Positions 1 to 60,000 of a stretch of DNA of 60,000 nt are shown here, one piece after another. The translations under genes and the position numbers were made by a program. The notes beneath the pieces are model-generated. The model ran no database searches. It saw only the letters and a list, made by a program, of their open reading frames with translations, and was not told the DNA's origin. The stretch lies in contig NW_024704742.1 of assembly GCF_018977255.1 (NCBI RefSeq), forward strand, positions 36,396,001 through 36,456,000. Direction: 5' to 3'. Position 1 is the stretch's first letter, and every line of letters starts with the position of its first letter. Source of the stretch: Callorhinchus milii. Taxonomy: Eukaryota.

Positions 1-819
1 GTGATGATATATCAGGAGTTTACCATAATTAATTCATGCTGTGATTACAGAAATCTGATTGCTGAATCCTAAGTTGCTGAAATACTTCATGAAGCCCAGA
101 ATCGTGTGAAATCAGCAAAACTTTCAAAGATAGCTGATACTTTCAAAAACAACAACTTGCAGTTGTATAGCGCACTTCATGCGGGGTAGTGTATCGGAGT
201 GCTTTCCAACCAGTACCTTATGCAATATGGTGAAGAGATCCTGAACAAAGGATAATGATCTCAAATTTAGAGGGGCAAGGGTGAAATTTATATAGTATCT
301 TTCACATCAGGAGGATGTGCCAAAGTGCTTTCCAGCGCCTTGGGACGTCCTCCTGACCTGAAAGGCGCTTTACAAATGTAGTATTGTTGTTCTTGTTGTT
401 TAAATCCTCAGCAGACACCTTCTACTTTACACAGAGGCGGCAAACATGTGGCAAGGCTTGTCTGGGAAGGCAGTTTATGAGGGCATTTGATACATTTTTG
501 ACATCAAAGAGGATTAGGGGATATGTGAGATGGGAGAATGGTATTTAAAAATAGAACAAACCAAAGTGTAGTACTGCTTTATTTGAAACAGGGGGTGAAT
601 TAATTTGAGTTCTTTTTAAAATTCGGGAGGTCCAATTGACTGCCCACCAACTTTTTAGGGACCATTTAGCAATTGTAATGTTGTTAAAAACTAGGTCACC
701 CGACAGGTGTTTAATATTTAAAGACTTGCTTCAGTTCAGTCTCCAGCCAATGCAACTAAGCAAGAATAAATCAGCCTTCCCGCTTTTAACTGTTTTGCGG
801 CCGGAAGAGGTATCACTCA

Positions 820-1155
<336 letters not shown>

Positions 1156-1234
1156 TTAGAGAGTGGTTAGCCAAATCTTTGGGGTTGTTTATATGTCGCC
1201 AGACAAGATTGGAAAGCAGAGAGAGAAGGGATGA

Positions 1235-1455
1235 GGTGGATGGCTTCTGGGGGAAGAGTTCCAGAGAAAGGGGCAAAGAGGCTGAAGGCTCACACACCAA
1301 CGGAGCGGTGGAGTGGGCCTGGGGTAATGAAGCCAGCTGGAGGTGCTGGAGTGGAGGGAATGTGGGTCCTACGAGATTGAAGCGTTAGGGTGGGGCAAGG
1401 TTGGGGAGGCATTTGAAGACAAGGACAAGGGGCTTAAAGGTGATGCACTGGGGGA
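1235..1455 (-). mobile_element. L2 LINE fragment
   Basis: Purine-rich plus strand resembling the other antisense L2 3' pieces (GGCTGAAGGC, TTTGAAGACAAGGACAAG). Confidence 0.5.
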
Positions 1456-1711
1456 AACATAAGAAACTCCATCCAGTACCAAGATGAAAACTTATTCAAT
1501 CATGTTTCTGTTATTGTCATTGGGGAACCAGAGTTGGAATACATCATTTGGATGAAATGTTAAACTGAGATCCGTCTGCTTGTTCACGTGGACTTCAAAC
1601 ATCAAGGACATTATGTTGAGGAGCAGGACATTATCCTTGGAACCTGGATAACATTATATTTCAAGGACATCTTAAAACTCTTTGCAGGATTTACTACATA
1701 TTGCCATATTT

Positions 1712-2020
1712 CTACTGGTCAGTGAGACAATGAGTAGAGGGCATCAATTTAAGACAGGTAGAAAAGGGAGCAAAGGGGAGATTACGACGATTTCTTTTAC
1801 ACTGAGAGTTGTTAGTATATGGAATGCCCTGTTGGGTGCAGTGGTCAAAGAAGGATCCACATTAGCTTTTAAGCAGGAACTAGATTGATATCTAGAAAGG
1901 ATTAATCTCAAGAGGTATGAGGGAAAAACAGGAAAATGAGATTGAATAGATGCTGTCTCAAAGAACAAGCACAGACACAATGGGCCGAATTATCTTCTGT
2001 GCTGTGAACTTCTACAGTTC
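1712..2020 (+). mobile_element. CR1-clade LINE 3' end
   Basis: SRGHQFK...FTLRVVSIWNAL...FKQELD and TGGGCCGAAT..CTTCTGTGCTGT tail. Confidence 0.7.
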
Positions 2021-2262
2021 TCCACGGTGACAACAAAGTTGTGATACCATTACAATTAATAAGTCTTAAAGAAATTATGTTATATACATTTGTATAGATA
2101 ACAAGGTAGTTATCATGACGTTTTGATGACCCTGTACATCTTCCATAGGGAAATCCAGCATTTAACATGAATACAGCCTAACAAACATAACATACTTTGA
2201 ACTCTAAAAAGATTACAATAAGCAATAAACTAACTTGACTGTCAAAAAAGCACTGCTAGTAC

Positions 2263-2354
2263 CTCACGATGAACTCTGATGAACTCCCTCGGGTCCCCTT
2301 TAGCCCACGGTGGTAGTAACACGTCTCCCAACTTAATACCATTCTGTTTATTAC
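2263..2354 (-). CDS. WDFY3: WDFY3 exon (92 nt), BEACH, GNKQNGIKLGDVLLPPWAKGDPREFIRVHRE
   Basis: Within ORF 2242..2424; acceptor CCCTCAG, donor GTACTA. Confidence 0.96.
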
Positions 2355-2868
2355 CTGAGGGCAGAAGATAGCAGTATGCAATGTCACAGAAGTCCATTCT
2401 CACACTTTTCAGCCGGTTAGACATTAAAATCTAATCTTACAATAGTTGTGTCTTCCCAAACATGCCTTACAGACTTCTGCTCTGGGACAGACTGAAAAAT
2501 GTGGAAAAATCAAAATCCCACTGAAAGCATGTTACAGTCTATTTTGAAACTAGACAGATTTATTTTTCCAATAGAAGAATCAAAAAGATCTCAGATAAAC
2601 CAGAAATGCTGTAAATTCACAGTGGATCAATCAGAATCCGAATGAGAAAAATAGGTTAATATTTAGGGCACGACGGTTCAAATATTTCATGCCCATAACT
2701 TGCAGTGGATTTACAGCATTTCGGTATTTTTTTAACAATTTCAGTTTTTTTTTAAACTTCCAGTTTTGCTGCAGTTTTACAACAACAACTTGCATTTATA
2801 TAGAGCTCTCCACACTGGGTAGAGTCCCGGAGCGCAGTTTTAGCATGCAATTAATGTACCGAATTTCA

Positions 2869-3141
<273 letters not shown>

Positions 3142-3399
3142 TTACTCCCCGAGTTCTGAAGCTAGATGGTGTACTATCTTGAAAAGCAGAAATTTACAGA
3201 ATGGTGCAGCTACGTTTTACAGGAGTGTGCATTCCATTCCAAACATGGTAATTTCCTTGTCTAGGCGGCATGCGTGGACTTCTGTTTGATTCGAATACTC
3301 TTGCGTATTGGACCTCTGTTTAATTCGAATACTCTTGCATATGGTGGTGGGTTTCTGCAGATGTCAACACAGCCGGCTGAACAAAAATAGTCCCGTTAC

Positions 3400-3506
3400 C
3401 TGAAGTCGGAGAAAGATTTGAGTGAAGGGCTCCATTCTTACTAAGTAAGAAGCTACAATCATGGCGGAAGAATAGTGTGTTCCATAATGATATGCTGGTG
3501 TTTCAC
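3400..3506 (-). CDS. WDFY3: WDFY3 exon (107 nt), [41 protein letters not shown]
   Basis: Within ORF 3364..3612; acceptor TATCTAG, donor GTAACG. Confidence 0.96.
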
Positions 3507-3853
3507 CTAGATATAATTGACACAGACAGACATTACCCAGAATCAAATAATGGAAATTAACAACAAATATTAAAAGATAAATGGTACCCAAAATAACACT
3601 GATATGAATCAAATTTATATAGAACTAGCATTCGGTGTTTAAAAAAGGATTGTTCTTTCATTAATAGTGCTATCTGAATATTATTTTTCCAAAATCCAAC
3701 AAGTAGACAAAAAAAATGACCGAAACAGGTCAGAAAAACAATTACATACAAATATATACAGAGATATACGCACAAAAATTCACTTATTTTAAAACATCAA
3801 CTTTTTTGCAAATATAGTATTGCTATTTTAACTACTTTTGTAAATTCTTTTAC

Positions 3854-3971
3854 CATTAGGATCCTCCCAGTCTTTATATCGTTTCTTATACTGAGCTAAT
3901 CTCTCTTCAGTCTGAGCTCCCATCGGTTTTGCCAGGTTCCTAAATGTTTGGGGATTAGTGAGATCAAGTTC
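3854..3971 (-). CDS. WDFY3: WDFY3 exon (118 nt), BEACH, ELDLTNPQTFRNLAKPMGAQTEERLAQYKKRYKDWEDPN
   Basis: Acceptor ACTGTAG, donor GTAAAA; not in the ORF track. Confidence 0.95.
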
Positions 3972-4066
3972 CTACAGTAGGGAAAGGAAATATTCTTAAG
4001 TATAAACTGGGACTGGGAATAAATAAAATCAGAAGTAAAATATCTGTTTTGATGTTTTAAACATTA

Positions 4067-4381
<315 letters not shown>

Positions 4382-4549
4382 CTAGCAAACAAGTGTAAAT
4401 CATTGCTCAAAAATGGACTGATCAACAAATTATAGCAACTGCCAGAAGTGAGATATAGATCATATTCATTGGGTCCCTCATCATATCCTCATATCATACT
4501 TTAGGTAAGTAACTAAGTAAGTAAGTGGACGTTGAGTGGCTGTTTCCAC

Positions 4550-4815
4550 TTTCTGTTTGAGGGTCCAAAACGAAGAGGCATAAATTTAAGATAGTCAGTA
4601 GTACCTCTAAACCAGAGTTTAGAAGAAACGTCTTTACGCAGAGGGTGGTGAGAATGTGGAACTTACTGCCGTAAACTGTGATTGAAGCAAAAAGCATCAA
4701 TGTAATTAAAAGGAAATTTGATGTGTACATGAGAGAGAAAAGAAGAGTATAGAAGAGGGAAATAGGAGGTGTGTAGCCTTGAGTGGAATATAACCATGGC
4801 ATGGACTAAATTGAG
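4550..4815 (+). mobile_element. CR1 LINE 3' fragment
   Basis: TTTACGCAGAGGGTGGTGAGAATGTGGAAC (FTQRVVRMWN). Confidence 0.65.
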
Positions 4816-4997
4816 TGGCGGACTACAGAATAATTCTGGTGCTGAAAAAATGCAATTTTTTCTTCTTCATATCAATTGGTCCCATTTGTGGCATCTTCAT
4901 GAAATATGAAAACCTCCTCATTATTGCTGTAAATCTCTTTTTTCATAAATCACTTTCAAATGATTTTTCTCACCATCATTTTTTATTTTTTCCTTAC

Positions 4998-5052
4998 CTC
5001 CCATCTTTGTGTTACAGACCTTTCTCCAACCAAAGTGCTAAGTAAGCCAGAT
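4998..5052 (-). CDS. WDFY3: WDFY3 exon (55 nt), BEACH domain start, SGLLSTLVGERSVTQRWE
   Basis: Acceptor TTCCCAG, donor GTAAGG. Confidence 0.92.
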
Positions 5053-5271
5053 CTGGGAATGGAAAGAAATGACTATTAATACTCTACACTTAACAGATTT
5101 AAAAAAACACATGCAAACCAAAAAGATATCCTAGACAAAACTCCTTTAATCCACACAAATCTAAAATTACTTTCATTTCTGTGAAAAATATGAATTTACT
5201 GAAAAACATTTATTTAGTATTTTTATTATTAGCTTATGATAATTTTATTATTATTATTTATTTAAAAGGAA

Positions 5272-5500
5272 GTGGCTTGGTAGGTATGGTTTAAGAAGCC
5301 CGCACAGGTATGGTGGGGTGAGACCGTGGAGGGATTTGAAAGTGAGGATGAGGATCTTGAACTCGATCTTGAACTTTGGGGGAAAGTAGCCAATGGAGCC
5401 AGACAAGGATGGAGGTGATAGGCTCGCAGAACCTATGTGGGAAAATACATGAGCTGCAGTTTCTGGATTGTCTGCAGCTTTTGTAGAGAACGGGTAAGTA
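5272..5500 (-). mobile_element. L2 LINE fragment
   Basis: IEFKILILTFKSLHGLTPPYL. Confidence 0.7.
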
Positions 5501-5933
5501 GTCTGGCAAGCAGAGCACTGGCGTAGTGTTGGAAGAATTTTAAATAAATGTAAAATAGACATAAAGATACTTTATAACGACTATCTTTTTGCCATGTCGG
5601 ATCCCTTTTACAGAATGCTACCACACCTCCAGAAATAACCATCAAGTTAAAGAATCCCGTCTGTACCATCACATCAGCACCTTTGGACATTCTATACTTA
5701 TTGAGGAAAATCAGGCAAAATAACTTTAGTGGCTTTCTGAAACAGGGCCAAGGTTTTGTTTCAATTTCTGATCAGAATCCATGTTGTGGGCTTGTACAAT
5801 AAATATGCATCAGTAAGACATGTGCAAAAACAATTCTATTGCATTAACTTACACCATTTCAAAAACAAACAAGGAATGAAGGCCTGTGGAAGCCCTAGGA
5901 TACAATAATGAACTTTAGGCCTGCTTTACTTAC

Positions 5934-6014
5934 CCTTGTTCCACACTTGTATTGGGCCTTTGACCAGACACAGACTCAGAACTGTCAGTCAATGAGGGGA
6001 CCACAGCCAAAAAT
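5934..6014 (-). CDS. WDFY3: WDFY3 exon (81 nt) FLAVVPSLTDSSESVSGQRPNTSVEQ
   Basis: Acceptor ATTTCAG, donor GTAAGT. Confidence 0.94.
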
Positions 6015-6595
6015 CTGAAATGCATAATTTAGTAAATTATAGTCACTATTTTGCAACATTTCCCCTTATCCAAGAACTATTAAACCTTTGGGTTTTATTA
6101 GTCACAAAATAATCAGTAGTTAAAGACAGATAAAGAATAGATGCCTTCAATAAGAAACCAGACTTTCAGGTGAGGAAAGGGGGATTTTGGAAGGTATGAA
6201 CGGGAGTAAGGAATGGGACAAGGCTTATGTGAATTCCATCGGCACGGACAGATTGAGCTAAGTGGCCTGTTTCCGTGCTGTACTGTCTTTGTAAATCTTT
6301 GCAGAATTAAGATTTTTTTCTGCAGCTTTACAGTAAAATTTGGGGCTAAACAAAAAACATTTGAGGGTGTGAGGAAACATAAGATCTGGAAATATACAGA
6401 ACTGGTTATCCCAGTGAAGGGGAAGTCTTTCAAGACTAGTTGGCAGTAGAAGGGTAAAATCCTAAGATATCTTCTTGCCTTTGGTTCCAGATTTTACAAA
6501 TTTTTCTCCAATTTTAAACGGGTTCATGGTTTGAACCCTCACCAATGATGCATTTAATTGCAGACAAAGGAACAGAAATATATATATTTTTTTAC

Positions 6596-6681
6596 CTTTG
6601 ATACACTTTATTGCGGACCCCTTTTTGGAAAGCCAAGAGATAATTCCGCCCATCGCCAGAAAAAACCTCAACTGCAATAGG
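6596..6681 (-). CDS. WDFY3: WDFY3 exon (86 nt), PH domain, PIAVEVFSGDGRNYLLAFQKGVRNKVYQ
   Basis: Acceptor CTTCCAG, donor GTAAAA. Confidence 0.94.
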
Positions 6682-6789
6682 CTGGAAGAGATCATTCGTA
6701 AAGGAATAACATTTTTAGCAAAGGAGATGTAAATAATTAATATTTCTATATATACATTAGAGAAAGATTGTCTACAATATGATCCCAAC

Positions 6790-6910
6790 CTGCAGCAGAT
6801 AGCGTCTCTTGTGTACTTCTTTGATATCCTCGTATGCAAATTTGCTGCAAGTCCTCTTCAGCTGACTCTGTCCTTGCCGCGCTCCTCTGGGAATAATGGG
6901 TTCATGCATG
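6790..6910 (-). CDS. WDFY3: WDFY3 exon (121 nt), PH domain, MHEPIIPRGARQGQSQLKRTCSKFAYEDIKEVHKRRYLLQ
   Basis: Acceptor TTTTGCAG, donor GTTGGG. Confidence 0.94.
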
Positions 6911-7049
6911 CTGCAAAAACATCCGGAGAAATTCAGATATGTATCCAATTAGAACAGCACAATATACTTTGTCTCAGTCCGGAACGGATGAATTTCACCA
7001 TGTAGGTACTCGCAAGCAGTACCCACATAAAGTAATAAGCGTTGGATAT

Positions 7050-7481
7050 ATTATGATGATAATAATACTTGCATTTGATTTAATGCTTTATCAAGTCGTT
7101 GAGACGTCTCAAAGCGCTTCACAGAATATACTATAAAGTGGAGTGACTGAATATTTTGTGGGCAAAACCTGGCAAATGGTTATGGATTTTTTTTTACTGG
7201 TCTGGGCTCAAACTATATTTTTTTGGCTCATCTTTTTTTTGGAGGGATTATTACCCCCGGAAAGCAATCCGCCAATTGAATAGCAACCGGGTTCCTACTT
7301 ACTGCTAGGTAAACAGAGGTGTGTGGAGTAAGGAAACTTGCCTAAGATCTAATGTGGTCAATATTTCACCCACAAAATACACAGTCTACCTACTTTACAG
7401 TATATTCTGTGAAGTGCTTTGAGACGTCTTACGATGTAATAAGGCTCTAAATCAAAGGCAAGGATTATTATTATTATTATT
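7050..7481. mobile_element. Two degenerate SINE fragments in opposite orientation (minus tail ~7050-7170, plus body/tail ~7230-7481)
   Basis: Shared AAGCGCTTTGAGACGTCT-type tail motifs and ATT repeats. Confidence 0.65.
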
Positions 7482-7513
7482 TACTGCAGCGAAATTTAAA
7501 AAGGCACACTCAC

Positions 7514-7662
7514 TTTGGGGGCAATGTCTCAATGTCACGGATCTCCCTGGTGGCAGTCATTGTGAAACCATCAATCACATAGAAATGCTCTTTGCCAAAC
7601 AGAAGGAGCCCCTCACTGGTGTCAAGTCCTTGTACTCTGGCACATCTGTACATGTGCTGAAT
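7514..7662 (-). CDS. WDFY3: WDFY3 exon (149 nt), BEACH-type PH domain start, IQHMYRCARVQGLDTSEGLLLFGKEHFYVIDGF...ETLPP
   Basis: Acceptor TTTATAG, donor GTGAGT. Confidence 0.95.
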
Positions 7663-8134
7663 CTATAAACGCACAAGACATTTATTGATTTGACAGGACA
7701 AAATATACAGGGTTTTCACATGCTTATAATAAATTTACTTTAAAATAGTAACTAATAAAATTGGTTTCATTTTACACAGCTTGAAATGTCACCATGTTAA
7801 ATGATGCACATTAAAAAGTGACATTCCACACAAACAACCTTGTCAGAAGATTTCACATTTGACAGAATTGAAAGACCTGAGTATGGCATTTTAATCTCCA
7901 GTGACTGGAATTAAAATACCAACAAATGATGAAACCTCACTACTGGGGCTGGCAGATGTGATCACATCCCTATGGCTCTGAGCTGGGTTCTGTTGCTAAT
8001 AAGTATTTTTTATTTCTGGTTCAAATGGTCCAGGTAGGAATTTTCATGGGAACAGAGAAAGATGAGGGGAAACATGATGGAGTTCTTTAAAAATGAGTGG
8101 ATAATGAGAAATTATTTCCTCAGGTCAGTGCGTC

Positions 8135-8400
8135 AAGGCAGTGTACCAAAGGGCATCAAATTAAGATAATTATCAAGGGAGCAAAGGGGGAAATTAGGAT
8201 TTTTTTTATGGTTGTTAGGATGCGGAATGCTATGCCAATGCGGTGGTTACGACACCGTCTATATTAACTTCCGAGAGGGAAATCTAAAAAGGAGTAGTTT
8301 ACAAGGTTATGGAGGTAAGGCAAGTAAATGGGACTGATTCAGAAAGCCAACACAGACGTGATCAGTTAAATGATCTGTGTTGTAAATTTTTATGGTTCTT
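8135..8400 (+). mobile_element. CR1 LINE 3' fragment, degenerate
   Basis: Similar to the 1712-2020 copy. Confidence 0.55.
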
Positions 8401-10768
8401 TAGATGTGGCTATTCCTTGAAATACATAGTAAAGTAAATTTAAAGGGGAAATGAAGTGTACTAAATTGCCTTCTGTGTTAAATGGAGATAAGAGATGTAA
8501 AAATATTGCAAAACAGCTTAAATGTGATTAAAGGATTAATACAAAGGTCAGAGTCATTCTCACTCATAGGTTATTGGAGCCAGCTTGACTCTGAGCCACT
8601 TGAGTCTAAATACAGTGCTGTCATTAGGAGATACAACAGGGTACTTTATTTAGTAATGAACATTCGTACGATTTGGGGTAAAAAAGGCTAGCATTTAATT
8701 GCAATTGCAACATAATACGAGATAATGAAAATTCTGGTCACAAGACAGTTTATTCTGGTGTAAAACTTCCAGTTATCACCAGGTATCGGTTTACAACATT
8801 GTACTCTGATCCTACACAGGTAAGGTGGAGTAAACCAAGCCAACAGGCCTCATTCAGTTGGTTAGCAGTAAAATATATGAACATGAAAGATAGAAATTAG
8901 CAGCAGAACCAAGGGCTGCACACTTGCTTATAAAGACAGGGGGAGGGAAAAAAAACACTGGTAGATTGCACTCAATGAAAATAGATGGTGGTAGTGGGGG
9001 TCGGGACAGGATAGGGGTATTTAAAGATGCAACACAATTTAAAGTTTTTGAGGGAATGTATAACCCATTTGAGCTTTGTCCTAGTGAGGTTATCAGATCA
9101 CTTGATTGTGTTACAACCCTGTAACCATTCTTAGTTATCTATTAAAACATTATAGGTTTGCTTTGAGAAAGGTTTTACTTTGAGCAAGAGCAATGTTATT
9201 TTTTAAATCTCTTTCCTCCAAATGCTTACTTCAAATATTTCTCTCTCTCTTGAAACATCTCAATTGATAGCCTTTGGATTGGATTACACATTTTTACAAT
9301 CCTTTGTATCAATAAATTGTTTTCTAGATTCATTTTTAACCCTCTTTGCTCCATGTTTATCATTGTCCCCATGTTGAGAATTCTGCTTCTAGAGGTAAAA
9401 AGTATTCCCAATCTGTCTAGTAAATTCCCTTTATTATTTTAAAGACTTCAACTAGAACACCCTTAACTTTCTCAGTTGAGGGAATATTATTCAACTTTAT
9501 CCAATTTATCTGTATTGTTTTTACTTCTCCAACCAGCCCTTTGATGCATTGAATTTCCCTGTGTCAATTGTGAACTTTATATAAAAATATATAAACAACA
9601 AAATTGGGCATTTCAAAAGCACAAGTTGAAAGGAGGAATGTTACATTATACAAATAATTTATTAGCAGGGGAAAAAAAGCTTTCGTCCTAGACATTAATT
9701 ATTTGGAACAAAATAGAGACTCTTATCATTGAGAAAGCTGGACCCTCTAATGAGGGAGAAAGGAATAGGCGGCTATGTCAGGAAGTAAGGAATGGGTGGA
9801 GACATGTGTGGAATATAAACATGGGCACGGGTTGGTTGGGCCGAGTGGCCTGTTTCCGCGCTGTACATTCTTTGTAAATCTTTGTAAATTCTTTAAATCT
9901 GCAAAATAACCCCACATACTGTTTCTAGTCTGGTGGCAACAATGGTCTCCCTCTCAGGAGGGGAGTAAGTGAGGTTTCCTTGGAGTTGAAATGGTCGGAG
10001 CTGAGCCGACTCTCTGTGGCGGTCTCACTAGTCTGGTTTCTGCGCCAGGCAGGTCAGCAGTACTCTAGCGTGATCAACCAGCTTAGCAAATTGGCAGCAT
10101 TTGGAGGGGCAGAATGATCATTGGGGGCAGAGATTCTTCCCACTTAGCTTCCCACTGACTCTGCAAGCCAAAGCCCTAGGGATAGGTGATCCTTGCTGGA
10201 CAAGCCACAGGAAGCTTTCAAGCTATGCGATTTTAGCTGGTTAGACTTTCGCAGTTCCCCAATGCACTCTGGAGGACTGGTATCACAAAACAAGTATTAC
10301 TAGAACACTCAGAAAATAGCAGGACATAATGGCTCCTGTGCTTTAGGTGGTGATTTTTTTATTAAAGTACAAGAGTCCAAGGTCAAACGGTGACAATTGG
10401 TTATTATTCAGAAGCCTTTGAAGAATGGGCCGTGTGTTTTGCACAACTTTCCCTCAGAAGATCAAACGATGGGTTAAAGCCCATGATAAGTACATAGCCT
10501 GTGGGGAAATAGTGGCCTGTTGAACTTAAACCAGTCTTTACTTGGTACACACTATCTTGCTCATTTCCTGCATGTGAGCACAGATACCATCAGGGTGGAG
10601 TTACACTCATTTGGTTTAGAAAGCTTGAAACCTTCAATTTATTTTAAGTGCCCAATCCTCCGCTGTTTGATAATTTCCCCCTCAGTATTTTGAGTTTGGT
10701 TTCAAGATATTCAACAACACTACCTCATCTGTTGTGTACAGGCCAGGACAGTAGTAGGGGAAAGTTAC

Positions 10769-10932
10769 CTTTTCTCCTTCCTCTAATAACCGTAGCAGAG
10801 TTTGGTTGTCAGTCTTCTCTTCTTCGTCCATCGAGTTTCCCTCAGAGATCTGGTCAAGGAAAGGTTCGGTGTTGTCGTCATCTCCACCGTCGGGAGCAGA
10901 ACGGGAACGTTTCAGAGGTGGCTTCACAATTC
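10769..10932 (-). CDS. WDFY3: WDFY3 exon (164 nt) GIVKPPLKRSRSAPDGGD...TLLRLLEEGEK
   Basis: Within ORF 10682..10957; acceptor TCTTTAG, donor GTAACT. Confidence 0.95.
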
Positions 10933-11269
10933 CTAAAGAATTACACTTCATGTTCATTTACACGTTGAAAGAAAACCATAGTCTGGAGGCAAACTGTAAA
11001 CTATTTCAGTATATCCATAATGTGAGTTTGAATGTCATTTGTAGTTGGAGGGTACAGTAAACTGTGCAACCGATAAGTGATTAGTTACAAGTAGACCATG
11101 GTAACAGTTGAAAATTTCAGGTCCGAATAACAATATTGATTATATCCTTTGTGCAGAGTTATTGGTAATACTGAAAGTCCATTAAAAGGAAACTTTTATT
11201 ACATTTCTTCAATAACTTTCATAGCCTCCTTCAAGACCTCCCTGGCCAATTTTCTGAATTGTCAGCAGA

Positions 11270-11836
11270 GGTGTGTAACAAAGGTGTGTGTGTGTGTGTG
11301 CATCTCATCCCAGTGTGTGTGTGCACAACTGACCCCCAGTGAGTGTGTATGTGTGTGCAACTCACCCCCAGTGAGTGTGTGTGTGGGTGTGTGCAACTCA
11401 TCCCGATAGTGAGTGTGTATGTGTAATTCACTCCCAATGTGTGTGTGTGTAACTCAAGCCCAGCGAGTGTGTGTGTGTGTGCAACTCATCCCCAGTGTGT
11501 GTGTGTGTGTGTGTGTGTAACACACCCCCAGTGAGTGGTGTGTGTGTGTGTAACATACCCTCAGTGGGTGGTGTGTGTGTAACGCACCCCCAGTAGGTGG
11601 TGTGTGTGTGTGTGTAACGCACCCCCAGTGGGTGGTGTGTGTGTGTGTAATGCACCCGCAGTGGGTGGTGTGTGTGTGTGTAACGCACCCCCAGTGGGTG
11701 GTGTGTGTGTGTGTAACGCACCCCCAGTAGGTGGTGTGTGTGTGTGTGTAACACACCCCCAGTGGGTGGTGTGTGTGTGTGTAATGCACCCGCAGTGGGT
11801 GGTGTGTGTGTGTGTGTAACGCACCCCCAGTGGGTG

Positions 11837-11867
<31 letters not shown>

Positions 11868-11890
11868 GCACCCCCAGTGGGTGGTTTGTG
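11270..11890. repeat. Compound minisatellite: AACGCACCCCCAGTGGGTG core separated by variable (GT)n
   Basis: Direct reading; accounts for the HT/CV-rich spurious ORFs. Confidence 0.95.
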
Positions 11891-12213
11891 TACCCCTGGC
11901 TCAGGAGTGGGTCTGACCTTTACCCATTTTTATTGAGCTCTCAGCATCTCTCCTTGACTATTTCTGTTCAGTCGATTAAAGTGCCATAGTTGCATAATAT
12001 AAATAACTGAAGCAATTCAGGCTTTAGAGATGCCTTAATAATAACTATTAACTGCTGGAGATTTACCTTTCATGTTTACAGTGATACCAAACCTTTTTTT
12101 CCCTTCAATTAAACTGAAAATTGATATCTCAGGACACTCTTGATCTGAAATTAACTATTTGTTGAGTATTTTTATAAATGTACAGTATTTATAAGAAGAA
12201 ATATGGTTATGAC

Positions 12214-12382
12214 CTTTGACTCTTGCAATGGTGTCTTCGCCATGCTCTAGCTCATGCTGAGTGGCTTCACCCTCTGAACTCTCTTCGATTGTATCCGGAT
12301 ACACAGTTGGGTTTCCAGCAGACAGTCGTATATAATATTCTTTACTATCGTAGCTTATAGCTCTACGGTAGCGAGCAGGTTT
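12214..12382 (-). CDS. WDFY3: WDFY3 exon (169 nt) KPARYRRAISYDSKEYYIRLSAGNP...EDTIARVK
   Basis: Within ORF 12155..12406; acceptor GTTACAG, donor GTCATA. Confidence 0.94.
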
Positions 12383-13426
12383 CTGTAACAGCAACAAACA
12401 TTGCAATTTATTTTTAAAGGCATAGATTACTTTTAATCAGGTCGCCACATTCATAGCAAGTGAATAATACCTGTATTTGCCACTAGTGTCTCATCACGTT
12501 TAACAGGCTCAAAGCGCCTCGCTCATTTAACTGCTCTGAAGTGCAGTGACTGTTTTGTAGGTAAACAAAGAAGATCATCTACACAAACAATCTCCCAGAA
12601 ACAGCAATGTGATGGAAGACTGACTCCGTGTTCTAGGTTAACTTGGATGAAGGAAAGAAAATCAGCTAGGACATGATCAGTAATTTGAAATAATGTTGTT
12701 GGATCTTTAATGCCTCATCCAAAGAATAGCATCTCCAATAACGCAGCACTGCCTGAACACTATTCTGAAGTTACGAGTGTAATTTTCAGATTGAGGCTTG
12801 AAGCCAGAAAGCTTGAAGAACTTTCTGACCCAGACAAAAATGCTATCAACAGAGCCAAACTGGATTCAATGATAACCAGCTTTCAAAATAACGATTAAAT
12901 ATCGTAAATATACTGAAGATTTCTCTTGTAATATGACTTGGTACTTTTTTTAAAAATGACATTATAATGAACCACATAGTAAAACAATACTTAAAAAACA
13001 AAGAACAGTTTAATATATGTATATACTTTATACATAAAGCTGTTTTCATTTTGGGGGGGGGGGTCAGGGATAAGAAGGAAGAGCAAAGGAATCACATTGT
13101 GTTGTTCTGATTCTTATTTGGTGACAACATGTTTCAGATCACACAGGACACAATATTAGCAATGATGTTATTTCAAGTGCTCGGGTGAGACTCCAGCCCA
13201 AGAAAGCCTGTTAGTGCACAGTGTAAAACAATCTGTAGAAATCGCTCCCAGTGACAAGTGTAAAGTACTAAATAAATCCAGCTGTGAAGAGTGAATATCT
13301 TGTAACTCGATAGGGTGCATGAAAAGCAATTGTAGAGCTGTTTTGCAATGCCCACCATGCAGGTTACATTAAGGGGTAGAGCGACCACTGCTTTTTGCTG
13401 GGGGGAAGGGAAAGTGTTCCTGTTAC

Positions 13427-13492
13427 CTTCTCGCAAACCATACTGTCACCGTCAAACCAAGGCACCTCGGGCAGTTTACTAGCGGTGATAGA
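13427..13492 (-). CDS. WDFY3: Probable alternative (cassette) WDFY3 exon (66 nt) SITASKLPEVPWFDGDSMVCEK
   Basis: Acceptor TTGTTTAG, donor AAG/GTAACA, phase 0-0, open frame; resembles the mammalian SEIPSKQPETP...QK segment recalled at this position. Confidence 0.7.
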
Positions 13493-14717
13493 CTAAACAA
13501 GGTATCAAGAATAATATGGGAAATATTAATCAGAATTACAGCATCACGAAGACACCTTTTTATCTAGTTGCAAATATTTTTTAGGTACAGATATACACAA
13601 GCAGCAGAATAACAGCAGGTGGCAGTACAGACTGCAAATGAAACGTGCTTTCACACAAACAGTTTCGAGAGTGGACGGGAAACAGGTTTTATGTTTTACA
13701 GCGCAGAGGTGAAAATGGGTGTACTGCACATTTGGAACTTGTAATCTTTTCTGGAATGGAAAGATAAATGGTTTGTTACAGAGAGTATATTTATTTACTA
13801 ATGGTTAACTTACCAAAAATAAGCATTACAAAATCATAATCAAATGCAATATAGAACTCCCCACTGACTTTAGACTGAAGGAAAGAACTTGCATTTTTAT
13901 AGCACATTACATTGAAATGTCTCCACATGTTTCAAATAAAATAACAACCAAATTCACTTTATAGGCAAATGTGGCAGCTATTTTGCTCCATAAAGGTCCC
14001 AGGAACAGTCATGACGTGAATGACCAATTAATCTGGATTGCTGTTCTGGATACTGGGAGAAATGTCCTTCTTTTATTGAATAGAATCATAGGATCAAAGC
14101 GCATAGATCAGAAGTCTACCTTAGCTATGCCAAAATATAGCACATTAACAAAAATTACAGGGCAAGCCTCTTGTGTCCTCCAGGAAGCAAAAAATAAATC
14201 AATTGCACATCTAGAAATTGAAATGAAATAATTGAGACTTTGTTCCTAACACCACAGGCAGGAATGCTAAATTATTTAAGATCAAATAGATGGACAACTT
14301 GACTTCCTTATTTTTCAATGCAATCCTTACTCGGGCATTGATACATGAACTGCTAAATGTTACGATCTTGGTATTTATTTGATGAAGCCTATGGTTGAGG
14401 CATTCCTAAAACAATGTACAGTTTCACCATCATATTGTCTAATGGTTTGGATTTGTGCTCACCACACGACTTAGTGATCTGGCAAGTTAATCAATCTCAT
14501 GTTTGAAATGTCACTTATGATTTGATCAACTTCTGTAAAGGAAAAAAAATGAGTTAACATTCTAATTAATTTTCAAACGCCAAAGAGGTTTTTAAATCCC
14601 ATTAATCAGTTTACACATCGTCCGAAGAAAAAAGGCAGCCAAGCTTTACAGCACCCAGATGCTTAATGATTCATGAAGTCGTGCAGAGATTATTTGTTCA
14701 GTTTCAACAGCACTCAC

Positions 14718-14948
14718 CAGCAGACTGGTAGACTCCTGTTCATTTTCTGGTAAATACGCATAATGTACATAAAACATGTCATTCCGCACCATCTTCTTCC
14801 TCATTCGACAGGGTCCCTCTGGCATTTCAAGCATCCACTTATCTAGATGTGACCCGATAGGAGGACCCCACAAGCCTCTCTCTCGCAGTAACTCGTTCTC
14901 TATCTGAGCCCATTCCTCCGTTACATATTTCAGGGCATTTTGTTGTCG
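14718..14948 (-). CDS. WDFY3: WDFY3 exon (231 nt) RQQNALKYVTEEWAQIENELLRERGLWGPPIGSHLDKWMLEMPEGPCRMRKKM...STSLL
   Basis: Within ORF 14646..14954; acceptor TTTGCAG, donor GTGAGT. Confidence 0.96.
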
Positions 14949-15884
14949 CTGCAAATAAGAATTAAGGTTCTAAAGTAAGTGGATGCAAAGAAAGGTGTAC
15001 ACCAAGACGAGACAAAAAGTTTCCAGATACTATGTCAACATAACATTCATTGAATAAAATATATTTCCCTAATAGATCCAATTCTGTTGAAGTCATTTGA
15101 GGTAGTAGAATAGAAGAGGGTACAGAGAAAAAGGGGGAAACTATAATTAAAACAGTTAGCTCCAATGGTTGAGTTTAGGCTAGTTGGTCTGAATAGCTCC
15201 CTTGTATGCTGTAATTTCTATGATTCAATGTCAATACTGTCTTGAAAAAGCATAATTTTGTAAAACTCTTTTTGCATCAAGGGTCTTGCACACATGACTC
15301 ACAAATTTGGAGATAGTTCTTATCAAGGCAATTTTGGTCTATACTTTTAAAAGAGCAAAATGGTCACAGACTAATTTTCTGATAATTGTAAGTCAGAGAA
15401 AAAAAATTAAGAGCAAACGCAAACCAATCATCTTTTAGCACTCACCTACATCAACCTAGAGGCCAATGACGTTGTACCTCATTTATACTGCGTCTTGGCA
15501 CTTTGATGCTAAATGTTGCAGAGTACATGGTGATTCAGCGGCTGTGAATTGTGTTGGACACCAAATCTGACACCACAAAAGGTTTCAGTAACAGTGCAAC
15601 TCGCCTCACTGTAAACGCAGTAGGTGTAAATCCCGCTGGGCTCCCCCCCATGAACTGCCGAACCAACAGATGATTTGAGAGTACAGTGGATCGGATACTT
15701 AATAATATGATTTTTTTTAAGTGACATGATGCAAAACTGCAGCATTATGTTAAAAAAAAGTCTGGTTCAGAGTCACAAATGGTAAATTGACCCTTTGAGT
15801 CACTGATAATCTATGTATGTGACTGATCTTTTATCACACTGCCAAAACACTCCAGACTCAACTTCAAAAGTCCTCACCAGCTTT

Positions 15885-16544
15885 CTCCACACTGCCGCCC
15901 CCACCCCGACTTGCACAAAATATCACATGGCCATCACCCCCACCGACCAGGCTCTACTGACTCCCGGTCTGCAAGCAGATCAACTTCAATGTTCGTACCC
16001 TCACAACAAATCACGCTTCACACGCTCACAGCTCAGCAAACTCAATCTGCTGCACATCCTCCCAGATTACCATTGGCAGCCGATCCTTCAGGCACTATAA
16101 TCCCCATTCTCTGGAATTCTCTCTTTATCTCTCCATCTTGTCCCATCTCTAAAAACATCTGGTCCCTGAACAGGACTGCTTTCTTCCACCTCCGCCACAT
16201 TGCCCGCCTCCGACCGTACCTTACCCCAAGTGCAGGCGAAACCCTCGTGCACGTGTTTGCCTCCCGCTTGGATTACTCCAACCCACTTCTTGCCGGTCTC
16301 CTCAGCTCCACTATTCACAAGATGCAGCTCATTCAGAACTCTGCCGCCTGCATAATGACCCGGACCAAACTCCCCTCTCTTGCCCCCTCTCTCCCCGCTT
16401 TCAAGTCCTGCCTGAAAACTTTCCTCTTCGAACGTGCTCATAGCCACTTCCCCCCTCCCCCCGGCTCGGAGTCAGGGTCCGCCACTGTTAAGTGCTATGG
16501 GACGCTACCCTGCATGGAGGGTGCTATATAAGTGCCAGTTGTTG
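15885..16544 (+). mobile_element. L2 LINE 3' fragments
   Basis: AFFHLRHIARLRPYLT...SRLDYSN..LAGL...LIQNSAA (L2 ORF2 C-terminus) and GTTGTTG tail. Confidence 0.8.
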
Positions 16545-17270
16545 TAAAAACCTAACACTTCGACCATGCCAACAGTCACCCCTCCCAGTTCAATGTTTGG
16601 CACTGACTCTGTAAAATGCTCTGAGATATTACTCTACGTGAAAGGAACTATATAAATGTAAGCAGAGGTTGATGGATAATATGCAGAGAACTTCAAGTGA
16701 AGTAACAGATGTTCCTCATGTGCAAATGCTGCTGAACCCTGCGGAAACAGCACTGTCTCCAAGTTTAAGAAGATAAATTCAAAAGGCAAGTGATGTGAAA
16801 GGGAAGTATATACACAGTACGAAATTGGAGTAGAACAAAAGAATGCCAACTGTCTTGTGTAAGATTTAAGTAAGCCCAAGGGATTTAGAAAAAATATTAA
16901 AGATTTTCTCTTGGATTTTCTATGTTATTTTTACTTCTGTGTGCAATGCTATTGCTGGTTTGAACACCGTTTTTTTCTTGAAATAATGAGTCCTGTGATA
17001 CAACATCAACGTCAAAGCAAGTGGTGCAACTAAAAAAAACTTTCTTTTTCTTTCGTTTCCAAGAACTGGAAAATAGAAAGTCAATCTTCAGCACAGCGCA
17101 GCTGGAAGTTTAAAAAAACACTGCACATCTAAGGCAAATTCTGAGAATCTGCCTATGTATATATACATCATTTAGTGTATCCTCCCTTGATGGGATCACT
17201 GCATATAACTAAATCTTTGAATACTGGCTCAGAAGAGATGGGATTAATAAACTGAATGCCTCAGTAAATA

Positions 17271-17588
17271 CAGTAGAGCCCCATTATAAGGTGCTAGCAA
17301 GCGGGGCTCATAAAATTTCAACCCATCCTATAATGGGGCAAGAGCAGCCTATATGTCCGCAAAGCTGCCTGGTTTCTTACCCACTAACAATGTGTATGTG
17401 CAACAAGCAGCACAGCATTGGCAATGGCGTGATGACCTAGAAGGGAAGCTGATCATTTGTTAGCAAGAAGGAAGTTATCGAGTTGGTCCGTGCACTCAAA
17501 CTAACTGGCGTTCCACGGGGCAACTGCCTTCTAAGCAATCCAGCATCATAAGAGAATTATAGAGGAAGCTTTATAATAGGTTCTATTG
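17271..17588. mobile_element. Tc1/pogo(Tigger)-type MITE, degenerate
   Basis: TA|CAGTAGAGCCCCATTATAA ... TTATAATAGGTTCTATTG|TA imperfect terminal inverted repeats with TA flanks. Confidence 0.55.
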
Positions 17589-17669
17589 TAGCTCTTGGAC
17601 AGCTCCAACACGCATTGAGCCTTCGGCTCACCATGCAAATACAATATTAATAATAAATGGAACCCTTAC

Positions 17670-17747
17670 CTCCTGATACTCTTTATACTGCATATCCAAT
17701 AAATCCCGCACAACGGCAATGTGAGTAAACATCCACTGCGAGGCTTC
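17670..17747 (-). CDS. WDFY3: WDFY3 exon (78 nt) EASQWMFTHIAVVRDLLDMQYKEYQE
   Basis: Acceptor CCGCTCAG, donor GTAAGG; phase 0-0. Confidence 0.93.
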
Positions 17748-18450
17748 CTGAGCGGAAAAAAGCAAATCAGGAAGCTGTAGTATTCACATCTGAAATGTCA
17801 AATGTTTATAAAGCCATCGTTGCAAGCATTCAAGTTATCTTGTCTAATGTCATGGAGATACGGTGACTCTGTGATCAGTATGTCATCCATCCAGGCAGAT
17901 CGAGAACAGCTGCCTACGCTACATTGAATACTCTTAATCGATGTATAAATTGCCTACTTGTACAAAGTCGCTTTTTTTAAAATAAATTCAACTCAAGCAG
18001 TCCAAAGAGCCAGTGATTGATAAATCGAGGAAGTGAAGGGTCAAGCAGGAACAGAGCGACAGGGAGAGGATAAGGGAGTCAGTCTACTGCTGGTTACATT
18101 GGCAGGCATGTGAATCGCTACAACATAAATTTCACTTTCTAGGATGAGTCTGGTTTATACTAGAACAAATCACATTGTAGAAGTTGGACCTATACACAGT
18201 GTATTGTATATGAGAGGTTTTTACGTGAGTCTATATTGGGATTGTAGCTCTAAAATATAACCAACAACACATGGTTAGGGTCACAGCATTGCTAAACAAC
18301 ATACTGTATTACTGCTCGTTTAAATTACATGGCCTTTTGCTGCTTAGCATGTATTGGAATACTACACTTGTATCGGCATCAGAGGCGTTGTTATTCTCCC
18401 TTAGACGTGCGGCTCGCTCAGACAGGACAGGGTAAAACTAGACCATCTAC

Positions 18451-18611
18451 CTGTGCTGTGAGGTGGTTTTTACTGATCCCACTTTCCTTCCGGTTTCGCC
18501 TGGAACCAGTCAGCTTTGACAGACCAAATCCACTGCTAACCCGTGACAATTTGGATTGTGCGGCTGGTGCTACAGTTGTCTCACCTCTGCTGATGTATTT
18601 CTTTTCATGGG
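18451..18611 (-). CDS. WDFY3: WDFY3 exon (161 nt) AHEKKYISRGETTVAPAAQSKLSRVSSGFGLSKLTGSRRNRKES...LTAQ
   Basis: Within ORF 18418..18663; acceptor TATGTAG, donor GTAGAT. Confidence 0.95.
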
Positions 18612-19929
18612 CTACATAATGGGCAAAAAATGGGGAGAGAAAGAAATCAGTCAGTTTGCTCATTCCAGTGATCCATTGTTGAAAAGCAACAGGAAGGAAA
18701 TTAAAACCTGTGAAAAATTGTCAATGAAAACTAGTAACTTCTAAAATCTCTTGTGCAACCAATACAATCAATTTCTGGACATAAACACAGCAGTGAATCA
18801 ACATCTTGTCAAAACTAAATATGCTACACTTAGTGGTCTTGTAAACTAACTATTTGGGTTGGAGTTACAGAGGGTGGGTGCAGAAAGGCTAAAGACCCAA
18901 CCTCCGATGGTAGAGAGACCTGTAACACACGGTGACGTTGCACAGAATGAACAGTGCCTTATCAAGATTACAATTTTAGGCAGCCCATGAATCAGATGCT
19001 AATCTGATAAACGGGGGAGATTGGCATATACTTCAGAGTTGCCTGTGTTTTTTAAATGTATATCTGAACTTTTATACAAATACCATACAACAGTTGTTTT
19101 ACACCAGCCGATTAGACAGCCAATTTTCTCTACAATATTATCTCCCCACATCCTGAACTTCAGGCGGCCTATACAGAACTAGCAGTGTACTGTTGAGCAT
19201 GAGATCCTTTTTGTAATCTGAGGTGCATATTTAGATTATTGGCTGGTGATGGGTTTCCACATGTGTTAGAAAAAAAATCTCCAGGGAGAATGCACATTCC
19301 ATTCCAGACACAGGGAAATTTCCATGTACAGGTGGCATACATATGTGGAGCTCAGTCTGGTTTGGATATTCTTAAGCAAGATAATGGGTTTCCTTGTATC
19401 TTTTTTTTGTCAGCCAGGTGTCCAACACATGCAGAAACCCATCACCGTGTTTAAGAATATCCAAACTAAAAAGAGTTCCATGCATCACACCTATACATGG
19501 AAATTCCTGTGTATTGGAATGGAATGTGCATTTTGCTTACATAATTTCAAAGAGTATTAGGCACAGCCACGCAAGAACCAAGGCTTAGGGACCCCAGGGG
19601 TCAGTTGGGATACTACTGGAGTTTAACCAGCTAAAACCGCATAGCTTGCCATTGAAAGCTCCGCTTGACAAGCTTTCCTGCTGCTCATTCAGCAAGCACC
19701 ACCCTACTTCATCTTACTATCCACTATCATCTTCACATGCCCCTGTAGAAATGTGGTTAACATGGTCCAAAGGCAAGGTTTTGTAAGAGGAAAAATGCAC
19801 ATTTCAAGTGAAATATTGTGGAACATGTCAGAAGGAAATCAATATCAGGTCACGTAAGGTCACTTATAAATATTAGTAGATCTGTTAGAGCCTTTCAAGT
19901 TCCTAATTAGGTGATCAAATCAATATCAA

Positions 19930-20065
19930 CTGCTGTGCGCAATTGGCTGCCGCATTTCACCCACAAATATAGTCAATTCACTTTACAGTCGATTCTGTCA
20001 AGCGCTTTGAGACGTCTAGAAGTCGTGAAAAGCCTATATCAAATGCAATGATTATTATTATTATT
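19930..20065 (+). mobile_element. SINE 3' half
   Basis: TGCTGTGCGCAATTGGCTGCCGC...AAGCGCTTTGAGACG...ATTATTATT. Confidence 0.7.
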
Positions 20066-20206
20066 GGACAATTGTTGGGGCAGTGAAGAGGAAATGCTTG
20101 AAATAAACAAAAATCCATTTTACTGGTTTGCTTTCGTAAACCCAGAAAAACTGGACATTTGTTTTGTTCAGTTTAAAAAATTATAGTGTTACAATAATAC
20201 AAAGCA

Positions 20207-20668
20207 AATTTACATTTGTATAGCACCTTTCATGTCTGGAGACGTCCCAAGGCACTGGATAGTCCAAGGTTTGCAGCCGAGTAGGGGTGGGGCTTGAGGG
20301 AGTGTGGAGAGGTGGAGGGAAAGAAAGATTGCTTAAAGTGCAATCAAAGGGTAAGGTTTTGAGGTAGACCATGAAGGAAGCAAGAGAAGGGCAGAGCGGA
20401 AGGGACTCTGGGATGAAGTTCCAGAGGGCACGGGCAGATATGTTGAAAGCCTTACCGCTGATTGCAGGGGTGGGGTGGGTGGCACGGAGAAGGTGAAGCA
20501 GGCTGGTGACTGCTGAGCAGAGGAAGGGGCCGAGTTGGTAAAATTTGAGGAGGATACAGAGGTAGTTTGGGGCAAGACCATGGAGGGAATTAAAGGTTAG
20601 GACAAGAAACTTGAACTTGATCCGCAGGGGGATGGGGAACCAGTGGAGCTTGGCAAGGATGGGGGTAT
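20207..20668 (-). mobile_element. L2 LINE 3' fragment
   Basis: TPILAKLHWFPIPLRIKFK...LHGLAPNYL...LWN and L2 tail. Confidence 0.8.
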
Positions 20669-22082
20669 TCAAAATATAGTAAATATATATATAATATATA
20701 TCTACACATACAGTATTTGTTTATCATAGAAATTTACAGCATAGGATCGCGCTATTCTGTTTCTCTGAAAGAGCTAGAGCTCTCTGCTTAGTTCCTTTCT
20801 CCTGCCTTTCCCCCAATATCCTTTTGGCCTGCAAATACAGTTGCTACTCTTTACAGAAAAACTTTGCAAAGCATGTTTAGACATTTCAACTGATAAAGCA
20901 CCATATCAAATGTAAGGACTATTTATTATTCGACAAGTAATTATATTTCTAAAAAAGCCGAATAAGATCACTAGAAGAAGGTAATGTGTCACAACACCGA
21001 TCAGTTAAGGCGCTTAAAGTATTACTGTCAGGTATTTTGATTAAAATTACAGTCCTTACTGTTTAGAAGATTTCACAGTAAGGGATACTAAAGTAGTTCC
21101 TCCTCCCCAATCCCTCTTTTTATAGTGACCTGAGCTGTTCTACAATGAATGTCAGAAATAATTGCCACTGGATTTGGTGAACGGATAATCAGAACATAAT
21201 GGGTTTTGTACAAATAGGAATTCTAATTGAAAATGGAACAAGTCAATAACATTGCCAATCTGCACAATCCTATATGAAATATTTATGTATTTATTTCGTG
21301 AAGGCAGCTTCTGAGACGAGGTTGGAGAAACTGACTGTCCCAGTTCCAATTTAGCGGAGTATTTTTGAAAAGTATTCACACCAAAATGTGAAGAAGCCAG
21401 CATTTGTAAATTAAAACTATGGTTAGGAAGTAAAAAATCAAATTCCACCAGATTAATTTTTGAAGCTTGGGGCTGTATGCATCTGCCATCATCTCTCCGC
21501 CCCACATTAAAATGATGTCAGCAAGGAAGCCAGCCTGCAAGGAGGACACAAGCAACACAGCAACAGACTAGTGCTGATTTAATTACCTGCCACTGCCACT
21601 TGCAGGCAGATATACAAGATTTGTTACATGGCATCACACAAAATCTTATTGTGCAAAACAGCAGGAGTTGGGATAGAGTTTATTAAAATTACATTTCCTT
21701 AGTCAAGGGAATAGTGTGCTGTCCTCCACTGTAATTTTAACGTTTGAAAGCTAAGTGATCAATTTCTTTCTGAACAGTTTCAAAGCCAAATTATAATGTA
21801 AGTGGCAGTAAATAGGAACCGATTGTTGATTGTTTTACAGCAGACAAAAATCAACTTTCAATTGTGTGACTGCAGTAAGCTGTTTTCATGTAGAATGATT
21901 TCAGTTACTGAATTATATTAGCACTGCTTGAAGCTGAGGAGCATATTCCAAAATAAAAATTAGGGCTCATTTGTGGGTGGACGGCACTCATAAATTAGGG
22001 TTGGTCCACTGTTGAACACTAACAGATCATAACAGTAACTGGCCTCATATCGCAGCATTTTTCCTTTGCAGATTTAAAGTGC

Positions 22083-22370
22083 AATAATAATAATCCTTCC
22101 AATTTGATATAGTGCCTTAACATGTCTTCGAGATGTCTCAAACCGCTTCACAGAATATACAATAAAGTGAACTGACTGTATATTTTGTGAGTGAAATGTG
22201 GCAGCCAATTGTGCACAACAGTGTCCCACAAACAGTCGTGGATTGAGTGAACAAATTATTTTTTTTAAAAAATATTAATAATAATCCTTATAATTTGATA
22301 TAGTGCCTATCAAGACAATGCTATAGAGACATTGTGAGATGTTGCACTGCTGAGACTGATGGCTGATGTC
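22083..22370 (-). mobile_element. Two tandem degenerate SINE 3' fragments
   Basis: AATAATAATCCTT...TTTGATATAGTGCC...CTCAAA tail motif occurs twice. Confidence 0.6.
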
Positions 22371-22848
22371 TCAAAGCACCTCACAGGACACACTGCAAAG
22401 TTTGACTGTGTATTTTGTGGGCAAAACTTATTTTGTTAAGAGATGAGATGAGGGAGCATTACCTCACCCAGAGGGCGGTGAGAGTATAAGACAATGAAAG
22501 GAAACAAAGATTAATCAGGGGCAGGTTAGCATGGTTTCTTTTTTGAAAGAGGAAAACGAAAGTGGAAACCAATCTATAACAATATATTAGTTCTTAACGA
22601 ATTGTAACTAAAATATGATGCTTGTAAATGATCAGCAATATAAGTGTGTGCATACATGTGTGGTGGGGGAGGCAGAGAATCAAGAGGCAGACAACACTTA
22701 CAGGAACAGAGGAGCAGGAAAGAAAATAGGCCAGAGAGTTTTCACATTAATAATAGAATAAGTACTTGCAATTCCCTAGACACTGCATTAATATTGCCCA
22801 CTCCCTCCTCTGAGTCTTATAGTTTATTGGTGTAGCAAAGAGGGAAGA

Positions 22849-22851
<3 letters not shown>

Positions 22852-22881
<30 letters not shown>
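22852..22881. repeat. (TC)n microsatellite
   Basis: Direct reading. Confidence 0.9.
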
Positions 22882-22883
<2 letters not shown>

Positions 22884-23554
22884 GCACACAAATGCTCCTG
22901 AGGACTGTACTTCAAAAAGAAGAGAAACATGTACTTTAGAGGTAAAAATATCTGCAGTGTCAATGGAATGTGTGGCTTTGAAATATTTATTGCGAAAGCA
23001 AATCACTGTTGTGACAAAATTGAGATAACTGGAAGCCTGGAGGTTGTAGGGCGAGTGTGAACATGAGAGTTTTATTTAGCTTCCCTGAATTCTCTCTCTC
23101 AAAGTCAGGCGTCTCCTACACCCAAAAAGAGCAGTGAGAGAAGGAAAAGGAGGTTGTAGTTAACCCACACAGCACCTTTCTGATCTTGAGTGACTGCCCA
23201 GAGGCACGCAAGATCAGCCTTCCATTCCAGGCCACATTAATACAACACCGTACTTTCTCCTCGATTTACTCTGATGTTTCAGAAAAGTTCTGTTCTGTGC
23301 GATACAAAATGAAAGCAGCTCAGGTTTTGCAAAAAAACAGGTTTGAGCTCTGTTCTTCCACAAATTATCTGTCCAGAAATGGAATACTTACATTTTATAC
23401 AGCATCTGGTGTGTAGCTAACTTGCACCAGCATCATTATCGCACAATAAGGAATAATATATAAATGACAGAGTGTGATCATTATCTGGGCATTTTTAGAT
23501 TAGCAGGAATATTGACCAGGGCAATGGGAACATTTTCAAAATAGTTCCTTGAAA

Positions 23555-23785
23555 TCATTAAGGGGACAGGTTAGGAGATTTTTTTCACACAGAGTAGTTA
23601 GGATATGGAGTGCACTGCTGAGACTGATGGTTGAGGTAGAATCCATATTGACTTTCAAATGGAGTTAGCTGCAAGGGTACGGTGACAGAGCAAGAAAATG
23701 GGACTGAAAGGATTGCTCTTAAAAGAGCCAGCGCAGACATGATGGATCAAATGGTCTTCTCTGTTGTAAATTCCTATGGTTCTAC
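23555..23785 (+). mobile_element. CR1 LINE 3' fragment
   Basis: TTTTTCACACAGAGTAGTTAGGATATGG...TTGTAAATTCCTATGGTTCT tail. Confidence 0.6.
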
Positions 23786-25832
23786 CAATCTTTGGGAAGA
23801 GGGATTCTTCGCTTTCGGCTCCCATTAACCTTGTACTCCAAAGCTCTAATGGGTAGGGTGGTACTACCAGGAAGCTTGCCAGGAACTGTTCACAATGTAT
23901 GCTTCATGGAGTTAGATCCCACCAGGATCCATCACAAGCTCTGGAGTTCCCAAGCCTTGGCCTTGCTAACCTATTTTGTATTTATTAGACACATGATTGA
24001 CCAACATTTAACATTTTTTTGTGAATGATTGATATACCAAGTGGATGCTGGGAAACAACAGGATGTGGTAAGCATCAATTTCCTTTAAGTATTGAATAAA
24101 GTACCACCTGAGAGACTGCTTTAGAAATGAATGTGATAAGGAGAGATAGGGAGGGTGCCATGCAGACAGGTATTGAGTTGGTGTCTCACTTATCTGTGCT
24201 GGGCATCTGCTATTCTCAGTATACATGAATGATCTGAAATTTGCTGACTCAGTGTGAGATAATCAACTTTGCAGATCCTGCACTGACTGAAGAAATTGCT
24301 GTGAATTGTCAGCAAATCCATTCTATGAACCTGTTTTGTTTGTTACTCACAACCCCACATTCTCAATTTCATTTTCAGTATTTTAGCTTAATATCCTTGA
24401 CGTTCAGCAGCAACCACAATTCTGAATTTCATTTAAAACCAGCAACACTGCAACAATCATTTGCCAAAGAAGCAGTCAAGTGCTAAGGCTTCTAGATTTC
24501 TATAATACCATGTTATTAGCAGGGTTAGGTAGTGTGTAAGAATGGCGCAGGGAATGGACAACTAAGGTCAGAAGCTCATCCCAATGTGGAGAATTGTTTG
24601 AGCACCAACCCAGTCATTCTGTTCAAGAGTGGTCAAGATCAGGTCAGGATTGTGACTGTAAGAGCTGGGAGAGTGGTTCAGAAGTTATTTTATTCTATGT
24701 GGAAGGTTATTAGAACTGTGTCATAAGTGGTTGAGGTTAGGACTCTAACATTTAAAAGAGAATTGGATAAACATGTGAAGAGGAATACAATACATATTAT
24801 ACAATTAACATTTATATAGCACTTTCCACGTTTCCACGTGAGGATGTCTTAAAGCACTTAAACAATATTAAGAGGGTAAGGGGACAGAGCAGTGAATTTG
24901 GATTAGAGCCTGTAGCTCCAGTGGCAGAGATAGCACAAACATAGATCAATTGGCTCAATTCACATGCTACAACAGGTAATACACATCCATTCACAATTTA
25001 CTTTGGCTGCATCCAAGTTGAATTTGTTATCAGAATAAATAAATAATGAAAAATGATGCACATTAAGGAAGAAATCAGTGCTGTGTAGAAACTGGTGGAC
25101 TCCAGCAGCTTCTTGTTGAAAAGGAGAAACAAATTGCCAATAGCTATCCCGACCCACCCCACTTCTAATATAGACACCCAACAACTAGCCTCCCAGATAC
25201 ATACACCTAATCCCAGCCTTTCTTATTATTTTCATAATTGTATTACATATTGTTCAGAGAAATGGATCCGTGTTAATTATGGTCAAGGCTGGCAGTCTTT
25301 TGTTTGGTTGTGTCTATTTTTCAATGTTTCTTGTTTTAACAGTGAGCATTCAAGACATTATCAGAATACTGGGTTAAAGGAATTACTGAGCTGACCGTTT
25401 TGGAACTGAGTCAATAGTTGTAGAATTAGACATAAAGCCCAAGGCTTATATACACTAAACTCCGCCTGTTAATGCAGCTTCCTCACACTCCAAGCTAATA
25501 TGCCTGTGATACCAGCTGCACCATTGTTCAATCAAAAGTTATTTTAAAAATGACAAACTAAAGAGGGAAAAAAATAAATAGATGTTGGCAGGAATAACTC
25601 TTGGTAATAATATTCTGCTATTTAAAAAAAGGGAAGCTGAATGTCTATGAAACTGTATCCAATACATTTTATGAGTGAGCTATATCTTCTGTATTATCTA
25701 ATAAATGATCTAATACAACACTTATGATTAATGTGTCTTAAATCAAGAGAAATTATCCTCAACTCCATGAATATTATTCATTGAGAATTACCCTTTAGTT
25801 CACTTAAAATAGCTTCTGACAGCAGTTCCTAC

Positions 25833-26015
25833 CTAAGTGGTTCTGCCAGCATTTTAAAGTAGCATCCTCAAGAAGTGATCGAGCGCTGTTCAAATCCACA
25901 AGTCCACGCTCATTTGTAGGTAGTGTTATTTTAAAAATGTCCTCCAGAGCTTGTTTTTTGCCAACAATTAGCTCAGTCCACACCCGGCTTACGGCTTTGA
26001 GTAGAAGCTGACGAC
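25833..26015 (-). CDS. WDFY3: WDFY3 exon (183 nt) GRQLLLKAVSRVWTELIVGKKQALEDIFK...LKCWQNHL
   Basis: Acceptor CGTTTAG, donor GTAGGA; not in the ORF track. Confidence 0.94.
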
Positions 26016-26174
26016 CTAAACGACATTTTTAAAAAAAAAACATACGTTAATCCCATTTTTAATTATCAGAATTCCTAAATGTATTAAACTAAACACAGAT
26101 AGAAACACAAGGTTGATTCCTTCATCATGAAATCAATGACTAGCTTGCACCAATTTTCTTTCCCCTCCACTCAG

Positions 26175-26888
26175 TGGCAGACTGGCTCCCCGAAAGGGCT
26201 GCGACTTTGAAAGGGACTTCCCAGTACCTGCCATCCATCCACTGAGGGTTCAAACCCACGTTTATTGGATGTTAAACTAGTGACTATCCCCCTTTGGGTG
26301 GGTTGGCAGGGTGTCCAACTGAACTGGTTCCATTCGCATAGGAATGTCAGAATCAAGCCCATCCTCTGTAGCGGTCTCGGCAGTGCAGTTCCTGAGCTAG
26401 TAAGCCAGGCGAGTCCACAGTATTCCAGGGCACTGTTGACAGTTCAGCCAATGTGGCTCATCAGCAGGACTTGGAAGAGCAGATCAATCACTTGGGCGGG
26501 GATTCTTCCCACCCATTACCCATTAACCCTCAAGCCAAAGCCCTAACGGGTTGAGTTGTCTTAGCTGGACAAGCAGTGGGAAAGCTTGCCAGGCAGTGCT
26601 ATCAATGGCAAACTGTGTGGTTTTAGCTGGTTAGTCTCCAGCAGTACTTCAACACACACTCTGCGGTCCCTAGCCTTGGCTCTTGCCAACCTGTGCCTAA
26701 TACTTCCTGTAATTAAGTAAGCAGGATACATCCCTCCAGGGAGAGAGTACACATTCCATTCCAACAAACATCTCTGGAATTTCCATGTATAGGTGGGATG
26801 CATGCAACTCATGGTGTGGTTTGGATGCTCTTAAGCTTGTTGATGGGTTTCCACATGTGTCAGGACACCCAGCTGACCAAAAAAAAAC
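26175..26888 (+). repeat. Unclassified interspersed repeat, longest copy (relatives at ~9935-10280 plus, ~19245-19700 minus, ~51265-51720 minus)
   Basis: Shared blocks GATTCTTCCCAC, CAAGCCAAAGCCCTA, TTTTAGCTGGTTA, CACATTCCATTCCA and GCTGAC(C)-oligo-A end. Confidence 0.65.
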
Positions 26889-29144
26889 TCATCAGAGAGG
26901 CTATGGGTGATGATTGGCTTGTCTGAGCTGGCACTCACCCAGATGTCGAGCTTTGGCGTATCAAGGGTCAATCACAGGGAGTGGGGGAGGCTCAGGAACA
27001 TTCATGGGGTACCCAGGAAATTTCCCAATTTCCCAGACAGCCAGTCTGCCACTGCCTCCAGTTTTTTCAGTTCATTTCTGAAGGTGCAATCTGCAGTGTA
27101 GTTCCAGATCTACAGGTGCCAGGAGCCTTGGAGTATGTTATCTAAATGGCCTTTCTTCGTGGGTGACCCTGGAACAATCAGGGTCAAAAGCCAATCTGAG
27201 TGGAGAGAATCACAGGCAAGACTGACCTTGGTCTTCATCTGGCATCTGGATGCACATTTCCACTAGAAGTGACTGACCAGCTACTAATAGTGGTTAAAAG
27301 AATTTCTGAAATAATAATCTCACATTTCTATATGAATCAAAGAAATCAAATATTTGTCCAAATCTGAGATCCACATTTTAACCGAACTGCAAGAATAATT
27401 GCAGTAATTTGCTGCTGTGACACATGTCAATGTGTTGAGAAGATTTGGTTTGCAGAATGTTCTGCAGTGATTGGTATTGGTTCAGTGCAAATTACATGAG
27501 ATTAGAATAAGTCCACAACTGAAACAAGGTAAAACCAAGGTGCCTATCCAGTGCCAACAATGGGCAGACTGAAAGGCATATCCATCATATTTAACAACTT
27601 TAACTCGTTCAGATTCATCTCACTCCATATAAAACAGCCTTTAGAATGCAAATATGCCACCATCAGCAGCGCAGCTTCACCAGAAAAATAAAGATTTGCA
27701 GTTCTCTAAAGCAGTGGAATCAGTTTCTGTGGAACAAATCATCACAAGGCATCAACAACTAAGCTATTGGTGAATGAAGAATCTAACCTGGGAAATATCC
27801 ATTGCTGAATGGTCAGGCTGAGTGAGGGTCTAGTGAAAGAGCATGCTAATATATTCAGGAAAATTATTGAGGATGACAATAACACTACTTCATGCAATGC
27901 AGATGGAACATAAATATTCAGTGTCAAATCTTAAAAAGCAAGGCAATTTTGGTAAGCTCACCCGTTGATAGGAAAGTAAACTACATCTTTCACTTCACGC
28001 TGAGGAATCCTTATACACTAGGTGATTCTACAGCATGCTCCAAAAGCACTGTGCATTAATTATACTGCAATTATTTTAACTATTAATGTCCTGAACTTAG
28101 GTGCCCATAAAGTTGCTCATGAATTTTAAATTAATTAGTGATGAATCTCTACAATAATATTTATCTTTGAAATATACTGTGAAGTGAATTGACTGTATAT
28201 TTTGTGGGCGAAACGCAGCAGCCAATTGCACACAGCAGAGTGGATCAGATAGACAATCAGATTCAACTAAAGGTACTCGTCAATAACAATGAATTTGGAT
28301 TGCTCCCATACAGGACATTTTAAGTGCTTCGAGATGCTGCCCTGCATGAAGGGTATTGCATAACTGCAAGTGGTTGTTGTTATCCTATTGAGCACCACCA
28401 AGGACTTTGAAAAGATCATTGCTTAGATTAGATTATCTCTGCAGCATGTCCTGCCATTATGTTTGCCTTCCTGAAAAGAAATGACAATTGCCCAGTGGGC
28501 CAGCTATCCTGAGTACTATCTTGAATATTTCAGGTGACCATAAGCATTTTCAAGAACAGAAAAAGGTCATTTGGCCCCATCAAAAACAGCTGCTAAAAAC
28601 TTCCAAGTTTAATTTCTCATGTGATATTTACTTTCCCTCACCAGCTGTTAACTTTGTCTAAAGCTCAAGGTTAGTCAAAGATTAGTTAGTCAAAGACATT
28701 TGTATTGGGGAAGCCATTTTTCTACATGTCTTTCATTTCTGAACAAGTATTAGAAAAAAGCTCATTGTGTGAAAGATGTTCCTTACACTCACCTCTGCTT
28801 AACATCTTCTCTGCCTTGGGCGCAATCTTGTTCTAGTTTAACAATACTGCTAAAATCATGTCTCTAAACTCCTTCAAATACATGCTCACAAACCCACATG
28901 CACTTTCTCCTCTTTGCACCCTCTGTGTAGAAATCAAAACACCATAACATCGCCTATTTGAAAGCAGTCATTTTCATGGATTCGAGACTCTGGTATCTTA
29001 TGGGCTTCCAATTGCTTGTAAAAAAAAATCAAAGAATTGTGCTACAACATTGCAACCAGTTAATAGATAATATGGAATCCAATTATACAAGCAGTAATGT
29101 GAAAGTCACTCGAGTGAGAAGAACGCATTGAAGATTGTAATTAC

Positions 29145-29254
29145 CCTCACTGATATCTTGGCTATGACCTCCATCAGGTTCAAGATCAGAAGGTATCATG
29201 ATATGCCATGTTGTCATTCTTGCTTCTGCTTCCAGCCCAAATCCATCAAGGTTA
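29145..29254 (-). CDS. WDFY3: WDFY3 exon (110 nt) NLDGFGLEAEARMTTWHIMIPSDLEPDGGHSQDISE
   Basis: Within ORF 29083..29286; acceptor TCTTGCAG, donor GTAATT. Confidence 0.95.
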
Positions 29255-30469
29255 CTGCAAGAGTTCATTGCACAGAATAAATACATTGATGTCGAATGTA
29301 ATAAATCAAGATAGTACTTGGCCGCATTTTAGTATCTGAACCCATGCAGTGGAAGAATATGTAATACATACTTGACGGTCTACATAATCTGACATATTGA
29401 GTCAGCCCTGATCAAATCAGAAAATAGATGATTCAGACTACCTTGATTATACAGTCATTTAGGCCCATTCTCCAAGACCCAAAGAGTAGTTGTCTCCTCA
29501 TGTCCGATTAAATCTATCGCTAAACTTAGAAATGGCTGATACAAACTGTGCAGCATTCCCAATATAACTCACGCAACTTGCAAACAACAGGAATTAAAAA
29601 ACAGGGTATACATTTCTATATTGGCTTCAAACAAATGCACTTTCCAGATTGTTAGAAAATCTGAATTGCTTGTGCTTAATCTTCCCTTTTCCCACTCTGT
29701 CAGAAATACTTTTTTTTAATGTTATTTTGGTCACTAATTTGATTCCCAATTTTGACCACAGCCTCAGAGAAAGTTACAATCACCCTCTAATGCATGCAGC
29801 TTCACCTGAAATACAAACTAATAACTTGTTTTCCACCCCACCCCCCACCCCGTCCCAAAACAGTTCCTAAAGTTACAGATAGGTCAAAAGGGGTTGCTCT
29901 TGTCTATTTTACTGATTGCTCTATTTATGAAACACAAAACAAGCTATGATTATATCTGCAAATATTGTGTCAATGTATGGAATTATGAGAGAAGCACACA
30001 CATACAGTATGTCATCCTTCGATAGAAATGGTGCATCACTCTGAAGGGGCAACTGTTTAAATTAAGGCTAATAAAATTTAAACAGAATTCTGCTTACAGA
30101 TGAAGCCTGCTAGCATATTATTAAAAAAAATTGCAGAATGCAACATTATGAATAAGGCATGGTAGAAATTTCAAATAAATACCATTTTTAATTGACTTCA
30201 TCTGTGAAAACTGCCATTTCAACTGTATAGTTCAAAATTATCTTGATAAGAATGATGCAGCAATGTACTAAAATATTACTAAAGCCTTTTGATATACAGT
30301 ATAAAAGCTACCAAAAAATTAAAAAAAATATGTAAAAACTATAACCTGATGTGAAAAGCAATGCAAGTTTTTTTAACTGTTAAGAAAAAGGTACAAATTA
30401 CAACTAGGCCAATACTTTCTGGTTTCCATTTAATTTAGAAGGCTTTCAAAAATCTTTTCAAGCACCTAC

Positions 30470-30699
30470 CTTCCAACATGGAGACTGATTAAACAGTGGG
30501 CCAGACAGCCAATGAATTCCTGATCGTGGTTGCCAGGTCCCAGTATGAGATTGCGGTTGACAGTCAAAACCCTCAAGGAATCTAACAGAGCAACTTGCTG
30601 TGGAACAGTCTTATGTGGTCTTGACAGCTGGTAGAGGATGGTTCGATTCAAGCAGTGGTAAATAGGGTCAAGAGACAGCCCTTGGGACCTCCTTTTGGA
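30470..30699 (-). CDS. WDFY3: WDFY3 exon (230 nt) SKRRSQGLSLDPIYHCLNRTILYQLSRPHKTVPQQ...CLISLHVG
   Basis: Overlaps ORF 30466..30651; acceptor TGTCTAG, donor GTAGGT. Confidence 0.95.
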
Positions 30700-31039
30700 C
30701 TAGACAGAACGAAAATTCAAAGTTTATTAAAGGATCAAACAATTATACCTTTAGGTTCCTATTTCTAATGTCTGCAAGCCGAAGACTAGAAGAAAAATCA
30801 CCATCGAACAGAGCTCGTTAAAAATATAGAGTATTAGCAAAATGTTGTTTATTGAATGAACATTAAGATTTTTTCAAACTAAAATACAACAGTCTAATTT
30901 GTGGTAATTCTTAATGAACCATTAAGGAATCCTGCACATTAAACCCAACAAAGGCAAAAGTATAGATAGTTTAAAGTTAATTTCTGTTATTCTGAAAATT
31001 TTAAGTTAAGTAAAAACAATTGAAATTGTTTTAAAATAT

Positions 31040-31220
31040 TTTTCAGTAACTCTTGGAGATGTGTGTATCTTGTGGTACGGCAATGTCTTTTCCAGTATTA
31101 TGAGCGAGTCTCCTTTCATGGAAATTTCAAAAGTAATTGTATGAAAGGAGACTCGCTCATAATACTGCAAAAGACTTTGCCGTGCCACAAGATACACACA
31201 GCTCCAAGAGATACTGAAAA
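31040..31220. repeat. Long inverted repeat: 80-bp arms, 5 mismatches, 21-nt loop
   Basis: 31040-31119 is the reverse complement of 31141-31220. Confidence 0.92.
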
Positions 31221-32005
31221 GATACATACGGTTCTGCTCCATTTCTTTGTCATATTTAAGTATTCACTGATATTTCTATGAACTGTTGAAATCAGTCACT
31301 TCTCGAATGCCAATTCAAATATTTCCAATTCATCTTGTACATTCAGCATAATCTCAGGTTGTTTAGCCTTTAAATGGCAGGCGGTCGTCAATCTGGATTT
31401 TGGAGAATGTGCCTTTCTGCACTAACTTACCAATTTGACACCCAGGGAGCAATAATTTGACACTTTTTCATACAGCATGAATATCACAAATTGAGATCAA
31501 TTTCCAGCAAAACTAGTCCTTTTTTTAATTACACAAAAACTCTGCTGCAAAAGATTATTTATTTCCAAAATATCAAAACACAATTTCCCAACAAGACTCA
31601 ATGCATTTGCATGACCTGAAATTTAATGATCTCCTCCATGGTGCATTTGCATCGCTGGCTCACTATTCATGAACCCAAATATACAGAAATGCAAAGAAAA
31701 GGCGGCAATAATTATTATTGGCTCACATTTATATGACCATACTGCAAAAAAACAGACCATTCAGCCCAACTCGTCTGTTTTGGTGTTCATACATGAGTCT
31801 CCACCTACGTTTACTCTCTGTCATATCATTCTATTGCCTACTCTCTCATAAGTACATCAAACTTCCTCTTAAAAGCTTCTATAACTATCTGACTCAACCA
31901 GCTCTTTGGGGAGCAAGTTCAACATTCTCACTATCTTTTATATGAAGAATTTGATCCTAAGGTGTATTTTATTTCCTTGATATATTCCCAAATGCTGTTG
32001 AATAT

Positions 32006-32430
32006 ACAACAACAACCTGCACTTATATAGTGTCCTCCATGCAGGGTAGTGTCTCGGAGCGCTTAACAGTGGTGGAGCCTGACTCTGAGCCGGGGGGAGG
32101 GGGGAGGTGGCTGTAAGCACAATGGAACAGGAAAGTCTTCAGGTGGGACTTGAAAGAGGGTAGAGGGGGGGCAAGGTGGAGGGACTGAGGGAGAGTGTTC
32201 CAGAGCTTTAGGGCGTAGTGGCTGAAAGCATGACCTTCAATGGTGGGGTAGAGGGTGCGAGGGACGAGCAGGAGGCTGGTGTCAATCGAGCGGAGGCGCT
32301 GGGTGGTGGACTGGGGAGTGAGGAGGTTGGAGAGGTAGGGAGGTGCCAGGGTGTGAATGGATTTGAACACAAATCTGAGGTCTTGGAAGTCCATCTATTC
32401 GGTGATGGGGAACCAGTGGAGCCTGGCCAG
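32006..32430 (-). mobile_element. L2 LINE 3' fragment
   Basis: FKSIHTLAPPYLSNLL...AFSHYALKLWNTLP...FKSHLKTFLF and tail. Confidence 0.8.
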
Positions 32431-33043
32431 AACTAGTGAGATATGTGTGTGGAGTTTGGTTTGGGTCAGTATGCTGAATATGCTGTTGAATTGTATCAAA
32501 ATATATGTTTTTTATCACAAGTTCTGCTAACACCAGAAAACATACAAAAGGAACATCCAGGTTTTCACTGACTCGTAAAGCTCAGCTCTTTGCATGTATG
32601 ATTTTTCCTTCTCCCCGTCCTCCCACCTACCGCGACAGGTTCTAACTTTTTAAAGCCATCTTCAGCAGGGTATGAAAGTACACCTGTGCCACATTAACCC
32701 TCTGCAATTTCATTCCTCAGTACAGTTTGCGCACCATTTGAAACATCAGGCCACAAAACAACCAAGAAAATTGGACACATATCACTGCTTATCAGTTTCA
32801 GTCTACCAGCCCAATTGTTAACTCGCACACTGACAACAAGGATTAATCAGATAACAATTCAAGCGATAATTCACTGCCTTTCTCTTTTGGGATTGCTAGC
32901 ATTCACAGACCTAAAGAAATGTGATACAACTAGCCCACAACATTGGACGCTGAGCAAGTGATTCATGTAAAATGAAATGGTTTGTCCCACAACCATGAAA
33001 AAGCAAAAATGCACATCCTAACATTGCCTGTACACCTCAATAC

Positions 33044-33586
33044 CTAGTCTGCACAGAACGAGGGGACGGTGAGGGCCTGCCTCAGGCTTGGGCACGCTAG
33101 ATCAGGGACTATATACTGAGGGACAAGCTGAAGTTCGGTTCAACCACAGCAAAGGCCAGATGGGGCCTGACTCTGGCAGGAGCCGCTCCAGCACAACCGG
33201 CCCAGGGCGCACTCACTGGGTAGCCCACGAGGGCATCCAAAACTGACTGAAGTAAAGGTACAGGACTCTCGAGATGTAACCAAAGAGCGTAAATGTATGT
33301 ACACATGTGCGTGTACGGTGCACATTGGGGCGCCTTGCGAAAGTGGCAAGTGCACCTTATCAGGGTGTGTGCGGGAGCGCATATGGATGTGGTGTAAACA
33401 GGGGCAACTCCCGACTGTTTTAAAGGAAGCGTCCCAAAAAACATGCACACCCTGCGTGCGGTAAAGGAATGTATCGTAAACAACATAATTTTTTTTGTAT
33501 CGGAGGAAGGGAAAAAATTGTAACAGAAGATGTTTGGATTTCTGTTGTACTAAATATATTATAAATATATATTTTCAAAAAAAAAG
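33044..33586 (+). mobile_element. Tx1/L1-clade LINE 3' end (ORF2 C-terminus, 3' UTR, poly-A)
   Basis: ACLRLGHA / IRDYILRDKLKFGSTTAKARWG resembles Tx1-type ORF2 ends; terminates ATAAATATATATTTTC-A9; CAATAC direct repeat at 33038-33043 and 33587-33592. Confidence 0.6.
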
Positions 33587-33744
33587 CAATACTGTGAAAG
33601 TCCACTATACTATTCATCCCACAACAACTACCACATCTAAACATCTAGCACGTTATATGTTAAGGTGTTTCGTCTCAGCTAGGAACTGAGATTTAAGAGA
33701 AACTTTGCCAGGATTGTAAGAAAGGTATCAGAATGGCAAAGACA

Positions 33745-34065
33745 AATTTTGAACTGAACATGACAAGAGATGTGAAGGATAACCAGAGGACACAACCTGC
33801 GATTGAAGGGGGGTAAATGCAAAAATCTTTGGAAACACGACTTCAGTGAGCGAGTAGTAGTTATGGAACAGGCTCCCTGGGAGACAGTGGAAGCAGAAAG
33901 TGTTGCTTGTTTCAAGAACAGATTAGATAGATTTCTGCTGGAAAATAATATCTGGGGATACAGTATATAGTTTGGGACACGTCATGTCAAGCAACTGTCA
34001 GAATGGTGGAAGGCAAACTAGATGAAACTTGGGCTTCTTTTGCCTAGCAAATTCTTACGTTCTTA
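33745..34065 (+). mobile_element. CR1 LINE 3' fragment
   Basis: TRGHNLRLKG...FSERVV..WN..P...FKNRLD and TTCTTACGTTCTTA tail. Confidence 0.65.
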
Positions 34066-34267
34066 AAAATTTCAGTGGTAAAAAATAATTTTTTAAACTC
34101 TTTTCTTACTTTTCTCCATTTTTCCGCCACTTGACTTTGAGGCCTATTACACAATTCCCAATGTCATACTTGCTACACTACAGCCTCTTAGCAAATTGTA
34201 CACCTTCTAGGGCAATAATATATGCATTTAACTTGTGTTTTAATTAATTGTGGGATCACAAACAACA

Positions 34268-34468
34268 CACAACAACTTGCATTTATATAGCGCCCTTCAT
34301 GCAGGGTAGTGTCCTGGAGCCACAGAGACACCAAACCAGGGGGACAGGGAGGGGGGAGGTGACCGTAAGCACAATCAAAAAGAAAGTTCTTTAGGTGGGA
34401 TTTGAAAGTGGGGAGAAAGGGGGCAAGGCAAAGGGATTGAGGGAGGGAGTTCCAGAGTTTCAGGTCGT
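34268..34468 (-). mobile_element. L2 LINE 3' end
   Basis: LWNSLPQSL...FKSHLKNFLF and tail shared with the 32006 copy. Confidence 0.75.
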
Positions 34469-35030
34469 AGTATATGTTATGCATATATATGTTATATGGA
34501 CAGATGCTCTTTAATTAAATCACAAGCATTGTTTGGATGAACTGAGGATACTGCATCCATATGTTCTTCTCTATTTATCTGCACTATATATAGGAGAGTT
34601 GCAACAGATTGGATTGAAAACAAAGTATTTTTACCACATGGAACATTTAGTTTTTCACCCTGTTCTTCATCCACTGAGCTCAAAGAACACTACGGGCAAA
34701 TAGTAAGTGGCACTGTCTCCACTGTACATCATTGCACTTCTTCACAATACACATCTTACACCTCCGGCTTGGTCCTGACTGCAGTGCAGACTGACTTGCC
34801 TAACTCAAGTGTGATCTCCTTATTGCTGGTGAGAATAACAGCAGATAAGCAAGGGCTTTCAGAAACAAAATGAACAAGGTTTACACACAAGACAAATGAC
34901 AGAAAAAATCAAAGAGGTTGGCTGAGATCCACAGAACATGTGCAGATTTATTCACATTCAGCAACATATATGTTATACACATATTAATACAGTATTCTTA
35001 CATAAATATATCTACAAATGATGAAATGAT

Positions 35031-35348
35031 GTGGAGTCCTGTAGCTCAGTGGTTAGAGCACTCGCTTTGCAAGCGAGAGACCTGAGTTCAATTCCAGGCA
35101 AAGGGCGAAACCTTGGGCAAGTTTCTTTACTCCACACAGAGCCTAATAATAATCCCTCCAAAACCAAAAACAATAATAAATTGGTCATTTTCAATCTACG
35201 ACTGTTTGTGGGACATTGCTGTGCGCAATTGGCTGCCGCGTTCGCCCACAAATATACAGTCAATTCACTTTACAGTGTGTTCTGTGAAGCGCTTTGGGAC
35301 GTTCTCCCGACGTGAAAAGCGCTATATCAAATGCAAGGATTATTATTT
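35031..35348 (+). mobile_element. Young tRNA-derived SINE (tRNA-Ala-like head, L2-type tail), full length
   Basis: Box A TAGCTCAGTGG, box B GAGTTCAATTCC, TGC anticodon-like loop, (TTA)n tail; near-identical to copies at 45368 and 53955. Confidence 0.9.
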
Positions 35349-35369
35349 TTTAAAGAAAACATGTTGCTG

Positions 35370-36012
35370 GAGCCAGGCAACATCGCCTGGCTCTGCCAAT
35401 GTCTCACACCAAAACCCTCATACATGCATTCATAACATCCAGGCTCGACTATGCAAAGTCACTGCTTGTCGGCCTCTCCAACTCCTCCCTCAATAGGCTG
35501 CAGATCATCCAGAATTCTGAAGCCCATGTCCTCTCCCGCACTAGGCTCCGTGACCCTATCACCCCCATCCTCGCCCGACTCCACTGACTTCCCATCACAC
35601 AGAGGATACAGTTCAAGATCTTGGTCCTCACCTTCAAAGCCCTCCAGGGCCTTGCTCCCCCCGACCTCTGCGACCCCCTAACCCCCTACCAACCTGCCTG
35701 CTCCTTCCGTTCAGCGGGCTCGACGTCCCCCGCATCGTCCGCCCCACCATTGGCGGGCAGGCCTTCAGCCACTCTGCCCCCACCCTCTGGAACTCCATCT
35801 CGCAGTCCCTCCGCCTCGCCCCCTCACTTGCCTCCTTCAAGACCCATCTCAAGCCCCTCCTCTTTGATCATGTCTTTGGTCACCTTCCTTGCCCCCCCCC
35901 TCTCCATTCTCCTGGATCCTGACCCCTAGCTCAGATACAAAACACTGATTGTGCAGAGCCGTGGGATGTCCTCCCAACCTGAAAGGCAATATACAAATGT
36001 AATTTTGTTATT
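35370..36012 (+). mobile_element. L2 LINE 3' fragment abutting the SINE at 35031
   Basis: TLIHAFITSRLDY...LQIIQNS...DPITPILARLH, LTFKALQGLAP and tail. Confidence 0.85.
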
Positions 36013-36827
36013 GTGCTTACAGACAGACTAAAACACTTACACCAGCACCGGGTGGTGGTGAATTTTCTGCATTCTCTTGACATACCAAATATGTTACAAG
36101 TCATATTTAGACTAGTGTTCAATGCTGCTGATAAAACTTACATTGTTCAATGCCTGGAGATGCATCAAATACTAAACAGTTCTCACCAGTTTGTCTCATA
36201 TAACTAATGAAAGTACATGGATCATATTGTTTTTCATAGACATCTTGAATGACACTATAAGGATGTTAGCATTTGTAACACTCATAAGCAAAAGTCAAGC
36301 ACCACATGACAAGGTACAACACTAAAAGAACTCTGTATGAAAGCAAGATAGAGGATTAATAGCACGTAAGAGGTATTCCACCAATTCCTACTCCTGGATA
36401 TTTTCAAACAGTATATGGAATTGCAATGAGATACAAGCAATAGAGGAAGAAGAAAGACACTGGACACAGAAGTGATTTAAAAAGCAGTTTACTCAAAGCA
36501 GCTGATAAATATTAAAAAAAAGTTGTGCGATTTCTCTGTACAAATATATATACACACAACATATAGCTTAGTTCATCACACATGATTTTCTTAAAAGTTT
36601 GCAGTCTTGTAGACATCAAAACTAAGCATGTCTCTCCCATGTTTGATCACAAGTTACTAATTCTGTTTTAGAAAAATGTACAAAAGCAACTATGATGCTA
36701 AACCAATAAGAAGGATTGTACATTAGAACAGTATTTTCATGAGACAGATATCTCTAGAGTAGCCAGTACGGAACCTTGTAGTCCTGTTTGATGCTCAACT
36801 ATCCTTTAAATCGCACAACTGTGCCAT

Positions 36828-37276
36828 GACCTGCCATCTCCCACCTGCACAAAATTGCCTTCCTGCCTCTCTCCTCAGCGACTGAGACCCTCATTCACGC
36901 ATTCATCAAATCTAGACTTGACTATACTAACTCCCTGTTTGCTGGACTTCATAACTCTTTCCTCCATTATAATAAATTATATATTATATATCATAATTAT
37001 TATTATATATATTATGACAATAAAAATTATATACAATAATATTATTATATATTATTATAATGCCTCTCTTTCCTCATCCACCTTAGTGGGACAGCACTAG
37101 TCTAGTTCAAGTCCTACCTAACAAAGCACCTTCACTTTGTCTCTTCAAACGTTTTTTTCTCTCACCCAATTCACCTACCTCTCTGACATGCTTACTCCCC
37201 ATCCACTACTGTCAAGCTGTGTGGGACACTACTTGCATGAGGAGTGCTAAATAAATGCAAGTTATTGTTGTTGTTG
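36828..37276 (+). mobile_element. Degenerate L2 fragment interrupted by an AT-rich low-complexity tract (~36965-37060)
   Basis: GAGACCCTCATTCACGCATTCATC...TCTAGACTTGACTAT and TAAATGCAAGTTATTGTTGTTG tail. Confidence 0.6.
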
Positions 37277-38101
37277 AGGGCAGCACCTGCCCTCTCACAC
37301 CAATGTGCCCCTTGCGCTCCAGAACAAAACCCTCTAGCTAATACTGCGGAACCCAGAGAAGACCTTGGAGAAGATTCAGCCACAGGTCTCCTGACCTGCT
37401 TGCTCAACACAAGGTTACCTGTATCCCCAGATCACTTGGATGTGTGCACTGATCCTCTCTCCCGCTCAGTGCCTTTGATGCCTGCAGCCAAGGGGTCTGC
37501 ACAATTCTCAGAAATTGTGATTGCTTCCTCCTTCGATTTGGTGGTGAACTCAACTATGAAAACATAAACAGCCATGCATATTGTTTAACTTTGTACTTTG
37601 TATAGAATTTGGTCCACAATATCACTATGGAAGTCCAAAGTGCAATTACTGAAATAAAATTCCTCTGACCAAAACATAGGACAACACTAGCTGAGGGATT
37701 ACAATACCTCACTATATTTTGGACACATGCAGATAGCAACAGACTTTAAAATAAAGGCATGCATTATGAAAAACAATATTGTGGGAATTATTACATCACT
37801 TACCATGTTCTGCAGTAGTCTCAGAGGAGACAGCATTGCCGAGTGTATCCCGGTTTGATTGTGCAATGATTTTCTTGAAGGTTTCTGACGCTGAGTACTG
37901 CATTTCTGGTCATTCTACTGTGTTCCAACTTATACCTTGCAGAGCGATTCAGATCATTAATTCTCTTTCAACAGTCAGTGGGATTTGTGTGGCTTTTAGA
38001 GCAACAATATATCTTGTTAGCCCATATTTTACCGTCATCAAATACCGTGGATGGCAAGATCTTGCTGTTCAGATGTTTTATTGTTGTATTGACTATCAAG
38101 T

Positions 38102-38703
38102 ATAATAATAATAATAATCCTTGCATTTGATATAGCGCTTTTCTCGTCGGGAGGACGTCCCAAAGCGCTTCACAGAGTATACTGTAAAGTGAATTGACTG
38201 TATATTTGTGGGCGAACGCGGCAGCCAATTGCGCACAGCAATGTCCCACAAACAGTCATGGATTTAAAATGACCAATTTATTATTGTTTTTGTTTTTTTG
38301 GAGGGATTATTATTAGGCGTGTGGAGTAAGGAGTAAGGAAACTTGCCCAAGGTTTCTTGTGCACTTGTGGAGTCCTGTAGCTCAGTGGTTAGAGCACTCA
38401 CTTTGCAAGCGAGAGACCTGAGTTCAATTCCAGGCAGAGGGCGAAACCTTGGCCAAGTTTCCTTACTCCATGACCAATAATAAATTGGTCATTTTCAATC
38501 TACGACTGTCTGTGGGACATTGCTGTGTGCAATTGGCTGCCGCGTTCGCCCACAAATATACAGTCAATTCACTTTACAGTGTGTTCTGTGAAGCACTTTG
38601 GGACGTCCTCTCGACGTGAAAAGCGTTATATCAAATGCAAGAATTATTATTAATATTATTATTATTAAAGCGAGTGCTCTAACCACTGAGCTACAGGACT
38701 CCT
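38102..38703 (-). mobile_element. Minus-strand SINE split into body/tail (38102-38357) and head (38667-38703) by a nested opposite-strand SINE
   Basis: Head GGAGTCCTGTAGCTCAGTGGTTAGAGCACTCGCTTT at 38703-38667; body resumes at GAAACCTTGGGCAAG near 38356. Confidence 0.8.
38367..38666 (+). mobile_element. Young tRNA-derived SINE (small internal deletion) nested in an opposite-strand copy
   Basis: Full head GTGGAGTCCTGTAGCTCAG, body and ATT-repeat tail. Confidence 0.88.
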
Positions 38704-38792
38704 CAATGTGTGAGAGAGAGAGAGAAAGAGAGAGAGGTAGATAGATACGTTTCCGAATCTGGCTGGGAGTGGACAAGGCTCCCATTTTGTGC

Positions 38793-39371
38793 TCAGACTG
38801 AACTCTCATCCGGTTTCTCCCCCAACTGAGTTTGTTTCCTCTTCTCCAGCTTCCTGCTCAGCTCTTCAGTGAAGGAGTGGTAATGGGGGGACGTGGACTC
38901 CATCTCGCTGGCCTGCCTCAGGAGCACGTAGCTGTTGCCGTTCATCTTCCTCGGTACGTGGGGAAGTCCAGGGAGCCCGTTGGGGGTGTCAACCAGTTTG
39001 GGGGGCAGTGGGGGAGTGGGCGGGGGAGGGGGCAGCTCCAAGTCGGCAGTCCTGTTGTTGTTGTGGAGTGAGTTGGTGCTGGGGGCCTGGCCGGGGATGA
39101 TCTTCAGGAAGCCCACCTGGTGGTCCTCTTCGTCAGACCCTTCCTCGCTCCTGGGCCCACAACTCCCGGATAGGTTCTGCAGCTCGATGTGGGACGGACG
39201 GCACAGTTGCACCTGGTACTTGCCTCTCTTGGACGGGGAGCAGAACAGGTAGATAGCAAGGATGGATGTTACTACGGCAACCGACCCCAGGAAGACGATG
39301 ATGGTCAGGTACAGGAACTCTCTGCCTGAGGAGATCTGAGCCAGGTGTGACGGAGGGGCCTCAGGCAACAT
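38793..39371 (-). pseudogene. SEMA4G: Intronic, 5'-truncated semaphorin-4G fragment (juxtamembrane, TM helix and full cytoplasmic tail); reading frame intact
   Basis: 192-codon ORF with a TM segment (FLYLTIIVFLGSVAVVTSILAIYLFC), LKIIPG, polyproline, RKMNGNSYVLLRQ, SFTEELSRKLEKRKQTQL and a C-terminal PDZ motif DESSV*, matching the SEMA4G tail. No sema/PSI/Ig exons seen in the window. Visibly GC-rich against the AT-rich intron. Confidence 0.85.
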
Positions 39372-40612
39372 ATATCAGGTTCCATTACGCTCAGATCTAT
39401 CCAGTTGCTTTGATCGATTCATACGTTTAGACTTTCTCTTCGGTGGAGTGTTCACGGGTGTCAACCGTTTGCACTTCTTTACTGTATATTGATGTGGAAA
39501 AATGTCCAAAAGCTTCACTCAATCTCCAAAAATCCACATCTCTGCAGCCTGCATTCTGTCCCTCAACAGCCTTCAAAAAAAACCTGAGCAGACAATTTTA
39601 AGATTTTGTCTTGCCCTTTAAATCTCTTCACCGTCTCCCCTCTCTCAGACAGAACTATGTTGAAAATCATCAAGTTATGCTGTAACTCAAATTAATCTCA
39701 ATGAAGCTGCCTATTTTCATGACTCCAGTACTATTTTGGCCCTGGTACAGTCCTGAATCCTATGGTGTATGGAGGATGTTGAGAATGTAAAGTAGCATGA
39801 AATACACAGAAAGAGGTCATTGTAATATGTACCGTGGAAATAAAAACAGCTGATTTACAAGGTATCCTTTAATAAAAGTCAGAGAAAGATGTTTTTGATG
39901 GCTCAGTGAGCTGAGCTACATTAGCTAAAATACCATTAGTGTTATAACAAAGTGCAATGGCCAGGCCTTCAATGCACACAAGGCCAATGCACACATTTGC
40001 TTCCTGCGTGTTGGTCGATTCCTGCACAAAGAGAAAAATGACCGTGTTTCAGGTCATCAGGTATTGGCCAGGAAACCAGCTGGCCTCACATGTATGGACT
40101 GAAACTGCCTATTCCTCCTTGTTAAAGCACAGGTTAGGGTTTCATGGGTTCCATTCACTGTTTTATAATGGGCTTTTCTGTATAGTCAAGGGAAATGAAA
40201 ATCTCCCATACAAGCAGCAAAGTAGGCAGTGACATTGGTGATGACTTTAATGACCTCGAAGCCAGACTTTTTTCTTGTGAAGTCGGTCCTGTTACAGGAC
40301 AGGAAATGCCAGGAAACTAGCTGACCTCACATTTCTGCACTACCACCAGCGATTTCTATAACCAGCTATATTTGCAATCACATTGTAACTAAATTTGCAT
40401 TTTAAAGAAGCTCATAACAGGTCTGTAATGTAAAAAGAAACAGGGAATATGGGACAAACAAAATTTACAGCGGAAAAAAAACCCCAAACACTTCAAACAA
40501 TGTCAAATGAAAGGTTTAGGACCAATTAGTTATTAAAAACAATAAGTGTTTTTTTTAAGAGAAATTATTGTCCCTAAATCCAGGGGAAAGCAAGAGATCA
40601 GTTGACACTACA

Positions 40613-40985
40613 ATACAAATTTACATTTATATAGCACCTTTCATGTTGGAATGTTCCAAGGCACTTAACTGCCCTAGTGTGGCACCCTATTAGGAGTTGG
40701 AGGTGGGGGAGCAAAGATGGCCAATGGCGTTATCAAAGAGATTCGTTTGGAGATGCACCTCAAAAGAGATGAGGGAGAGAGGAGTTGCAGCGACTCTGGG
40801 ATGGTGTTTCAGAGAATGGGGCAGATAGACTGAAAGCCTGACCACCAATGGAAGCAGGAAGACAGGAAGCAGGCGAGGGGAATGGCCGGGTTGGTACGGT
40901 TGAGGAGTTTGCTGTGTTAGGGTGGGCCAACACTATGGAGGGATTTAAAGGTGATGACAAGGATCTTGAACTCGACAGGCAAAGT
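40613..40985 (-). mobile_element. L2 LINE 3' fragment
   Basis: IGGQAFSLSAP motif and tail. Confidence 0.65.
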
Positions 40986-41529
40986 AAATATGGAGCTATG
41001 ATGGTCACAGACCACTCCCCAACATGAATGGTTTATCACCTATAAATACAGAAATGTCCAAAATATAACAATTTTTATTGGCACTATATGGAACAAAATA
41101 CAAAATTATAACAAAAAGAGACAAAGTGCATTTCTGCCCCAAGGCAGAACAATGCGCACAAAAAAAAAATCAACCATCGTCACTTTTGTATCTTCGATAG
41201 AATTTAATGAGATCATGTAAACTAAATGTGAGTCATTCCCCCAAATAATGCCAGTGAGTAAATATCAGCAAACCAACCAAAACTTGGGTGCTGCAGATCT
41301 TGGTTTTGAGAGCTCAAGGGCCTATTTTAGTCAAGCCAGGCCAGCATTCTCTATAAAAGTTATTGTGGCCCTTTCTGTCAGAAGCTTCAAGATGCCTGAT
41401 CTCTAACCAGCATCTGGCCTGTAGCCTGGAAGATATTTCACTCACAGCATTCATTCTAAACAAAACATAAGCCACAGCTTTGCTTCAGTTGTAACCGTAG
41501 TGGCTCACCCTGCAACCATCACTGAAGAT

Positions 41530-41884
41530 ATAATAAATAATAATCCTTGCACTTGATATAGCGCCTGATCACGTCTTTGAGACGTCTCAAAGCGCTTCAC
41601 AGAATATATTGTAAAGTGAATTGACTGTATATTTTGTGGGAGAAAGCGGCAGTCAATTGTGCACAGCAGTGTCCCACAAACAGCTGGGTATTGAAGTGAC
41701 CAATTTATTATTATTATTTTTTTGAAGGAATTATTGCCCCTAAAAAAGCAATCTGCCAATCGACTAACAACCGGGTTCCTACTTACCACTAGATAAACAA
41801 GAGGCGTTTGGAGTAAGGAAACTTACTCAACATTTTGCCCTGCTGGGAATTGAGCCCAGGTCTCTGGCTTGTGAGGCGAGTCCT
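41530..41884 (-). mobile_element. Related older SINE subfamily; its tRNA head continues at 43788-43816 beyond the L2 insertion
   Basis: Tail and body similar to the young SINE; head split at GCGAGTCCT / GTCCTCTAACCACTGAGCTACAGGACTCC. Confidence 0.8.
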
Positions 41885-43787
41885 TCTACTCCAGGACAAT
41901 CCTGGAGGCGAAGAACAACCCCAGGCTTCTGTTCTCTACCACATCCCGACTCCTCCGTCCCCCCCGCAGGTCATCTCCTCCAACCTTCACTGCGAGGAGA
42001 TGCTGGATTTCCTTGAATCCAAAATCAAGGGAATCCGCACCGCGGTAACTGCCCCTCCCAACTTCCACCCAGCCCCCACCCTTCCCTCCCACACTCCGAC
42101 TCCTACCCATCCTCCCCTACACACCTTTGAACCCGTTTCCCCACCCTCTGTCACCAAACTCATTCTGTCCTTGAAATCCACCACCTGCTCCCTGGATCCC
42201 ATCCCCACTCCACATCTCCCAGCGCCACCTCCTTGCCCCACTTCTCACAGACACCATTAACCTGTCCCTCTCCTCTGGCTCTGTTCCCATTCCCCTCAAA
42301 ACTGCCACCATCACTCCCATACTGAAAAAACCCTCCCTTGATGCATCGCAGCTATCAAGCTACCGGCCCATCTCCAACCTCCCCTTCCTGTCCAAGGTTC
42401 TCGAAAGAGTTGTCGCCTCCCAGCTGCGCTCTTTCCTTTCCACCCACTCACTTTTGGAACTCCTCCAGTCGGGTTTCCGTGCTGCCCATAGCACAGAAAC
42501 TGCCCTGGTCAAGGTCACCAATGACATCTTGACCATCTGGAACCAGGGCTCCCTTTGCCTCCTCCTCGACCTATCGGCCGCATTCGATACGGTCGACCAC
42601 TCTATCCTCCTCCACCGCTTGTCCTCCCACCTCAACCTTCAAGGCCCTGTCCTTGAGTGGTTTAGTCCTACCTCTGCCACCGTCTTCACTTTGTCTCTGC
42701 AAACGGCTTTTCCTCCAGCCCCCGCACTGTCTCGTGCGGTGTCCCTCAGGGCTCTGTCCTCGGTCCCCTCCTATGTGCTCCCTCTTGGTGACATCATCCG
42801 CAGACATGGGGTTAATTTCCACATGTATGCGGATGACACCCAACTCTACGTTTCCTCTTCTACCCTCAAATCCACGACCACCGATGTCCTGACAGCTGCC
42901 TGTCCGACATCGAGTCCTGGACGAGAAACAACTTTCTTCACCTCAACGTGCACAAAACTGAGGCCCTCCTGATTGGCTCACGTCAGCACCTCCGCACCTC
43001 AGGCGCTGACACCATCAGCATCCAAGGCTGCACTCTCCACCTCTCAAAGCAGTCAGGAACCTCGAGGTTCTGTTCGACCCTGAGCTGTCCTTTCTTCCTC
43101 ATATCCGCACCACAAATGGCACTACATTCCATCACCTCCGAAACATCGCCAGACTGCGGCACTACCTCACCCCTCACGCTGCTGAAACTCTGGTCCACGC
43201 CTTTATCACCTCAAGGCTGTACTATGGGAACTCTCTCCTCGCCGGCCTTCCCGGCACCTCCCTCCACAAGCTGCAGGTCATTCAGAACTCTGCAGCTCGT
43301 GTACTGTCCCGCACCAGGCTTCGGGACCACATCACTCCCACCCTCGCTCGCCTCCACTGGCTCCCCATCCCCCAGAGGATCGAATTCAAGATCCTCATCC
43401 TCACCTACAAGGCCATTCATGGCCTCGCTCCCTCCTACCTCTCCGACCTACTATCCCCCAACTTACCTGCCTGTACCCTCAGTTCCTCTGGCTCCGGTCT
43501 GCTCCACACCCTCCGCCCTAACATCGGTGGCCGGGCTTTCAGCCTCTCAGCCCCTTCGCCACCTCCTCCCTTTCCTCCTTCAAGTCCGGTCTCAAGACCT
43601 TTCTCTTCAGCCTTTCCTTCAGCTCTCCTCTCGACTCTCTACCCCCTCCTCGCTCCCTTCCTTCCCTCCCCTCACCCTGACCATTTCCCCTCTGCTCGGG
43701 TCCCGACCTAACTGTGCAGCGCCCTGGTACGTTCTCCCGAAGTGAAAGGCTCTCTTTAAATGCAATCTTGTTATTGTTGTTGTTGTT
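41885..43787 (+). mobile_element. L2-clade LINE, 5'-truncated (~1.9 kb), frameshifted RT region plus 3' tail
   Basis: RT motifs QSGFRAAHSTETALVKVTNDIL, LLLDLSAAFDTVDH, GVPQGSVLGP and MYADDTQLY spread over several frames; (TTG)n tail; flanking GTCCT direct repeat. Confidence 0.92.
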
Positions 43788-45367
43788 GTCCTCTAACCAC
43801 TGAGCTACAGGACTCCAGGACTAATTCTGTCAGATATGAGAAAATTAGCAAGTGCTTTATAAATAATGCAGCAAAATCTGTAGATACACTTTTTGAAAAA
43901 TGCCCAACCAGAGAGCTTGGCAGCCACAACAAACCGGAGTTTTCTTTTAGCAAAGTTGCGAAGCATGAGAGTTGCCAGTTGATTTGTGTGTTCTTCCAAC
44001 TTGAAATCAACTTTCAAATTTTGCATCAGGAGTCAAAAAAAAGATGGTAAGCATACATAAGTTAAGAATAACAAAAAGGAAAGAATTTGTATATTTATAG
44101 CACCTTTTCACTTCAAAACATCTTAAGGCATTTCAAAGGATTACTCTTATAATTAATGTCAAGAGTCGTGACTGCCTGCTTTTGTCGTTTGTGTCAGTAA
44201 TAGATTTTAGAATAAAATGCTGTAAGTGATGACACTGATTTATTCACAAGCAAAGCAGCATAGCACAAACCCATCAAGACAAAAGTGGGACTATTGTCCC
44301 ACTTGAGCTGACTGCAGTGCAAGATAAGACAACATAACCAAACCTATTTTTGCTAGGTTCACAATTTCTAGAAAGTAAATGGTACTGACATTCACTGTAG
44401 GAATAGCAGCAGAAATGTTCAATTTCTGTTACTGGCCATTAATTGTACTAATGACTGCAGAATCTGTACAAAATGCAAAACTGCATCTACAATATTATTA
44501 CCAAACTCAGGGTATTAAAACCAGCAACACAAACCCACAGATCACTTGGAATGTCTTAGGCCAGATTCCAAACTCAAGTAGAAGAAATGTGCAGCAAAAC
44601 GGCTTGCAATGAGAGGCAACACACATGATTAAACACGTAAATGCTGAAAGAACATTGCAAAAACTCTACTGCATTGCGAAGCCAGCAAATGTCAGCGCTG
44701 ATAGCCATTATATAAGGGTCTATGAATAATTTTTTGAAAAAAATACAGGACAATAAAACAATAGTGTCAGTGATTGACAGAATATCATGTTTGCAGAATA
44801 ACTAGGTACATTACTTATAGATAGAATCTCTCATTCTAGAAAAGTTCAACCTCCACACACCATTAGAACTGGAACTGGATGTTTGAATAATTGAGTAAAC
44901 AATGCTTTTAAATCCAGCTGTCACGTAAGCCTCTTTAAAATCCCAGAGCTGGTTATTAAGGATGGACTCTACTTGGTTGGGCAACACAGAAAATGTTAAA
45001 AGAGCTTTACAATTCTTTGCAAGAGTTTTGCTAAGATTACAATCAAACAAAGCAGAAACCATAAAATAGTTGAAAATGTACTGAGAAACATTGTTTGTTG
45101 ACGACCCACCTCACAGACAATATTCAATAGCAAAATAAGGTGGGGGAAGTAGTACCTCAACACAAGTGAATATTTTGGATAAATACAATAATGCAAGAAG
45201 GCAGATCGGTTGAGTGTAGCCAAGTGCTGAAGTTGCCACATTATCAATTTCGGAACACATTAGCAATTAGGAACTCCAGAATAAAACACCTTCACACATA
45301 CCTACACTCTGCACTCTTGGCTGTCAGTTGAATACAATAAATATTTCCCCCAAAGTTTCCCCTTTTT

Positions 45368-45685
45368 ATAATAATAATAATCCTTGCATTTGATATAGCG
45401 CTTTTCACGTCGGGAGGACGTCCCAAAGCGCTTCCCAGAACACACTGTAAAGTGAATTGACTGTATATTTATGGGCGAACGCGGCAGCCAATTGCGCACA
45501 GCAATGTCCCACAAACAGTCGTAGATTGAAAATGACCAATTTATTATTGTTTTTTTGTTTTGGAGGGATTATTATTAGGTGTGTGGAGTAAGGAAACTTG
45601 CCCAAGGTTTTGCCCTGCCTGGAATTGAACTCAGGTCTCTCACTTGCAAAGCGAGTGCTCTAACCACTGAGCTACAGGACTCCAC
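45368..45685 (-). mobile_element. Young tRNA-derived SINE, full length
   Basis: Reverse complement of the 35031 and 53955 copies. Confidence 0.9.
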
Positions 45686-45910
45686 GTCCTGTGGAGTCCT
45701 GTATCAGCATCCTTGTCAATCCTTGTCACTCAAAGTAGAAATGTCAGCGGATCAATGGCTGACTACTCAAGCAAGTTCAAATATTACCTCTATAAAACAT
45801 TTAAAATCCCCTAATCTTAATCAACCGTGAAACACAAACTAAAATGGGACATTCTCAAGTTTATATTTAATAATACTTTTCTTAAAAAATAATTTCCCAA
45901 AGTATCTTAC

Positions 45911-46071
45911 CTGTCCTATCAGCTGGACAATAAATTCGACCACCATCTTGGACTCCTTGCTAAACATCCCCTGCCAAAGCTTATCCACAACGCGCTGAGT
46001 AAAGTAAAATACATTGTTCACCAGAATATTGTAACTTCCTCCACTGGTGATGGGTAAGGTTGCATCTTCAC
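45911..46071 (-). CDS. WDFY3: WDFY3 exon (161 nt) GEDATLPITSGGSYNILVNNVFYFTQRVVDKLWQGMFSKESK...QLIGQ
   Basis: Acceptor GTTTCAG, donor GTAAGA; ends in phase 0 before the 15.2-kb intron. Confidence 0.95.
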
Positions 46072-47556
46072 CTGAAACAATTGTGCAAAAAATAAAGCAT
46101 TCTGAAATACACCAAAATGTAGGATGGCATTCACAGCAACGGACAACGATGGCATTCCTACATTAGACGATTTTAAATGAAGAACAGCAATAGGCTCTGT
46201 AGGATGGGCTCGATGGGCTGAAAGGCTTCCTCCTGTTCCTATGGTCTGTAGAAGGTTCACCGAGTTTGCTGAGTGAACAGCTGAGCATACAACCAAATTA
46301 TGTATTTGTGAGTAAGGAAGTTTAATGAAGCGAAACATCACCTGCTAGAGTTCCACTTGAAAACATAAGCCCACTAAATCCATGTTGAGCTGGAAAATTT
46401 ACCAGTCAGCCTGACCCTTCTAAAAAGCAGCTGCTCCATGTAAATCACAGGAAACACATATTGACCAAGGCGTAAGAATACAGACATTTTCCCTTGACTC
46501 AAGTGTTTATTTTTCTTTGGTCTACGTTCCTCAACCCTAATGAGCTAAGTTGCTGACATGCAGCGGTGTACAGCTTTGAACATGCTCACCACTATTATAA
46601 AATATCTGGAATTCCCCAAATAAGGTAAATAGGTAACCAATCCACAAACGTATGCAAGGATTATTTTAATGCATCACAGAAGGCCACTTAAATTGATTGG
46701 AATGGTTAATAATTTAATCCATCATCCCAGGATAACAGAATTGGATATAGTTTTGGTCTAGTCTGTCCCATATCCTACAAAAACTAGGCTGGTTCTGGCT
46801 GGGAACATTGTCCAAGTTTCCGATTGCAGCTGAAACCATAGTTTTGTTCAAGCTAAGAATCACGGAGCAGCAGTAATTCTCCTCCTTATTCTTAACAAGT
46901 CAGGGACCTTAGCAAACCAACCCAGCAGATCATAGCTGGCCTGCTTCACCCTGAGCCCATGGAAAACAAGAACTCCTAACTTAAGTGACTTCTAGGTATA
47001 AATATCAATTGTATGAGTCTGTTGCATTTCACTTGTGATGCACTTAAATCTGAAGGTCTTTGCACATCAAACTGCGTATTGCCCATATTTGGTTGATTGG
47101 GTTCACCTTTCATGTTGCAAATATTCCTTTCTTAAAGCAGTCTTTCTCTAATTCACCAAGAAAGCCTGTGATCTCTAAACATCACGGTGCTGTGCCCAGG
47201 TGACCCTTTACACTGTGCAGGCAAATTACTTGTCAGATTTGAAGGAATTTTTAATAGTCAGATATTGATTGGTTGCATCTGTGTCCAACTAACCCAAGCA
47301 TTAGAATCTGAGCTTTTGATGGAAAGGAAACTCTTTAACAGGTTTCCAGTAAATTACATCAACCAACCAACAACAAATTGCATTTATATAGTGCTTTCAA
47401 TGACAGGAGGACGTCCCAAGGTGCTGGACAGTGAAGTGTTTGTACCCGAGCTGGAGGTTGGAGGCAAGAGGGATGGAGGGGAAGGGGGATGGAAGTGGGA
47501 GGATGATCGAAGGCAAGGTCAAATTCTTCTGCACAAAGAACTCCATTTAGACCTAC

Positions 47557-47656
47557 CTAACAAAACATCTGCTGCCAGCAAGTGATCCATCACACTGTCC
47601 AAAATATTAGTTTGGAATTCTTTTTGCTGAGTCCGTGTTGATCTATCAGGTGAAGC
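47557..47656 (-). CDS. WDFY3: WDFY3 exon (100 nt) ASPDRSTRTQQKEFQTNILDSVMDHLLAADVLL
   Basis: Acceptor TTTCTAG, donor GTAGGT. Confidence 0.94.
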
Positions 47657-48952
47657 CTAGAAAATAAAAAGATTGATTTCATTAAGCAGCATTATATCAT
47701 CTAAACATACAACTTCATTATATACAGGGATGCAATCCATGTCTATTCAGGGTTGTTTAACCATTCAGGACTAATAGAATACCAGTAAATCAATTTTTTA
47801 AAAAAAATATATGAATCGCTCACATATTGAACTGGGCTTGGGGGAAACAAGATAAGAAATTATCCTCCTTTAATTATACAGGATGTAACTGCACATAGTT
47901 TGTTTCAGTGATTTATCTTTCAAGGCAGCTGAAAGACTCAACCAGAACTACAGACTCCAGTATAACAAACACCACCTTGAATTCCTAGACTTGCCCAAAT
48001 AATTGCCTCTAAAGTTAAATACAAAGTGACATTACTATAATCTCGAAGATTAGAGTGAATGGAATTTTATATTAGGGCTATTGAGTGCACTGTTTCAAAT
48101 TTAATACATTAGAAGCCCGCTATACCAACCATATATTTACCCAGTTTAGTGCCTGTCTTATGGTACTGGTGTCTAGGGGCCGGTGCTAACTGGAAACCCT
48201 GTGCACCAGGCTTCTGGTGGTGAATACCCATTTCCTATTCCAAAAAGATCAATGTCTGGGTTATCAGATCACCACTTCCTGTGAGTTGATTGTATACAGG
48301 AAGTGTACAAATGTCACTTCATTCACAAAGGTGTTGTTGTCAGCAGTGCTTACTGCACTTCGCACAGAGGATGTAACATCAGCAACAACCTGACATTTCT
48401 TTGCATTTCAGTTATAAGGTGGCCTCTGAGATGTTTGACCCAGAGGACTGTGTTATAATGGAGGTTACTTCCATTTGAAAGAAATTTGATTGCACTGCAC
48501 CTTTTGTTAGTAACTTAAACATAAGGTGATCTTTTTACCAATCAAAAAACACTTTGAACAGTGCATATTCACCAATACTGCCAGAAGCTGGGCTATCCAT
48601 TACACAACTTACAATATTATATATATTTTTTAAAGGTTCATTAAATCAGAAGAGAAGTAAATAAAGTAAATAAAATGTACATTCTGCAATTGAATCAGAA
48701 TTCACTTAAAAGTGGTGCAGAGTAAAATTAATGTAATTCTATCAGGATGAAAATTTGTTGTAAAACATTTTCATTGTATTCTACCTTACATGACTAAGGA
48801 ATATACTACTATACTTAAGATTCAGAAAATACATATTGAAACAAAACAATTGCTGCAAAGAAAGTCTTACGGATTACCTAACTGCTCAGACATACAAAAT
48901 ATTCCTTCCAAAATCAGAAAAAGGGTTTATTGAATGATATGTGATCACTTAC

Positions 48953-49186
48953 CTCCAACAGTAAGTCGATAAGCGTTGTCTGTTTACTAGCGGGTGCAAG
49001 ACACAGGTTGTCTATCACAAGGACACGCATGAAGTCGAAGACAAATTTCCTAGCGGGATGATTGGTCAAGAAGGTTTTGGACCCCACGTTACAATACTCA
49101 GATTGACTCCTATTCATGCCAGTGTCTCCTGCAAATGCTTTGAACTCCTCAGCAGGGGAACCCACTTCATCATCCAGATCACTCAC
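48953..49186 (-). CDS. WDFY3: WDFY3 exon (234 nt) VSDLDDEVGSPAEEFKAFAGD...TTLIDLLLE
   Basis: Within ORF 48914..49186; acceptor TTACTTAG, donor GTAAGT. Confidence 0.96.
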
Positions 49187-49761
49187 CTAAGTAAAAGTCA
49201 AGAGAGAGATTATTTCACCAGTAAGTTACTATTGTGCCATCATTTTGCTTAGTTGAATTATCATCTTGTTTCAAACTTTATTCTCATTAGATATATCTCA
49301 ACACAACGACCTAAAACTTGATTTCATTACCTTAATTTTTCTTTGACATATTTTCAACATAGAGTTAATTATCACAGCAATCTCGCAAACATGATATGCT
49401 ACTCACAACGGGATTGCGATTCAAACTTTTTGTAACAATATTTGTAAATCACGCCAACACAAGTTCACTGCTACTAGTTATAGTGTGTGTGTATATATGA
49501 ATAGGGGGATGGGGATGGGTGTGTGTGTGTGTGGGTGTGCACATGTGTTGTGTGCATGTGTTTTGATGATACAATCAAGGAGACTTGGAAAATTCATGTT
49601 ACAAAAAATGCATCTCACAAACACAAAATCTACCACAATACTCTGAGAATTGTTGGTCGGTATTCCTTTTCTCCCATTTGCACTTTTACATTACTCAGAC
49701 CAAACTCTTTCCCCCATCTTAATTCTCACAGAAATGTCGCAAAACATTATATATCTTGCAG

Positions 49762-50016
49762 CAAAAACAGAAGTCGCTTGGAACACTCAACAGGTCAGGC
49801 AGCATCTATGGAGAAAGGAAAGTGAGTCAACGTTTCGGTTCCACGACCCGTCGTCAGAACAGTTCTGACGAAGAACAGTTCTGACGAAGGGTCATGGACC
49901 CGAAACTTTGACTCACTTTCCTTTCTCTATAGATGCTGCCTGACCTTACTGAGTGTTCTAAGCGACTCCTGTTTTTATTTCAGATTTCCAGAATCTGCAG
50001 TATTTTGCGTTTTGAT
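49762..50016. mobile_element. Palindromic non-autonomous element with hammerhead-ribozyme cores (Penelope-like)
   Basis: ~100-bp inverted arms; CTGACGA-stem II-GAAAC on both strands; 12-bp direct repeat TATATCTTGCAG at 49750-49761 and 50017-50028. Confidence 0.75.
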
Positions 50017-50756
50017 TATATCTTGCAGATTAGTTGATCAATTTACTTGAGACAACTTCCATTAGAACAAAGTCTGCCTAATATATAACATGTGGAAGTA
50101 GTTTGGGTTTAAAAAAAAGCAAACTTTCCATTAAACATAGCATTTTATAGACATTCAATTTTTTTTCTTTTAGATCGGTTACTTTCAGTTATTATGTGCA
50201 TTAGGAATGAATCATTTAATGACTTTGATATTACACTCAAGCTGAACAAAACAATTTGTTCAAAGGAAAGTCAAGAAAGTAACATATCATTCCCATATTT
50301 CCAAAATTTGTTTGGGAAGCAAGGGAAATAATTGAATGACTCCAAAATATAATTGGGAAGATATTATACAGATTGAATCCCTAGAAAGACAGAGCAATAA
50401 GAGTTGTCCTTTTCCTTACTTTCACAACATATATTAAAAGAAAACAAATGCCCATTGGTCATCCAGTTTGTTTATATGCAGGGACAGAAGGGGAGGAATA
50501 GCTACGCTGGTGCAAACACAACTTTCACATCAAACATGTATAACAACAATGAGGTACACATGAGCCTCTCATTTTCCCCTTGGCCTAATGAAGAAGTCCA
50601 CAGAGTTCAAACACTCAGAGCGATGTGGAGAATGCATCATCTAACAAATAACAGATACAAACCCAAAATGCACCACTAACCATGCCACCAACAAGTTCCA
50701 ATGTAAATGTGTCTGTTGCATGTACGAACCTCATCCAAAATATGTTAAACACGTAC

Positions 50757-50936
50757 CATTTCGGAATATGGCCTGATGTTAAATGGAAAGACTGTGGCTG
50801 CAAATGCACAGAGAAACTCTGGGCTTGTCCAAAACGGAGCTAGATCTGGAATATTGTGATATAAATAACGGAAGAACTGCAGCAGAGTGACTGGGTATTC
50901 TCTGAGCCAGGAGCCCTCTTCTTCTGACTGCCAGGG
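50757..50936 (-). CDS. WDFY3: WDFY3 exon (180 nt) PWQSEEEGSWLREYPVTLLQFFRYLYHNIPDL...PFNIRPYSEM
   Basis: Acceptor CCCCTTAG, donor GTACGT; phase 0-0. Confidence 0.94.
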
Positions 50937-51913
50937 CTAAGGGGGGGAAGAACATAATCAACATGTGAAAAATAAACCTTTTACTATGTGAACTTTATGT
51001 TAAAGCCACCTTAAAGTTTAATGCATGCTAATAAAACAGATAATTCAAGGCCTATCCACAGCAGTAGCATAAAACATCTATCTTACGGCCTAGTGAGTAA
51101 ATAGACACTTTATTTTTTTTATTTTATTTCCCCGTTTCTAAATGGAAATGCTAAAGCAGTTTCCGGCTTTTTTTTTATTATCAGTTATAATGTTAACTGT
51201 GCGGCTTACCAACATGAAACATTCTTCCTCCTTTCCTAGCTTTCTTTTCAACTCTTTTTATTTGATTTTTTGGTCAGCCAGGTGTCTGACACACGTGAAA
51301 CCTAAAGCAATGATCACTCTATCTATTCGGATAGGGGCCTCCAACCGGTCGATCGCCGCTAGGTGACGTCTCGCGCACGCTCAGTAAAAACAAAAAGGAG
51401 CAGTATTTACTGCAGTTTAAACATGAAATTTGATGTTTTTATTTTGATATGCATGAAATACGTCACACAACTGGCTTCGTTTTCAATTGGACTCAATAAC
51501 AAAGCAATTCTATTGCTCCTTCCTCTTGGCTTCCTAGCAGTGATCAACCAGTGGGAGACCCCCTGCTTTAGGGCTTTGGCTTTCTGGGTCACAAGATCAG
51601 TTTGGACGAAAGTGGCCCTTTTTGCTTTGAAATACTGTGGCCCCACCTGGCTCAGGTACTGCACTACTGAGACCATTACAAAGGCCTTTTGCCCATCTGA
51701 CCTCATCTTTCCAAATACCAGCCCTTAATTGCCTACACATTGTAACATCAAACTAGTTCTTGAACATTCTGATATCAACATTTTTCTTCAAATCAGGTTA
51801 CACGCAGCTTTGAAGATTTTTCTGAGAAACGTTTGATTTTACCGAAAGCTGCAATTTTGCATAATTTCCTAAGGGTCCGTAAAATTTATTCTGGAGTTAA
51901 TGGCAACACTTAC

Positions 51914-52048
51914 AAGATTGAGCATGCTCCTGAGCATACCCAGCAATAAGAAAGCAGCTTCTGAGCACACTGTATGAACAGATGCAACCACTGTTCCACT
52001 GGAAGCTGGTACTCCAAAGATGAATGTCCAGATTGAATCCAGATCAAA
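51914..52048 (-). CDS. WDFY3: WDFY3 exon (135 nt) FDLDSIWTFIFGVPASSGTVVASVHTVCSEAAFLLLGMLRSMLNL
   Basis: Acceptor ATGTAG, donor GTAAGT; phase 0-0. Confidence 0.93.
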
Positions 52049-53954
52049 CTACATTGAGAAAAGAGAACATAAACAACACATTTGATTGACATCTGTTAAA
52101 TAATCCTCCGAGTAGGTATTCTATTTTATCAGCAAAAAGGTGCAGCATCAACAGAGAATAGGAATGTTAAATATCCCATTTGGAAAAGACCAACTTGGGA
52201 GAGGTAGCTCTATATTGGAAGAAAATGTTAGCAGCGTCCAACATTATGACACTCTATTATAATAAGTGTTATAACACAATTATTTTAGTGTTATAATTAT
52301 TTTAGTGGTTGGGATACAAATTTAAATGAATTCTAGGACAAAATTCATTCAAGGTCATTATTTTACCCTGCAATGAAATCTGGGAGCAGTGCTCTTGCTA
52401 ATGGCACATGGAAATTACCTTCAATGCACCTTCATTTTAATAAAAAATTAAAAGCAGTTTATTCACAATCATTCAATTTCTGCTTTGTTCCAAGCCCCAC
52501 TTTTATTGCCAGCACTTTGGAAATGATCTGCTCAAGGGAACAAAGCAAGAATACTGCTGCACACCTTGCATTCCTTCACTGGACAGTACCATCTGCAGCA
52601 CAATAATGTTAGTAAAAGGCAGTCTAATCCCAACGCCAGCAAAGAACAATTTTCACGCTTTTATCTGTGCTGCATCCCCTTGGCTTACAGCATCAAAAGT
52701 TGACAAGTTTCCACAGGAACTTCTTTCAAAAAATAAAGGTTTTATTGCAAGTTGTATCACAGAATGTCAAAAAATGGACTGTTTATGTACACAACTTGAA
52801 ACAAACCAAGAAGAGACAAACGTGTGGACCAGTGCATTTAATGGAGTTTATTACAATTGATGTGCATCATGATCACATTTTGGTTTCTGCTCCTTCTATC
52901 ATCTTGTCTGTCAACCTTCACAGGTTAATGTTCTAATTACATTAAAAGGACCTGTCATCTACAGAACATGCTTGGCTGAACCTTTCACCCTGATATTCAT
53001 AAATGTATTGCAGAACACAGGACCATGATCATGACTGTATTATACAAAACATTTCTGTCATTTTGCTTCACAAGACACCCTTCACCATAATCTGTGTGGT
53101 AGATAAACAATCTTTAAAATACATTTGATCTGAACTAAACTGTCAAATGATCAGTTTGGATATAGAAAGTATTTGGAAATGCAGCTCATCAAAAAATAGC
53201 TGGAGAGAGACATCATGAATCATTTTGTGCTGTCTTCCTTTTCCACCTAGAGAAATTATGCAACAAGCTAAACAAACATGGTAGATAAAATAAAAATAAT
53301 GTGTAAAGTGCTTTGAGACATCCTCCCATCATGAAGTGTTATATAAATGCAAATTATATAATGTGTGTACAGCAATTAACATGTAAGATACCAATTTTGT
53401 AATTAGATGCCTGAACAAGAGTATTAAAGGGAATGGGGAGCAAGTGGGATTAGATCAACGTCTCCTGTGGAGAAAAACATCAGTGCAGATTTGAGGAGCC
53501 CAAATGGTTTGGGTCTATGCTATAACCTTTTTATAGTCAGACGTAAAACACCAAAGTGTTTTGTTGTTCACAAATCATAAGCAGCCAGGAGACCTTTATT
53601 AGCTGGTGCTGAGCAGAATCGGCAAGATGGAGATGGGGATTTTTCCAAGTGATTCAATGGATTTGTCAATAATGAGATGTTCATGGACACTCTGAAGTCT
53701 GTAAAATGCCCATATGGTATATCTACCCAAACACTCAATACTTATTGGGTAATTATTTGATAATAATTCTCGCACATGGAGATTCACAAAGGGAGCATTT
53801 TTTAACTTAATTGCACAACAAGGTATATATCCAGTTAAGCCTCCAGCTTTATTTGTGTTTTGAGGGGTGGGGGTTAAATGCAAATAGCTAAACCATCGAA
53901 TAAAGCCAGTGAAGTATATAACATTGACAGTAACTTTCGAATGGGGGACAATTA

Positions 53955-54275
53955 GTGGAGTCCTGTAGCTCAGTGGTTAGAGCATTCACTTTGCAAGCGA
54001 GAAACCTGAGTTCAATTCCAGGCAGGGCGAAACCTTGGGCAAGTTTCCTTACTCCACACAGAGCCTAATAATAATCCCTCCAAAACCAAAAACAATAATA
54101 AATTGGTCATTTTCAATCTACGACTGTTTGTGGGACATTGCTGTGCGCAATTGGCTGCCGCGTTCGCCCACAAATATACAGTCAATTCACTTTACAGTGT
54201 GTTCTGTGAAGCGCTTTGGGATGTCCTCCCGATGTGAAAAGCGCTATAACAAATGCAAGGATTATTATTATTATT
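53955..54275 (+). mobile_element. Young tRNA-derived SINE, full length
   Basis: Same head, body and (TTA)n tail as the 35031 copy. Confidence 0.9.
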
Positions 54276-54546
54276 AATATGCGTTTCCCATTCCTCCCAG
54301 CTGCTTTGTAACAATAACATCATCCTTAGCCTAATTCCTTTTTAAAAAACAAATCATGTTCACAGATAATTACAGATCCTTCCCATTCCATTCTTTTCAT
54401 CGGGCAGATTGGAATGGGAGTACGTTTTATGGAGAACCTGTTGTATAGTTGGAACAATTTCACGGTATCTGCAGCTTACGACTGTGTCCTGAATTTACTA
54501 AAATGAACACTCAAGACAATCTCGGTTTTATATAGATATTGTTTAC

Positions 54547-54737
54547 CTGTAAGTTTTCTGGCAGTTCAGTAACTGGCTGCTGGAGGAAAAGGGCCATTAG
54601 GAGGAAATAGAGCTCAGGCACACTGGTATGCTTCGGTAGGAATGACTGAAGCACCGGAAAGCCAGGAACGTGGCAAGCATCGCGGTTTATTTCACGCACT
54701 GTTGATCTACCAGCAGCAATTCTGCCAACGTTGAAAC
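54547..54737 (-). CDS. WDFY3: WDFY3 exon (191 nt) GFNVGRIAAGRSTVREINRDACH...VTELPENLQ
   Basis: Within ORF 54511..54798; acceptor TTTTCAG, donor GTAAAC. Confidence 0.95.
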
Positions 54738-54764
54738 CTGAAAAGTAAGTTAAACAAAATTCAG

Positions 54765-54879
54765 ATAATAATGATAATCCTTGCATTTGATATAGCACCT
54801 TAACACGTCTTCAAGACGTCACAAAGCGTTTCATAGAATATACTGTAAAGTGAAATGATTGTATATTTTGTGGGCAAAT
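54765..54879 (-). mobile_element. SINE 3' tail fragment just upstream of a WDFY3 acceptor
   Basis: ATAATCCTTGCATTTGATATAGC...TACTGTAAAGTGAA matches the SINE tail. Confidence 0.7.
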
Positions 54880-55221
54880 GATAAAGGAGTGCACTATATT
54901 TTTAAAACACTGGTGAAACTTAGGTCTTTATTTCTCTTCCCATATCACTGAAGTTTCCCATTATATGCACATTTCCAATTGGATAAGACAGAATACTTCT
55001 TCCTAGAACTCCAATCTAAACTTAAAAGTACATCTCCTTGAGCATGTGTTACTTAATCTCACCATATTCGTCAATCCCTTCTTTTTGCGAAAAAATCATC
55101 TAGTTGCTGTTATAATTTTTTTTTTTTAACCATCTACTTTAATGGCATTCATCGGTAACTTGTTTCAAATTTATGTCCCTGACTTTCGAAAACATTCACC
55201 ATATTGAGTAAGGTATCAATC

Positions 55222-55395
55222 AGCCTGGCTCAGTTGGTAGCACACTTATCTCCGAGTCAGAACAGTATTAGGCTGTGGGTTCGAGTCATAGTAAACTAAC
55301 ACATCAATGCAGTGTTACATTGTCAGAAGTGAGATGTTGTGATAATGTGATGGATTTCTATATCAAATGCATGGATTACTTTGTATTATTATTGA
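55222..55395 (+). mobile_element. Old tRNA-head SINE remnant of a different family
   Basis: TGGCTCAGTTGGTAGCAC (box A), GGGTTCGAGTC (box B), degenerate tail. Confidence 0.45.
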
Positions 55396-57906
55396 ACAAT
55401 TGCCCTAACCAACCAAATTCCTTCACAACCTTGAAAACTACACCAGATAACTTTTAGTATATTTTGTTCTAAAGGAAATCACCTTAACGTTCTTAATCTT
55501 TCCTCAGAAAATAGCATTCCCAAAACCTGACACTATCTTTGGGCACTCAACTGTTGTTCTTTATTAAGAATATTCTTCCTAAAATTTGGTATACAATATT
55601 CCAGCTAATCTATAACCAAAACTTCTTACATCAAACAAAAATCTCTTTTGATTTGCACTCTCTCTCGGATAATGTAACCCAGTATCTTATTTGTCTTTCT
55701 TAATGATGTAAAGATTCATCTGCATATTTCAATGCATCACCACTCACTCACCCCTGAAGCTCTGTGCTGATTTGTTTGTTGCATTGAATAGATTATTATT
55801 ATATTATTATCAATTATTTTACACTTAGCTACATTAAACCACATCTGCTACCTATCAGCCTCTCTATCCTCTGAGAGATCCTTCCAAGAGATGTTTGACT
55901 AGAAAGCATTTCAACTGCGCTGAATAAACTCTGAAGGATGACTATATTATAAATTCACCTTCAATGAAGACAAATCCTTGCTTCCACATGGACCTGACCA
56001 TTGTTTCTTCCTCCATTAAGCACCCGGTTTGTGATGAATTGAAGACTTACATTGAGACTGCATTCAACCAATTGTTATTTGTAAGCAGATAATGATTTCT
56101 TCTGGCCAATGTTTCTTCTACAAACTAACCCTTACGATCCTCCTCTACTCAATAGGTTCAACTCAATTTTCCTACACTTCAGTACAGTACTACAGCACAG
56201 CTCACTCTGATAGCTCATAAATGGCTAGTACTCACGTGTGATCTTTGATAGTGAGCATGACAGATTATACGATCACTTCCGATATCTATCCTGTCCCAAC
56301 TTGACATTCATACAAGTGCGCTTCTCAACAAGGGTTGAGGCACAGGAACCCTTGCTAATGTTCCCATCTTTAACAGGAAGGAAACTAGGGAATAATTATT
56401 GCACCCAAAATGCAGCCCCAGGTGAAATCCTCTGCATCATGCAGTTTGCATTTTCCCACTAGTCCTTGACAAAGCCTTCCTACTGATGTTTAACATATGT
56501 ATGTATAAAATAACTAACTGTCTGGCATTTCCGTCCCCCTTCTGAAATTTGTGTTGTTTGCACATGTGTTTCTCACATGTACAATATGCAGGGATATTAG
56601 AACATCTCATGCTAATCTGAATTTGAATAATTAGCATTAGGAATGAATGGACAAACAGTACACAAAGCATGGACTGTAAAAGCTCTGTTGACATTCAGCA
56701 CTTCTTTAGCAAATGCATATCAATTTATAATTAGACAGTAGCTGAATCCAACAAGGAAAGTTTCTAATCATTCACACAACATACGGAAATCAACTGACAT
56801 GCCAAATAAAACATGAAATACAGGATGAAATGATTTTTAAAATCTGAAAATCTTAAACCTTGTGCAGAGCACTATAAATATTCATTCTAATTTTGTTTGC
56901 CTATTCTATGTGAACTCAAGCCATGAACATTTGCAGGTCCATAATTATTTCAAAATGTAAACTGCTTCCACTGCCTACTTTCTGAACGAGTTAACGTAAA
57001 GTTGGTGTTGTTTTAATCTCTTTATTATCTACCCAAGCCTGTATATCTATTGCAGTCCACTGTGGCTTTAGCTAATTTGCAGTTTCCTGTGCTTCTGTTC
57101 CTTACCTGCCTGGCTCTGCAATGCTGATAGCGCTAGGATTCAGTGCCAATCCGTCATTTTCATTCACCAGCAAAAAAGGAATTTGATTGGGAGATAGATT
57201 TTCTAACTTCAATACAATATGTAGACTTAAAAGTGGAATTATTAACAGACTGTTGCTCCTATAGATTTATTGTTTCTTAGACAGTGTCTCCGCTCCACTT
57301 ATAAACTGTCCACTGTGGCACTAATGAAATCAGAAGCTGATAATGGGGAAACTCATGTCAGACTTTATTGTACAGTGTTGCCCAACATTCCTGAGAGGGG
57401 ATGTCAAGCAAGACATTGGGTGAAACTGGGGTCATTGACAAGGAGTTAGTGATTTATACGGGTCTCGTTTTTTAAATTTAAATGTTCTCTTAATTTTTAA
57501 TGAATTGTAAAGCTTTGTAATCTATTATTCCTATTGCTAATATGAATTTACTGCTACCTTCTCTAACTTCTCTAATGTTTACAACAGTCAGCTCCTTAAA
57601 CAACTTGCAATACACAAAGCAAAAAGTATTGGTTCACAATCCCAAGGAGTTCAGTTTCCATTGTAATCTGTATTTGATGTAGTTCACAATCTCAAATACT
57701 GCCACCAAACCGGGTACTGAGTATCTGAGAGCCCTGGTTCTAGAGATATTACATCAGATTCAAAATATTTATTAAATTCTACGAATCAATAAAACTACAC
57801 ATTAATAAACTCACAATTCCAAAAATGTTACCATTCTGTTTGCAGAGAGGTGAGGAAGTAATCCAAATATCAGAAGCACATTGTAACACAGCGCGTTTAC
57901 ACATAC

Positions 57907-58124
57907 CTAATACAGTGCCAATTTTATTTGTGAGAACCGAGTCGGTCTGGTCCAGCCAGCCACCTCCCGATAGCCCTTCTTTAAACTTGGCCAGGATGGA
58001 CTGGTTGCTGAGCAGAACAACCAGAATTCTCATTGCCGCAGTGATGGTGGTGGGATGCAAGTGCTCTTCCATGAACATCAGAAGCCAGTCGAAACCCTGA
58101 ATCTTCACCAATTCTTCACATGAC
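57907..58124 (-). CDS. WDFY3: WDFY3 exon (218 nt) SCEELVKIQGFDWLLMFMEEHLHPTT...VLTNKIGTVL
   Basis: Overlaps ORF 57779..58111; acceptor ATGCAG, donor GTATGT. Confidence 0.95.
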
Positions 58125-59173
58125 CTGCATGTGTTTTTTTTAATGTTGAATGGGAGTGGACGAAAGAAATGGCAAAATATTTCATGTAAGAGGCTAAAAT
58201 CTCAAAATGGATTTTTTTAAAAAACAGTATGCAAGATGGGCAAATACAGAAAATCTCAATGTTTAAGAAAAACAAAATAATAGTCTGGTTCTATGTATAT
58301 TATTCAACATTTAAGAAAAGCAAATGTTTCCTGATCTTTGTATTAATTGTTAGTTGTTCCCTACATAGCCTCATGGTCCATGGATCCTTAACTCTGGCAA
58401 AACAGATTGGCAAACGTTGGTCATACTAGTATCACAACCAGAATGATTCACAGCCAGCCAGTCGTGAGTAGTGATGTGCCTCTTTAAAGCTAACCTTTGT
58501 CACATCAATGTGCTATTTTGCATCTCTGGGCTTCAGCCACCAACCCAGCTCAGGTCAGCCATAGACTGTCTAGGGATGTTGAGTGTGAACGCCAGCTAAG
58601 GCTGCCATTTCAACTCAAATCTCCTAGCCTGTGGCACGTGAACTTACTATAACACTTCTCTTTAAAACGAACAAGAGCAAATTTGAGTAAGAGCAAAAGA
58701 ATAAATTTGCATTTACTTTTGTGCCAAAGAATATTAAGATCAAAAGGATATTAATTAGTGTTTAAAGGAGAAATGGAAGAGTCTAAAGGGAACATTTTCT
58801 GTTCAAATGACTCCTGAAGGCTAGATGCTGTGCACTGAGCAAAACAACTAACATTTTTATTTAATTATAGAAAATAATCCATGGCTCTCTTGCACTTAGC
58901 CACTGTGATGATTTTAAGCATTGGGAAAGAGCCAACTCCTTGCTTATAAACTCAGGGAGATTGGTACTTAGGAGTGGCTTGAGAACCCATCAGATTATCC
59001 TCAGGCTCAGTACACCAACCGCCACCAGGTGGCAGTGTGCGATTTCTTCTGTTAAACTTGGTCTCAAATTGCACATTTGCGTTCAATCATCATTTCAAAG
59101 CTGTTGTTCAAATAAAAAGTCTGAATCACCTCTTCAGTCTACACACCCGACATGCATCTCTAGCAGTACTTAC

Positions 59174-59294
59174 TGATGAACAACGCTGGGTTTGTCTTTT
59201 GAAACAAAAAGCAGTTTCAGCAAGAGGTCCAGAAGTCGGTTTCTTAGTAGAATTGTATTAGCTGACACAAGGCCACCAAAGTCATCCTCTACTC
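59174..59294 (-). CDS. WDFY3: WDFY3 exon (121 nt) GVEDDFGGLVSANTILLRNRLLDLLLKLLFVSKDKPSVVH
   Basis: Acceptor CTCCAG, donor GTAAGT; phases fit both neighbours. Confidence 0.9.
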
Positions 59295-59896
59295 CTGGAG
59301 TACAGCAAGCACCACATTGTCAAAACTCAGCTCTGACGCTTATTATTAATAAAGATGTTCGCACATTTGTAAAGCTTTAAAATATTCATGGACAGCTAAT
59401 CTCGAACTTTGATAGATTCAGATCATTTTTATAATTCAGAAATAAATCTCAGTGTAAGCGAATCTTATTCTCAGTGCTGCAATTCAGGCTACCATTTAAT
59501 ACAAAATTACGTTTGTATAGCGCCTTTCACGTCGGGAGGATGTTCCACAGCACTGTTAGTTTGGAAGAGAGCAATGGCTTCCAAGCAACTTATTAGAGGG
59601 AAAGGGATCACAATGTGAAAGGTGCAGCAGAAGTCTAAATTGTATGTGTGTGTGTATTTGTGGGCCAGTGTGTACGTGTGGGCCAGTGTGTACGTGTGTG
59701 CATGTGTGAGGGAGAGAAAGAGAAAGAGGAGAGAAATGGATGAAGCAGAATGCTAGAAGTCATAGGTTATTCAGTGCTGTCATGCAGTAAATTATATTTT
59801 CATAGTGTGGCAGGTTTTGAAGCCAAGTCACAAGTTACTAGAAAGTATGGTGCGTGACATCTGAACGTGCTTGTACCCATGAATTAAAATGCTCAC

Positions 59897-59988
59897 CTTC
59901 TTCCTTTTCCTCATTATTAGCCTCCATGATTATGAACTTCTCACAAACTGCGAAGGTTGGTAATGTCGAGGAAAGAAACTGGCCAAAC
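59897..59988 (-). CDS. WDFY3: WDFY3 exon (92 nt) FGQFLSSTLPTFAVCEKFIIMEANNEEKEE
   Basis: Acceptor TTATCCAG, donor GTGAGC; not in the ORF track. Confidence 0.9.
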
Positions 59989-60000
59989 CTGGATAAGCAC

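Follow-up and report, generated by a model that had tools for sequence, protein, structure and literature searches.

A long open reading frame that resembles the end of one gene and lies within an intron of another raises the question of whether it is an exon, a small gene or a dead fragment. Such a frame is present on the minus strand of the stretch of Callorhinchus milii DNA analysed here (60,000 nucleotides, referred to below as the window), and we ask what it is, where it came from and whether it is used.

An open SEMA4G tail frame in an intron of a WDFY3-like gene

From stop to stop the frame occupies 38793..39374 on the minus strand (193 aa, stop included); counted from the ATG at 39369-39371 it comprises 192 codons, a polyproline tract included, and closes with DESSV and the stop. 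A TGA is found at 39375-39377, one codon 5′ of the ATG. Table 1 gives the positions of the features discussed throughout. The GC content of the ORF is 59.7%, compared to 43.4% across the intron and 40.2% across the window. The best protein match of the frame was the semaphorin-4G of Callorhinchus milii itself (P0001; 91% identity, 98% coverage, E = 2.1e-104), and the next matches were SEMA4G proteins of sharks and rays (51-62% identity), with 366 proteins at E <= 0.001 among the 2453 candidates of 339-2000 aa searched for longer relatives of the frame. The transmembrane (TM) segment of the frame aligns with the hydrophobic segment of SEMA4G orthologues. A Pfam search of the ORF returned no family, and tblastn of P0001 and of the basking-shark SEMA4G (P0004) against the whole 60-kb window matched the tail only, with no Sema, PSI or Ig exon. 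As for the terminal DESSV, a passage of PMC4586933 states a PDZ-binding motif for Sema4B, Sema4C, Sema4F and Sema4G and, citing Burkhardt et al. 2005, describes the binding of such tails by PSD-95 family proteins.

Table 1. Features of the frame, the copied block, the neighbouring repeats and the flanking host exons, in window coordinates.
Feature	Position	Strand	Basis or remark
Open frame, 192 codons + stop: stalk, TM helix, SEMA4G cytoplasmic tail, DESSV end	38793..39371	minus	
Predicted transmembrane helix, FLYLTIIVFLGSVAVVTSILAIYLFC	39240..39317	minus	strongly hydrophobic stretch of 26 residues; Kyte-Doolittle 19-residue maximum 2.59
LPPPPPTPPLPP	39000-39035	minus	in frame
RKMNGNSYVLLRQ	38913-38951	minus	in frame
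SFTEELSRKLEKRK	38835-38876	minus	in frame
C-terminal DESSV, PDZ-binding-type motif (putative)	38796..38810	minus	16/16 aligned tails (window + 15 others)
ATG in unique intron flank	39369..39371	minus	3 nt outside homology block (junction alignment)
Homology block, 700-bp partial copy of SEMA4G 3′ end	38667..39366	minus	blastn of window versus C104: 671/700 identities, 6 gap positions
Copied 3′UTR, 86 bp, (GA)n run	38707..38792	minus	follows stop
Initial 40 nt of the SINE found 3′ of SEMA4G on C104	38667..38706	minus	3′ end of block
Full SINE, (ATT)n tail abutting block	38365..38666	plus	opposite orientation to block
5′-truncated SINE body	38099..38356	minus	intron resident, outside copied block
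Upstream WDFY3-like exon	45911..46071	minus	tblastn of P0130 residues 590-648; donor, then phase-0 intron
Downstream WDFY3-like exon	30469..30699	minus	tblastn of P0130 residues 648-722

The gene that surrounds the frame also lies on the minus strand. Pfam Beach was detected in ORFs at 820-1155 (E = 1.4e-26) and 4067-4381 (E = 1e-19), and 25 exon matches follow one another in the order of P0130, a hagfish protein named WDFY3. Judged by its BEACH domain and its closest named relative, the host is a WDFY3-like (Alfy) gene, the FYVE end of which lies outside the window. The intron in question (45910-30700) is 15,211 bp long and of phase 0, and the SEMA4G fragment is in sense orientation relative to the host gene. 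Another intron of the host holds an imperfect tandem repeat (11431-11929, minus strand), which reads as HTHTH.../PPTGGALHTHT in all three minus-strand frames.

The preliminary description of this DNA had been made from its letters, and most of what it reported for the frame is borne out by these results. The 192-codon open frame with its TM helix, polyproline tract and DESSV end is present as described, and the GC-rich island (59.7% in the ORF) does lie on the WDFY3 sense strand in a 15-kb intron (15,211 bp). The absence of ectodomain exons from the window agrees with the tblastn searches of two SEMA4G proteins, which matched the tail alone. In addition, the reading of the frame as a SEMA4G tail with a PDZ-binding motif is upheld by the match to P0001 (E = 2.1e-104) and by the -SSV end; a match of the protein to SEMA4G, which had been set beforehand as a test of that reading, was obtained at 91% identity to P0001.

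The parent locus and the limits of the copied block

In the 991-Mb genome, a DNA search found the whole 700 bp of the block at two places among the best 40 of 451 candidates, the window and C104:141111-141804; the remaining 38 of these 40 scored candidates match query positions 1-72, the SINE head, only. A protein search of the same assembly likewise recovered exactly one other copy, again at C104:141111-141804. The contig C104 (157,722 bp) bears SEMA4G exons that match residues 376-852 of the basking-shark protein (P0004) and residues 366-830 of the species' own 830-aa SEMA4G (P0285, XP_007910429.1), the latter at 89-98% identity. The last exon of this parent is a single open stretch over P0001 residues 290-566 and encodes the Ig domain, the stalk, the TM helix and the tail; on P0285, Pfam places Sema at residues 294-476, PSI at 497-536 and Ig at 554-623.

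The block shares 96% nucleotide and 91% protein identity with C104 and contains part of the last exon, the 3′UTR and 40 nt from the head of a SINE. When the window locus was compared with the parent locus by blastn, the only matches outside the block were those of one SINE to another. The copy corresponds to residues 642-830 of P0285 and begins 19 residues past the Ig domain (which ends at 623), at P0001 residue 379, in the middle of the last exon of the parent; from this alignment, the 5′ end of the block is a truncation inside an exon rather than an exon boundary. Homology begins at GCCTGAGG, from 39366 downward, and the codons that precede it (TAT ATG TTG) are unlike those of the parent. 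The flank at 39367-40000 is single-copy in the genome, and since the ATG lies in this flank, outside the homology block, its presence at the start of the frame is fortuitous. The non-coding part of the block (38667-38792, 126 bases) has one difference from the parent, at 38757. At its 3′ end, at 38667, the block abuts the (ATT)n tail of a full SINE of opposite orientation.

These boundaries separate what the preliminary description had right about the origin of the frame from what it had wrong. Its central proposal, a relocated fragment of the SEMA4G gene, stands, as the block is 96% identical to the parent on C104. It had also stated that SEMA4G is not normally nested in WDFY3, and the Sema-, PSI- and Ig-coding exons are indeed on C104; the genome search that it proposed for the parent locus and copy number led to that contig and to two copies of the 700-bp block. 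Two details have to be given up: the ATG with which the frame was said to begin is flank sequence and not part of the fragment, and the fragment is no exon-like "module", as the block starts midway through a parent exon that also encodes the Ig domain.

Substitutions, selection and age

Copy and parent differ at 29 alignment columns, of which 28 are coding and one falls in the 126 non-coding bases; coding constraint would have produced the reverse distribution. Ten of the substitutions are in a CpG context. Over 188 aligned codons, the Nei-Gojobori comparison of copy with parent gave sd = 5, nd = 17, dS = 0.037 and dN = 0.041, a ratio of 1.10, and with counts as small as these (22 substitutions) it is possible that weak purifying selection is compatible with the data. 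Fourteen SEMA4G tails from sharks, rays, lungfish, gar and bowfin served as outgroups. The copy is derived at three positions, P>T in the polyproline run, L>P in LPHVLRK and H>Q in EKRKH, and at each of them the parental residue is present in 14/14 outgroups. The parent, in turn, is derived at V>L in NSYVLL (V in 13/14 outgroups) and in the cluster EMEST>KGQA-. Because the copy keeps QASEMESTSPHYHS and NSYVLLRQ and the parent has changed both, decay of the copy accounts for only part of the divergence.

The same changes can be read in the parent locus (L002, G000:C104:139740-143303, coding part 1501-2331), where QASKGQA-SPHYHS stands against the QASEMESTSPHYHS found in sharks and in the window (38892-38927), and NSYLLL stands against the NSYVLL of sharks and of the copy, which reads NSYVLLRQ. 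Compared to both the window copy and another organism (organism B, run X11), the parent has two 3-nt deletions.

As a nucleotide outgroup, organism B offers a further point of comparison. Among the matches listed, it agrees with the parent at 38953, 39142, 39173 and 39327, three of these four being nonsynonymous, and with the window at 38799, the cluster 38892-38906, 39069, 39245, 39282 and both 3-nt indels. Since only the parent is unlike organism B at the two in-frame indels, these fell on the lineage of the parent, which is the one where selection keeps the frame, and the copy took no indel. Two letters of the window, the T at 39133 and the T at 39190, are both nonsynonymous and private to the assembly; the parental C and A stand at these sites in the X1 and X4 contigs that carry the copy. 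The two letters are either polymorphic in the copy or errors of the consensus. In its EMEST and NSYV residues, the copy preserves a SEMA4G tail older than that of the functional gene, which has since changed.

An open frame is not in itself a sign of constraint at this level of divergence. In simulations of random substitutions, the probability that no stop arises was 0.83, 0.72, 0.61 and 0.52 after 6, 11, 17 and 22 substitutions, respectively, and with values of 0.72-0.52 at 11-22 hits an open frame is to be expected of a young neutral copy. Taken with the changes at conserved sites and a dN/dS that is not well below 1, the pattern of substitution is best described as neutral-like. Where the preliminary description held the fragment to be either young or under selection, its youth is confirmed (96% identity, dS 0.037) and selection is not (dN/dS 1.10, invariant sites replaced): the dN/dS comparison with the parent that it called for came out against a selected copy, and two more nonsynonymous letters are found in the assembly only.

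Reality and possible use of the insertion

A contig of run X1 (39297-39476, 0 differences) bridges the 5′ junction into the single-copy flank, and so does a contig of run X4 (39045-39415); a second X4 contig (38784-38953) is an exact match to the copy across the cluster at 38892-38906 that separates copy from parent. At its 5′ junction, the insertion is real DNA and not a misassembly, while the 3′ junction lies within SINE sequence. In organism B, a contig of depth 31.4 aligns from approximately 38778 to 39366 and ends at the edge of the block, and the flank at 39378-40587 is also covered.

Traces of a product were sought among proteins and contigs. The ORF is absent, by exact look-up, from a collection of 15 billion proteins; no match above 47% identity was found among proteins of 105-336 aa, and none above 91% among those of 339-2000 aa. 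Neither AATAAA nor ATTAAA occurs within the 445 nt past the stop. Among the contigs, none of them on record as RNA, no junction contig for a spliced form of the fragment was seen. The contigs of X8 (guessed RNA) cover 38752-39366 only, with no cover of the flank, and come from the transcript of the parent, since they carry the parent's letters. Those of X4 (guessed RNA, may be DNA) have a depth of 3-6 over the fragment and of 6.5-11.6 over the adjacent unique intron. The start of the block reads ...CCTGAG followed by GCC, which puts an AG (39364-39365) where an in-frame acceptor would sit; this candidate was judged by eye, and the tract before the AG is purine-rich.

Three readings of the locus have to be weighed. 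One is an assembly artefact: a SEMA4G read or contig could have been mis-patched into the WDFY3 intron at SINE repeats. One boundary of the block within a SINE, contig bridging seen at the 5′ junction only and the position of the parent on a small unplaced contig (157,722 bp) would all suit such an event. However, copy and parent differ at 29 alignment columns and are therefore separate sequences, and contigs from two further runs, belonging to two studies, both bridge the 5′ junction to single-copy flank and carry letters specific to the copy, so that we regard an artefact as exceedingly improbable. The fragment might instead be in use. The WDFY3-like gene could join its donor at 45911 to the AG and so gain the fragment as an alternative last exon, or a stand-alone tail could be translated from the ATG at 39371. 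Its sense orientation, the phase-0 intron and the frame-keeping AG at the start of the block are what an exon would need, and the open frame, the strong TM segment, the intact DESSV end and the retained ancestral EMEST and NSYV residues also speak for use. On the other side are the dN/dS of 1.10, with replacements at sites invariant in 14/14 outgroups, and the two further nonsynonymous letters that differ between individuals. Additionally, the ATG is flank sequence and no signal peptide is present, the stretch ahead of the AG is purine-rich, the 445 nt after the stop hold no AATAAA or ATTAAA, no matching protein is on record, and the depth of X4 over the fragment (3-6) is not above that of the unique intron beside it (6.5-11.6). 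Use in any form is very unlikely on these grounds. Its more specific form, past or ongoing capture as an alternative last exon in which the phase-0 donor at 45911 is joined to the AG at the block start and adds a TM helix and PDZ-binding tail, is less likely still. If the exon route were true, an Alfy-like protein would result that is shortened at its C-terminus, anchored in the membrane and confined to this lineage, with a TM helix and the SEMA4G PDZ-binding tail at its end; if the stand-alone route were true, the product would be a small membrane-anchored tail competing for PDZ or SH3 partners. The latter idea, a decoy tail, came from the preliminary description and finds no support: the collections searched hold no matching protein, the 445 nt past the stop hold neither AATAAA nor ATTAAA, and no contig shows the fragment spliced.

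We consider it likely that the fragment is a young and non-functional duplicate of part of the SEMA4G gene of this species, taken from the 3′ end, and that it drifts neutrally in an intron of the WDFY3-like gene. Inserted in the sense direction amid the SINE and LINE copies of this 15.2-kb intron, it has no promoter, signal peptide or ectodomain of its own and would have drifted neutrally ever since. Only the youth of the copy and the lack of any indel in it would have kept its frame open. Most likely, the fragment does nothing and is transcribed only within the WDFY3 intron and removed with it.

Repeats around the block and way of origin

The block is surrounded by members of one SINE family with a tRNA-like head and an (ATT)n tail, many copies of which were observed, including those at 35107-35350, 38099-38666, 45368-45610 and 54029-54276. 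At 38099-38666, two SINE copies stand head to head, 8 nt apart, one of them without its first 78 nt. The head of the plus-strand SINE matches the Rfam tRNA family RF00005 at 38375-38437 (36.3 bits versus a gathering score of 29), and ARAGORN reported no tRNA at 37900-38900. A LINE-like element is also present in the same intron (41817-43742, plus strand), with an ORF at 42175-42969 that matches RVT_1 (E = 4.1e-17); the GC content at 42001-44000 is 54-56%. It was considered whether the minus-strand SINE body at 38099-38356 could be the rest of the parent's SINE, split from the block by a younger SINE. This reading was rejected on finding only 90.7% identity to the parent's SINE, eleven other copies that are closer to 38099-38356 (the best at 94%) and a diagnostic 12-nt stretch that differs from that of the parent.

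The copy may have arisen through DNA repair or through retroposition. Repair of a break through SINE homology, with the SEMA4G locus as the source, has in our estimate a roughly even chance, that of retroposition being somewhat lower, and what is left falls to something else. By the DNA route, a break in or beside a resident SINE of the intron would have been repaired by copying the SEMA4G locus through SINE homology; synthesis would have proceeded for 660 bp into the 3′UTR and exon, and the end would then have been rejoined. Such a course would explain why one boundary falls within a SINE that shares its orientation with the resident SINE body, and also why neither a poly(A) tract nor a clear target-site duplication is seen. 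The alternative, a 5′-truncated retrocopy of a SEMA4G transcript with a SINE in its 3′UTR, is possible but doubtful. A block made up entirely of sequence that a transcript of the parent should contain would be natural for it, as would the 5′ truncation inside an exon and the LINE with an RVT_1 ORF in the same intron, and an RNA-like X8 contig with the parent's letters spans the coding part up to the SINE edge. However, no poly(A) is present, and after 40 nt of SINE head the block gives way to the (ATT)n tail of the opposite SINE. Furthermore, no convincing target-site duplication was recognised (by eye, a weak 7-nt similarity that is not adjacent to the ends of the block), the adjacent SINE body on the minus strand is a different SINE from that of the parent, and the block, lying within one parent exon, carries no signal of intron loss that could be read. 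Weighing these points, we lean slightly towards the DNA route.

Comparison with known gene fragments

Partial duplicated pseudogenes and gene fragments within introns commonly arise from repeat-mediated repair or retroposition, and the copy described here is a new instance of this known class, the partial duplicated pseudogene in an intron. Like other members of the class it is truncated, has no promoter, is bounded by a repeat, shows a neutral-like pattern and is surrounded by SINEs and LINEs; unlike them, it has a frame that is open and, by accident, compatible in phase with its host, which is not unusual at approximately 4% divergence. With processed retropseudogenes it shares the 5′ truncation and the restriction to transcribed content, but it lacks poly(A) and shows no clear target-site duplication, and its 3′ end lies inside a SINE head. 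Compared to SEMA4G itself (C104, P0285), the copy retains the stalk, the TM helix, the polyproline tract, RKMNGNSY, SFTEELSRKLEKRK and DESSV, and the 3′UTR is included. It differs in having no Sema, PSI or Ig domain and none of the upstream exons, in starting in the middle of an exon, in carrying replacements at invariant positions of the tail and in sitting in the intron of another gene. The fragment has the TM and tail homology and the -SSV end of a class-4 semaphorin tail and lacks the features that define semaphorins (Sema, PSI and Ig).

The biological weight of the copy is small, as it adds another gene fragment spread by repeat-associated repair or retroposition. It does counsel caution in annotation: an intronic frame that is open, GC-rich and bears homology to a known protein can pass for an exon or a small gene. 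The copy also has minor value as a dated marker, having kept the older state of the SEMA4G tail (EMEST, NSYV). Wider interest would follow only if frame-compatible exon capture were true, in which case domain shuffling would have been caught early.

Two further observations concern class-4 semaphorins elsewhere in the assembly. Residues 1-35 of P0285 are found on C1007:10688-10792 and residues 366-830 on C104, and residues 36-365 were not found at high identity among the best candidates scored; the SEMA4G gene seems to be split or partly missing in the assembly. In addition, the last exon of a paralogous class-4 semaphorin was identified at G000:C28:2831661-2832506 (minus strand). This exon has a 361-aa open frame that is 32% identical to SEMA4G residues 555-830 and, like the SEMA4G parent, carries Ig, TM and tail in a single exon.

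Follow-up and report, generated by a model that had tools for sequence, protein, structure and literature searches.

An intron of the WDFY3 gene of Callorhinchus milii contains a palindromic insert with two minimal hammerhead ribozyme motifs placed back to back, which raises the question of what kind of mobile element left it there, and whether it moved in its present form. The initial annotation of the 60,000-nt stretch of DNA analyzed here (the window) had proposed a distinct non-coding, ribozyme-bearing retroelement that moved as a unit. We favor another origin: at a probability of roughly 0.85, the insert is what remains, after decay, of the insertion of a Penelope-like element (PLE) with an endonuclease, of which only the head-to-head pseudo-LTR (pLTR) ends are left, and as such it is an ordinary case of the insertion pattern already described for PLEs. 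At the locus, one repeat end is present in two copies arranged head to head, with a one-sided 37-nt tail, a long putative target site duplication (TSD), and minimal hammerheads, and the insert belongs to a high-copy family; the hammerhead and the tail, together with the inverted junction and the TSD, are the grounds for the proposed assignment to PLEs.

Host intron and anatomy of the insert

The minus-strand exons of the window match WDFY3, with the BEACH domain found among them; identity to the homologues is 75-83% for those named WDFY3 and 86-87% for unnamed ones. The exons flanking the insert-bearing intron were placed by tblastn (50936-50754 and 49186-48950), and the intron limits, 50756-49187, were taken from splice sites judged by eye (Table 1). 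No second copy of the insert is present in the 60 kb window according to blastn, which returned the insert itself, its inverted self-match, and three short matches with E values of at least 0.046.

The insert spans positions 49762-50014 (253 nt), forms a hairpin, and has no ORF-bearing part. The motifs, the arms, the 16-bp duplication, and the 12-bp flanking repeat were all found where the initial annotation had placed them. The inverted arms of ~100 bp that it described are real (75 nt at 92% complementarity plus 27 nt at 93%), with the addition of 37 nt on the right side (49978-50014) that had been missed; the insert is asymmetric, the right arm overshooting the mirror image of the left end by this length. 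The two arms differ by 11 mismatches in 105 aligned columns and by one indel, which appears to be as expected under neutral decay.

The 12-mer is repeated exactly on both flanks, and a direct repeat of at least 12 bp at matched spacing was met by chance in 10 of 5000 random position pairs. The TSD reported at 12 bp is exact, and could be longer: when the end of the element is taken at 50014, the right flank has ATT as its first letters and, allowing for a difference of one TA unit, agrees with the left flank over 14 bp. Since the relatives of the insert end at 50013/50014 (see below), the duplication may measure 14-16 bp and start with ATT. No empty-site joint was found among the 15 joints listed of 151, and the TSD is accordingly a putative one.

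Table 1. Features of the insert and its host intron, named according to the PLE reading (positions in the window)
Feature	Position	Strand	Remarks
Host WDFY3 intron	49187..50756	-	1,570 nt, GT-AG; contains the insert
Putative left TSD	49750..49761	+	exact over 12 bp; 49746-49761 under the longer reading with a TA slip
Putative inverted, tail-less copy of PLE pseudo-LTR end	49762..49860	-	ribozyme sense on the minus, i.e. WDFY3-sense, strand
Predicted minimal type-I hammerhead	49826..49860	-	core and palindromic ACGT intact; stem II broken by a G.A mismatch at 49839; stem I of 3 bp; predicted to cut after 49829
Palindrome at the head-to-head junction	49851..49871	.	21 nt, 1-nt center at 49861
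Tandem duplication	49856..49889	+	period 16, microhomology of 2 nt; creates an extra CUGACGA box that lacks a stem II
Putative direct copy of PLE pseudo-LTR end	49877..49977	+	
Predicted minimal type-I hammerhead	49878..49912	+	perfect 5-bp stem II; position 16.2 (49907) is T, stem III not palindromic; predicted cut after 49909
One-sided extension, putative PLE tail	49978..50014	+	37 nt
Putative right TSD	50017..50028	+	exact over 12 bp; 50015-50028 under the longer reading

Hammerhead motifs

The descriptor used for minimal hammerheads consists of CUGANGA, an optional bulge, a stem II that is 4-8 bp long and has no more than one mismatch, GAAA, NNUH, and a 3-bp stem I. In the 60 kb it matches only at 49881 (plus) and 49857 (minus), and it matches nowhere in 100 windows simulated at equal trinucleotide composition; the two matches are copies of one motif and hence not independent. 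Both arms thus carry the PLE-type minimal hammerhead that had been recognized by inspection, with one complete motif per strand in head-to-head arrangement.

The plus-strand motif is composed of GTT (49878-80), CTGACGA (49881-87), a bulged A (49888), stem II (49889-93 paired with 49897-901), GAAA (49902-05), CTTT (49906-09), and GAC (49910-12). The corresponding boxes of the minus-strand motif are CTGACGA (49857-51), GAAA (49836-33), and CGTT (49832-29). Stem II is fully paired only in the plus copy, the minus copy having a G.A mismatch there. The palindromic stem III (the four letters after G12-A14), in turn, is preserved on the minus copy (ACGT) and lost on the plus copy (ACTT). Each arm bears a lesion of its own, and the insert is a decayed copy.

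A search with the Rfam hammerhead models, proposed earlier as a check, gave no match at E≤10, either in 801 nt around the insert or in either arm alone; the ribozyme call therefore rests on the descriptor and on the published motif. The 801 nt gave 13 Rfam matches at E≤10, all below the gathering score, and the best of them are miRNA-hairpin models lying on the generic stem, while each arm alone returned one unrelated weak match. The top match (49826-49913) is to the plant miRNA precursor MIR6136, with 47 bits against a gathering score of 99, and probably reflects nothing other than a generic long hairpin.

Central junction

The 16-mers at 49856-49871 and 49872-49887 are identical, as had been described; the period-16 match is in fact 18 nt long, from which a 2-nt microhomology in the duplication follows. 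At an arm divergence of ~10%, two 16-mers would remain identical with a probability of ~0.19, therefore the duplication cannot be dated. It would have arisen by a slip at the head-to-head joint, during the insertion or afterwards. In the first option, an initial turn-around was aborted and the 2-nt microhomology then allowed re-annealing; the second is later replication slippage; the sequence fits both equally.

Relatives in sequencing-run contigs

Contigs from 4 of the 24 sequencing runs listed were aligned on positions 49600-50300 at 80% likeness (9,146, 10,991, 9,716, and 2,284 contigs per run). The summed depth, which is not a copy number, stays at 0-9 in the flanks; on the arms it ranges from thousands to hundreds of thousands. 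Each contig is assigned to the arm that it fits better, so that the site frequencies given here are biased. In run X1 the base that repairs the stem II pairing at 49839 accounts for 70,934 of 75,540 summed depth, and at 49907 G (23,140) and A (11,062) make up most of 37,914; in most relatives the hammerhead bases are intact at both positions damaged here. Conservation is imperfect: G12 (49902), a CpG site, is read as A in 8,701 of 55,189 depth in X1. Loose ends behind 49836 (128, 157, 127, and 38 contigs) have an alternative stem II, the first pair of which is A-U replacing G-C, a compensatory change in a second subfamily. The conservation of the core and of stem II was assessed, among the positions listed, from depth tables and loose-end consensus rather than from an alignment of copies. 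The initial annotation would have been contradicted by a family consensus lacking the conserved boxes and a covarying stem II; the relatives show the opposite, since most of the depth repairs both lesions and the second subfamily exchanges one stem II pair for another. Position 49960 was considered as a variant common to both arms against the family and was dropped, given the assignment of contigs to the best-fitting arm and the mirror site not being listed as variable in X1.

The loose ends accumulate before 49762/49763 and behind 50013/50014, with an AT-rich consensus (agreement ~0.4), and the relatives stopping at 50013/50014 number 110-229 contigs per place in X1, X3, and X4. The left pile combines genuine ends with copies running on into the tail, so that the right end alone is a clean family terminus. 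Another 96-116 contigs per run exit the insert behind 49860 into sequence that is not its mirror image. Of the many relatives that leave exactly at 49860-49861, some share a few upstream letters by which the 5' strand of stem I would carry a pyrimidine-rich CAG (agreement ~0.4).

As regards the locus itself, locus-specific contigs cross the left junction in X4, at 3 differences, and in X1 and X3 they cross the right junction with 0 differences; the lack of cover left of 49744 in X1 and X3 is uninformative. No contig spanning the whole locus is found among the pieces listed. Among the 24 runs listed, none recorded as RNA contains the insert stretch, and run X5, only guessed to be RNA, was not counted as evidence of expression. 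A 21-nt arm pattern was found once in metagenome contigs, where the similarity does not extend past the 21 nt and the match is due to chance, and not at all in viral contigs.

Did the insert move as a unit?

The proposal of movement as a unit, in its strongest form, is that of a non-autonomous palindromic mini-element with a fixed center, transcribed and retrotransposed whole by PLE proteins. It agrees with the clean TSD surrounding the whole hairpin, and non-autonomous PLE derivatives are known (PMC8557442; bioRxiv 10.64898/2026.07.22.740005, from the accessible parts of both). The summed depth in X1 falls to 37-67 at 49866-49874, against 4,396 at 49853 and 39,684 at 49894. Palindromes are under-assembled and de Bruijn contigs collapse them, so a low central depth could mask a common fixed center, and a few contigs do cross a similar one (records 1-3 in X1, 9-12 in X3, and 18 in X4, among those listed). 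The crossing contigs, however, mostly have 6-8 gaps, one having 3; they agree neither with the window nor among themselves, and show different letters at 49865-49875. Furthermore, the joints into 49878 have varied starting points (49811, 49830, 49836, and 49838), 96-116 contigs per run go past 49860 into non-mirror sequence, and the one-sided tail is what synthesis at each insertion predicts, according to the available text of PMC11167929 and PMC8557442. A tail together with a palindromic junction corresponds to the published PLE products, and the idea of a distinct element moving as a unit is not supported and appears improbable. The evidence favors centers made afresh in the relatives at each insertion from a longer parent, as far as contigs can tell.

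A broader proposition, which we consider unlikely yet worth stating, is that either the family is an ORF-free, fixed palindromic mini-retroelement moved whole by PLE proteins, or the template RNA had a defined 5' stop shortly ahead of stem I, which the center marks, the 16-nt stutter being what is left of a first turn-around that the reverse transcriptase aborted. If true, the thousands of centers would constitute a genomic record able to decide between twin priming and fold-back, an open step of PLE transposition.

Proposed origin as a PLE insertion

Under the preferred reading, that of a decayed PLE insertion, the ribonucleoprotein of the element would nick both strands of an AT-rich target, staggered by 12-16 bp. 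The template would be the uncleaved element RNA: both copies include the whole hammerhead, and therefore the template was presumably not cut there. Reverse transcription would begin at two internal start sites, the distal one giving the tail on one side and the proximal one giving no tail on the other; alternatively, a single cDNA start would be followed by the cDNA turning back on itself. Synthesis would stop 3-4 nt upstream of the hammerhead CUGA box, leaving the palindromic head-to-head joint, and the hammerheads would be passengers that mutated separately since the insertion. The insert fits twin priming and fold-back alike. In the published account, as far as available, the PLE protein cuts and extends both strands with a preference for ATT, the tail equals the distance between two internal reverse transcription starts, and uncleaved RNA is the main substrate (PMC11167929, Frangieh et al. 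2024); the hammerhead of the PLE termed PAc cleaved only when the protein was present (PMC11167929).

One plus-strand frame stays open for 45 codons (49880-50014), through the arm and the tail. Published pLTRs include the first ORF codons. The 45-aa translation of this right-arm frame, one of six, had 0 hits in one protein search, and in a second 14 candidates, none at E≤10. A link to an RT/GIY-YIG ORF was not found from this one frame, and many relatives run upstream of 49860.

The single locus matters little, being decayed repeat debris within an intron. Its value is that of one among many natural records of how the tandem and inverted PLE ends form, a process called an unresolved step in the accessible portions of PMC11167929, PMC8557442, and PMC3846280. 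Such hairpins also mimic miRNA precursors, as in the sub-threshold Rfam MIR matches, and MITEs in annotation.

Folding and the WDFY3 transcript

The insert folds with -174.3 kcal/mol (z = -19.8), and 0 of 200 shuffled sequences are equally stable, whereas the motifs folded alone are no better than shuffles (z of 0.85, -0.69, and -0.93). The initial annotation had supposed that the long hairpin masks the ribozyme, and the models bear this out: the predicted unpaired probability in the hairpin is at most 0.023 for the CUGACGA core and at most 0.003 for GAAA, and the minus-strand core is paired with a probability above 0.97, at a cost of 27.8 kcal/mol to free it. Since each strand has only one of the two motifs, the cleavage as a dimer that had been suggested does not apply in cis. 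The WDFY3 pre-mRNA would contain the minus-strand motif only, seated in a ~100-bp hairpin and with no partner on the same strand; with its core buried as well, cleavage of the pre-mRNA by this hammerhead is predicted to be unlikely.

An adoption by the host, as an intronic ribozyme or a hairpin regulating WDFY3 RNA, would draw on the orientation of the minus motif, which lies in WDFY3 sense inside the intron with the core and the palindrome kept, and on the long double-stranded RNA that the hairpin would form in the pre-mRNA. The stem II mismatch, the 3-bp stem I, the missing same-strand partner, and the paired core (>97%) speak against it, single minimal hammerheads gave no cleavage in vitro in the available text of PMC4209133, and the arms have diverged (11 of 105 columns) as neutral decay predicts, making this explanation very improbable. 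Least credible, close to negligible, is a MITE or fold-back DNA transposon with the arms as terminal inverted repeats and the hammerhead-like boxes as incidental, which would account for a short, high-copy sequence with long inverted arms and no coding capacity, but not for ends that are not mirror images (the 37-nt overhang), a TSD of at least 12 bp, a complete descriptor match absent from the 100 simulated windows, or the compensatory stem II pair of the relatives. In this respect the earlier view of a retro-insertion unlike DNA transposons holds, given the one-sided tail and the TSD of 12 bp or more.

Of the left arm it may be added that, in WDFY3 sense, positions 49825-49803 contain a pyrimidine tract followed by AG (49807-49806) and ATG, which by eye resembles a cryptic splice acceptor; this tract is buried inside the insert hairpin.

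Other features of the window

A fragment of a LINE ORF2, frameshifted and containing an RVT_1 domain (E 4e-17), lies at 41817-43745 (plus), and shorter pieces with similar translations are present near 5254, 15827, 20181, 32023, 34188, and 35588. A 193-codon open frame at 38793-39374 (minus) combines a hydrophobic, transmembrane-like stretch with a proline-rich part; it is unmatched by four WDFY3 homologues and may belong, as an exon, to a gene that lies within an intron of WDFY3. The low-complexity tandem repeat at 11428-11929 yields three long spurious open frames.

Comparison with known systems

Titles and abstract beginnings in the literature gave no specific account of the insert's family in cartilaginous fishes, nor of PLE-derived, MITE-like hairpins. 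The family may already be named in Repbase or Dfam, or in the supplements of PMC4209133 or bioRxiv 10.64898/2026.07.22.740005. The comparisons below follow the accessible parts of the cited papers.

The non-LTR animal retrozymes share with the insert a short, non-coding sequence, a type-I hammerhead, and an origin from PLE pLTRs. They are composed of tandem same-strand units (Li et al., bioRxiv 10.64898/2026.07.22.740005), with head-to-tail hammerheads, in contrast to the head-to-head, opposite-strand motifs found here; with one complete motif per strand, identification of the insert as a retrozyme was rejected.

The minimal hammerhead is defined by a bulge after A9 and a palindromic 15.2-16.2 segment (PMC4209133, Cervera and De la Pena 2014). 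The insert has in common with those of metazoan PLEs the CUGANGA box, the single bulged base before stem II, G10.1-C11.1, GAAA, the palindromic 15.2-16.2 without loop 3, the short stem I, and the close opposite-strand pairing; opposite-strand pairs 100-700 bp apart are reported, and a single motif gave no cleavage (PMC4209133). It differs in a stem II of 5 bp, compared with 7-8 bp in the Schistosoma families, and in the damage to both copies. Cartilaginous fishes are not named in the available part of this account. In the Penelope of Drosophila virilis, an intron ends at the place equivalent to 49860-49861 (PMC4209133).

Like the insert, PAc (Poseidon, green anole) has a hammerhead ~90-125 nt before the end of the element, two alternative ends, and an uncut hammerhead in the inserted copy, and it shares a target starting with ATT if the longer TSD reading holds. 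In contrast to PAc, no ORF start is seen at stem II of the insert, and the resemblance carries no assignment to a clade (Poseidon or Neptune).

In the insertions of endonuclease-bearing PLEs, an inverted, 5'-truncated copy adjoins the 5' end, and a tail of 30-40 bp is often present at one end only (PMC8557442, Craig et al. 2021); an inverted pLTR, a 31-bp tail, and TSDs of 8-10 bp have been described (PMC3846280, Arkhipova et al. 2013), together with palindromes at head-to-head junctions that the authors interpreted as self-priming (PMC3846280). The insert is distinguished by the 16-nt duplication at the junction, by a TSD of 12-16 bp compared with 8-10 bp in the rotifer examples, and by keeping only the pLTR ends, in 253 nt with no ORF. 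The head-to-head inverted copy, the palindrome at the junction, and the tail of 30-40 bp at one end are the same in both, as would be, with the flanking repeat taken as a TSD, a duplication of roughly 10 bp in an AT-rich target.
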